From Octopus sinensis (taxonomy: Eukaryota): 64,000 nt of DNA. The stretch spans positions 7,192,001-7,256,000 of the forward strand of contig NC_043007.1 in the NCBI RefSeq assembly GCF_006345805.1, read 5' to 3'. Within the stretch, counting starts at the first letter, position 1; each line of letters begins with the position of its first letter. Below the pieces are notes generated by a model, which saw only the letters and a program-made list of their open reading frames with translations, searched no databases and had not been told where the DNA came from. Positions 1 to 64,000 of this stretch are shown piece by piece. A program made the position numbers and the translations under genes.

Positions 1-635
1 GCTGCTTGCAGTAGATCTTCTTATCGTTTGGTTTGGGTTTAAAAGTCCAAAGTGGACAAAACCATTTATATCCCACCAAACAGGTAAAAACACCTTACGT
101 AGGTGAATACCTTCTTTAGCCTGCGCTGCTGGTGTTACTCCTTTCCCTAGTCACTGTCTTCGAGACTTGATATTTTTATAGAGTAACCATTTCTCGTCAC
201 CAGTCACCATTCGGTCAAAAAAACAAAGGACCCATTCGTGAGACGTGACAGTAAAGAAGAGCACATATTCATTCTCCGCACGCGATTAGAAAGTTTGTGA
301 GGAACCCATTAACCCAATTTGCTCTGACTCTTCCAATGCCACGCAGGGGTCAATGAATGGTTGACTGAACAAATCCAAGCTTCTCTGCTAGTTCCACAAC
401 AGTTACGATGGCATTTTGTTCCCCAAGGATTTGCAAGACGTCCTCGTCGAGCACTACAGATCTTCCAGGACGAGACTCGTCTTCTAGTCTGTAGTTCAGG
501 CTCGGAATTTCTGGAACCACCTTTGACACTGGTTTACGCTTATTGTCCGATCCCCGCATTCTGCATTAATATTTTTCACACTTTCCGTTGCGTTACTGCC
601 TTTATTGAACTCGTAACGTACAATAGACCGAGTAT
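1..635 (-). mobile_element. Degenerate mariner (Tc1/mariner) transposase fragment, continuing beyond the window start
   Basis: Minus-strand translation across frameshifts and stops gives the HTH region (YEFNKGSNAT...QCQRWFQKF, LEDESRPGRS), the WVPHKL motif (~290-308), RMVTGDEKWLLY with the first catalytic D (~178-213), and VWWDING. Confidence 0.92.
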
Positions 636-821
636 TCTCCACCACGATCGTGGATAAAATGCTCCCTCTGTTAATTCATCTCAAGATTAACCATTTATTT
701 GACAGGGCTGATAGTTCTGTCTCCAAAGTTGGAGATAGTATTCATCGTATTTTCGATAAATAGACTCCCACGTCAAATACGCCACTTGTCGCTCCGGGTT
801 GCGGTTTATGCATGCATGCAT

Positions 822-1060
822 CTATGTATGTATGTATGTATGTATGTACGTATGTATGTATGTCTGTATGTACGTATGTATGTATGTACGTATGTATGTA
901 TGTATGTATGTACGTATGTATGTATGTATGTATGTATGTATGTATGTATGTACGTATGTATGTATGTATGTATGTATGTATGTATGTATGTATGTATGTA
1001 TGTATGTATGTATGTATATACGTATGTGTGTGTGTGTATGTATGTATGTATGTATGTACA
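822..1060. repeat. (TATG)n microsatellite with TACG interruptions
   Basis: Directly visible. Confidence 0.97.
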
Positions 1061-1869
1061 TGCCTGTAGTGTGTGTGAGAAAGAAAGAAGGAAAAAAAGA
1101 AAGAAAGAAAGAAAGAATTGGCCGATGTGCATATGCATTATACAAGCATTAGACGAAGAAGGAAATTATTTTGGTCTTATAAGCTATATCTTTTACAGAA
1201 GAGGCAAGGAAATTAACGTCGTACATTACACTCCAATGATTGTATGAATGGCAGGATACCTGAATGGCCATTCCTGGGGTGGGGGGGGAATGAAGCTGAA
1301 AGAAAATAACTGACGTATTGACTGCAATTGTCTTACTATTGTAGAACAGGAGAGAATACTTTTATGAGTTATATTCGGTTGCCCATTTTGTTAGGTCTTG
1401 TTTCGAAATCAGATATTTTGGTCGGTGAGCAGCGCTAAAATTTGTCAATGTGTGCGTGTGCGTGTGCGTGTGCGTGTGTGTGTGTGTGTATGTATTTATC
1501 ACTGTCTTACGGGTGTGTGTATGAGCTTCTATATAGGTTTTGTGTCTTCATGGAGATGTGTTCTAGCATCAGCTTAATCTAGATTGCACATCAGTACTAA
1601 ATATGACCGCTTCTTTTGTTGTTGTTGCTGTTGCTGTTAAGCGAAGCGGTCTTCGTCCCAGAGCACGCAAGATCGCGCCTCTCTAGTGGGAGAAGTCCGA
1701 AACGTGCTCCTTTTGCTATTCGTAAGACCAGCAGAATACAGAGCAAGTCAACCACCGACACCGAGAGCATCGACGGATGGATGAATGCGTATCCAAGCTC
1801 AGCGGTTGCGTAGGAAGTCGGGGAAAAGAAACAGGAAGAAAGAGAGAGAAAGTTGGAGCGAAAGAGTAC

Positions 1870-1995
1870 AGCAGGGATCGCCACCACCCCCTGCCGGAGC
1901 CTCGTGGAGCTTTAAGTGTTTTCGCTCAATAAACACACACAACACCTGGTCCGGGAATCGAAACCGCGATCCGCTGCCCTAACCACTGGGCCATT
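1870..1995 (-). mobile_element. tRNA-derived SINE 5' fragment (family 3)
   Basis: The reverse complement has A-box-like TGGCCCAGTGGTTAGGG and B-box-like GGTTTCGATTCCC. It resembles the heads at 32143 and 45922. Confidence 0.65.
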
Positions 1996-2088
1996 TCGCC
2001 CCCTGTTGTTGCTGTTGCAGTAGTTAGTGTCGCCGTTGCTGCTATGGTAGCACCGGATTTTTTTTTGGTTGTTGCAGCCTTTGCATCG

Positions 2089-3020
2089 ACCCTCTTCGAC
2101 TCTAATCGGCGAACCCAGGGTCAAGTGTATTTCAGCCTAACCTATCGGTCTTTATATTTCTTTCATCCAGGAACACATTACCTGATGTGTTCTTCTCTAG
2201 AATATGGTTCAAAGGAGATTTGACTGTAATATCCAACCGTGAGTGTATTACACATCTTGAATGAAAACGGATCTTTAAACTGTGTCCTTCCATACTACAT
2301 ATAACTCGTTCTAATACTTTCCGATTAAGCTTTTCATATCTAGTCTTAGCTCAGGTCTTTCTTCTATGTATCGTTTTTCCTTATCTGTTATAGTTACTAA
2401 CAATGGGTTTTTAAATCTTTCCAGGCATTAGTAAAGCACTTTCTCATCTGGTTTGCTATTATCGTGAGGTTTTTAGAACAGTTTAGAAGATATATGAACG
2501 GCTCCACGCAGATTTTCAACCAACATTATTGCTGCAATGTGAAGTATTCAATTTCAGGAATTTTTACTTCTTTTACTTTATGTTTGGTAGAACCACCAGA
2601 TTATGGTGTTTCCCACTTTCGCTCCTTAGTAACTCGCTTTGTAGAAATATATTCACCTTTATCTTATTCGGTACAAGACATAATTTTAAATGTTGAGCTG
2701 GAAAGTAATGTCCTAGATAAAGAATTAAACGTATTTATTTGCTAAATGTTTATAAACAGATTTGAATATCCGAGCTGCATACCACCGACCGATATTTCTG
2801 CTATATATCGCCAAATTCATTTATTCTTATGTCCTTTTTTTTTTTTTTTTTTTTGCTTGTTTAGTAACTAGATTGTAACCATCCATCTGCGCCACAGCAA
2901 AACGCCCGCTCTCACACAATATATATGTGTGTATGTGAAGTTTTCAGATATACACTATGTATACCCTCTTCGACTCTAATCGGCGAACCCAGGGTCAAGT
3001 GTATTTCAGCCTAACCTATC
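2089..3020 (+). repeat. Perfect 58-bp direct duplication (2089-2146 = 2963-3020)
   Basis: ACCCTCTTCGACTCTAATCGGCGAACCCAGGGTCAAGTGTATTTCAGCCTAACCTATC occurs twice. The second copy sits between a TA-rich stretch and a (CA)n tract. Confidence 0.95.
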
Positions 3021-3217
3021 ACACACACACACACACATAAATAGACGAACGCGTGGCTATGAGGTAAGAAGTTTGCTTCCCAAAGACATGGTTCTGGGTT
3101 CAATCCCACTGTATGAAACCTTGGACAAGTATCTTCTACTATAGCCTGGAGCCGACCAAAGCCTTCTGAGTGGATTTGGTTGACGGAACTTAAAGAAGCC
3201 CGTCGTGTATATACAAC

Positions 3218-3435
3218 TTATAAACAAGGGCAAAATAAAAATTATTTCCATGCTAATATGCTGATAACAGACTTATAAATCGTCAATTGACAATTTAAAG
3301 GTCTGTTATCAGCATATTGGCATGGAAATAATTTTCTTTTGCCCTTGTTTATAATTTTAACCTTTAAAGGTATTTTAATATGCTACCACTTTTGATGAAA
3401 TTATTTTCTGTAAAAGACTTCATCCTATATTAGTA

Positions 3436-3437
<2 letters not shown>
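3218..3437. repeat. Spacerless ~137-bp palindrome plus an ~80-bp tail ending in (TA)n; probable inverted PLE terminus
   Basis: Arms 3218-3286 and 3287-3354, centred on GTCAATTGAC, with few mismatches. Confidence 0.8.
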
Positions 3438-3483
<46 letters not shown>

Positions 3484-3489
3484 TATATA

Positions 3490-3875
3490 ATGTGAAATAG
3501 AAAGATGAATAATCTTGTAGTAGATTAATCAAAAGTTTAACCGATACCTTAGTAGCAAAAATCACAGCAGTAAACAGCACGGTTGGAGGTACTACCATCT
3601 GGCGTTGCAACCGTGCGTTGGTGCGGATAATTGAAATTAAAACATTATTGGTGAATTGAAGAAATGGAGCTGAACGCAGATTGAACAGAAATCGTTTTAT
3701 TTCATTCTACACGTGTTTCGAAAGGCACAAATTACCAAAATCCGATTGAATAATGGGACCATATTGTGTCTTTCTCTTCAGGAAGAAAGAAGGAAATCCG
3801 TTGGAAAAACAAAAACAGAACAGAGGCGGAGCAAAAAACAAATCGAACTGTGCTCCTAAGAGCCCATGGCGTCAC

Positions 3876-3882
<7 letters not shown>
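3490..3882 (-). mobile_element. PLE pLTR remnant (family A)
   Basis: Closely matches 28865-29245 and the reverse complement of 55990-56365, the latter linked to a GIY-YIG fragment. Flanked by (TA)n on both sides. Confidence 0.85.
3698..3790 (-). ncRNA. Minimal type I hammerhead ribozyme motif (family A)
   Basis: Reverse complement: CUGAAGA, helix II GAAAGACACAA/UUGUGCCUUUC, GAAAC-ACGU-GUA, helix I. Confidence 0.75.
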
Positions 3883-3918
<36 letters not shown>

Positions 3919-4109
3919 TTGTGTGTGTCTCCCTGCCATCGCCTGACAACAGATGTTGGTGCGTTTATGTCCCCGAAACTTACCTGTTCGGCAAAAGAAA
4001 CGATAGAATAAGATCCAGACTGACAAAGAATAACTCCTGCTGTTGATTTCTTCGGCTAAAGGTGGTGCTCCTGCATGGCAGCAGTCAAATGATTGAAACA
4101 ACGAAAAGT

Positions 4110-4152
<43 letters not shown>

Positions 4153-5429
4153 ACATTAGTCGACCCGTAGCTCCTCTCCAGTGTGCCGCGTATTGGGATA
4201 AAACTCGAAATTATAAAATTCGATATAATTATATTTCTGTCAACGAAATTCAGGAATATATGCGATGTTGAGGATTTTAATGCAAATTCGAAATGAAGGT
4301 GTGAATTTATTACACTCTAACGAGCGAGGCTGTTTAATAAATGTAGCGATTACACTGTTCTGATATTTTTTATAACAATATGATTTTTAACTTAATTGGG
4401 GAACGAGCCTTGCGGTTTATGACCGTAAGGTTATGCTTTTATTCCTTAAACGTGTTGTGTCCACGAGCAGGTCACTTCATTTCACGTTTTGCAGTCAATC
4501 TCCTCACTTGTAATGAGTACCGGCCGGGTACTTATGCAAACCCCTGTCTTTTCATTCTGAATGTTTCACTGTGTCAAAGGTGAGGGTCCTTAGAGGATGT
4601 CTATTACCTGTTCTTGACGATGTAGGCCCCTAAAACAATAAGCGAAGACAGGATAAGATTTATCACGTGATACTCGCTCGGGATTGATGGCTTAACTTTA
4701 ATTTTGATCTTAATCTTGAGTACAAGAGAAAACTAAAGAAGAGTAGTCGTCAGATTTTAATGGTCATTGTTCTTCATTGTTCTATCGAATGACTCTCTTA
4801 AGAGAAAAGACATTGTTCGCTAATCGTGATTCGAAATGGTGCATTACTCTTTCACCGGAAACTGATGAATACTTCGCCGTTCTCGTTGTAACCCACCAAC
4901 TGTAAATTATACAAGAAATTTAAGGTTAGTTGTCAAAGCTTTAAAATGAATCGATTAACAAACAACAGCTAATTCAAAATGAATCTGAATGCTAATTATG
5001 GAATTTCAATTTTGTGCACAAAAACCGAGCGCGAATATGATTTTGTGAGTATAATGTGTGGTGTCCGATAAAAAGTGAATGGTTGTAGGTTGTGTGTGTC
5101 TGCGTGCGCGTAGTGTTATTATCTTAAGTTTTATTTACATACTGAATTTTAAATAAACTTAGAGTGGCTCATTTATATACAATATGTCAAAAAATTATAT
5201 TTGCATTACGTAAACAAACTTTAAAAAGATTTTCAAAAGCAATATGTCTCAAAGTAGTATATTTTGTGAACGTAAGCATAAAATTTACAAGGATTTTAGT
5301 AAAACTCAGATTAAAAGCAAAAACATAACCGTCACTCGCTAAAGAGTAGGATGTGGTGGCATACATGGTGCCTTCGCTAATTGTTTTAAGTGCAGCGAGC
5401 ATCAAACGCAGATAACGACATTCTCTCGG

Positions 5430-5956
5430 TATGACACTTTCGAAAAACAATTTTATTCCACTTTTTAACCCATTTCTCTTTGTTATTGCAACTACTCTCT
5501 TTAAAAAAGGTCTGTGAGCGACAATTTAAATTTGTCCCTTCATTAAGGAGACAATGCATGTGTTTTCCTGGTCAAACAATGCAATTATATAAAAGTAAAG
5601 AAGGGTGACACGGTGATCGTTTAACTGCCTTGAAATAGGGGTCAAATTTACATCATATTATAGGTAACTGTAAAACTCCCTATCACCAACTCGACATCCC
5701 AAAAGCGCAAACCTTCTGAAAAATTACCGTCCTGTCGAGTTTTGAATGTCTTTCAGTTGGGTTTTTATGAGTTGAAAAGCAATTTGTAACATTTGTAACA
5801 TATTCTTGTATTAAAAACCTGAAATGTTGGTAGAGACTGAATGGAATTCACAATATCAAAATTATCGCTCACAGAACATTCTTAAAGAGAGTAGTTGCAA
5901 TAGCAAAGAGTAATGGATTAGACAGTGAAATGAAATTGTTTTTCGATAGTGTCATA
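5430..5956. mobile_element. Old fold-back or MITE-like element with ~100-bp terminal inverted repeats
   Basis: 5430-5530 (TATGACACTTTCGAAAAACAAT...GCAACTACTCTCTTTAA...CTGTGAGCGA) is the diverged reverse complement of 5853-5956. Confidence 0.7.
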
Positions 5957-7421
5957 TCAATAATTTCCCAGTTGCTCCTCAATGACCGACGCCAGTGAAT
6001 TGATCCGTGAAAGAATAATGAAGTAAGCACTGATCTAACGTGCCGACAAAGAAAACACTATATTGCCCTTCGATCTCCTAAAAATAGCAGTTAAATATTT
6101 CTTACATCATAATATGACCGCCTTAAAATCAGGCAGGACACCTTAGATAATATAGTCGTATATACTCCTAAACTGGCGGAAATGTCTCTGTTGATGGGTT
6201 TTTCATCATGTCTGTTCGTTCAATGTTGATCCAAGATACCGCAACAATGCAAAAGTGATGATTTATTACTTGGTACCCTTAACTTATAGAAGTACTTATG
6301 ATATTCATGTTTCATCTTTACAAAGACATTTTCATAAAATATCACCAAGCGGGAACCGAACGCGTACTAAATGCACTCATATTTGGTTTTGCACTGATGC
6401 AAACTGCAAACTCATCTAAATAAGCATATTACATTGATGATGTATTGTTTTATTTCATCTCCTTCCAATGAAGAATTTTGTAGTCAGGAAGTCACTGAGT
6501 TCTGAGTTTCGTTCCACTTCGTGACAAAGATCTTCTGAGTGCGTTAGTGTAATTTTGGAGATGAGAATTTTGCAGAAGCTCATTACATGTATGTATATAT
6601 GTCTGTGTGTGTGTCTGTCTGTTTGCCTGTGATATATATATTTGTATATATGTACTCGGTTGGGTTGTTTTTTTATGTTCCATAACTAAGCAGGTCCGTC
6701 AATGTAGATAAACAGAATATACACCAAGCTAGAATCTGTGCTGGTACAGCATGGCCGCGGCTGAAAGACTGGTAAGCGCCAGTGACAGAGCAAAGAAATA
6801 TTTTACGATGCAATTAAAGATAAGCTTTCCCAAATAACAGGATGGTCACGTTTAGTATGTCTTTGATCTTAAGTCCGCTCCTTCTTCGCCAGCCTAGGAC
6901 TAAATAACAACAACCAGAACAACAACAATTTTAATTTATTAAAAAGTAATTGCAACCTAGTCAAGTGTTATTTGCTATTGAAGCGACCGCAGTATATCAA
7001 CCGTACTAATGTTATCATCTGGGAAAGATGAAAACATATTTTTACTGAAATGGTGCTTTTATGCGTGTGCCTCCTCTAAATATTCAATATTAAATTACAC
7101 TTGCATTAATCAAAAACTTAATATTTCGGTATTTGCTTTTAACACGCAGCAAACGTATATTTTGGTTTTGTTTGAAGTTCTGTTTTGTAATGATTATGTG
7201 TATTGAAGTGCAAATATATATTATGTATTCCATTATTCTGATCCTGAAAATATGAAGCTATGTCGTATAAAAACGAATGAATTAATTTACAAAATTCATG
7301 GATTTTACACCAATAACCAGTGCACGAACATTTTCATATTTATTATATTACCGGCACGGCAATCACAAAATATTGAATATGTTTGCCTGTGAAATATATT
7401 CTTTATTTATTTGTTTGTTTG

Positions 7422-7452
<31 letters not shown>

Positions 7453-8983
7453 TGTGTGTGTGTGTGTGTGTATGTACACGTATAAAGAAATATGTAAATT
7501 TTTTTTTCAATTCTCTTCCAAAGAAGGTCGCAGTATATTACAAACTTGAAACATGGAATTGGTTATATATATATTGATAAATATAGTTTGAAAAACTTTG
7601 GAGTACACCTTTAAGCGATAAATTTTGTATGAAATAATATTAGTTTCTTAAAGTTTTGATAATCTAAAAGCTTTTAGTGAGAGAATCCTTTGAGATTATT
7701 TTCTTGTTAAATGGAATCGAATTCAGGTAGTTCATTTATATATCTTTATTAGATGTCTCTCGGTGATGAAATATAGAAGAATATATTAGCCACGAATGAA
7801 TTATAAATTTCTATGTTGATCAAGGCAATAAACGAATCTAATAGAACCGTCAGTAAAGTCTAAGTAGCCTTTCTGGTAAACAAAGAACCGTTTTAATGAT
7901 ACGGCAATAAGGAAATAATATCGAACCGGATATATCATATATATCATCCATACATATACACGTAAGTATGGCAATGGAATAAGAGACTAAATGAGAGGTC
8001 AGTATAAGCACATAAAAAACAGACACACATACACGTAAACATTAATCTGAAGCTTAATTGGAGAGCAGCTATACAAGTTCTTATCTTCGACAATACGCTC
8101 ATCCACAATATTTTATTTTCGTACAACGCAATCACTTGTACCTACTTACCTCTACCGTCTTTTTAGCTTTTTTTTTTACTATGATTTTCATTCCTCCACC
8201 TACACACTTGATTACTATATGCACAGTTTTCCAGCTAAAAGCATAAGCGTTTCTCTCGTTCTCATGTTGTTTATCATCAGGATATTTATTGCCAGGGAAA
8301 ATCGTATCAATAACCAATACACTCCTTGAGAAATTCTTTCATAAAGATATATTCAGTGTTTGGATGACTGGTCTACTTAAATATTGCATTCCATATGAAA
8401 GCATATTGTTTTCCTGCAGACATTGTTTACCCCAACCATTTCAGTCTGGAGGGCACACAAAAGTCATATGTACTCTTCGTCTTTCCATTCTATACAGCAA
8501 CTCTAGCTATAAGTGTGTCCATCGCTTTGAGTTTCGTCACAAAGGAAACCTGATTTTATAAGAAACAACAGGTGTAAACATAATACTCTTTTTCCTAGAA
8601 TTTATTTATCTCTTCAATGTTTTCATGAAATGGCATTACTAATTTGTTATTTCAGGTTAGCAATAGAAAGGATTGTATTTCAATCCTTGCTATAAGCTGT
8701 TCTGTCGACATTTTCGTACGTTTTGAACTTCAGATCTTTGCTCTTCTCCTCCGTTCTTCTTATAATACAAGCATGTTGCCTTATTCTTTTATACTTCAAT
8801 ATAATATTTTTATCAATAAATTCAACAATAATCACCAGTAAATACAGCGTGCGTTCTGCTTTCTTTTTAAGAATATTCTCATGTAATATATTCCTCTCTC
8901 CATATTTCTCTCTCTTTCTATCCCTCCACCCCCTTATATATTTACAAACACTTTTTTTGCTTCCCACTTCATGTGCACGAAGC

Positions 8984-9029
<46 letters not shown>

Positions 9030-9037
9030 TACACACT

Positions 9038-9080
<43 letters not shown>

Positions 9081-11696
9081 CCATGAACATTGATTTCTCT
9101 CCGAGTTTATTGTTTATCTTTCTCTTGTTCAGTTCTCCGAAATCTGTTCTTATACCATTTCGGCACAGACCAATAAAATGAAATATTTATTGCGTTCCTA
9201 TTCTTTATATTTAATGGTTAATCAGATAATGTAGAATGACAACAATAGCCATTTTTTGTTCTTTACCTTCAGTTCGTAGAAACTGAAGAAGAATATACGA
9301 AAGAAGGAAACACAGAATTATGATTTAAGGAAGTAATAGTGTGTCAGAATATTGAGTTATTCTTTTGGGGGTTGAATATCCTGTTCGAATGAATCAAGCA
9401 TAAAGCATTCGTGAAGGCCACCCAAGGACCTGGTAGTGGTGATATCTAAGGTGAAATATCAAGACAACACAAAAACATGCAGTTTCAGTTAACGGACTAT
9501 TTTCAACAAAACTAGCATTTTCTAGTTTCTGCCCCAAGACATTTCGTTCTGATGCCTCGAAGTTGGTTTGCATCGTAAACGAAGTATTTACGGAGCAAAA
9601 TTCTTAACCAAAGTATCGTATTATGTGTTAATTCTAGTGTTTGTAGTCTTGTTATATACTTAAGAGTGTGTTGTGCTCGTATCCCCTTGCACCAATGAAT
9701 ACCCCAATCAATCAGAAGATAGAGTTCGATAAACCAAAGTAGCAAGCTCAAATATGTAATGGTGGTGATAGGATCCGACAAAACCCCTAGAGGAGGTTCC
9801 CAAAATAGCTTCAGCGCAAAGACTGAAACTAGAACGGGGCTATAAGCATTCAGAAGAGCTATGATGTATTCTGTGATACAATAAGGTGACACAATGTGTT
9901 GAACGACTGGTAGCCAACCTGTAATATTTTACACCATATTTCTCGAGCATCTCACTCTAAATTCGTAAATAGGTGTTCCGGTTGTTGATCTTGAGTAATA
10001 GGATTGTAAATATAACAAAGCTTTTTTTTTTTCATTTTGTGTATGGTTTGACGTCAAGGAAATAATAAACGCGTCTTAGTTTAGTTGTTAAAATAATATC
10101 AATTTCCAATCTATTACAGGTATCGATTATGTGTTTTCTTATTTTATGCGTCCGTTTACATTTCTGAGCACAACTAGAACAACATCGTTGTAGAAGTCTG
10201 TGTGTTTTATAAATATGCATTTAGATAGGTCCATGGTATGCTTAAAGGTGCATAACAGCCGGCTTCTCCTCAATCAGTTATAGCCCATCGTGACATAGAA
10301 TCACTCATAATCGCCTTGCAATTATGCAGGGTCTCTGTCAAAATGTAATGAATTCCTGATATGTAGAATTATATCTATACTGCCGCAACAGATAGATTGT
10401 TTTATTCTAAATTCATGGGATTTTGCGAGGAACGGTTTTGAAATCAATATTTCGATAATGCTGAACTGAGAATTTGCATCTATTTTGATCGCATGTTTAT
10501 TAAACGAGCCAACAACCTTTTTTTTTTTTATTTCATTGTTGTATCCGAGCTGCTTTTCAAGCTTTGCCGTTTCTGCGGTTCAGTAGATAGTTGATAGCTT
10601 AATCCAGAACACTTTCAAAGGGGTTTATTAGCCTTTATTGGTGTTTCTGTGACGAATTTCTCCTTGTGATCTTTAAGGATTATGTTTGCTTCGCAATTGT
10701 CTAAACACCAGGATTTCTGTTCTAACATGACTTTCGGGGCTATTATTGTCGTTTAACGATTAACGTCATCGTCATCATTCGTGCTAGCTACCTTCTGTAG
10801 TTATGCAATATTTTCGTTTAGAATTTAGCGTGTATATCTTTGTTTACTTTATGCCATTGGCTTCACTTAACCTAAACTGTGTAGAAGCTGTCAGAGTTCT
10901 TAATAGCCGTTATGCCTAATTTCGGTTCAGTTTGGAAAGTAGTAATGTATTTCTTAAACATTTTTCATCCACCGCTTCAACCGTTCCCAAGTCCTTTCAG
11001 TCGTAGTGAGCAATCCCTCGTGTTATTCCTGAATCTATAGATTTGTATAATTACTTAGTTGTTCTCATAAAACTCTGCTTTCTAGCACATTCTCTTGATA
11101 CGCTTCCCAGTTTACTGATGTAAGCTTTATGCATGTTTTAGCCGATGGTATGGAGAAATTTCTCATTAACGCCGTGAGGGAATGAAGCTATATATTCAAG
11201 CTAACACTTGGTTTGTTGAGGGTATTTGACACGATGCAGCACCCATGACTTTTGGAAACTGTTTTTCACCTTTAGAAGTGTCGAAGCATGAAATTAATTA
11301 CTTCTTAGTACATGGCATCCTTCAAAACTTTCACGCTTCCAAGAATCTACCAACACTACTCATGAGAAGCGTCTTTTCCTCTTCATGCCTCTTTGACTGT
11401 TCTTGGGGTCTCACTTTTTGTGTTTTAGCGCATCGCACTTTTGAGTCTCATTGCTGTTTTTCGTTCCTTGATTTATTGCGGCTTCTGTTCCCTCCTTTAT
11501 TCTTTTCCAACCAATTGTAATGCTCCTAAGCATTGCAAACAATAAGCACTTTATTAATGCAGCCATTTGTGTTTGGATGTGACATTTGACACAAAAGAAA
11601 ATACGATCAAAGTATCCCAAAAAAAATAACAATAATTTATTTAGGAAGAAAAAATGCATAAAGTTTGGGTTTACAGTTCCATTTAATAACGTTTCG

Positions 11697-11928
11697 TATT
11701 CTTTCATTCTTTTATTCTTTTCAGTCATTTCACTGTGGCCATACTGGAGCACCGCCTTCTGTCGAACAAATCGACCCCATGACTTATTCTTTGTACTTAT
11801 CCTATCAGTCACTTTTACCGAACCGCTAAATTACAGGGACGTGAACACACTAACATCGGTTGTGAAGCGATGGAGGAACTCAGACACACACACAGACACA
11901 CACACTCACACACACACACACATACATT

Positions 11929-11967
<39 letters not shown>

Positions 11968-11981
11968 GAAACATGCCCGTC

Positions 11982-12013
<32 letters not shown>

Positions 12014-12159
12014 GACGGGCATGTTTCAGTTTCCCAAATCCACTCATAAGCCTATAGTAGAAGACACATGCCCAAGGTGCCATGCAGTGGGACTGAACCC
12101 GGAACCGTGTGGTAGTAAGCAAGCTACTTACCACACAGCCACACAGCTATTCCTGCGCC
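11697..12159 (-). mobile_element. Family-1 tRNA-derived SINE with internal (TA)n/(CA)n
   Basis: Reverse complement of the family sequence seen at 39939-40311. Pol III-like boxes lie at ~12085-12140. Confidence 0.9.
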
Positions 12160-13510
12160 TATGTTTTCTTTAAATCTCCGCACACAAACAATTATTAGTC
12201 TGCTATGCATAAATTTTTATGGACGTTGTTATTACGCCAGCATGTTCTTGTAAATGCACCCTTGCATCCGGTGTTTAATGATAACTGGTTTTATCCAGGA
12301 GAAAAAATTAAGGAAATTATTCACAGGCACCCTCTGCATAATGAGCACACAGCAAGGCAGGAACGTAGCGAGGCTAAAACTTTAAATGAATTTAATGTAA
12401 CGGCATGATAGCATTAGATTTGTTTTCTATGCTATTCAAGGTGCACGGGCCAAACAATTTTGAAATTATAATTATCTGAAAACCATTTAGTTTGAGCAAT
12501 GTGATTGTGACTGAGTAGTACGGTGACAACTCACAGCCTTATTTTTCCTCTTCAATGATTAAAGTGTTTACCTGTTCTGCTAAACAAGGATGGCTTGAGA
12601 GGCGTATGTGTGGGTGTGCGTGCGTGTGTGCGTGCATGTGTGTGTGTCCTTCACATTCAGACCGTTGACCAAGAACGTGAAATTCGTATGACTAGATGTG
12701 AGAAGTCACACTCATAATCATATAAAAAAAAAAGGATCAAGGGTCCTTCTCCAGCTCACATGACCACTTGCCCGGATTTTGTGACATATATTGCGGCATG
12801 ATACATGCTGCATCGCGGAAGACGCACCTCAATTTTGAAGATGTAATTCATTTTATTCTTAACAAACCAGTCTAACCGATCAGCCATTGCCCGGCAAGCC
12901 AGCGCTATGCTTGTTACTAGACAAAATTGGCTGGCGATTCAGCATAGGTGACCTTGTTCACCGCTGAGCGACCTCACGAGACATTGACCATTCTGATGAT
13001 TTGCTGCCGTGTAATTACCAAAGTACCCTGCGCTATGCTTTTCACTTTAACAGCCCTGCGATTATTTATACGACACACCATAGTGATGGTACCACACACG
13101 GAACTAATGATCTACAAACAGCTACCGGTACCCACCTCTCCCACCCACACCACTCCTCGCTTCTCATCTACCCTCTCTCTCTATCGTCCTTGAAACACTT
13201 GCGCCAGGGAAAATGTTAATGCTATTACAACTGTCCATTTCAATCTGGAATAATAAATGTTGGTAGGTCGTCTTATTAGTAACGAGTAAATAACATTACA
13301 AGAATCCAGGGCAGTTATAACCAGTTCTCCTTAGAAAAAAAAAGCCTCAAAACATTTGGAATATAACCAGGTAGATCTTGGTAGACGTGGGATTGAGTAG
13401 CTGGTTGGTTTCTTCGCCGGATGAATTTAGTGGGGGAATGATGTTTGCAGGCATATTAATGGAATGAAGTGGGGAAGCAAAAGTGGGAGGCAGTTGTTTT
13501 TCTTGCGGAA

Positions 13511-13583
<73 letters not shown>

Positions 13584-13814
13584 CTATCTATCTATCCGCT
13601 CAGTCGAAGTCGACTCTCGGTTACTCGTTGGATCAGTGTCCTCCAGTCAGTTCTATCCTGGGCCGCTTCTTTCAGATTGGCTATGTCCATTCCGATATTA
13701 CTCTTGATGGTGTCAAGCCAGCGGGTTTTTGGTCGGCCTCTTCCTCTCTTGCCACTGACCATTCCGAGCATGATGTCCTTCTCCAGGGACTTTCTCCGCA
13801 TAATATGACCGAAA

Positions 13815-13847
<33 letters not shown>

Positions 13848-13858
13848 AAGTAGTAGTA
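13511..13858. repeat. (AGT)n microsatellite interrupted by a LINE insertion
   Basis: AGT repeats at 13511-13583 and 13816-13858. Confidence 0.95.
13584..13817 (-). mobile_element. 5'-truncated RTE-clade LINE 3' end
   Basis: Uninterrupted YFGHIMRRKSLEKDIMLGMVSGKRGRGRPKTRWLDTIK...AAQDRTDWR, the typical RTE ORF C-terminus, followed by a short (GATA)n tail. Confidence 0.92.
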
Positions 13859-14239
13859 AATTATACTGTTGCTACTGATGATATAGGTTCGGTTGCCATA
13901 GCAATAAAAGTGATGTTGAGGAAGAAGAGAGAATGTGTTGTACCATCAACAGAATGACGGACAGTTACTGAGTCAGTGAGGTCGGTGCCAAACAATGGTT
14001 AATGTGAATTCTGCTCATTCTTCTTCCTTCTACTTTGTTTCTGTCGCTGCTGAACTGTCGCAATGGAGAATATGTATTAGTGTTTTGTTTTTGTTGTTTT
14101 TTTAATGTTTTTAATGCGATAAAACTCACCCAAAATCTCAAAATGTGTCTTAGTTTATGATCATTTTGTTTCGTTTATCTGTTATTGAAAATTAAGATAG
14201 CTTTGTGCATTTATCACCAGAGTAATATCGAAATGCGAA

Positions 14240-14700
14240 GTTACGCCAGAAGGAATTTGAACTCAGTACGTAAAGGATCGTAGGTAAATAGCGCAAGGCA
14301 TCGTGTAGAGTGCTCTACCGATTGCGCCAATGCACCACCGTGGATATTCGTAAGGACGAATACCATAATACAAATTTTAGCAATTTCGGAAGGAGAAAGT
14401 TTAGTCGATGCCTCAGAGTTCAATACTTCACTAAAACTTCATTATATTCGTCTCGAAAGGAGGAAAAGTGAATTTGAATTCCGCCGGATTTGAACTCGGA
14501 ATGACTGCAGTTTCTAGTATTAACACAGGTCAACACATTTTTGGGGGGTAATAGACAATGAATTAGACACCATTGCTTGACTTACTACATTTTATCGACC
14601 CTAGAAGAAGGAAAGCTGATTTTAACCAAAACCCGTTTTGAAATCAAAACGCCAATGTCCTAATTAAACAAAGCAATACATTGTCTCCGCCGCCTTTTCG
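14240..14700 (-). mobile_element. Cluster of degenerate family-2 SINE fragments
   Basis: Repeated GGA(A)TTTGAACTC B-box complements and TTTATCGACCC motifs. Confidence 0.55.
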
Positions 14701-15899
14701 TCACTTTTGCTCTTAATAATTAATATGACAACCAACAAATATAACATTAACATAGTTGGACGTACATTATTGTCAAGGAGCAAATTTAAGGAAATATTTA
14801 ATATCCCATTGATAGAATAATCATATTTTATGTTTTAAATAAATATTCATTTAATATTACTTTTCAATTAATTACTTTATAATTTATTTATTCATTAATG
14901 AGGTATCATTTATTTTATATAACGCATCAATTAAATGAAAGTTCAAAGATCCTATATTGTCCTCATTTATCATAAAACTAATTCACGCGGAATTCTTTAA
15001 GATATACAGAAGCACTTTATAATTTTAAGTCATTTTCCAGTATTCGACAATCAGATTTTTGTTTTTGTGTAAGTCTGTGATAAGTTTAGTTGAGAGGCCA
15101 ATGGTCGAAGACTTTCAGGGTTGTACCCATCCTGTCTGTTTATCACCCTTTTTTTCTTCTTGTTTTTTCGTTTTTGAAGCGCATTTTTAATATTTTGGAA
15201 CTACATTATACAGTTTTCTCCATCTGCCTATGAATGGCGTTTGAGGGAGATTTGCTGTTATTTTTTTAGGACACTTCTGTTAGCACATTATTCAAAACGT
15301 AGGTCGCATGGTGCCAAAATTGTTTAGAATTTTCATTTCAAGTCGATGCGCTCGCGTCCGGAATACGCTATCAATCATATTTGGCCCCAATGGGTACAAC
15401 AAATTAGAACAAGTAACTCCACCATTATAATGGAAGGAGACGTGAATGATGCCAAATCAAAGTTTTCTGCCAAATAAGTTACTTGCTATTGATGCGAATA
15501 TACTGGGAAGTGAGGACAGGATTTAAGGCTATAAGATAAGCCACATAAAAATATATATATATATATATCGACCTAACAGATAAAAATCACTAACAGCCAG
15601 AGGAAAAAACATTACTGAAATCACACGATAGACGTCTTTACAAAAAATATACATTCGTTTGAGAAAATATTGTTTGGGATCCATTTTTTCTGCATATCCA
15701 GTGCAGCAGCATTTATATTTACTCAGAGAATAGCAATGAGAAAACGGTTATGTGATTGGTTGACCAGCAATAAGTAGCGGCCGAATGGCCAAACACATAG
15801 CAGTGTTTTTGTAAAAAAGAAAGGATGCATTAGATAATATATCCTTTGGCTGATGTTGCTAAAAATAGTGAAGTATATGGCTTAAATGATTAAGCCATT

Positions 15900-16372
15900 T
15901 ACTGTGTTGAACTTTTCTTAAGGTTTCTATGTCGATTTGTGTTGCATGTCTGATCCTCAATGAGTAGAACTGGGTAGTGTCTGTCAATTAGAGTGTTTTT
16001 GAATTATTGCAGTCTAAAGTCTCTGGTATTTTGTTCTGACACTCTTCTGCATATCATTCTTGCAAGGTTGAAGGGGATGTTTGTTTTGATGTGTCTTGGA
16101 TGGCATGAATTAAACAATAGATATTGTTTGGCGTCTGTGGTTTTGCAGGATATGTCTGTTTCTATTTTTAGGTTTATTTTCTTAATTGCTATATCCAAGA
16201 ATGGGAGCTCCTTTTGGCTGTATTTCAATGTAAACTGAATGTTTGGGTTGACGCTGTTCAATAGTCTTTTGAATTTCAGGAGTTTGTGTTTTCATTCCAG
16301 AGGATGAAGCAGTCGGCTAGGAATCTTTTCCAATTTTCTTTTATGTATTGGTAAAGGGGGTTTCCAAAGGTA
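15900..16372 (-). pseudogene. Penelope-like reverse transcriptase palm/thumb fragment
   Basis: KENWKRFLADCFILW (catalytic FLDD decayed to FLAD), then NPNIQFT..LPFLDI..ETDISCKTTDAKQYLLFNSCHPRHIKTNIPFNLARMIC, typical of PLE RTs. Contains frameshifts and stops. Confidence 0.88.
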
Positions 16373-16463
16373 CTCATACACACACACGCATATACATGTG
16401 AGTGCGTCAAGTATTATATAAATAATATAGGTATATGCATTTATGTATGCATGTTTGTGTGTG

Positions 16464-16494
<31 letters not shown>

Positions 16495-16501
<7 letters not shown>

Positions 16502-16960
16502 AATTAGAGACAAAACCACTATTATGCAAATCAAACAAAGAAAGACTTAATCCAATACATAAATTAATTTATATAATTTAGAAATTTAACAATTATTAAT
16601 ATCCACTACGATCGTTTCATGTCTTCTTTTCATCACATCTTTGAGTAGTAGACATTCTTCAGGTGGTTTCAAATCTAAAATATAATCAATATTTTTAAGA
16701 TATAAATAATCTATATAATCTAAAAAAATAATTTACTGATAATAAACTCTATTATTAAATATGATTATATCGAAATCGACTATAATGTTAAATATTAACT
16801 TTAATTTATAAGGTAGAAAATCCATATTCTAATATCCATTTTAGTCTATATCTACTTATATGGTTTTGTCTCTAATTTATATAATATAATATTTTACTAT
16901 AAATTGGATTCAATCCTAAATCTGATTTTTCCCTGTAGGTTTGGATTTATTCCCTAATAT

Positions 16961-16970
<10 letters not shown>
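16495..16970 (-). mobile_element. PLE pLTR remnant (family B) with a short inverted arm and tail
   Basis: ATATAAATTAGAGACAAAACCA (16497-16518) is inverted at 16861-16882 and followed by a ~90-nt tail. It contains an HHR and is flanked by TA-rich repeats. Confidence 0.75.
16603..16666 (-). ncRNA. Minimal type I hammerhead ribozyme motif (family B)
   Basis: Reverse complement: CCAC-CUGAAGA-AUGUCU...AGACAU-GAAAC-GAUC-GUA-GUGG. All three helices and the core are intact, and loop III is palindromic. Confidence 0.85.
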
Positions 16971-16999
<29 letters not shown>

Positions 17000-17070
17000 T
17001 ATATATATATATATATATAATTACTTAGCATATATGTATATATATATATATATATATAAAAAAATTACTT

Positions 17071-17116
<46 letters not shown>

Positions 17117-17857
17117 CTTAACATATATATATGTTGTTAGGATATCACTCAGAACAGTCGTAATCATATTTGGTTAACTTCGAACTTCGATCACATCAAA
17201 AACTTTTACTAATATTTACTAGCATTAAATTAAGTATTCTGTAAAAACTAAACAAGTTCACTCTTGATGTATATATCCAATAATGTGCAGACGTTAATGA
17301 TGATGATGATGATGTACTTCTTTGGTACGAAGTTGCATATGTCTGTGCAAGAGAGTGCGATATTGAAAGACATCGGGAAAAGGATGTGGTGATGGTGAGG
17401 GTGTTGCTGTTACCACCGCTGCTGCAGATGATGATGATCATCCATCATCACCATGGGAATGTTGACACACAGATGATGGAAATGTTAATTATATCACATC
17501 AACAAAAACAACAGCAACAACAACAACAAGTGCATCAGTAGCAATCATTGCAACGCGTCTAAAAATAATTCCTTTTAATGCATAAGAATTTTGTTTCCAA
17601 AATCTGGTTATGTGCAGTATTCCTTAAATTAGTGCTGTAATTCCTCGTCTAAAATTGGTTCAGCATCGATTGAGATGATAAAGAAACGAGAAAGTGTAAA
17701 GAAATGAAATGAAAAATTTTATGTCAAAATGACATTGAAGGCGTTTGCTTTTTTTTTTCATTTTTCTTTCTTTTTTTTTCTCTACCTTTTACTTGACTGA
17801 AATTTATTAGTAGTTGGTAAGGTAATGGGGTGCGTATTTTATTAATTTTGTAAAGAT

Positions 17858-17939
17858 AGACTATAAAAACTAAGAAATAAGGTAAAAAATGGAGAGCAAG
17901 ACTATAAAAACTAAGAAATAAGGTAAAAAATGGAGAGCA
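17858..17939 (+). repeat. Perfect 41-bp tandem duplication
   Basis: AGACTATAAAAACTAAGAAATAAGGTAAAAAATGGAGAGCA x2. Confidence 0.95.
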
Positions 17940-18274
17940 AAATTTCTATTCGTGGAATTGAGTATAGGTGCCTGAGAATGGATAGAACACCAAGTCTTGG
18001 GAGGTTCCGGTTTTCGCCGATGCATTCAAATGATTTATTCAAATATTAAATGTTAAGTAGCGAGAAGCGGAAGAGTGTCGTGAGGAAAAAATTCAGTGAA
18101 TGACTTTAAGAGGAAGAGTATATTAAGTAGTGAGTCGTATATAAATGTAGATAGATAGATGGATAGACAGAAAGATTCGTATAAAATAAAACAACAAAAA
18201 CAACAAGATTAATGATAAGGCCATTTTCAGAAAAGAAAATTGAAGACTTCGAATTCAGTGTTGTTATATTTTGA

Positions 18275-18695
18275 AACAGTTACAAACATGAACAATCCTG
18301 CGAGTACCTAGGAATGGATGAAGGTTCTGGCCTTCAGCATGCGTACATAAAAGAGAAGGTCAGAAAGGAATGTTGTAGGAGAATTCGAGAAGTCCTGGAA
18401 TTTGAGTTTAATGCACATAACCAGGTGTTAGCCATAAATTCCAGTTGTTATTTACAGTGCCAAAGTGTTGAACTGGAATATCAGTGAATTAAAGAAGCTT
18501 GACGGGAAAAACCGTAAGCTGCTGGCTTGTAATAAGGTTCACCATCTACAGACTGATGAGACCCGTCTCTACCTTCCCAGAGCCCAAGAATGTCGTAGCT
18601 TGATCCAATTTGAACTCTCTCAGAAAACCACCACAATTGGAATGGTCAAATATCTTGAAACAACTTATGACTGGATGTTAAATCTCGTTGAAAAT
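18275..18695 (+). pseudogene. Degenerate non-LTR retrotransposon fragment (R4/Dong-like post-RT region)
   Basis: EYLGM...IKEKVRKECCRRIREVLEFEFNAHNQVLAINS...LNWNISELKKLDGKNRKLL..NKVHH...RLYLPRAQECRSL, matching the RLYLPRxxGGRGL motif context. Confidence 0.75.
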
Positions 18696-19394
18696 AGTAA
18701 TTATTTTTAAGCTTCCAAGGGAAATAACCCATTCCCTCCTGGAATAACCACCGGGAAAATAACCCATTCATTTTCAGCATGCTTATTTCTTAGTATAAGA
18801 AGTATTTTAGTTATTTTCTCAATTTATCCAATACAACGCTGAAACAAGTAAACAGTATTCTTCTAAACAATAGATCTAATTATTTCGGTTAGTGACTTAT
18901 TCACGAATATACCAACACTAGCGCTGCTGAGGGTAATATTCTCTGGGAATGTAGAAGAGCTTTTTTCGCAGTTAATTACTTTGAATTGTTATCTCATATC
19001 TGATTAGCCTGTTATTACGTAAGATGTTTCACGATTTTAGTATACATACCTTTTTAGTATTTCCTCCTAAAATCTATAGACTCTGGGAACGTATTAAAGC
19101 CCTTTTCAGGACTACTTTATTTGAATTCTTAATATAGAGTAACAAATTTCATGTTATTACATAACTGACTTCACAATTTGGTTATTCATAACTTATAGGG
19201 AATTCCTAAAAACAAAATCTTGTGTAAGACAGTTCGGTATTCTCAATAAATACAATAAAACCGTTTTAAGGGCTACGTACTTTGATTAGTTGTTACAGGA
19301 TTAGCGAAACAAGTATAAGAACGGACCCAAGGGATAAGCCTGCTTTCTCGGTAATTACCGGGTATGTCAGCTACCATATATATATATATGCTTA

Positions 19395-19672
19395 TTATAG
19401 CCTCAGGCTGCCCAAACCTTGTCAGCGGGTTTCGTACGCGGAAACTGAAAGAAGACGGTCATATATACGTGTATGTATGTATCTTGTGTTTGTACCCCCA
19501 CCATTGTTTGACAACTGATGTTGCTGTAATATATTCCTGCAACTTAGCGGTTTGGTAAAAGACACTGACAGAATGGGTACTAAGCTTACAAAGAATAAAT
19601 ACTGTGGTTGATTTCTTCGACTAACGGTGGGGCTCCAGCATGGCCGTAGTCACATGACTGAAGCAAGTAAAA
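19395..19672 (+). mobile_element. 5'-truncated family-1 SINE
   Basis: Similar to 39939-40311. Confidence 0.8.
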
Positions 19673-19724
19673 CCCTAAAAGTCTATGCTATTTTAATCCT
19701 GATCAAGGCCGGGTATCTCTGCTA

Positions 19725-19757
<33 letters not shown>

Positions 19758-19776
19758 GTTATTATTATTATTATTT

Positions 19777-19985
19777 AAGGTGGCGAGCTGGCAGAATCGT
19801 TAGTATGCTGGACGAAATGCTTAGCGGTATTTCGCTCGTCACTACGTCCCGAGTTCAAATTCCGCCGAAGTCCACTTTGCCTTTCATCCTTTCAGTGTCG
19901 ATATGTTAAGCACTAGTCGAGCACTGGAGACGATACAATGGGCGTAACCCCCCTTAAAAGTTGCTGGCCTTGTTCGAAAATTTAG
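19777..19985 (+). mobile_element. Family-2 tRNA-derived SINE
   Basis: AAGGTGGCGAGCTGGCAGAATCGTTAG head, GAGTTCAAATTCC B box, CCTTTCATCCTTTC..GTCGAT central domain. Confidence 0.85.
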
Positions 19986-21693
19986 ATTTGGAATTGTTAG
20001 CTTTTCTCTTTAGTTCTTTCAACTATCTACTGTGTTAGTATCAATACTACTAGAATTTTCTGCATCTGGCCTACTTTTCTGATGTGACGGTATAAGGATG
20101 CCATTTGACATCTATGTGTTATTCCAATATGTACATACAAAGCAGAAAGCACAGCAAAAAAAAAGCATAAAGGCACACATACGCGCACACACACACACAT
20201 ATATATATACATGTATGTAGGTGTAGGCATTCGCACTTGAAGCATCCATCTGTCGTTACACTAAGTTTCGTTTGCGTCTATACGATTCTATGATAGCAGG
20301 TTTCAAACGAAAGTATCAGATCTGAAATTATATAATTGAAGCTGTTCTCACGTAAGATCTGTGAGAAAGAGATATGACGGAACAGATTTTAATCAATAGA
20401 TATTACAAAACAGATTTGATATAACGTTTGAAATAATCGACCAATTCCTGAGGCATGAAAATCCGGGAATAGAGTTAAACGGAAGAAAATTAAATTGATT
20501 TATATCCTTCCATTCAGAAGTACGTCACCATGGAGATAATATATTGAACCAGCAGATCAACGCTCTTGGGTTATGCGCTGAAATCCGTTGCAACATATTC
20601 GGAATCTTCCGCATCAGTAATCTTTGTAATTCTTAGTCTTTTATAGAGCTATATGTGTGTTGTGCATGTATGTACATGTATGTATGTGTATATATTTGTG
20701 AGTGTGTGTGTGTGTTTATGTGTTTGTGTGTAAGTGCGCAAGCATGTGTATATACACGTGCTTGTATGTGTACGGTTACATGTGTGTGTGTGCGCGCGTG
20801 TGTTTGGAAAGAGATAAAGGCAGAATGACAAAAAGACGAAAATAGATTCGGGGAACAGGGCAAAGATGTAATGCGTTTGTGTATCTAGGTTTCGTTGTGT
20901 ATACGTGTATTTAAAATATTACTGTAGACAATTGATGAACCATTTCAGATGTTATTGTAGAATGGTGCTGTTATACATATGCCCGGATGTTCCTCTATAA
21001 ATAAATGCAGAATCCATTGTTGTTTAACAATTTGAAGACGACTCCATAAATGAAGATTAACTTTTATTCTTTATGTGATGCAAAATCCCGAGGAGAATCC
21101 ATTTCGCATTTTACCGACGACATCGAATAGGATCAAAGAATCCATAGGTGTAATGTTTTGTTATTCTTCGAAACTCACCGAAATCGGAAACAGGCTGTTG
21201 CTGAGACTCGCGAAGACTGTAATTGTTCTTGCATAAAAACATGAAGAAGGATTTGCTCAATTGGTTGCTGCACGTGAACCAAGAAGCGATTGCTGGTTAT
21301 ATAGGTTTCTGCTTTTCCAGATTGGTTACAAACTAATAAATGGGACCATCTTAGCACGGCTCATTGTGTAGGTTCGAAGGTCATATATATTGAATGCATT
21401 CACACGTAAGCACTCGTACAGAGACACTCAGAGAGTGTTCCAAATATTTTCAGCCCATCATTTAAAATAACATTTTTCCCTGCAATCACCCATTGAATAC
21501 TGCTCAAAACATTTGGCCCTCTCTCTCTGTAAATTATCAGTTACATTTCAAAGTATCGAGTATCATCCCATTTTATTGAAGATTCTGAGAACACGCCATG
21601 GAAATCTTCTCTTGTACAGTATATCTGTTACTACAGTTGAATATGCAAATTATATATGTTGTTGTATTTCGGGATGGTCATTTTTTTGCCAAA

Positions 21694-21785
<92 letters not shown>

Positions 21786-22206
21786 CCATAGCGTTTCAAA
21801 CTCCCAGTGATATATTGCCAGTTTACATTGTTAAACAGAACTCAACTAATTGCACGTTAATTATACATAGTCACGTTTTCGAAAAATGTGAATGGAAAAG
21901 GAAAAAAATTGCATTTCAGTTTTCATTGAACAGAAGAGAATTAAGTCCCCCAAAACAATAATTAATCGGGAATAAGTTATGCTATTTACCTTAACTTATT
22001 CCGTCACACATGACTGTCGTCCATTATAAATCATTCAATATTAATGAGAGTTAGACATGACGTTTGTTGTTCGGAAAATATTCCGTAACATGAAACCAGA
22101 ATCCATGAATTGTAACCGCTGGATTCTATACATGGACGCCAACACATACACGAATATACATAAATATAAGAATGCATGCATTTATATATGTATATATATA
22201 TATATG

Positions 22207-22246
<40 letters not shown>

Positions 22247-22984
22247 ATATATATATATACATTTGCGTGTGTGTGTGTGTGTATGTGTGTAGGAAGCTAT
22301 CCAGATCTATGCATTGGTGTATATAATACAAGTGCATGCGTGTGTATGCGTATGTAAGTAGTAAAGTAATATAGTTTACTTCTGACACCAAGTAACTAAA
22401 TGTGATAAAGAAAGACAGCGGAGAGGACGGTGTGAATAGAAAAAACAGAACAGAATAAAATATTTTAGTATTTTGTATATTTAAATATTTCCATTATTCA
22501 ACAGCTTTTATCAACAAAAGAACAACTGAAAGTCTGATCTTCGCAGACATGTAGCTTGGGGAAGGTCCGTCGAACAGAGAGGAGAGCAATAAAACTAGTA
22601 TAGCATCATGCAGCTCTTGCTGGATGTTGATGTCAGGTTTTATTGTTTAATAAACAAAGGGCCAATTGAATTCTTATGCACACAGGTGCGTAAATGTGTG
22701 TGTGTGTGTCTGTATGCGTGTGTGCATATCAAATTCATTTTAATATAAGTACTGATTTTATTTTAAATACTTGTAACCAGAATTAGACAAACAGCATATC
22801 AAAGTAAATTCCACTCGCAATAGTATTACAGCGGCCTGACAACGTGGTTAGATGTGAACGTCGTTACATTCAATCAAAGAACTAAACAAGAAGCAAGAAA
22901 ATGTAAATACGATGCTTATTTAGCGTTCCGTTTTGATTCCTTACTCCATACCGACTAGTTGATATATATATATATATATATACA

Positions 22985-23062
22985 CACTTTATTTAAGAGC
23001 AGCAGAAATATAACAAAAGCTGTTACTCAGAGTTTCATTCTCCCGTTCGTCGGACAGTTTTA
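22985..23062 (-). ncRNA. ~75-bp insert between TA tracts: HHR-like motif (23020-23057) plus 3' tail
   Basis: Reverse complement: CUGU-CCGACGA-ACGGGAGAAU-GAAAC-UCUGA-GUA-ACAG. Helix I and helix III are present, helix II is weak, and the core has U4C. Confidence 0.55.
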
Positions 23063-24258
23063 TATATATATATATATATATATAAAACTAGCTATTCATC
23101 ACCGTTTCCCATTACCAAATGTTTGTTCGTATCATCTGCACAACATATTTACCCGTTAATTAAAGAACGAATTTGGGTGTCTGGCAGAAGACGACGTTAT
23201 TCTGCAGCAATTGATCCGGTTCGAATATCTGCCGCAAAGATGCAGCAGGTTGTTGTGTTAACGGGGCAACACCCCTAGTATATCAACCAAAATTTCAGAT
23301 CTAAAAGGAACAGTATTTTAACAGCATTTTAGCAATTCTGCCACAACGCATTGAACTGTGTGGGGAACGCTCTTGAGTTCAGGTTCGATCCTATTGCGCA
23401 ATATTTTGGCAACCAGTCACAAACAAGTACCGTCTTACGATATCTTCATTAGATCATATAATACCAAGAATACAACAGACATATTTTACAAAAATATGCC
23501 GCAAACTAATATGTGGACGCTTAATCATGTAATCCACCACTCGTTAATCTAGACATACGATATTACCTGACAAACCTGCGACGGACCGGCGTCCTGTCCA
23601 GGTGGGGAAACCATACGCATTATGAGCCAGGCATGGCTCTAGAAAAAAAAAACAAAGAACAATACTACTTGACAAGATATGTACTCGAAAATATGGCTGA
23701 TCTCAAATACGAATCGATTCCCTCTAAAACTGCAAACATATCTGTTGCAATATTTTGTTGGATGACAAAGGAACGGAACTGGATATATCTGTGATTAGGA
23801 TCAGGATATTACGCTTTTCAGCAATGCTGATCAGCAGTGTCAAACATGTTTACTAGAATTGTGGTAAACGTAGCAATCCCGCTCCAAAGGCAAAAAAAGA
23901 TTTAGCCAAAGAAATCTCGAATATCAGCAGAACACCTCAACCAATGGAAAATATATTCGAAATATTTCTGTAAAAACTTGTTGAAGTAGCAAGTTTGAGA
24001 CGTGATAGAGACAAGTAGAGCTATGAGGGTTCTATTTGTGAGACGAAATTTTGATGAGGCCAAACGCTGACATAAACTGCACAACAGAAAGTGTAATATA
24101 TATATAACCTGTCCTGGTTAAGTAAAATCTTTTCAGTCATTTTGGAAATGACTGACGAAACGAGCAAAAATAGAGAAGAAAACCGAAACCGAAATGATTT
24201 TTAAAATTATCAGCAGTATTCAGAGATTTGTTGGATAGGTTCATAATGTGTGTGTGTG

Positions 24259-24319
<61 letters not shown>

Positions 24320-25249
24320 TTAGGGAGATGGAAATTGTAAAGAAACGAGTCGAATGAATCCACTGTGCCACGTGTATTCGTTTTGGGAATTCCATTAAGC
24401 GTTCACGTATCAGCGGACTAATCGGTCACTCATGCGTTAATTCAAAAGCAGATAATTCAGTTGGACGAATTCCTGAGATCCATCGCCACATAGTTTTTAT
24501 TCGTTTAGCAAATTCTGCCGGCAATCTCGTCCTACAACGAAGCTTCTGCGAACGAGATTCATTGATCAAACTTAGTATTGACTAAACAATAAACTGTTTT
24601 CATTGAGATCCAATAACTTATTACTCTCTAACTCTCTCAGTTTTGAGTTTAACAACAGAAATCTAAACGGAACAGAATCAAAGATGATGCAAGAAATCTA
24701 AAAGTCTTATTCCGTTTTATATGCTATGCAGTATAATCTTTCATAAGACTGTTTAAGCTACATTTAGATATGGGGCTATTATTTGATTCCAGTAAATTAC
24801 GTTTTATCTTTCTATTGATAATTTCAATGTATCTACTTTTACAATTAACACCCCCACCTTCTATTTTTAAAACAGTGCTTATGTTCCTCAGAAGTACCTT
24901 TTCAAAAAGTTTTATAGAACTGTTTGTAAAATTTACACAAAGGAATTAAAGAATATTTCGAAAACATTTAAAATGATTTTTTTTTACCAGTATGTTTTGT
25001 TTATCATACATTCCTGAATAATTTCTAGTATGAAAATAAATATTAAAATTTCTCCTGTTTTTATCAGAATCCTTTTCTCATTTACTTCTAGAAAACGAAG
25101 AGGTTGATAACATTAATCTAACATCAATGAACTTCAAACGACCCGGCATCAAAGACTTGTTTCCCATCTGATATGAAGTTTTTGTACACTGAATTGTCAG
25201 CGTTTCTGTAAAGGTAAGGGAATCAATTTATTAGTCAGATTATTGCATA

Positions 25250-25620
<371 letters not shown>

Positions 25621-28600
25621 AAAGGCTATGAGTTTCAAACGATAACATTGTATTACTGTATAATTCATTTTCAGTTCATTTTTTTTCCTGAAAGTTGATA
25701 TTTATATCAACACATAACACTACGTTCCTCTTTCACTGATCGGTTTTGACTGAGCTGGGTTTTGCGCCGCAAAATAGCCATGCTGTACTTTGCTGAATTT
25801 AGAACAACGTCGTTCTTTTCTTAAGATTTCAAGGATGTAACCTGAGGGGGAATTCGCCGGTTGATTTGTTGCAGTTCAAGTGGATCTCTCTCGTTGTCTG
25901 GTCTAAAGCGTTAGAGAGATTCTTCCTCCTGTTGATATTGAGACGTACACACCGAATCTTATTAAAGTCTTGTTCGTAGTGATAACCAACAAATATAAGC
26001 AGGATGGCAAATACAAAATTCCTGTCAACAAGCAAGTCTATATTGGCAACAATTAATTCATCAGAAAATTCTAAATTGCAAGAATTTCAGTTTTAACGAC
26101 GGGAGTAGTAAGTTGCTAATAATTCGATCCCTTTTTGTTCATCTAAAATTGAAGAACAGAGAGAATGTGATGTTGTCGCGTTGGCGATGAGCCAATAATA
26201 CGAAAGAACAAATATAAACAATCGCAAGTCTAAATAGTCATTTTCCATTAAAGCATTCCTTTCATCGTCCCGAAGTTAATAAATATGTACAAATGTTGCA
26301 ATGGAGATGAATAATTCTACCACCAATTTGGCCTCGTGTTTAATAATAACAAATACAAAAATTGTTAAATGCTCCCCTCCCCCCAAAAAACAAATAATGT
26401 TCAAAAGGATTTTAAGTAATTGTCTCTTTTAGATTACATCATTGTTATTATATGAAAGGAGTTATTTTACTCGTTGACTGGGTGTTTTCTTTCATCATAA
26501 ATAGTTTGATTATTGAATAATTATACGTTTACAGCAATAATTCATAATTTTTTTATCTAAATGTATAAAACCTCTCAACATCCCTTTGTATAGAGAAGAA
26601 ATATAATTGATTTCGCTTTTCGTATTACTAAACTCCACAACATTACAAATAGGGTTATATTTGATGGAATCGACCATCAAAGAGATATCTTGTAAATGTT
26701 AATATGATGCAATGTTTTTAGTTCGAAATATTCTGAGAATGAATTCTGGAAACCCTGAAAGACATTTAATGCGGTACCCCGCATTTCTCCAATGAAAAGA
26801 AACGCGATTACAAAAAAGTAATTGGTTTCATTAAATAGAGACTGAAAAATACTTTAATATTTTAACTGAATTGGTTTTCGATTAAGCACGAGGCCAGTAA
26901 TTTTTTTATCAGTAGGAACTACTGCCATAATTACCAGTACCGATCCCGAACAACTGCCATAGAACCCAGCACCAATTCCGAAAGGGAAAGTTCAATCCAT
27001 GGGATTTGAACTCAGAAGGCAACTTGCCGGAAGAATTATAGCATGACATTTTCGTGCTTCTGTCAGTTCCCGCACTAATAGAGAGGGAGAATCGTTAGAG
27101 AATGGGAAAAATTGCATTGGGATATATGTTCCAAGTATAAATTTTGAATTCCAATTCGGCCAAGATCAGTTGTATCTTCTATGCCTTCAAGATCGATAAA
27201 GCTACGTACCAGTGGCGATGAAATCAACAAACTCCCTTAAAATTGTAAATATTGTGTGTAAATAAGAAACAAATGCTTTAATTATATTTGCTTTACAATT
27301 AAACTTTGATATTCTTAGAAGTTTTGTGACTTGTGGAATTTTAGACTCGTTGGTGCATCGCTCAAAGTATTTAGCAGTATTTAGTTACAACCGTCAACAT
27401 TCTGAATTTAAATCTTGGGCTTTCGTTAAGTGCTGACGTCCTTCTAATCGACTTTATCCCGACAATGTATAGCTTTGCGTGTATTTTTTAGAAAATCAAT
27501 ACTCTTAATAGATATATGATCATGGATCACGAAAGAAAATACCTTACTTTGCAAGTATTGCATTAAATAATTATTTTTAAATGTCTACGGAAGGGTTGCG
27601 ATCGTGAAAAGACTTCTTTCTTTGAGAGAATTTTCACTACACAAAGAACTAAATCGGCTTCTCTGCATAAAGAAAATTTTTCTGAGTTTACATTGCATCG
27701 AGAACCGCTATAGCAGCCACTTGCACGTTAGTACGGATTGCTAGCCAGTACTATATCTTCCGCAAGTTGATTTGGGTGCCTATGTTATCATGAGATAGAA
27801 CACCATCGTGGTACAAGCGCTCTTGACCGAGCAGACCTCTCAAGATACATACGAGAAGAGGAACAAAACGTGTCTCTTAGTCGTTTCATCTGAGGAAAGT
27901 GAAGCGACATTAAATGAATCCCTTGCTAAGGGAAACAACGCACGACTCGTTACATGAATCAATCTCACAACGATATGGTCAGGAGCTCAGAAAGATTAGG
28001 TACCATCACACACGCACACACGCGTACATACAAAAAGAACAAATACACGCACATATAATGATAGGTAAGCTATAATTCCACATTGATCAGGTGAAAATGT
28101 ATGTGCTTGAACATTAACAGAAACAGCTTGCAATGACCAAGTTTTCACCTAATGTTCGGGCAATGAAATATATCACCAACCGAGGAGCGAGACTTCATCA
28201 AAAAGATATTTCATCGTTAAATTACTTATCGCTATTAACCGATCACTGGGAGATAACTAATGGTGTAAAATATATTTTGAAAATAGGTTATGATTTTCAG
28301 CGAGTGCAGAGAGAGTATAGTTTTGGCAAACGATAAGACATCGGCTATCAACATGTGCTCAAGTTTCAACATAGATATTTGCTAAGGCCAGAACATACGG
28401 CAGCAGTTATCTTTCAGTGCCAAGTCGGGTTTATTGATGTCTTCTCCACAAATACATGAACATGAAGACCGAAAGGACTTCTTCAAACTATATACATATT
28501 ATTTAACGAAATACAGTTTAGAAGATAAATCCGTAATTCTTAATTGGTGAGTGAGTAATTAAGCAATTAGAGTCAAGTACATTAGCCAGTCATCATCCGA

Positions 28601-29072
28601 AATGATCGAGTTAAAATGTAACCCAACTCACAAAGGTATCATATGTAATTATTAAACGCGAAGCAAAATTTTATGAGCGAAAGAAAGAGTTCACTCAGCT
28701 GAGGATAGAAATAACCTTTCAGAAAAGAAGTGGAAAATTCTGTTCACATCTAATGTTGAACTTTGATCTTTATTTTGATTGCAGGTAGTTAAATTACCAC
28801 TCAGGGATATAGGAAGTATATAGAGCTTTGACTGACTATTGTATAAATACGTGCATATATATATTATGTGAAATAGAAAGATGAATAATCTTGTTGCAGA
28901 TTAATCAAAAGTTTAATCGATACCTTGGTAGCAAAAATCACAGCAGAAGACAGCACGGTTGGAGGTACAACCATATGGTGTTGCAACCGTGCGTTGGTGC
29001 AGATAATTGAATTTTAATATTATTAATGAATTTAAGAAATGGAGTTGAACGAAGATTGAACAGAAATCGATT

Positions 29073-29165
29073 TATTTCATTCTAAACGTGTTTCGAAAGG
29101 CACAATTTACCAAATTCCGATTGAATAATGAGACCATATTGTGCCTTTCTCTTCAGGAAGAAATA
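29073..29165 (-). ncRNA. Hammerhead motif copy with disrupted helix III (GUA to UUA)
   Basis: The reverse complement reads GAAACACGUUUA instead of GAAACACGUGUA. Confidence 0.65.
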
Positions 29166-29282
29166 GGAAATCCGTTGGAAAAAACTAAAACAGAACAGAG
29201 GCGGAGCAAAACAAATCGAACTAGGCTCCTGAGAGCCCATGGCCAAACTCTGTTCTGTTTTTGTTTTTTCCAACGGATTTCC

Positions 29283-29375
29283 TATTTCTTCCTGAAGAGA
29301 AAGGCACAATATGGTCTCATTATTCAATCGGATTTTGGTAAATTGTGCCTTTCGAAACACGTGTAGAATGAAATA
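29283..29375 (+). ncRNA. Minimal type I hammerhead ribozyme motif (family A, best copy)
   Basis: TATTTCTTC-CTGAAGA(29292)-GAAAGGCACAAT...ATTGTGCCTTTC-GAAAC-ACGT-GTA(29365)-GAATGAAATA, with a perfect 12-bp helix II. Confidence 0.88.
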
Positions 29376-29436
29376 AAACGATTTCTGTTCAATCTTCGTT
29401 CAACTCCATTTCTTAAATTCACTAATAATATATATA

Positions 29437-29476
<40 letters not shown>

Positions 29477-29708
29477 GTAAGTATGTATGTATATATGTAT
29501 CTATGTATGTACGTATACATGTATGTATGTATAAGTGTGTGTATTGATGAATTATAAAGCATTTAATATGAATAATTGACATAAATAAATGTGGTATATG
29601 TATATGTACAAATATGTGTGCATACATGCGTGTGCATAAGTCTATGTATATAATATATGTGTGTGTTTGTATACGATATAGAATATATATATATATATAT
29701 ATATATAT

Positions 29709-29753
<45 letters not shown>

Positions 29754-31458
29754 GGGAAGGACGTACATAGACATGGGTGTCGGTATTAATGTATAAAACA
29801 GGACAGACTGGCTTTTTTATTTTTGAAGATAACAGATTATTAATATTTGATATATGAGACTGATTTCATTTACACTTGAGCTCTTCTAAGAAAAATAACA
29901 TCACATACGCTTATGTTGGGGAATACAATTTACATGTATGTTAATTATTAAGAAAAACATTACTCTAATTAAGACTCTAAGCTGGTTCTTAGACTCGAAC
30001 TCCAAGTGTTGTCTTACTTATATTGATCCAAAATAACATTACATTTTTTTTATTTACTCCATATGTTTAACGACTGCCATTGTCTTCCATACAGACGTAA
30101 ATGTTAATGGTATTTTTTCTTAACGCAGCTAGTGATGTCTGCTTTTGAAGAGTGTTATATGGTGTCTAATTAAGGGAGAGAAAAATCTACTTTACAAATA
30201 CACCAGTCTCATAATAGATCTATCGATGTACAAATAAATACACATCCAAAACGGAAGTAATGATGCATTAAGAAAAATCACATTTCATTTCAAGTTAATG
30301 TAGTTTTGCTTTTAATTTTGTTTGGAATTCTTTTTTTCTGTTTTTCATTCTAATCAAAAGTTTTCGTTTGATATCTATTCACCGATATGACAAGAGGAAA
30401 AGTAAAAAAAAATTATAATTCAGCTGAATACGCCAAAGTTCATCTCCTATCAAGTGTGATATTATAATATTGCTTCAATACTTTTTTTGCGATGCTTTAG
30501 TAGATAATCTTTATCTATATATACCATCAGATCATGTAGCAAGCTCGCTATCGTTTGGTACTTTCATAAAGCCACAAAGGGTTAAAGTAGCTAGATTTCA
30601 AAACCACAAGTTTAATTTTAATGTGCCATAGACGCAGCGCCTGCTTTTATCGTTTTTTATCTCTATACAATCACCTTTTCAAAAACCTATCCACATACTA
30701 TCCTTCTCTCATTCTGATAATATTTCACGTTAATCGATGCAGTTATTTTTTAGTATGAGAGCGATAGTGCTGCAATATTCAATCTTCCTTTTTAACAAGA
30801 TAGAGTTGTTGACTGTTATACTATTCCTGTAGATAAGGATGTAAGATCACAAACCATGTTTTTAACCGAACAAGAGACATCGCTGTAAATGAAAAGTAGT
30901 TTTGGTTTGCTAAGTTGCAACCTGCGATTTGCTTAATTCTGAATAAGATTTGCTAAATTCGTGAGTTAGAGGCAAAACCAGCAGTTTTGAAAGAGTTGAA
31001 GCTGGCCAACACCACTGACCCGGTCATTACGCTGATATTTTGTTTTCCCGCACCCAGAGTGATGATAATTTAAGGTGACATCGGCGGATTTGAGCTCAGA
31101 CATAAGGCGCCAATAGCCATTTCCTATAGCATGCTGTTTAGGTGCTTTAATGATTTTTCCCAAACAATTAGCTTCGGTTTGCTAAATGAGCATAAGGCAA
31201 GATTAGGAACGAATATTTGGGCTGCGCAGGTAACCGGTAGAAACGCAAGTTATATGAACAGTCTTTTAGTAAGACTGACCCACTTTGTTAACAGTCCCTA
31301 TCCAATTTCAAACTTATTATTAGAAAAGAAAACCTAATACACCGTAGATAATTACTTCTATTTCGAACTCACTCACACACACGCATATATATTATGATAT
31401 AATATATATGTGTGTGTATATGTATGTATATATATATATATATATACACATATATATG

Positions 31459-31491
<33 letters not shown>

Positions 31492-31500
31492 ATTTATATA

Positions 31501-31541
<41 letters not shown>

Positions 31542-31683
31542 ATGTATATGTATGTATGCATATATATATATATATATATACACACATGCATATATATATA
31601 TACATATATATATATATCTATATATATATATATATATATATATTCATCGTAGTTGTCTAATGTTCTATTATTCTATGTGTTGT

Positions 31684-32095
31684 AAGGCGCCGAGCCGGCA
31701 GAACCGTTACCGTACCGGACCAAATGCTGAGTGGTTTTACGTTTTGAGTTTAAATGTTAGCGGTGTTAACCTTGCCTTCGATTCTCTCGGGGTCGATAAA
31801 ATAAATACCAGTTGAACATTGGGGTCAATGTAATCGAGTAGAATCTTCTCCCCTCAATTTCTGGGGGTAGAAATTAATGTTGTGAGTACTGTAAGAAGGC
31901 GAACTGAGAAAATCCTTAGCAGTTCGGAGAAAATGTCACATATCTTGCGACTCATTATGTTCTGAGTTCAAATCCAGCCGAAGTCATCTTTAACTTCCAT
32001 CCGTGGAATATTGATAAAAACCATGTAATAAGGTCGATATGTAATCGACTTATTTCTTCCTCAGTTTTGCTAGCTCTGCGCCAATATTAGAAACA
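31684..32095 (+). mobile_element. Two tandem degenerate family-2 SINEs
   Basis: AAGGCGCCGAGCCGGCAGAA head, GGGGTCGATAAAATAAATACCAG domain, and a second TTCTGAGTTCAAATCC. Confidence 0.65.
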
Positions 32096-32142
32096 AATTA
32101 TTTGTCTGCTGATTGACACATTCTTTGCATTATTAACAAACT

Positions 32143-32405
32143 GAAGACACACGTGAACCAGTGGTTAGAATGCTTGGTTTATGATCACAAAGTCGTGGTT
32201 TCGATTCCTGGACGCAGCGCTGCATTGTATTCTAGAGGAAGGCATTTCGCTGTTCCACTCCCCACAGCTGAAAATGAGCGCCGGCTGAGTGTTGTTACAT
32301 CTCTTTCATTACCGTTCGGGTGTAACGTCGTGGGTGTACTGTTTGGGGGCGGTGGACAAAGGATGGGAGAGTCGAGAGGGTCACTATGCCTACGCGTGAC
32401 TGCCT
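32143..32405 (+). mobile_element. Degenerate family-3 SINE
   Basis: CAGTGGTTAGAATG...GGTTTCGATTCC tRNA-like head. Confidence 0.6.
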
Positions 32406-33859
32406 AATTATCTAAAACAAATAGCGAATATATTTTGAGTATTACCAAGCCATACTCGCTCGCGAGTTATGACTTATTTTAAAGATTCTCAGCATAGATC
32501 TATCTCCATGTTTTCTTCTTATCTTTTCTGAACACAAACAAAAATATAAAATACAAAACAGAATAATATAAAAATACAAAATTTAAACGCTGAAACAGCA
32601 ACAACAATAGGAAACATCCAAACTTGGTCATTGCTGGTTTAAAGAAAATAGGACAGACATCAAAACGTACGATGTTAGTATATCTTGAACGTGGTTTGAC
32701 TTGAATAAAGACGATTAAAAGCCTGGGTAAGGGATTTTGACAGATGTCCGTGCGATCTAACGCAATAAGGATAACGAGAAGTAATTATGATATGTAATAT
32801 TGATAGAAAAAGAAATTCTTTTCCTAAGGAGAACATTGATTTAATCGACCCTAATCTCCTTCGTAATTATTTATTCGCTAGGACCCGCATTAGAGAGGCA
32901 AACACGACGGTGACAATGTTTTAGCTGAGAATGCATTCACAGGAAAGTGATGATTAAATGTGTAATGGGGAAGTGGTTAATTATACATGAAAGGAACTCT
33001 TTGAATTACACAACAATTATATAAGCAATCTATATTGAAAATGAGTTCTTTTCTTAAGAAAAGAACTAACCTGACATGAAATCAATACGGTGTGAATTAT
33101 AATCGTAAATTGGGATTGAAAACACATGTTTATAGAAGAAATTACGGATATTGAAAGGAGATATTTGTTTCTTTTATTACGGATGCGTTATTGAATGGGT
33201 TCGGTAGATGCGGTTGGAAAGTAGAGACGAATAAATCATTTATTTCCTTTCCCTTTTTGCTGCAAACAAAACGTGTACAAAGGCAACAGCATATCTATAA
33301 GCTCTTGCCCTTGATAGTACCGGGGTATTTTATAAACCTGACCTAGCGTGTGGATATATGTGTGAGGGGGTATGAGTATGTGAGTGAATGAGCGTGTTTC
33401 TGTGTTTGTATGAGTGTGTGTGCGTTTGTGTGTGAGCGTGGGTGAGGGGATGTGTGTATTTGTGTGTGATTGTGTGTATGTGTGGCGGCACGTACGACTC
33501 GTTACCAAAGGGTTATTACCTCCCTCCTAAATTCCTATGCAAGATGCGTTCGAACATCATAACTTAGACTGAAGTGCAAAGAGTTAAATATTTTAGAATT
33601 CTTATGTTTTAATATACAAATATTTCAAGAAGCCGGCGGTCATTTCCTCGGTATTGCAGCAGGATGAAGTAGCGAGGAAATATGGCTCCGGCTTATTAAA
33701 TCATTTATGCAATAAACCATTAGAATAGCAATGACTTTCTCCCTGTCCGTCCGTCACTCTCTTTCTCTCCCTCTTCTTCTCTCTTAATCTACATATTTAT
33801 ACTCTACGTTAACACACGGACATATGTGTCTCAATGTCTCTCTCTCTCTTTCCCCATAT

Positions 33860-33912
<53 letters not shown>

Positions 33913-34349
33913 TATACATACACATATATTTATATACAGCGATATATATATATATGTATTCCAAAGTCCCTATTCAAAGCTCAGGTTATTGAAATCCGTT
34001 GCCTATAGATAGCCGCGATTTCAATTGTTTCGAAATGCAGTCGAAACACTTGATAAAATGTTATGAAACGTGAAAGCATTCTAAATGCAAATGGCCCTAT
34101 GTCCAAAATCCAACAATTAGAATTCAGTATTCTTCATTGAATTCCTGAGTTTTATTATCTGACTTTCTAGGCAATTTATTAACTTAAACCTGCTAAAGTT
34201 ATGTCTTCCATTCACCTTGATCCTATCTAGACTGTGCAGCCGAACATTACCAAAGAATATTATAATGTTCGTTCGCATGACGATTCAGGAACAAACATAA
34301 CACTCTTTTTATTTCTTTTGATATATATTCGTCAAATTCGGGTCAGTTT

Positions 34350-34710
34350 GTCTTCACTCGACGAACTGGCCTTTAACCTCGATGATATCTTCCAGGCGAC
34401 CGGTCACACGCCTTCGTCACTATCTCCCGGTTTAGGCCCTTCACCTTGTTCTTTCTGCTGTAGCTGAACAAGTTGGTTTCCCGTTTTACCGCCTCCACCC
34501 CAACCAAAGAAGTCGAAGGGGTCGCACTCAGGCAAGTTAGGAGGTTAAATGTCAGGTATTGTGTGATTGAATAAATCCTCCAACAGCCAGGCCTGAGGAT
34601 GCAGCCGTCAGTGTTCAGCTTGAGGCTCTCAGAGAAGATGTGGCGTGGCTTAGCGTCACCTTCACGGCTGACGGCACCAAACGTCATATATATCCACATC
34701 AAGAGCTCCA
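34350..34710 (-). pseudogene. Degenerate Tc1/mariner-superfamily transposase remnant (maT/DD37D-like)
   Basis: MTFGAVSREGDAKPRHIFSESLKLNTDGCI resembles the VSSEGDVMPPHIFxxGLxLN segment of this family. Recognised from memory. Confidence 0.5.
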
Positions 34711-36251
34711 TCAAAGAGTATCACTAATATGTTCCTCGCTTACTCTTCAACAACGTCTTACAAATTGCACGCATCCTTCTCTAAAATTATTCACTAAGCA
34801 ACCATATAGTCTTTGTGTGATCGGATGCTTTCTCCGGAAGATATTTTAGAATGACCTTTAACATGCAGTTACAAATCTCGACAAAAACTTGACTCCAGAA
34901 AATTTGAGGAGATAAATAAGGTTCATCTGTCGATCGAAATGAAATGCTGACCACAAATTCATGAAATATAAAATTTAGCTCATAATCTCTGCTACAACAG
35001 CGGAACTCGAATCAATGCGCAGCGTATACCACGTGATAACCATCAGTTTATCAGAGTGTAAAGCTTTGATTCACATTTAATGCTTTCTAAATCAGAGGTT
35101 TTCGTTTCATATTACCTATTTTGCTTCTCTTGGCATTTATATGAAATGTGTGGTTTTCATCAGTTTATATTATGCATCTCGCACATGACTCTGGGATGAT
35201 TTGAGAAGGCCAGTAGTTTGCTGCTATTGGTATTCAAGATGGGTCTTGATCAACCCTGACTGAGTCAAGTGAGTGGGAGAATCTGATGTTGAAAGATAAA
35301 AATATTCCGAGACACTAGAAATATCACTGGGGATGTATCCCATGGGATCTGCAAGATGAACCTTTCAAGTAAACTGTATATTTTATGTGCGCACGCACAC
35401 ATTAAAAGCAGCTCGTGTTGCTGCTTTTACACGATGAAAGTTGCAACGAAATTTACAAACATTTGTTGCAGAAATAATATGTTTAGCCCCGTCGGCCAGA
35501 AAGCATGAACCGATCGACTAACGATTATTTGGTCATTCTTAAAAACAAAAAAAAAAAGCTATAGTCCGCAAATTTCGCAATAACAACTGTTTCTCATCAG
35601 CCAGGGGTGAGTAAACGAAAATTGACCATGGCTTTAACGAAAATCGAAACAAATCGATGTTTCTTTCTTCCTGTTCTCTGACTACTAAGTTCACTAGTAT
35701 TTAACCGCAGGCCCTATCTTCCATACTGTGGCTGTACAGGAACTTATTAAGTACATGATGCTAACTTTTACTAAGTTTTCTAAGTTCTGCTGCCTTAAAA
35801 TATGCATGTGCGTAAATGTGTGTATGTGTGTGTATGTGTGAGTGCATGTGTATGTGTGTGTGGGGGGGGGGGGCGCAGAATATAAATTACATGCAACACT
35901 GCTCATTCGTCCAAAGAATGCTTTGTTTGATTATGCACGCAGGGAAAATAAACAAAATCTATCGAATTGTATACACCTTGTATGGAATCTCGTTTCGAAC
36001 CTATATATACATATAAATTTGTAGTGTAAAATATAGATTTATAGAATTCTGTGTCCTCTAGCGAACAAAATTAACAAACCACATAGTAATTCAGTAGGTA
36101 GGAGGAGTATAATGCAGAGTTCGATGCAGCTGAAATCCATGAGATCCAATCGATGAGATTATTTGATGAAGATTATATAAACCATAAATATCAGAAGCTA
36201 TGAGAATTTAATATATTTGCTTCACCACTTGTATCGACCTTGCATACCTTG

Positions 36252-36316
<65 letters not shown>

Positions 36317-36421
36317 TTTTGCATGCATACTTAGTGTTGAAGAATTGGTGTAATCAGGATGTTCTGGTGATCTGATGAGCTGGCTTTCCCTATCTATATA
36401 TATATATACATATGTATATAT

Positions 36422-36722
36422 GAAGTATATTTGCCATCTAAATGTGGCTAACCACTAAGGGTGTATGTTACTGTAGCATGTAGCCACAGGAGAACATCTC
36501 CAGTTGGCTATTCACACACATTCTGTGCCCTATCGGTATTTGCAAAGGGAAGCCACCAATAGGGCACAGACAGTGTGTCAATAGGCAGCTGGAGATGTTC
36601 TCCTGAGGCTGCACGCTACAGTAACATACACCCTTAGTGGTTAGCCACATTTAGATGGCAAATATACTTCGCATTGTCGTGCAGTTACTGCTTATACCTC
36701 GCACAGAGATTTATTATTGCTT
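36422..36722. repeat. Inverted repeat (~110-bp arms) plus a ~50-bp tail, between TA tracts; probable inverted PLE terminus
   Basis: 36422-36532 is the reverse complement of ~36558-36670. The outer ~55 bp are identical. Confidence 0.85.
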
Positions 36723-36744
36723 ATATATATATATATATATCAGA

Positions 36745-36929
36745 CGCCATGATAGATCGTTAGCCACTACACACATTTGCTTTCTCTCCTTGTTTTTTCT
36801 GTGTCTCTTTCTGTAGAAGAGCGTAGGCTCGAAACGTAAAAGACATTTTTCTATTCTGAGCGTTATACTAATACATATGTTTGTTTTCTACACCACTTGT
36901 CTTCGTCTTGTGTAGTTTTCGTAAACTCT

Positions 36930-36931
<2 letters not shown>
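36745..36931 (+). mobile_element. Short TA-flanked element (family D) with an HHR-like motif at 36803-36844
   Basis: CTTT-CTGTAGAA-GAGC-GTAG-GCTC-GAAAC-GTA-AAAG. A second family member lies at 60845-61040. Confidence 0.65.
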
Positions 36932-36976
<45 letters not shown>

Positions 36977-38428
36977 CATACATGCATACATAAATGCATA
37001 CATACTTATATGTGTGTGTATATAGCTTGGGATAAGGAAAAAAGGAGGCGTTTGTTAGTCTCCTGAGACCATGGATGTCCGCTTGAAAAGTTTTGTTTAA
37101 ATGTTGTTTGTAGAGCAGCTCCCCCCCCCCCTATGGCTACAGAACCCCCTCCCCCCGTCTGAGTGGCAATCCTGTTTACAGTGATTCTAATTGAAAGCAA
37201 TCTTGCCAAACTGGTCCAGGCGCCTTGTTAAGTCTTAGCCTGACTTGTCACCTTTGTAAATCCTTGTTCAATTCCGGTCTCCAGTGGGAGCAACCCTCAT
37301 TAATATCTTCCTACTTTCCAACGTTCTTATAAATCAACCACATGTTCAAGTCTATATTCACGTTTAGAAGAATAGATATTCTTCATCGATTACAGTGAAA
37401 CATCATTGTGATGTTATCCATCCTTAGATATTTACTTGCCTGACATTGCAAATTTTAGTAATTGTGTCTCCATACAAAACTATTATTATTTACATTGCTT
37501 TCACTACCGCTGCTTTTTCTCATGTTTTTTGTTGTTTTTGTTTTGTGGTCGCTATTGTTATTATTGTCCTTGTGTATTGTATTGTATATCGTGTTAGTAA
37601 CGTTAGCTTACAGAAACATTTTTTTCTTGTTAACGATATAATTGCCATTGTGTTTGATGAATCTATAATCTGTGTCCGTTTTGATAAATTACCAAAATGT
37701 CTGTTCTTCTTGTTCTGTTACTATTTCTTTTTTATGAGGGGGAGAGTGGTGGAATTATTTGAGACTAAGGTTCACTGTTTCACTCATGGCAGATACCCTG
37801 ACAATCTTCTTCAAAAGCATAAGTATAATAGAATTAGTAACATGACTGACAATTTGGTGTCCATCCTAATACGGGTTTTATTCACTAATTTCATAAACTA
37901 GAAAATTGCTCTCGATTGGATTCGACATTGCAAAGGAAAACTATTTGATTCGATTGGAAACAAAATATGAATAGAAAATACAATCACAATTGTTTAATAA
38001 TTAACTAACATCAAATAAATGAAGGTTATATTAATTGGTTGAAAAACTATACGCACCATTCGTATACTTTTCAGCTCTGGAAGTCTTCTATAAAAACAAG
38101 TGAAATTCTATCCCGGTGCTTGATATAATATTTTGACTGAAAATTCTATAAACATTAAGGTAACGTTAAATAGTTTGGCAACTGAATGTGTTGCATGGAA
38201 ATTAGGAACAAACGCTTAAAGAGGAACTTCGAAGTACAACATTTTTGATTTGCGATTTCTATTGAATTGCTCCAAGGGATATTATATATAATCTACGCAA
38301 AATGCTTCCCGACTATAGCATGAAGAAAATGTCCAGACATCTGATTCCATGGGAAGCAGCTTATAAATCTTGTGCACATATCTGGGTATGCATCAGAGGT
38401 TCCATTTTGTTTTTGTGTGTTTCGAAAT

Positions 38429-38627
38429 ATTTTTTCTGCTATAGACACAAGACCTGAAATTTCGTGCGTGAGTTAAATCGATTAGACCGATACTTAATTT
38501 ATCAACCCTGAAAGAATGAAAGGAAAAGTCGACATCGGCGGAATTTGAACTCAGATCATAAAGACGGACGAAATCCTGCTAAGCATTTTGCCCAGCAGGT
38601 TAATGATTCTGCCAGCTCAACGCCTTA
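38429..38627 (-). mobile_element. Full-length family-2 SINE with a 13-bp target-site duplication
   Basis: TGTGTTTCGAAAT at 38416-38428 and 38628-38640. Confidence 0.9.
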
Positions 38628-39617
38628 TGTGTTTCGAAATGTCATGAACAATTTCTTCATGAGGTAATAATAAGCGTGAGAAAGTATTTTGTAAATAAGT
38701 GATTGTTGAGTCTATTTTGCCATCCCAGTTCACTAAGTTATAGAATTGTACGATGAAACAATGAGAAAAAAAGGGAATATATTTAAAGGTTAATTATTTT
38801 GTTTATCATCTTGTTAACGAATGCTTAAGTGGAGAAATTAAAGATGTGCAGTGAGAAATATTTAATGTAGAATCACCTGCGAATTGTGTATGAGACCCTG
38901 TACTTGGGGAAAATGGAAATGGAAGATGGTTAAATTCAATATTCATATGAATAAATGTGTCTCCTGTTGAATGGTATATGTGCCGATGTTTTAACATTTT
39001 CTTGAAAGAATGATGCATTTTTATTATGTTACAAATTGAAAAAAACAGCAGATTTTCTTTAAAAATTACGAAGCCGTGGAGTACGTCGCCTTAGGAATAT
39101 TTGAAGTTAGTTTAAGATTTAATTTTGTTTTTATTTTCAAACGTCAAATATTACAGATTGCTTTGAATGGATTAAAAGAAAATCAAATTTTCATTGTTAC
39201 AGTATACTGTTCTTCATTCAACGTTATTGTAACAGTGATGCGATCCCTTGAGAGAACAGGTTATAAGCTAGTGTCTTCTGCTGTTGTTTAGTGCATTGCT
39301 AATGCCACTCAAACAGATTTATAGTCGATGTTATTCCAGTCATAACCATTATAGCCGTTCATGTAGACAGGACAAAGTAGTTCCACTGCATATCCTTTCC
39401 TATTCGTTCTGTTTTATTATTTTGATGTTGTTGAAGTTGTTCGGATATGATTTATGACTGTAGGTATTGGTGGGAGTTTATTCTTTCCTTGCTTAGATCC
39501 GGTAAAGAACTGAACGAGAAAACATATTGGTTTCAAGACCAGCAAATTCGATGGACTGGTTATATATACATGTTATATATTCATACATTTAAAAAACAGA
39601 TAACTGGTTATATATAC

Positions 39618-39930
39618 ATACGTATAAAAACAGATAAGTGCTCCAACAACGTACCAATATTTACTGGAGAATAGCAATTGATACAAATATGACGCTATCG
39701 TATAGTTTCACTGAGTATTTACCAGTAAAGACATGTCTGTGCAACAAACATCTTTGCTAGTAAATACGCAGTGAAACTATACAATAGCGTCGTATTTGTA
39801 TCGATTGCTATTTTCCAGCAAATATTGGTGCCTTGTCGTAACACTTATCTGTTTTTATATGTATAAATCTACCCTTATGGGGCTTTATTTTACTGGAAAC
39901 TAATACATTTGTATTACAATATTATTTCCA
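39618..39930. repeat. Diverged inverted repeat (~113-bp arms) plus a ~65-bp tail; probable inverted PLE terminus
   Basis: 39618-39731 versus ~39750-39864, about 14 mismatches by eye. The tail ends at TA repeats. Confidence 0.8.
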
Positions 39931-39938
39931 TATATATA

Positions 39939-40072
39939 GGCGCAGGAGTGGCTGTGTGGTAAGTAGCTTGCTAACCAACCACATGGTTCCGGGTTCAGTT
40001 CCACTGCGTGGCATCTTGGGCAATGTCTTGTGAGTGGATTTGGTAGACGGAAACTGAAAGAAGCCTGTCATA

Positions 40073-40115
<43 letters not shown>

Positions 40116-40311
40116 TTGTGTGTCTGTGTTTGTCCCCCTAGCATTGCTTGACAACCGATGCTGGTGTGTTTACGTCCCCGTCACTTAGCGGTTCGGAAAA
40201 AGAGACCGATAAAATAAGTACTGGGCTTACAAAGAATAAGTCCCGCGGTCGATCTGATCGACTAAGGGCGGTGCTCCAGCATGGCCGCAGTCAAAAGGAC
40301 TGAAACAAGTA
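39939..40311 (+). mobile_element. Near full-length family-1 SINE
   Basis: GGCGCAGGAGTGGCTGTGTGGTAAG A box, GGGTTCAGTTCC B box, internal (TA)n(TG)n, and tail GACTGAAACAAGTAAAA. Confidence 0.92.
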
Positions 40312-40337
40312 AAAAAAAAGATATATATATATATATA

Positions 40338-40503
40338 TACAATGGTCTTCTTTCAGTTTCCGTCAACCGAATCCACTCACAAATCTTTGATCGGCCCGAG
40401 GCTATAGTAGAAGACACTTTCCCAAGGTACCATGGAGTGAGACTGAACCCGGAACTATGTGCTTAGTTAGCAATCTACCTACCACACGGCCACCCCTGCG
40501 CCT
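40338..40503 (-). mobile_element. Family-1 SINE 5' half, inverted relative to its neighbour
   Basis: Reverse complement of the family head. Confidence 0.85.
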
Positions 40504-41223
40504 GCATATATATATATATATGATATCATATCATATATTTTCCATATGAATATATAGATATGTATGTATGCATTCATGCACACTTAATTTTAAACAAACA
40601 TACGTGTGTGTGTCTGCGGCTGTATGTGTGTGTGTGTATGTGTTTTCTCATAAGCGTATATAATGTGTTCTTTAGATGGATGCAACTTATTATTTACAAG
40701 AAATCAATGAATACATAAATATATAAGCTACAAACCACACAGAAAAGCAATTATTACGTGATCCCACAGTTATATTCAATACAACATATATGTTTATATA
40801 TGCATGTGTGTGTATGCATGTATGCATGTATGCATGTATGTATGCATATATATATATATGTATTTATATGTATTTATATGTAGAGAGACAGACAGACAGA
40901 TTTAATGTCATGCGTTTGTGGGCGAGTATTCCGCGCAAACATCCATCTGCATACAGTCAAACAAACGTCACACCGTTGTGCAGAGATAAATTTTCTCATG
41001 CATTAAACAATATTGGAGGTTATGAATAGCTGCAAAGAGATATTATACATATCAACACGAGAGTTACAAATATTACCGTTATAATGATGCTGGTGATGAT
41101 ATTAATAAATAACTATATTATAGCTATTACTACCACTAATACTAATACTACTCCTTCCACTTCTGCTGCTATTACTCGTGCCCCTGCTAGCGGTCGAATG
41201 AACGTGTAATATTATTAATATAA

Positions 41224-41224
<1 letters not shown>

Positions 41225-41292
<68 letters not shown>

Positions 41293-41335
41293 TATAAAAT
41301 AAAACTACTGAATAATAATAATAATAATAATAATA
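41225..41335. repeat. (TAA)n microsatellite
   Basis: Directly visible. A (TAT)n tract also lies at 46255-46360. Confidence 0.95.
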
Positions 41336-41474
41336 CATATTTCACCTGTGAATTTGCGTGTGTAATCTGGGAATGCATACAATGAGCTTCTCTGCCCTAG
41401 GTGTACGGAAAACACTCGGCGAGAAACGCAAGAAAATTTGAAGGAAGAAGGAATAATTAATAATAATAATAATA

Positions 41475-41693
41475 AGGGTCGCAAAGTTTTGGGTAGAAGG
41501 CCAGCAAATTCTGAAGGAAGGCGTAAGTTGATTACATTAAACCCACGATTCAACTGGTACTTATTTTAGCGTCGCTGATAGTATGAAAGGCGAAATCGAC
41601 CACAGCCAAATTTGAACTCTAAATATAAATCGGACAAAACGCCGCTAAACGTTTTTGTCCTGTGTACTAACGATTCTACCAACTCGCCGCCTT
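41475..41693 (-). mobile_element. Family-2 SINE
   Basis: Ends in AACGATTCTACCAACTCGCCGCCTT, the reverse complement of the head. Confidence 0.8.
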
Positions 41694-41791
41694 CGAAACT
41701 GAGCCGAGCTAACAGAATCGTTCAGGAGTGAAGAAAAACTACTTTGCAGTACTTTTCTTTACTTGTTTTCATTTACAATATTACTTGGATC

Positions 41792-42008
41792 AAAGGCGAC
41801 GAGCTGGCAGAAACGGTAGCACACCGGGCAAAATATCTAGCGGTATAGTTCGTCTATCTTTACCTTCTGAGTTCAAATTTCGCTAAAGTCGACTCTGCTT
41901 TTCATCCTTTCGGGGTCGATAAATTAAGTACCAGTTGCATACTGGGGTCGATCTCATTGACTGGCCCTCTCCCCCAAAATTTCGGGCCTTGTACTTAGTG
42001 TAGCAAAG
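41792..42008 (+). mobile_element. Family-2 SINE, well conserved
   Basis: Head, B box TTCTGAGTTCAAATT, and the TTTCATCCTTTCGGGGTCGATAAATTAAGTACCAG domain. Confidence 0.9.
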
Positions 42009-42636
42009 TATACTGCCTGGATCAACTTTGTCGTGTACTCTAGGAATCGGTAAAATAAAGTACCTGTCAATTGTTGGGGTCGTTGATATCTGATAATTCT
42101 CTCTCCACAAAATTATTGACCTTGGTTCTTAACTAATTTTGTCTTCGATTCTGTTGCTGTTTATTTAACTCCATTATTATGAAGAATATGATCCGTTTCT
42201 CATTACTTCTCCAAATGAACATTATTATTCCTATAATCATTCCTCCTCCTCCTCATAACAGTTTTAGATTTGTTACGCAACTGAAGTCCTAACCTTTTCC
42301 TAACACGATGATAAACTGGCGCTATTGGATTTTATCTGGGATAATTGCCAAGGACGTCTACACAGGAACAAATATAGAATAAAGTTTTTCCTTTCTTTCT
42401 TTTTTTTTTCACAGAACTCCATTCGGAATTCCATTTTTTTTTTGCTCTTTTCCTATAATAAATAATAAATCAATCCCTTCATAGATTTAATATTAAAAGT
42501 CGGTTTTCAATTTAATCGTATCGAAACCTTAAACCCTTCTTGTAGCTTCCTATATATTTGATTCTCTCCTCTTTTTTTCTCTTTATCACTCTCTCTCTCT
42601 TTCTCTTTCTTAGTATGTATATATATATATATATAG

Positions 42637-42670
<34 letters not shown>

Positions 42671-42823
42671 ATATGCATATATATATATATATGCATGTAT
42701 ATATATGCATATATATACATACATATATATATATACGCATATATATATGTATTATATATGCATATATATACATATATATATGATATATTATATATACACA
42801 TATATATGCATATATATATGTAT

Positions 42824-42862
<39 letters not shown>

Positions 42863-43537
42863 CGCATATATATAGCATATATATATGCATTATTATATAT
42901 ATATATATATATTATATATATATATATATATGTATGACAGTTGCATGAACATGTGTGTTTACGCGTGGGTGTGCCCTCACACACATACTCACATATACAG
43001 GCATGTGTGTATGTATGTATATATGTATATATGTATGTGTGTGTGTATGTATGTATGTACGTGTGTGCGCATGTATGTATGTGTGTGTGTGTGTGAATGA
43101 ATGTAAGTGTATCCAGCATCAGCTTTATAATAACGCAAATGATTGTGGCTGTTGTGCAGTAATGCTTTTCCCTCTTCGTTTCCTTTTTCTTCCTCTTCTC
43201 GCCACGAGGTGAGCAATATATCTACGCATAATATTGCTGTTAAGTCACGTAAAGATGGAGAGGCTCAGCTCAAGAGATGTGTTAATGCCTCACTGATGTC
43301 AACATATTAGTTCAATCAATATGAAAGCCTCGCTATAGAAAGGGAAAGTTCAATACGATTTAATTTATTGTCAGTGCGAGTTCAAGGAAATTTAGTTATA
43401 TCTCACGTTCTAACGAACAAAACAACATCAATTACTTAACACTGATGTATGAATGTGTGGACACACGAACAGAGATTTAACTTCATTCTTATGCACACAC
43501 ACACATATGTGTGTGTGCTGCCACTCAGCCTCCCCTT

Positions 43538-43628
<91 letters not shown>

Positions 43629-43690
43629 GACATATATATGTATGCATGTATGTATGTGTGTGTGTATGTATGTATGAATAGATGTAAGTA

Positions 43691-43721
<31 letters not shown>

Positions 43722-43722
<1 letters not shown>

Positions 43723-43884
43723 GGTGAAGGAGTGGCTGCGTGCTAAGAAGCTTGATTCTCAACCACATGTTTCCAGGTTCACTCCCAATGCGTGGCACTT
43801 TGCGCAAGTGTCTTCAGCTAAAGCCTTGAGCCAACCAAGGCCTTGTTAGTGGATTTGGTAGATGAAACAGAAATAATCCCGTCA
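43722..43884 (+). mobile_element. Family-1 SINE 5' half
   Basis: GGAGTGGCTGCGTGCTAAGAAGCTT...GTGGATTTGGTAGA. Confidence 0.8.
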
Positions 43885-44522
43885 CATATATATATATGTA
43901 TGTATGATATATATCATATAGGTAGATGTATTATATATATATATATATTATATACGCATACATATTTACATACATGTAAAATGCTATGTTTAATGGTAAA
44001 TGACAGCGATGATTTCCATATTCCTTCTGTAGAAAATGCTAAGAGTATCCTGGGACATCTTATATCTTTTGATCGTCGCTGCATCTCTGTTTTCCAAAGA
44101 TTTGGCGGAACTTTTTACTAAATCCCTTTCGTTGAGGTCCATCGAATTACGTTTTTAACCTTTGGCTGATGCCTGATCAGAAATACTCGATAGAAATGTT
44201 ATGTTATTTACCAAAATGTATATCAATAGATATATTTTTCAATCTCTTAGCCAGGAAGAAGGGCATGCCGAAGAAGGCCCCTAATTATGTTAATTGAGAA
44301 GAAAATAGAAAGACACAGCCACAGTGTGAATCTAGTCTCAGAGCATGCATCGCAGTCCATCCTGCTACCAACAGCTTGTATAGAAATGGCATAATTGTAA
44401 AGAGGTAGCCTGTTTGTAGAGATATATGTGTGCGTGAGCGCGCGCGTCTGTATGCATGTGCGTGTGTGTGTGTGTCAGTGAGTGTGTGAGTATAATTATA
44501 CGTACATATATATATATGTTCG

Positions 44523-44553
<31 letters not shown>

Positions 44554-44843
44554 TTCACAGCCACTTCAACATGGCTGTTCTTTTCGACAGGATTGTACGG
44601 CAATTTTTGTAACCCCAAGAGGACAATTCCTCTACTGGTTAAAGATGTACAGCTGTATCGAATACATTGCGAGCGGGTGAGCAAACCGGTACCGTATTCT
44701 AGCGACGGAACCAGCAGACCAGCACTGAAGAGGTAGTAGTAGTAGTATATATAATATATATGTATATATATAAGTATATATGCATATATATATATATATA
44801 TACACAATATATGTATATACAATACATATAAACAATATATATG

Positions 44844-44958
<115 letters not shown>

Positions 44959-45921
44959 GCACAATATATATATATATACAATGCATATATATATATTTAC
45001 AATATTCTTTTACTCTTTTCCTTGTTTCAGTCATATAACTGCGGTTCTGCTGGAACATATAAAGGGATAAAGTGCGTAACTGGTACTTATATAATCGACC
45101 TCGAAAGGATTACACTCACATGTATATATACATGTATGCATCATATGTATATATGTATGTGTTGTATACATGCATATACACATGCATATATGTATGCATG
45201 CATTTATGTAGGTATGTTTGCATGAACGTATATATGCACGTATATACGTATGTATTTATGAATGAATTTATGTATGCGTGCATGTATGTATGTAAATCAG
45301 TCTGGTTTCTATTCAGTTTCCCTGAGGTATATTCCACTTACAAGATTTTGTTAGAGTCGAGGCTTGGTTAGGAAGGTTAGAAGTTCTTAACCATCCTCTC
45401 TGCGCACTTACCCATCCCTTCTATCTTTGTACCCATAACTAATCTGACATCTTCGTATCCCTCTATGTATTTCACTTAAACTAAAACTGAGTAAATGTAT
45501 GTATAAATTGGTGTTGAGGAAACAGAAAATAAAATGTCCTAAAATCTGGAATGAAACAAGGAAATTTTGTGATAATTATTGTCTGGAAACGATTTTCCCC
45601 CTACATGTGACTCTATACAAAGTATACTTAAAATATTAAAAGTTAGATATCTGATGCATATGAACTATAAATATTTGCAACGTTAAGAATATTTTTTTTA
45701 TCATAATCGTACATTTTTCATTCGGTCAAGTGTAAAGGAAGGCATCACGGCTTTTCATAAAAAGAGTAAACTACTTCGTGTTCCGCTTCAGAAGGCAACA
45801 GTTTTTCAATATGCTGCGATCGGCTGAAGATCTGCCACAGCAACCATCATTTAACGCATATATATATATATTTCATAAATAATTCATGGCTTTCTTTAGG
45901 CATATGTTTTAATTCACTTTA

Positions 45922-46170
45922 TGGAAGGCGCGTGGCTTAGTGGTTAGAGTCGTCGGTTCAGGGTCGTGAGTTCGATTCTTGGCAGCGTGTTGTGTACTTG
46001 AGCAAGACATTTTACATCACGTTTCTCCAGAACACTCCGTTGACAAAATAACTTGTACCTGTAATTCAGAGGATCAGCCTTGTCAGATTTTTTGTGTCAT
46101 GCTGACTTTCCCTGGAAGCTATGTTAAGGATAGTAATGGCTGTGGTGATCTCAGCCACTTGCACATTAAT
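45922..46170 (+). mobile_element. Family-3 SINE
   Basis: GGCGCGTGGCTTAGTGGTTAGAG A box, GAGTTCGATTC B box, CTTGAGCAAGACA. Confidence 0.75.
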
Positions 46171-46296
46171 ATCATGACTATTCCACTGAATTTGCTGGCT
46201 TTGTGCCAAAATTTAAAAACTTATATCTAAATATCTCGTTTTGATGTTTTGCTTTTATTATTATTATTATTATTACTATAATGATAATTATTATTA

Positions 46297-46361
<65 letters not shown>

Positions 46362-46384
46362 TTCTATTCCATAGCAAACGCCTC

Positions 46385-46754
46385 TTTTACTCATTTCAGT
46401 CATTTGACTGGGGCCATACTGGAGTACCGCCTTTAGTCGAGCAAATCGACCCCAGAACTTATTCTTTGTAAACCTAGTATTTATTCTATCGGTCTATGTT
46501 GTCGAACCGCTAAGTTACGGGAACATAAACACACCAGCATCAGTTATCAAGCGATGTTGGTAGGACAAGCACAGACACATAAACATATGCACACACATAC
46601 ATATACGACGGGCTTCTTCCAGTTTCCGTCTACCAAATCCCCTCACAAGGCTTTGGCAGGCTCGATGCTATGCCCAAGGTGCCACGCAGTGGGACTGAAC
46701 CCATGACCATGTGGTTGGTAAGCAAGCTACTTACCACACAGCCACTCCAGCGCC
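46385..46754 (-). mobile_element. Family-1 SINE
   Basis: Reverse complement of the family sequence. Confidence 0.9.
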
Positions 46755-48075
46755 TGTAAATTAACCTGTAATCGCTATTGCTCGTTGTTTCTGCAATTGA
46801 ATGTTTTGTTCCCAGCCGTACGCAGCCGCCGTACACAGACGGACACTAATTTCGCCACTTGAAAACATTTCCAATATATAAGTCATGCTTAGATTATTTA
46901 TGCACTTGTGTAAAATATATTATGAATTAGATGTGCAGTGATGTGAATTTCCATAAAGATATGACAAACAATATAATGTAAAGCGAAATGTGAAATGAAT
47001 TTAAGTAATTGCTCTTCAATTGGATGTAATTTTACGATAAATATGATATGACAAGAGGCTTTGTAAGAGAAGAGAACATGTCAGGTTTTTGTGCCGATGT
47101 GCTTTTCAATATGATTGATTTATAATGTTTGTAGGACACGTCAGTACCTTTAATAATCTGGCTCAAAGAATATTAGAATAAAATATCAGAAAGCGATTAT
47201 GACCAGTTCAGTTTAATGTGATGTTGGTATTGTAGAGAAATGACATGTTTGAAGAGGGTTGAATGAACGTCTTGTGTTTTTATAACAATAACATCAACAA
47301 CATCCCTGGAGACAGAAAATAGGAAGAAGAGCGAAAAATTAACAATGACGCTAACGAGAATGAAAACCACAATGAAAAAGATTAGTTTAATAATAATTAC
47401 CGTTTAATTTACAGAGACTCGGAGTACGGATGGAGGTCATTGTGAAAAAAATGTGCTTTTGTTTTCAATTTTCTTCAGATAGTAGAATTATAAATCAATA
47501 TTGTTAACATTTATCGATTGTCATTCAACGATGCAACACAATAACTACCTACATCCTATCAAAATATATAAATACTTATACATTTGCATATGCCTTTGTG
47601 TAATTCAACTTGTGTATATGATGAACACTGTACAATTGTAAGTAAACTATGAGAAAAATGTGTGTGTGTGTGTAAGCAACTCTAATTCAAAATCTAATCG
47701 CAGCGGTTTAATTCCATAAACCCCACCGATGGCTATATCACCGAATGCACCTGTCTTCTCACCCATGAAAAATCGTAGACTTTCGTAACTTAAAGGAGAA
47801 TGCATTAACTAAATTAATTATTGATTTAAAATATTTGCTTTAGATCTATCGAGGGTAAGTAGATTGATTAAACATACGACTAGTAATGAATTTATCAATA
47901 ACAGAAAGGTACAACGCGGCTTCGGTAAGATTTCGAACCAGAATGCTGAAAGGAGAAAGCTAACGTTACGTGAGAATTACTGCGATGTATTACTGTTTCT
48001 GCCAGCGTTCCCGATTTCTCTCTAATTACTCGATTTTTTATGACGTGAATCAACTTTCGAAAGTAGAACTGTTCT

Positions 48076-48227
48076 TTTCTACTCTAGGCACAAGGCCCGA
48101 AATGTTGTGGGAGGGGACTAGTCGATTAGATTGACCCCAGTACGCAACTGGTACTTAATTTATCGACCCCGAAAGTATGAAAGACAAAGTCGACCTCGGC
48201 AGAATTTGAACACAGAACGTAAAGACA
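48076..48227 (-). mobile_element. 5'-truncated family-2 SINE with a 17-bp target-site duplication
   Basis: GAAAGTAGAACTGTTCT at 48059-48075 and 48228-48244. Confidence 0.92.
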
Positions 48228-49816
48228 GAAAGTAGAACTGTTCTCTTGAACTAAAGAGCCCTTAAGATTTCACCATAACCAAAAGAGAAGCTTATTTAGA
48301 CCCCCTTAATCGACGAATCAATTATTGATTTTATAATGTTCGCCAGTCTTTCAATGAACGATTTAATTATGTTCTCATTACCACAAAATCAAGAAGCAGC
48401 AATACCTGATCGCAACATAATTTTATGTGTTTAATTTTGTTGTGTGCAATGTATTGTATTCACTCATTTTTTTCTCTCTGCTTATGAAACTTTTGCCACA
48501 GAGAAAAGGAGAAACAGGGCATTCCTTTAGCTGTTCCAGGATCGTTAGACAATTGGAAGACGTTTTGATGTAACTTCTCGATCCTATCAGTTTTAATAAT
48601 GTCTTAAAACACGGGAAGCATCCTTGGCTAATTTTAGAGGGTCGTCAGCTCTGATGCGCTTTATGTATTGGTACCTTGTCTGGTGGCTTTTGTCAATGAA
48701 GACGAAGATCAGGTCGAAACATCAATGTCTGGTTATTCTCTCAGAAGCATTCTCAGCGCAAGCACAGTTTAACGTGTGTGTGTGTGTGAGAGAGATAGAG
48801 AGAGAGAGAGAGTGACGTGTCTTTGTGTATTTGTGATACAAATGCTATACTCATTCTTCTTTTAATTTAATGCTATTTTAAGTGCGTATATAGATATTAT
48901 TTTGGGTCAAAGTAGTGAACTAATCCGTATCCGTATCATAGTGGACCCTAAAGGCATCTAAGAGTGGTCTTAGAGAGACAAAATGCATGGGATTACGCCC
49001 GTGCATTTCCGGCATCCCTTTTTTTATTACACAAACTTATTGAACCGACTTGAGGCGATAGGAGATGTTGGTGGTTTAAGGTGCCACACACTGGAATCTA
49101 ATCTGTAATCAGGCGGTTCAAAGACAATCTCTTTTAAATCATGAGCATATCTGTGGCTGCGATATTAACATCTTCTTCAAATAGATATGTTTTACTTTCA
49201 TTTCATCTGCTTCAAAGTATTATCTTGAAAGAATCGGCTAAAGATTTTGCATATATTTTCAATTTAAAATTCATCTTCAGATTTGATATATAATTTTACT
49301 TCAAAATGTTTATTGCGATATAAAAAAAAGTGTTGGGTATGATATTACAAGTTCTTTGTTTACATTTTAGTCATTTTATTTACTACTAAATATATAATAT
49401 ATTTTATATAGAGAGTATACATATATATCAGCTTTTTAAATTTTGTGTTCTATACTTCTATGCGTTTTATCTTTTTTTCTCTCTACTTGACATGCTACTT
49501 TAGTAAAATTGCATCAAAATTCAAAAAAATAAACGAATATTAATAACTGATTTATTCAGCGGTATTTTAAACGTTCAAAGACATTATATATATTTTTCGT
49601 TTAATGTAAAATTATGGTATATTGATTTGTATTTGAAATGAAAAGATTTTGGTTAACGAAAAGAATAATATTCAATATAATATTTAGAAGTTATTTCGTT
49701 AGTTGCATTACGTAATAGACATAGGTTATTACTAAGTAGCAACTGACTAAATGGATTATATGAAGTTTTATATACTTACATTCGTAAACGTGAATAGACA
49801 CTCTGACAGTTCTAGA

Positions 49817-49860
49817 TACATACATACATACATACATACATACATACATACATACATACA

Positions 49861-49890
<30 letters not shown>
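49817..49890. repeat. (TACA)n microsatellite
   Basis: Directly visible. Confidence 0.97.
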
Positions 49891-49895
<5 letters not shown>

Positions 49896-49904
49896 GGAAA
49901 AGTC

Positions 49905-50345
49905 TTTTAGTTAATTATTTTGGGACACCATGGACCACTGGACCAGAGAGTTATTGTTGGTTGAGACGTATCCAGGTGTAGATGGTTTGTCCGGTATTTC
50001 CTGGAGGAATTTGTCCAGGTACCGTTTGAAAGTTGTGGGGTCTTTTTCTACATTAATTTCTTTCGGGATAACATTGAAAAGTACAGGACCATTTGCAGTG
50101 AAGAAATTGTGTTGCAATGTTCTTATGTGATGTGATCTCGACCTTTGTAAGGGACGCATTGCACGGAGGCCTAGTCTTGGGTGAATTGTAAACATAATAC
50201 CGATATCATTTGGATAATATTGGCGGAATATTTTCTACATGGTTCAAATAATGTATCGTTCACGGCGGCCTTGCAGAGAACAGGGCTTCAGCTGTTTAAG
50301 TCGAGCCCAATAATCAAGTTCCATTATGTCATTTATTGTTTTTGT
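49905..50345 (-). mobile_element. CR1-group LINE ORF2 3' end
   Basis: LDYWARLKQLKPCSLQGRRERY...NFFTANGPVLFNVIPKEI..FKRYLDKFLQEIPDKPSTPGY. Confidence 0.8.
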
Positions 50346-50409
50346 GATCGATCTTTTTGGCGCTTCGATCCTCTTTATGTTTTGTTTTACTCATATATAT
50401 ACATATGAG

Positions 50410-50912
50410 TAAAAGTAAGGACAAGCTAGTGAGGCAAGTCGATATACAAAAAATATTAAAATACATTTAATACAAAATGTTTACATATAAAAAGGTCCAA
50501 CTTACACAGAATGTAAATGATGACACGAATTAAAAGGGTTGAATAAAATATTTAGGAGTCCGACAGCAGTTTCTTGGGGCTTGGTGGTACGAAATAATGA
50601 TTTTTAATTGATTTCATCAATGGATAATATCAACCTCCGTCTTCAGGGAAGAATTTTACATTTGACGTGTTTACAGAAAGGATATTAAAGATGAAAAGGC
50701 TTTGTGGAGAACTATAAAACTCGGACCGTTTTATATGAAAACATTTGTGCATTTTTTGTATTAAATGTATTTAGTAATTTTTCTTTTTTTGTATTTCGAC
50801 TTGCCTAACTTGCTTCTCCTTAAATGTATTCCTCTACCTGCTCAAGTTTAAATCTCTTGAGCACTACCAAGAATATTCTATACGGAGAATATCTATCTTT
50901 CATCTATAAAGT
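50410..50912 (-). mobile_element. PLE pLTR remnant (family C) with diverged inverted arms and tail
   Basis: 50415-50500 is the diverged reverse complement of 50723-50822. A ~90-nt tail runs to (TA)n, and an HHR lies inside. Confidence 0.7.
50559..50649 (-). ncRNA. Degenerate type I hammerhead motif (family C)
   Basis: Reverse complement: UCC-CUGAAGA-long imperfect helix II-GAAAC-UGCU-GUC-GGA. Confidence 0.65.
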
Positions 50913-50977
50913 ACATATATATATATAATATATACATATATATATAATATATATACATACATATATATATGTATATA

Positions 50978-51023
<46 letters not shown>

Positions 51024-51329
51024 ATATATATTATATATATATATATACATATATAGAGAGAGAGATTGACAGACAGACATACAATCATTGGTATATGCAT
51101 ACAAATGTATACATATGTGTGTGTATGTGCGCGCGCGTTTGTGTGTATGTCATGTGTATATGACTTTTAAGACCAGCCAAACTTTCACACATTTTATTAC
51201 ATACTGTGCCACCGTATGCACTATCTTAACATCTCTTTTCAGACCTCCAACTGAGAGGCACACCCTTCCACATTTTACACACGCTCTGTTGTGAATTGTA
51301 ATAACCACATCATTGTTATAACATGGATG

Positions 51330-51606
51330 GACTCCTGTGGGATGATTGATCCGGCTTCCATGACTCAAACACTTCCTCCCACAAACAACACACACAAAAA
51401 ATAACACCCCCTCCCTCTCCACAGGTTCCCTCCTTCTAAGACCCCTCCTAATTGTCTCATACGTCAGTCTCTCCCATGCAAACCCCATACGATCACTATC
51501 CACTGTCTTCCTCCATTCCTGGGCCTCCTTCTCCCAATCACCAACGGCAATTCCTGTCTGTATTAGAGCATTTTTAAAGCAATCCTTAAACCTTAGTTTA
51601 GGCTTA
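51330..51606 (-). mobile_element. RTE-group LINE 3' end with a C-terminal CxxC..H knuckle
   Basis: KPKLRFKDCFKNALIQTGI...WEKEAQ.WRKTV...FVCVVCGRKCLSHGSRINH. Confidence 0.75.
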
Positions 51607-51626
51607 TATACACACACACACACACA

Positions 51627-51770
51627 TGAGTTCAAGTCCTGCCGAGGTTGATTTTTGCCTTTTTATCCTTTCGGGGTCGATAAAATAAGTACCGGCTGAG
51701 CACCGGGGTCAATACAATCGATTCACCTCTCCTTCGAAAATGCTGATCTTGTAACAAAGTTTGAACCCAA
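51627..51770 (+). mobile_element. 5'-truncated family-2 SINE, with a further fragment to ~51940
   Basis: GAGTTCAAGTCCTGCCGAGG...CCTTTCGGGGTCGATAAAATAAGTACC. Confidence 0.75.
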
Positions 51771-53027
51771 TATTTCTTCTGTCTTTTTATATCCTGAGTT
51801 CAAATCCTACGGTAGTCAACTCTGTCTGGTATCCTCCCGAGCACAATAAAATAACGTGACAGTCGAACAACGGGAGTCTTTGCTTTCAACTTATTACTTC
51901 CCCTCAAAATTACACGCCTCGCACCTCAATTGAAAATCATTATCAATCAATGGATCGCGCCATGATTTGTAAACGTTTATTTATCGTAATTGCATAATTA
52001 CTAACTCGTGAACGAATGACTGTCTTTTCAGGGGTTTAGGAGGCATACCTGAAATACCAGACAACTGTCCCTCAATTCAGACTCTGCTGTCTTAAAGTAA
52101 GGAGCAAACATGTGCGTCAAGAATGATGTAGTCACGAATACACTCTATCTGACACAAATACGAAATGATCGTGGCTTAAACACCAGTGGCCAAACGAAAA
52201 GAATAACAACTGACATAGAAAAGCAAAAATGAATTTCAGTCAATATTCATTGAACAGAATCAAATCATCCCACAAATATACAGCTGATTGTTCTGATAGC
52301 TATTATATCTTAAAGACATTCGTCGCAATATAATTTGATAATAGTTCTGCTCTGCCAGGTATGCTGCGACTATACAGCAACATAAAAACACAACAACAAC
52401 ACCATTTCAAAGAACTGCATCGTTATCTTTTTTGACAGGGTTTCATTTAGGCCACAATTTCTGAAATCTGTAATCTGAAAGCATCAATCAGTTAGGGAAA
52501 ATTATTGGTGTGATAAATGATACTTGTTTTATGATTATATTAAATGCTGGTTACTTCTCGGATCACAAATAGAAAGTTGTTGATCATTGAGCTGCTACAG
52601 ACACACAATTTCCGTTGCTTTGTACGTAGGTGAGATCAATTTCATTGTATCACGAGTAAAGTAATATGGTGATTAGATTATTGTAGCTTAACTCTTGCCA
52701 GACGAAGTAGAGAAGAAAAACGAAAACTTCAGCAAATAATTCATTATGCTTATTATTGGCAATCTTTTATTTGTGTGGAAATCAGCAAAGTTTTGATAAA
52801 AACATGCGTAAATAGAAACATACATTGACATACGAATACTTATACACACTCGCACACGCGCGCGTGTGTGTGTGTGTATCAGTTCATGTGTCAATGTTTC
52901 CCCATAAGCACTTGGGTGCGCTCCTCATTTCCATATGTGTATCGTGTGGAGATTTCAATTAGTTTGTGTATTCAATTAACTTCTATTTAACTACGATTAA
53001 TTATCCGTTTACATTTAACGAAATTTG

Positions 53028-53082
<55 letters not shown>

Positions 53083-54841
53083 AATACATATATTAATCCT
53101 AATCTTGTATACCACATTCTTGATATTCCCTGTGGCTAATTTTTAAAATATTCTTACCATACAGACGGAAGCATTCGAAACAAGAAAAAAATATTTTGTA
53201 GCCAAACAATTGGTGTAATTAAATTTAAGATTTATTTTACATCTTTACAAATCACCTCACCCTAATCAGGCTAATCAAATTTGTCTATTATTTACCACGA
53301 CTTGAACTTAAAATATTTACACATTTAAGGGAATCTTGCAAAAGAAACGAAATTCAGGATAGCATATTTTCTAACATTTCCGTATGCTTCCAAACTACAA
53401 TAAATGTTGCCGACTTTCCGATGGCAACATATTCAACATTATTACGAATAGTTCAACATCAAACCTAATTAAGTTTGATTCATAGAAAAGTTTGAATAAA
53501 CCAGTTGGTCATATTTTGTCGTAATGCTAACACGGTGAAAAATACAAATAACTTCAAATGTTAATATTTTGAATTCTAAGAACAAAATTGCGTAGAACAT
53601 ATATAGAAATAATCACAGTCATTTGATTGTTGGTTAAATGTGTACATCGTGTACTAGCATGAGCTTTTGTAGCATTCAGCTATAATTGAGATACATGTGG
53701 CTCTGAAATCAAATATACACAATCTGTGAGCTAGGAAAAGAAATATACATATGATGCAAAAGTTATTTGATGAGGGTGGAGGCATAATGAAAGAAGTTGG
53801 ACTGTGGGAACACGATAATTCAACCCCTGCTGAGAGAAACCATAATGATTAGGAGGTCATGAGAAGAAATTCTCGTTGTAGACAATGCGAGTGAAAACAT
53901 ATCAAGCAAGCCGATATATAATGTCATTGGACACTAGGGGACGTTCTGCCTTCTTTATATTTTATCAGTTACAGACTCTGTGTCCGTCGACCATTGCCCA
54001 TTAAGAACTGTTCCAATATGTAAATAGTAAATAATAAATTAACAAGCTTGCTCACCTGTGCAAAACATTGTCACTCTGAAATCATCTCGTTCAATGATTA
54101 CATTGTTTTTAAAATTTCAAACTGTTATTCTTCTTTAGATCCTGCTCAGTTCCATATGTAGAACTATGGTCAGAGATGCTTTAGCTTTGTATATTCCATC
54201 ATTTATTCTGATTCAATGTATTTATAGCAGCATTTTCCAATATCTTCATTTTTTTTTTTTCGAAAATAATCTGGATATTATTTGAGGAAGATTTGATTGC
54301 TGTTAATTCTAACGACACAGAGGTCCGCTTGTTTGCTCGCCAAATTGATTTTGCTGACGTTGCTCTTAATCACGGCCGAGGCAGTGAACCATTCATTCTT
54401 ATTCCTCTTATATATAAAAGTCGGAAGACACGTCGGAAAGTATCGCATATTATTGGTTTATATTCGACAATGCACAAGGTATCTCTATTTTAAACACATC
54501 TATATTAAGCGAAAGTGGAAACAGGAAATTATAGCACTGATACCTTCTTTCCCCATGAGCATCAATTTCGGAGGTTATAAAATGCCCACTTAATCATCAT
54601 CTTATGTATTCATTCGACGTCTTTGAGCTTTCCTTAATTTATCCGAGTATAAGAGCAGCAAGACTTATGATCATTGACAATTACAATTACATGCCTAATC
54701 CTAACATATTTAATCTGACACATATCCGCGCCACTACACAAAAATGTATACACTAATACGCAAACATATATATACATATATATTTTTTTTTTTAGTGAAT
54801 TGAAGAAATGGAGCTGAACGAAGATTGAACAGAAATCGTTT

Positions 54842-54934
54842 TATTTCATTCTACACGTGTTTCGAAAGGCACAATTTACCAAATTCCGATTGAATAATGA
54901 GACCATATTGTGTCTTTCTCTTCAGGAAGAAATA
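54842..54934 (-). ncRNA. Type I hammerhead motif, in sense with the GIY-YIG frame
   Basis: Same architecture as 29283-29375, with the core intact. Confidence 0.82.
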
Positions 54935-55147
54935 GGAAATCCGTTGGAAAAAACAAAAACAGAACAGAGGCGGAGCAAAACAAATCGAACTAGGCTCCTA
55001 AGAGCCCATGGCCAAACTGTTTATCAGTGTATGCTGAAAACGGGTGGTGGGTGCGTTGAAGATTTTAACGGGTCAGGCAGCGGTCATTTCGGTGGGTGAG
55101 GGCACGGGGTGTGTAGATGTTCTTTGTGACCGAGAGTAAAGTTCTGA

Positions 55148-55363
55148 CTATTTAAAGAATATTAGATGTATTATATGGGGCGAGTTCGTATCCTTCAGTC
55201 GCCATATTAGCTTGCTAAGTCCCGTGGTCTGGCGTTTATTCATGTCTCGAAAAGTTGCGTAATGGTTGGAGATTCGTAAAGCCAATCTTGACAATGAGGC
55301 CCCTACATAAGCGTAGACATCTGAGTCCGTGTAAACCTTGCATTGGTAGACGGCGTTTCTGAT
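55148..55363 (-). pseudogene. GIY-YIG endonuclease domain of a PLE (absent from the ORF track)
   Basis: Manual translation: IRNAVYQCKVYTDSDVYAYVGASLSRLALRISNHYATFRDMNKRQTTGLSKLIWRLKDTNSPHIIHLIFFK*. It has AVY..YVG, R..NH..F and LSKLIW.LKD motifs. The upstream frame is broken by a 3x 11-bp CTGATCTTATT expansion. Confidence 0.85.
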
Positions 55364-55581
55364 CTTATTCTGATCTTATTCTGATCTTATTCTGCTAGGA
55401 TTAGTTTCTGAAATTGGAACTGCGTTACTGTCACTATATGAAAATAGCCCTTGGTAATAAATTCTGAAAAAGCCTTTAAGAGAAATATGATTAACCATTG
55501 CAAGGGGAATTACTCCTGTGAGATGAATGGGGTTTTGTTTTTGACGACGGGGGGTTTCTTTGACAAGGCATGATTAGACGA

Positions 55582-55780
55582 ACACACGCACACATAAAAT
55601 ATTTTTCTGCCGCCCGACGGATCTTACAGCAGTGACCATTGTGTAGAGCTGTTTACCAACTGACAGCCGCGCGATCAAACGCACACACGTACACATAAAA
55701 TGTTTTCTACCCCTTGACGGATCTCTCGGCAGTGACCAGAATGTAGCGCTTCTTGCCAACTTGCGCCCGTACACATACAT
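55582..55780. repeat. Diverged ~102-bp tandem dimer inside the PLE
   Basis: ACACG(C/T)ACACATAAAAT..TTTTCT..GACGGATCT..GCAGTGACCA..TGTAG.GCT..T.CCAACT occurs twice. Confidence 0.75.
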
Positions 55781-56068
55781 AGAACAGTAAACACACACAT
55801 ATCTCTAAGTAGTTTTGGCTCGCCCCATATAATACATCTAATATTCTTTAAATAGTCAGAACTTTACTCTCGGTCACAAAGAACATCTACACACCCCGTG
55901 CCCTCACCCACCGAAATGACCGCTGCCTGACCCGTTAAAATCTTCAACGCACCCACCACCCGTTTTCAGCATACACTGATAAACAGTTTGGCCATGGGCT
56001 CTTAGGAGCCTAGTTCGATTTGTTTTGCTCCGCCTCTGTTCTGTTTTTGTTTTTTCCAACGGATTTCC

Positions 56069-56161
56069 TATTTCTTCCTGAAGAGAAAGACACAATATGG
56101 TCTCATTATTCAATCGGAATTTGGTAAATTGTGCATTTCGAAACACGTGTAGAATGAAATA
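56069..56161 (+). ncRNA. Type I hammerhead motif in the inverted pLTR
   Basis: CTGAAGA at 56078 and GAAAC-ACGT-GTA at 56140-56151. Helix II has two mismatches. Confidence 0.78.
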
Positions 56162-56362
56162 AAACGATTTCTGTTCAATCTTCGTTCAGCTCCATTTCTT
56201 CAATTCACTAAAAATATTAAAATTCAATTATCCGCACCAACGCACGGTTGCAACACCATATGGTTGTACCTCCAACCGTGCTGTCTTCTGCTGTGTTTTT
56301 TGCTACCAAGGTATCGGTTAAACTTTTGATTAATCTGCAACAAGATTATTCATCTTCTATTT

Positions 56363-56411
<49 letters not shown>

Positions 56412-58501
56412 TATATATAATATATATATATATATATGTATATGTATATTCAAACTAACACGCACATACAAAAATAGGAATCACGCGTAGATCAGTATTA
56501 AAAGAGAAAAGATGATTCATTTGAACCGAAAAATTGATCATAAGTGTATTAACAACCAGTTGTGTATTGTTTGCTTGGCGAATATTCTAGATTTCATAAA
56601 AATGTCACGCAGCTCAATGGCAAGATGCAATTACCTGTAAAGGAAAATGGTGTTTTATTTTATATATTGGTGTACATTTAAAAACATGGAAAGACCTCGT
56701 TGTAAAGAAAATCTCTCCTTACACGATGTCTGTGAATATACACTGAGCTAAGTTATAAACCATGTCATCGGACTCTAGGAAACGGTTTTCTGCATCGTTA
56801 TCCTGCATCAGGTACAGTCACTGAAGCCATCCATTGTCCACTAAGAACTGTCGTTATCACATGAGAAATAGCAAATAATAAATTTGCTGTCGTGTGTAAA
56901 GCATTGTTAAGATGGAATTGGTTAAATGAAATGCAGCGAAGTTCTTTCTGTGTTTGAATGTATTCGGACGTGATGGATGTAAATATACACGGCTTGTTTT
57001 AGCCACTGTCGATGCTTCAGTGAACATTAAATCAAATATTAGACTATTGTAAAATAACTGGTTCCCGGATTTATTGTTTCTTCTCTCAGCCACCTGCAAT
57101 ACTACTATAACTACAACTACTATCACTACTACTAATGCCGCTGCTGATGCTCCTACTACTACTACGACTACTACTACTGTTGTTGCTGCAGTTGCTACTA
57201 CAGTTTCTGATTCTATGAATAGGCAATCTGCATCCTACCTCCTCTCACAGACCATTTGCAGCACTCATTTATTATCTCACAATCTCTATGTATTTCTCCT
57301 CAGCCTTTCATAAAACGCCTTGTTCACTCCTTTTTCTTTTTCTTTCTGTTCTTGCATTGCATCCTTCTCAATCTTTCCCACTCTGTAGGTCTTAATATAA
57401 GCCTAGAAAGTTCCAAGCTGAACATTAATTATATTGACATCACCAGTCTGAGAAATTCTGCGCAATGATTTAAGACTCACTCCTACTTTTCTGACCAAAG
57501 AACTAATGACGACCCTCCCCCAGTCTTCCCTTGCCATTCACATAAGATATCTAGTGACTTCTGAATATATTACTTCACTCACAACTATAGTCATTTACTT
57601 TCACTCTGTATTCAATAACAATTTCAGAGATGTCGATTTGTGTTTATATGTTTGTTTCTGCGAGAATGTATCAGAGACGACTTTTCAAACGCTATTTTGC
57701 CTGATTATACGTCGATTTCATATTTAATATATGAATGTTATTACATCTGAGTAATTTTGTAACTAACCATTTTGAGAAGGTTCGCTTTTCATGAGCCAAC
57801 CGATAGCTTATTAAACTCTACCTTATCACATAACAAAAAATAACTTGCAGTGCAATATATGTATGTATGTATATATATATATTCAATGGAACTGACAAAT
57901 AAAAATAAATTATGTACATGAAAACCACTTCGAATACTGTAAAAGAAAATAAATTCAGAAAACTATTATAAAAGATAAAACTTGAAACAAAGCGACACAA
58001 ACATTTGTATATATTGTTATCGTTTATTAGAGTAGCACTGAAGCAAGCGTTGTGTTTGAGATTGACCAAAATTTAATAGCTTAAACATTTCAACGAAGAT
58101 TTACTTCGAAGCAGTGCGCACATTATCTTAAAAAGAATAATGGCTGACCTATTTTCATCATAAAATACGGTAATTATTTTCCATTAATGGGACATAAACG
58201 TAAGAAAAGGAAATATAGACAAAAAAGAAATAATTATTAGAAATGTCAGCGTCACTAGGGAACACTTTGAGTTAAGTAAAGTTGGATAGACAGAGTCATT
58301 TTCCTTTCGTTACATATAAAGAGAACGATTTGAAACATTATTTTCAGTACAAAGGAAACTGTAGATGATGGTAAGAGAAGAAATGTTCACACCTCTCATT
58401 CATGAAATGTGTAAAAAGAAGCATAAAAAGAAGAGCAAAGAAACAGAAAACTCTAGGTGGGTTCCTGCTTTGAGTATAAAGACGCGCGCACACACGCGCG
58501 G

Positions 58502-58548
<47 letters not shown>

Positions 58549-59362
58549 TACATATAAAATGTATTATTACTATATAGAATGCATATATATATATATACAT
58601 ATATATATTATTATTATTATTATATTATTATATACATAGATCGTGTGTGTATATAAATATATATATATATATATATAAAATAATATGTTACATTACTCAA
58701 TAGTCAAGATAAAACTCTGAGTTTCAGATGCCGAAGTGGAAATCCACAACACCATCTCTTCGGTTATCTGGCCATCTGAAAAACGCTATGAAAAAATACC
58801 GTTATATAAAGGGAAATTACTGTGTTATAATTCTGCTCGCGAACCCACGTGCGTACTTATACATCACTATGAAAACGTACACATCTTCACTTGCATTTTT
58901 CGCCAAATATATGTGCATATATATGCAAACTCATACACACACACATGCGTACCGTAAAAGTTCATACATACGTCTATATACGCACAAGCACAAGAAAAAC
59001 CATGGTTAAAGGTAACAGAAAAAAACATAAGGAAGTATACAAAGCATAAAAACCACGTTCATATACGGACATGCCCCTATGCACTCATACACACACACGC
59101 CCATATATGTACATACCCGCACATATTTATATAGGCATACATACTCACGCATATACAAAAAATGAATATACATATGCCCCCCACCCACAAAAAATGTAAA
59201 AATACTAAGTAAAAACGTCTATATATAGATGCATTCTTATGCCCACACACACGCACACACCTAAAACTGCCCACTTATACATATTTACACACGTGTACAA
59301 ATGAATCTATATACACGTCTATATAGGCACAGGAAAAAATAAAGGATAGAAAAGTACAGAAA

Positions 59363-59456
59363 AAATATAAAAATATATGTCAAATATAAAAAATATATGT
59401 CATATATAAAATATATGTCAAATATAAAAATATATGTCAAAATATAAAAATATATG
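59363..59456. repeat. ~19-20-bp AT-rich minisatellite, about 5 units
   Basis: AAATATAAAAATATATGTC repeated. Confidence 0.85.
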
Positions 59457-60104
59457 AAATAATAAAAGGTATAATGAGATAAAAAAACTTTTTGGGACAT
59501 AATATAGAAAGCAAGTTCTATCTGTTTTCTTTAGGGGGGGGACATATATATATTCATTGGTCGTCGTTGTGATGGTGGTGGTGTTTGTGGCAGAGTTGTC
59601 CTTTGACTGTGAAGCTGTCGTCTGGGTTCTTCCAATTCTTCGTGTGTCGGTGGCGGTGTCGGCGTCCATGCTCGCACCTGCACCTGTGTTGCTCCTCCCC
59701 TCCTTCCTTCCTTCATGAAGCTGTGGGGAAGGCAGGGTAGGGAAATCAAGGTTGTAAGCGTTGTCAAGGAGACCAGCCTTCTTTTAGAATGATGACTTCG
59801 TGGCTTGAAGACTCAGAACAGAAATGGTTAAGAAAGCCGAAAGCAAATTCTAGAAAATCGGGAAATACGCTACACAGAGAAGGTTTCCCGTGCAAAGAAT
59901 TTGCACAACCAAATGTTTTAGTTGTTGCACAACTAATACATAAAAATTATTATCTGAACACAAACTTTTGAAGGCAATATTGTCTTTTTTTTATTTTTAA
60001 CGCTTGTGCAAAACTGGATTTGTTTTTGGTGGTAGTGGTTGAGATTGTAGTAGTGGTGTTGTTGTTGGCAGTTATGGGAGACGGCAAAACGACGATATCG
60101 TTGC

Positions 60105-60148
<44 letters not shown>

Positions 60149-60150
<2 letters not shown>

Positions 60151-60569
60151 GGAATTTCTCAATTCACTGGAGCCTCCTGGACTACCTCCACACATATTAG
60201 CACTTAAAGTTGGAACTCCTGTAATGCTACTCCGCAATCTGGAACCACCAAGACTTTGCAATGGAACATCGCTGGTGATAAAGAAAATGATGTCACACGT
60301 TATCGAGGCGATCATTCTTTCTGGATGTGGAAAAGCTGATGACGTCTTTATTGCAAGAATTCCTCTTACTCCTTCGTGTCAGCTTTGCCATGTCCATTAA
60401 CAAATCTCAGGGTCAAACCCTCTCTGTAGCTGGTCTTCTCTTGGGAGAGCCCTGCTTCTCGCATGGGCATCTGTATGTTGGCTGCTCAAGAGTAGGAACC
60501 AAAAGAAACCTTTTTGTATATGCTCCACAAGGAAAAACAAGGAACATTGTTTACAATGAGGTGTTATAA
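60149..60569 (+). pseudogene. Helitron PIF1-family helicase C-terminal fragment
   Basis: [42 protein letters not shown]...RIPLTPS, then a deletion and frameshift, then [13 protein letters not shown]...CFSHGHLYVGCSRV...TRNIVYNEVL*. Confidence 0.95.
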
Positions 60570-60723
60570 TCTCAACAGCCAGGAGATATATACATGATCC
60601 CCTTTTTTTAACAAACTTCATGTACTTTCATGTATTTATATTAATATACATATATGTGTGTGTGTGTGTGTGTGGATCCATATATATATATATAACAAAA
60701 GTCTAATTCTTCAATTGAATGTA

Positions 60724-60750
60724 ACCGGGCAACGCCGGGTATCTCTGCTA

Positions 60751-60751
<1 letters not shown>
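60724..60751 (+). mobile_element. Helitron 3' terminus (GC hairpin plus CTAG)
   Basis: ACCGGGCAACGCCGGGT hairpin, short spacer, then CTAG followed by T. A related end GCCGGGTATCTCTGCTAGT lies at ~19708-19726. Confidence 0.85.
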
Positions 60752-60806
<55 letters not shown>

Positions 60807-60844
60807 ATATACATATATATACATATATATTTTTTTTTTTTACT

Positions 60845-61039
60845 CATGTTGAATCGTTAGCTCCTGCACGCATTTTTTCTCTCCTTGTTTCTCTCCTTGT
60901 TTCTTTTCTGTGTATCTTTCTGTCGAAGAACGTAGGCTCGAGACTTGTTTTATTTCTATTCCTGGGCGCCATACTAATACAATTGTTTGTTTGTACTCCA
61001 CCTGTCTTTGTCTTTTGTTCATTTTCGTAAACCTTCCCG

Positions 61040-61040
<1 letters not shown>
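60845..61040 (+). mobile_element. Second family-D element with the HHR GAAAC/GUA half deleted
   Basis: Aligns to 36745-36931. It reads CTGTCGAAGAACGTAGGCTCG-AGACTT and lacks AAACGTAAA. Confidence 0.7.
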
Positions 61041-61078
<38 letters not shown>

Positions 61079-61466
61079 AGGAATTATAACAAACGCATTA
61101 TATTTGTTCCTTAAGCAAGTTTCAACATGATAGTCATTGCATCCGCTGTATTGCTTGTGCCATAATGCATAAAACTGTCCTCTGAAGGTCTGTTGTGGCA
61201 TAGCATCCAATCACCCCCGGTTTATCCAGCGCAGAATTTGCAAATAGCCTCAATTCTGTAACGTACGGACAAAACAAATGATATGAATTTGTGTTTATCA
61301 TAATCTACTTTTGCTCTGTATTTACACTGTGTTGTATAACTCGTATTAGCTCTAAGTATACTAGTATCCACGACACTATACTGGAAGAGAACGGAATGGT
61401 TATCATCGACTTGGATGGACCTCTAGACTCCTCAGAAGCAGTCGTACACCTAAAAGTAGACAAAGG

Positions 61467-61547
<81 letters not shown>

Positions 61548-62430
61548 ACAGAGAAATGTGTGTGTTTTATGTATGTGTGTCCGTGTGTATGTGTGTATAT
61601 GAGTGTGTCTGTCTTGCATTCATCTCACACACATCTCTTTGACACTCATCGATTCTCACATTCATACACACACACGCATATATATATATGCTTATGTACG
61701 TGACATATCATATCAACGCTTCAGTGAATATTTTTTGTGTGCTACTTAATGTACCTTAATTCGTTTTTATTTTTCATATCTATAAAACGGGTCCCCTGGG
61801 TTCGTCCATTTGCATTATGCTTCGTTAATCCCTATCCTATATATGCGTTAGTGTGTTTTTGTATGTTCAGGAATGTGTGCATATATGCGTATATGCCTCT
61901 AACAATGAGCACTTTTGTACTTATATATATAAATATCCACACACTCACACACAACACACACGCGTACACATACACAAATACATGTATATATATACATATA
62001 TATATGCATATCTATTGGTCATTTTTGATTCATACGTATGTACATACGATATTAGTATTTGTCTATGTGTTTACTGATTCCTTTACGCTGTCACTTATAA
62101 GATCCAGGCGAAGACGTTCAATCGTTTGTGCAGGTCTATTAGTTTCACTTGAGCCAATGAAGTAATGACATTTACCTTCCTTTATATATTGCGATACATC
62201 TTCATTTTCAGTGCTTTCCGTTGTTCCCTTATTGGAGATAAGGCGAGACAAATACAAGCCCTAAATGCAATTATTTGAAATTAAATTTCTCGCAGGTAAC
62301 GGTATCTGAAAAATTGGTTTCTTCAATGAAATGTAATAAAGAGTACAATTTTTGCACCAAGTAACTTTGTTAAATATTAGATTCCGAAGAATTATTCCTC
62401 TTACATATTTTCCCCAGCTCTTATTTTTGA

Positions 62431-62506
<76 letters not shown>

Positions 62507-63720
62507 TAATTGATCATGCGACCCGGTTTTAGGTCATATAATTCAAACTGAAGGAAGTTTGGACAGATACAGATTAATATTAAATGGTATTGTGATAAAG
62601 CACAAAGCACAAAGTATATTTTGGCTTGAAATCAACGTGTTGTTTATTTTGTATCTAAATCCACCAAAAAGATAATCCATCTACCGAATTGCAAGAGAGT
62701 AAAGAATGGTATAATCCTCGTACGTAGAGGACACTCCTTATGATATATCAAAGCAAATAATCTTTCCACTTTCGAGCAGCTTTCGTAGACAAATATAAAA
62801 TGTTATCGTATTTCCCGTGGCTTTTACTTCACAAACAGAACAGATATTATCTACCTCGATTCAAGTAAGACAATAACACTTTCTTTCCGCTTACATATGA
62901 AACCTAATAATGATATCAGCCTGATAATAGAGTATTAAGTCGTAATCTGACTTTGCTCTCTCGTGTTCAGATCTACTTTTCATTTCGTTTAGTGCAGAAG
63001 GTGATGAATAGCCATCTTGGTTTTTGTTTTACTTTCTGTTTTAGTTCTTTCTTTATGGGAGATTTTTACTTGTTTTTCTTCCGTATTTAAAAGGTATAAA
63101 CTAAAATGAAAACCACTTATAAGGATACCGTTAAGATATTTATTATAAGTCAGAAGGATTTTTAGTAGTATTATAGTATTTATAGTTACCCTGTGCCTAA
63201 TAGTTCAGCTTCGAAACCATTTAACTTGATTCACTACTTCTCAATTCTCTCTGGAAACATAAGAACGGTTAGAGACTCAACTAGCTTACTTTGCAAGTGG
63301 ATGTCAGTTTTTTTTTTTCGCATGTACCACGAAATGATCATAACAAAATTATACATTTTACGTTCCTAATTACATTTCTCTTTTTAAATATATCGTGAAA
63401 AGCTTTGGTAACTCTGGATTGTTATACTCTTGAGAAAGCCAACAAACTTTATAAATTAGTCGTGAAAGAGGGCTATTTTCATCTGTCTCACTAAATGGAG
63501 AAGCGAGGAGATAACATCATAAATAATATCACAATATCATAAATAACAAATTTATTAGAGAAATATTATCTTCCGTCTCAAGAGAGGAAGTATTTATTTA
63601 TAAAGTGGTAGCATGCTATCACTCTATCGTGCTGCTACGGCATAAAACTCTTTGAGAGATTAAGAAATATATTATTTTTATTTATTTATGTCTGACAATT
63701 ATATTTCAGTAAAACAAATT

Positions 63721-63777
63721 TAAGGAGTAGCTGTATGGTAAGTAGCCTGCTTACCAACCACATGGCTCAGGGTTCAA
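63721..63777 (+). mobile_element. Family-1 SINE head fragment
   Basis: GGAGTAGCTGTATGGTAAGTAGCCTGCTTACCAACCACATGGCTCAGGGTTCA. Confidence 0.75.
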
Positions 63778-64000
63778 TCTATCCTGGTCTATTATCTGTG
63801 ACGGTATCCCATACAACACTAACCTCGGAGCTCGCAGACTCTGTTTAAGAGAATCGCTCCTCATCCTTCACAACCAAAGCCCTTCATGAATAGATTTTCC
63901 AATTTAATCCTTTCATGTAAATATATATTCTACTGATCGTTTGCCTACTATGTTAAATCTGTGTGATTCCCTAATTACGATATAGAATTAAGTTACAACT

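Follow-up and report, generated by a model that had tools for sequence, protein, structure and literature searches.

Inverted, truncated copies with a tail of 30–40 bp, often at one end only, have been described for PLEs (PMC8557442), and inverted pLTRs with a tail that is optional on one copy are known from Penelope of Adineta vaga and Drosophila virilis, where the head-to-head structure is ascribed to self-priming on an antisense template (PMC3846280). The origin of the inverted pLTRs and the one-end tail was posed as an open question (PMC8557442) and has been partly answered in vitro with the anole Poseidon element PAc, whose protein is predicted to form a dimer; both strands were cut and extended, with two internal RT start sites matching the tail ends (PMC11167929). 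These start sites were the same on both strands, without a strand difference, so that no coupling was seen in vitro, and the text of that paper, in the parts available, does not discuss inverted arms, although its Fig. S2 maps genomic ends (PMC11167929). This is the lizard PLE with internal initiation to which an earlier note on the present DNA had referred. Twin priming of L1 is described as occasional, with a variable second site and arms that barely overlap (PMC11702581).

The DNA analyzed here is a window of 64,000 nucleotides from Octopus sinensis, in which three loci represent separate insertions, into (TA)n, of a PLE with RT, a C-terminal GIY-YIG and a hammerhead motif. Inverted arms and a tail on one side belong to the established anatomy of PLEs, and that of the present element is known in outline; the one-sided arrangement matches the published one, whereas the tail is 150–160 nt here compared with 30–40. 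In what follows, S is the short end, an internal end zone, and L is the long end, to which the tail extends. The literature on PLEs that was found held neither a count of S/L pairing nor an application of twin priming, either of which older subscription papers may contain, and in their available parts a 2026 retrozyme preprint, an octopus repeat annotation and a circular RNA review do not describe this family.

Three insertions in the window and the element behind them

Locus 3 (54789..56366) is a head-to-head insertion of subfamily A in (TA)n, with its S end on the left and its L end on the right. The short-end arm (54792..55439, minus strand) consists of a GIY-YIG endonuclease fragment (55185..55439, minus strand; VYQCKV...YVG...R...H...LSKLIWRLK), an internal deletion, the 3′ UTR and the pLTR as far as S. 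The long-end arm (55435..56366, plus strand) carries the 3′ UTR, the pLTR and the tail to the L end, and overlaps the short-end arm by 5 nt (55435–55439). Over 396 bp the inverted arms (54789–55184 and 55819–56214) differ by a single mismatch. The right arm extends to CTATTTCACA (56357–56366), 157 nt beyond the TCAC anchor; the left arm ends earlier by these 157 nt, with TCAC at 54795 followed by an A run. The earlier note had read the short arm as being in sense with GIY-YIG; the two do adjoin, but solely because an internal deletion with 4-nt microhomology (55184/55185) has brought them together. An intron at this position was ruled out, as the microhomology is present and GT-AG is absent. 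Within the GIY-YIG fragment a ~12-nt tandem repeat (3 copies, 55349–55398) adds a stop in this copy.

Locus 2 is formed by a long-end arm (28867..29249, minus strand), which starts exactly at the transcription start inferred below and is preceded by a G that is also common to the partner arm, and a short-end arm (29248..29431, plus strand, ending at ~29431) with a hammerhead at 29292–29365. Locus 1 has a long-end arm (3491..3871, minus strand, hammerhead 3781–3708) and an 11-nt short-end mini-arm, TCACCAATAAT (3872..3882, plus strand), mirroring 3644–3654. This 11-mer occurs in the window at just these two places, against a baseline of 21 among 64,000 window positions for S-zone 11-mers of any kind, element copies included. 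Locus 1 is of subfamily B, and the other two loci are of subfamily A (91–94% alike). Both arms run sense-outward and usually overlap, and the long arm is more than a bare tail. All three loci, including the arms and the mini-arm, were thus found at the positions given earlier, and because their six flanks (~550–600 nt each) gave no cross-locus BLAST match they are not one segmental duplication but independent insertions, the latter being what the note had held. Self-BLAST of the window also returned several palindromic, MITE-like repeats (3215–3357, 36422–36670, 39618–39864 and 41493–41994).

The copy number is in the thousands, with 3309 exact matches in the 2.72-Gb genome to a 25-nt pattern lying just upstream of the short end. 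A natural copy, L086, was found to have a stop-free frame of 703 aa with RT and EN (GIY-YIG) in a single ORF, and this C-terminal GIY-YIG and the inverted pLTRs bear out the PLE identity that had been proposed. Homologs have 33–42% identity, the sole named one being an Octopus protein (P0046); a Pfam search with the ORF pieces gave nothing significant, and a PDB search with the EN region gave no match. The pLTRs also occur in partial tandems with a unit of 3.65 kb (70 read-through junctions genome-wide), alongside the inverted arms. In the tandem copies the order is S, the tail, which forms the 5′ UTR, L, and the ATG of the ORF ~45 nt after L, while in PAc the tail is 30–40 nt and lies inside the ORF (PMC11167929). 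One such tandem, L146/L147 (G000:C1:193555286–193561949), has at least 2 read-through junctions 3.63 kb apart and is a possible multimer or rolling product.

The ORF carries the Hydra-type marks DKT (SDKT) for DKG, RIRWL and YRDD. In RIRWL the RW of the RWK-type motif is kept and the K is absent. The EN is C-terminal without CCHH, having CxxC and CxH beside the conserved E and N, and a TA run follows 54/54 L ends and 52/55 S ends. RT followed by GIY-YIG, DKT, RW, YRDD, no CCHH, CxxC and CxH around E/N, a hammerhead and a (TA)n target are likewise found in the Hydra clade, including Hydra-1_Obim, where alignment rows were compared by eye (PMC8557442). The element therefore appears to be a Hydra-type one, a new family of a known PLE class, as judged from motif rows compared by eye. 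Assignment to Naiad or Chlamys, with an N-terminal EN and no canonical hammerhead, was ruled out by the C-terminal EN and the hammerhead. The unit of 3.65 kb differs from the generally <3 kb published for the Hydra clade (PMC8557442), as do the long Ser/Asn-rich linker and a CxCX5C motif that is down to one Cys; the hammerhead differs from that of Hydra-1_Obim, which is a different family, and has a ~45-nt insert in stem II.

The CxCX5C linker motif has been lost, reading C-[SRW]-S-R-N-[EK]-Y in 13/13 motif rows from 9 loci, and is present in homologs P0002, P0003, P0006 and P0013. The long Ser/Asn-rich RT–EN linker without these cysteines (L086:5900–6700; window 55340–55439, minus strand) goes along with targeting that is still strictly (TA)n, which argues against CxCX5C being needed for TA targeting. 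An Asn-rich RT–EN insert, and an initiator-like motif in the pLTR, are shared with Penelope of A. vaga and D. virilis, which differs in its 31-bp tail and few copies, no counts being given in the available text (PMC3846280). Hydra-like RT fragments of other families lie next to (TA)n tracts at L035:7919–8830 and L265:633–896. A different PLE-like element with long open frames, an RT with YLDD and a GIY-YIG with cysteines (L047:2695–6386, minus strand) adjoins a copy of the present family.

The hammerhead has a long stem II and a 2-bp stem III around a palindromic loop, and lies ~55 nt upstream of S; hammerheads with a palindromic minimal stem III are of a type already described (PMC4209133). 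In locus 3 its core is at 56078..56151 (plus strand) in the long-end arm, with predicted cleavage after 56151 and a stem II mismatch in this copy, and intact at 54852..54925 (minus strand) in the short-end arm. The motif, as noted earlier, is present, in 4/5 window arms that are long enough to hold it; the fifth, the left arm of locus 2, has a core substitution. A constrained fold gave −13.5 against −15.8 kcal/mol for the free one, with the core and stems I–III in place and cleavage as a prediction. Free folding of the ribozyme region formed no hammerhead (z 0.29), and an Rfam scan left it undetected and returned TA-repeat noise only. Downstream, S lies at 56204..56219 (plus strand), where it is read through in the long arm of locus 3, followed by the tail (56209..56366, plus strand) with a hairpin of 9-bp outer stem (56242..56281, plus strand). 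The common end point that had been put ~155 nt from the end fits the tail of 150–160 nt, but S is a zone ~14 nt wide and not a single base.

Pairing of S and L ends

The first 100 of the 3309 pattern matches in chromosome order were mapped on one natural copy and form 63 insertions, from whose ends the RT start sites discussed here were read. All 100 arms end at S, end at L or, in 3 cases, continue through L into the next ORF. There were 47 S+L insertions, 2 S+S, no L+L, 12 with one arm by BLAST and 2 with another or unseen end. S and L were thus paired in 47/49 two-armed insertions, where 50% would be expected if the ends were independent (p=2e-12). At this frequency the end points bear out what the earlier note had described, a short arm that ends sharply inside the element and faces an inverted arm with the tail. 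Some of the 12/63 one-armed copies hide mini-arms of 3–8 nt, with none visible in others. Among 40 tail-selected loci of subfamily A, a partner was visible in 27; it ended at S in 24 of them, 11 nt beyond the S zone in 2 and at L in 1, so that the exceptions to S+L coupling amount to 2/49 S+S in the pattern sample and 1/27 L+L in subfamily A. Genome-wide, the forward strand has similar numbers of S|TA (1102) and L|TA (1256) junctions; reverse-strand figures, inflated by repeated matches, were set aside.

The window holds an unrelated hammerhead-bearing family with the same architecture (16501..16965), with TA flanks, a hammerhead at 16662–16607 on the minus strand and a tail of ~85 nt on the inverted arm. 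This family has 1824 pattern matches, and S+L was found in 28/28 inverted pairs, these being all pairs with the pattern in both arms within the first 100 matches. Its two ends also resemble each other by eye. No protein was matched by tblastn inside the arms of 50 loci, the lone RT match being in a neighbouring element. Near-strict coupling of one S with one L therefore holds in two families. For an S+L structure that is inherited whole, by duplication at the DNA level or as a palindrome already formed before it was copied, or that is an assembly artefact, there speak a few duplicated loci (L028/L029 and L226/L234). This is extremely improbable as a general explanation, given that 44 inner junctions are all different, the flanks are unrelated and the rule holds in two subfamilies and the second family.

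The choice of the sites themselves had been attributed in the earlier note to microhomology between AT-rich RNA and the TA target, with only the tail copied onto the opposite strand. Both S and L are AT-rich, the overlap with the TA run is 1–3 nt in 43/55 S ends and 3 nt in 36/54 L ends, and tail-only L arms do occur, in 10/44 S+L insertions. Against this, there is no overlap in 12/55 S and 18/54 L ends, perfect TA runs of 13 nt and 7 nt in the 3′ UTR end no arm across the 63 insertions, and the L arm continues past S in 34/44. Since the overlap is 0–3 nt and internal TA runs are unused, the site is probably not chosen by TA homology, and this version is highly unlikely. In the anole system, too, the initiation site is not homologous to the cut DNA (PMC11167929). 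The motif TTCAC-N0-2-ATAAT has 2 occurrences in the 3650-nt unit, at S and at L (0.018 per shuffle, the motif having been noticed post hoc). It could also be that L ends come from donors in which L|(TA)n was the end beforehand, and are not internally primed.

The two arms were compared in 44 simple S+L insertions, whose inner junctions have mostly 1–9 nt of overlap. In 17/44 the upstream reach of the S arm exceeds that of the L arm by >15 nt, and all 10 insertions with tail-only L arms are among these 17. Of these 10 tail-only arms, 6 begin at reference 3558–3563, the 3′ foot of the tail hairpin, which is the pattern expected from RT stalling. The 5′ points are nested or equal in 27/44 and shared within 15 nt in 13/44, with 6 exact compared with 0.34 by permutation. 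Across 35 insertions, two arms diverge by 0.4% when they come from the same insertion and by 1.4% when they do not, which points to one source, although gene conversion in inverted repeats can also make the arms of an insertion similar.

These data bear directly on a scheme in which priming occurs at L alone and is followed by cDNA snap-back, DNA-templated return synthesis and cutting of the hairpin at S by the endonuclease. Self-priming with EN-mediated resolution has been proposed for PLEs (PMC3846280; PMC8557442), and such a scheme accounts for S and L, for near-identical arms and for exactly shared 5′ points; the nested or equal ones fit it as well. However, under this scheme the L arm would have to contain the whole S arm, which does not hold in the 17/44, and the 10 tail-only L arms among them share no sequence with the S arm. 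In these insertions neither arm is therefore a copy of the other, which rules out simple snap-back for more than one third of events and makes it quite improbable as the general route, though it could apply to a subset. The excess of shared 5′ points fits either two rounds of copying from one broken RNA or snap-back for some of the insertions. The two arms are likely to be separate cDNAs, and the twin-priming-like origin suggested earlier gains support from both the S+L pairing and the longer S arms.

Start and nature of the RNA template

Arm starts fall in an 11-nt zone of the pLTR in 15/88 cases. The A of CAGTTT at the center of this zone, at 55985 (plus strand) in locus 3 and mirrored at 55018 on the minus strand, is the inferred capped transcription start. 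Genome-wide, 177 arms start at this A with a non-reference base before it, which is G in 123, compared with an extra G at other starts in 18/76; 1559 copies read through the site. Inspection of 30 extra-G cases found true junctions in 30/30. The extra G is not from the partner arm in 8/20 and equals the partner's next base in 10/20. In L1 an extra G is the mark of a copied cap (PMC11702581), and by analogy the extra G here is likely a copied cap and a capped start is likely to lie inside the pLTR. Arm stops were not enriched at the ribozyme cut, and uncleaved sense RNA likely serves as a template.

When an arm stops at the inferred start, its partner is further upstream in 0/26 (4 of which overlap the first sample); for the zone in the first sample, 1/15 arms has a partner that reaches further. 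This observation is relevant to dual priming on two RNAs from one source locus, held by the dimer, in place of one RNA used twice. Two RNAs would suit the L arms that pass S in 34/44, which on a single RNA need strand displacement, and the one insertion in which an arm from the start site is joined to a partner of much greater length. Strand displacement by PLE RTs is possible, and these RTs are not known to have RNase H. Mixed-subfamily arms were found in 0/35 insertions, partners stay below the start site in 26/26 and exact stops are shared at non-hotspot positions, all of which weigh against two RNAs and make this arrangement unlikely.

Arms that read through from the ORF behave differently, as 0/70 genome-wide stop at the inferred cap site, 29 pass beyond it and there is no pile-up at the ribozyme cut; the corresponding figure for first-pass arms stopping in the start zone is 15/41 (p=0.001, or p=0.11 against the exact-base rate). 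An ORF-bearing RNA that starts at the same cap site is thus unsupported. The lack of both kinds of stop argues for a long template without a fixed 5′ end within reach, presumably a read-through multimer or a ribozyme-made circle. Contigs of 4 RNA runs contained no joints, and such contigs cannot give RNA starts or ends. In one run, whose type is a guess, differences in the pLTR were mostly A>G and T>C (30/42), which could represent A-to-I editing of inverted arms.

A model of integration and its significance

The pairing of one S arm with one L arm probably arises because both nicked target strands prime RT at two fixed internal sites of the sense RNA. In this model a capped transcript would begin in the pLTR (window 55985) and span the ribozyme, S, the tail and L. 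The protein, probably dimeric like that predicted for PAc, would nick the symmetric (TA)n target on both strands, after which one of the 3′ ends would prime at L and its counterpart at S. An RNA signal may set these sites, both having TTCAC-N0-2-ATAAT, with the 0–3 nt of pairing merely fine-tuning them. Both cDNAs would then run upstream, that from L usually beyond S, and short microhomology would join their ends into the head-to-head junction. One-armed copies would result where the second cDNA is a few bases long or absent.

A more elaborate form is obligate asymmetric twin priming, in which a dimer acts on one RNA with one subunit per tail boundary, the ORF template is a hammerhead-made circle and capped linear transcripts of the pLTR give rise to the short arms. 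For the circle, the stops of the ORF read-through arms described above offer indirect support. The whole is a tentative and somewhat doubtful proposal; if true, the inverted pLTRs, the one-sided tail and the partial tandems would be explained in one scheme.

The model of two fixed priming sites is close to what is described for PAc, in which two sites bound the tail, the target is AT-rich, a hammerhead lies upstream and uncleaved RNA serves as the template (PMC11167929). It is also similar to L1 twin priming, with priming by both target ends, joining by microhomology and an extra G at full-length 5′ ends (PMC11702581). Unlike in L1, two-armed insertions are the rule here, neither site varies and the overlap of the arms is hundreds of bases long.

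In this octopus (TA)n targeting persists without the linker cysteines that have previously been associated with such targeting. As the family is young, numbers thousands of copies and has a long tail, steps of its integration can be read from the genome. The tail length, the near-strict S/L coupling of two families, the cap mark and the finding that more than one third of events did not arise by snap-back are added to the known anatomy and make for a testable mechanism, from which sharp predictions follow for the existing in vitro PLE assay.
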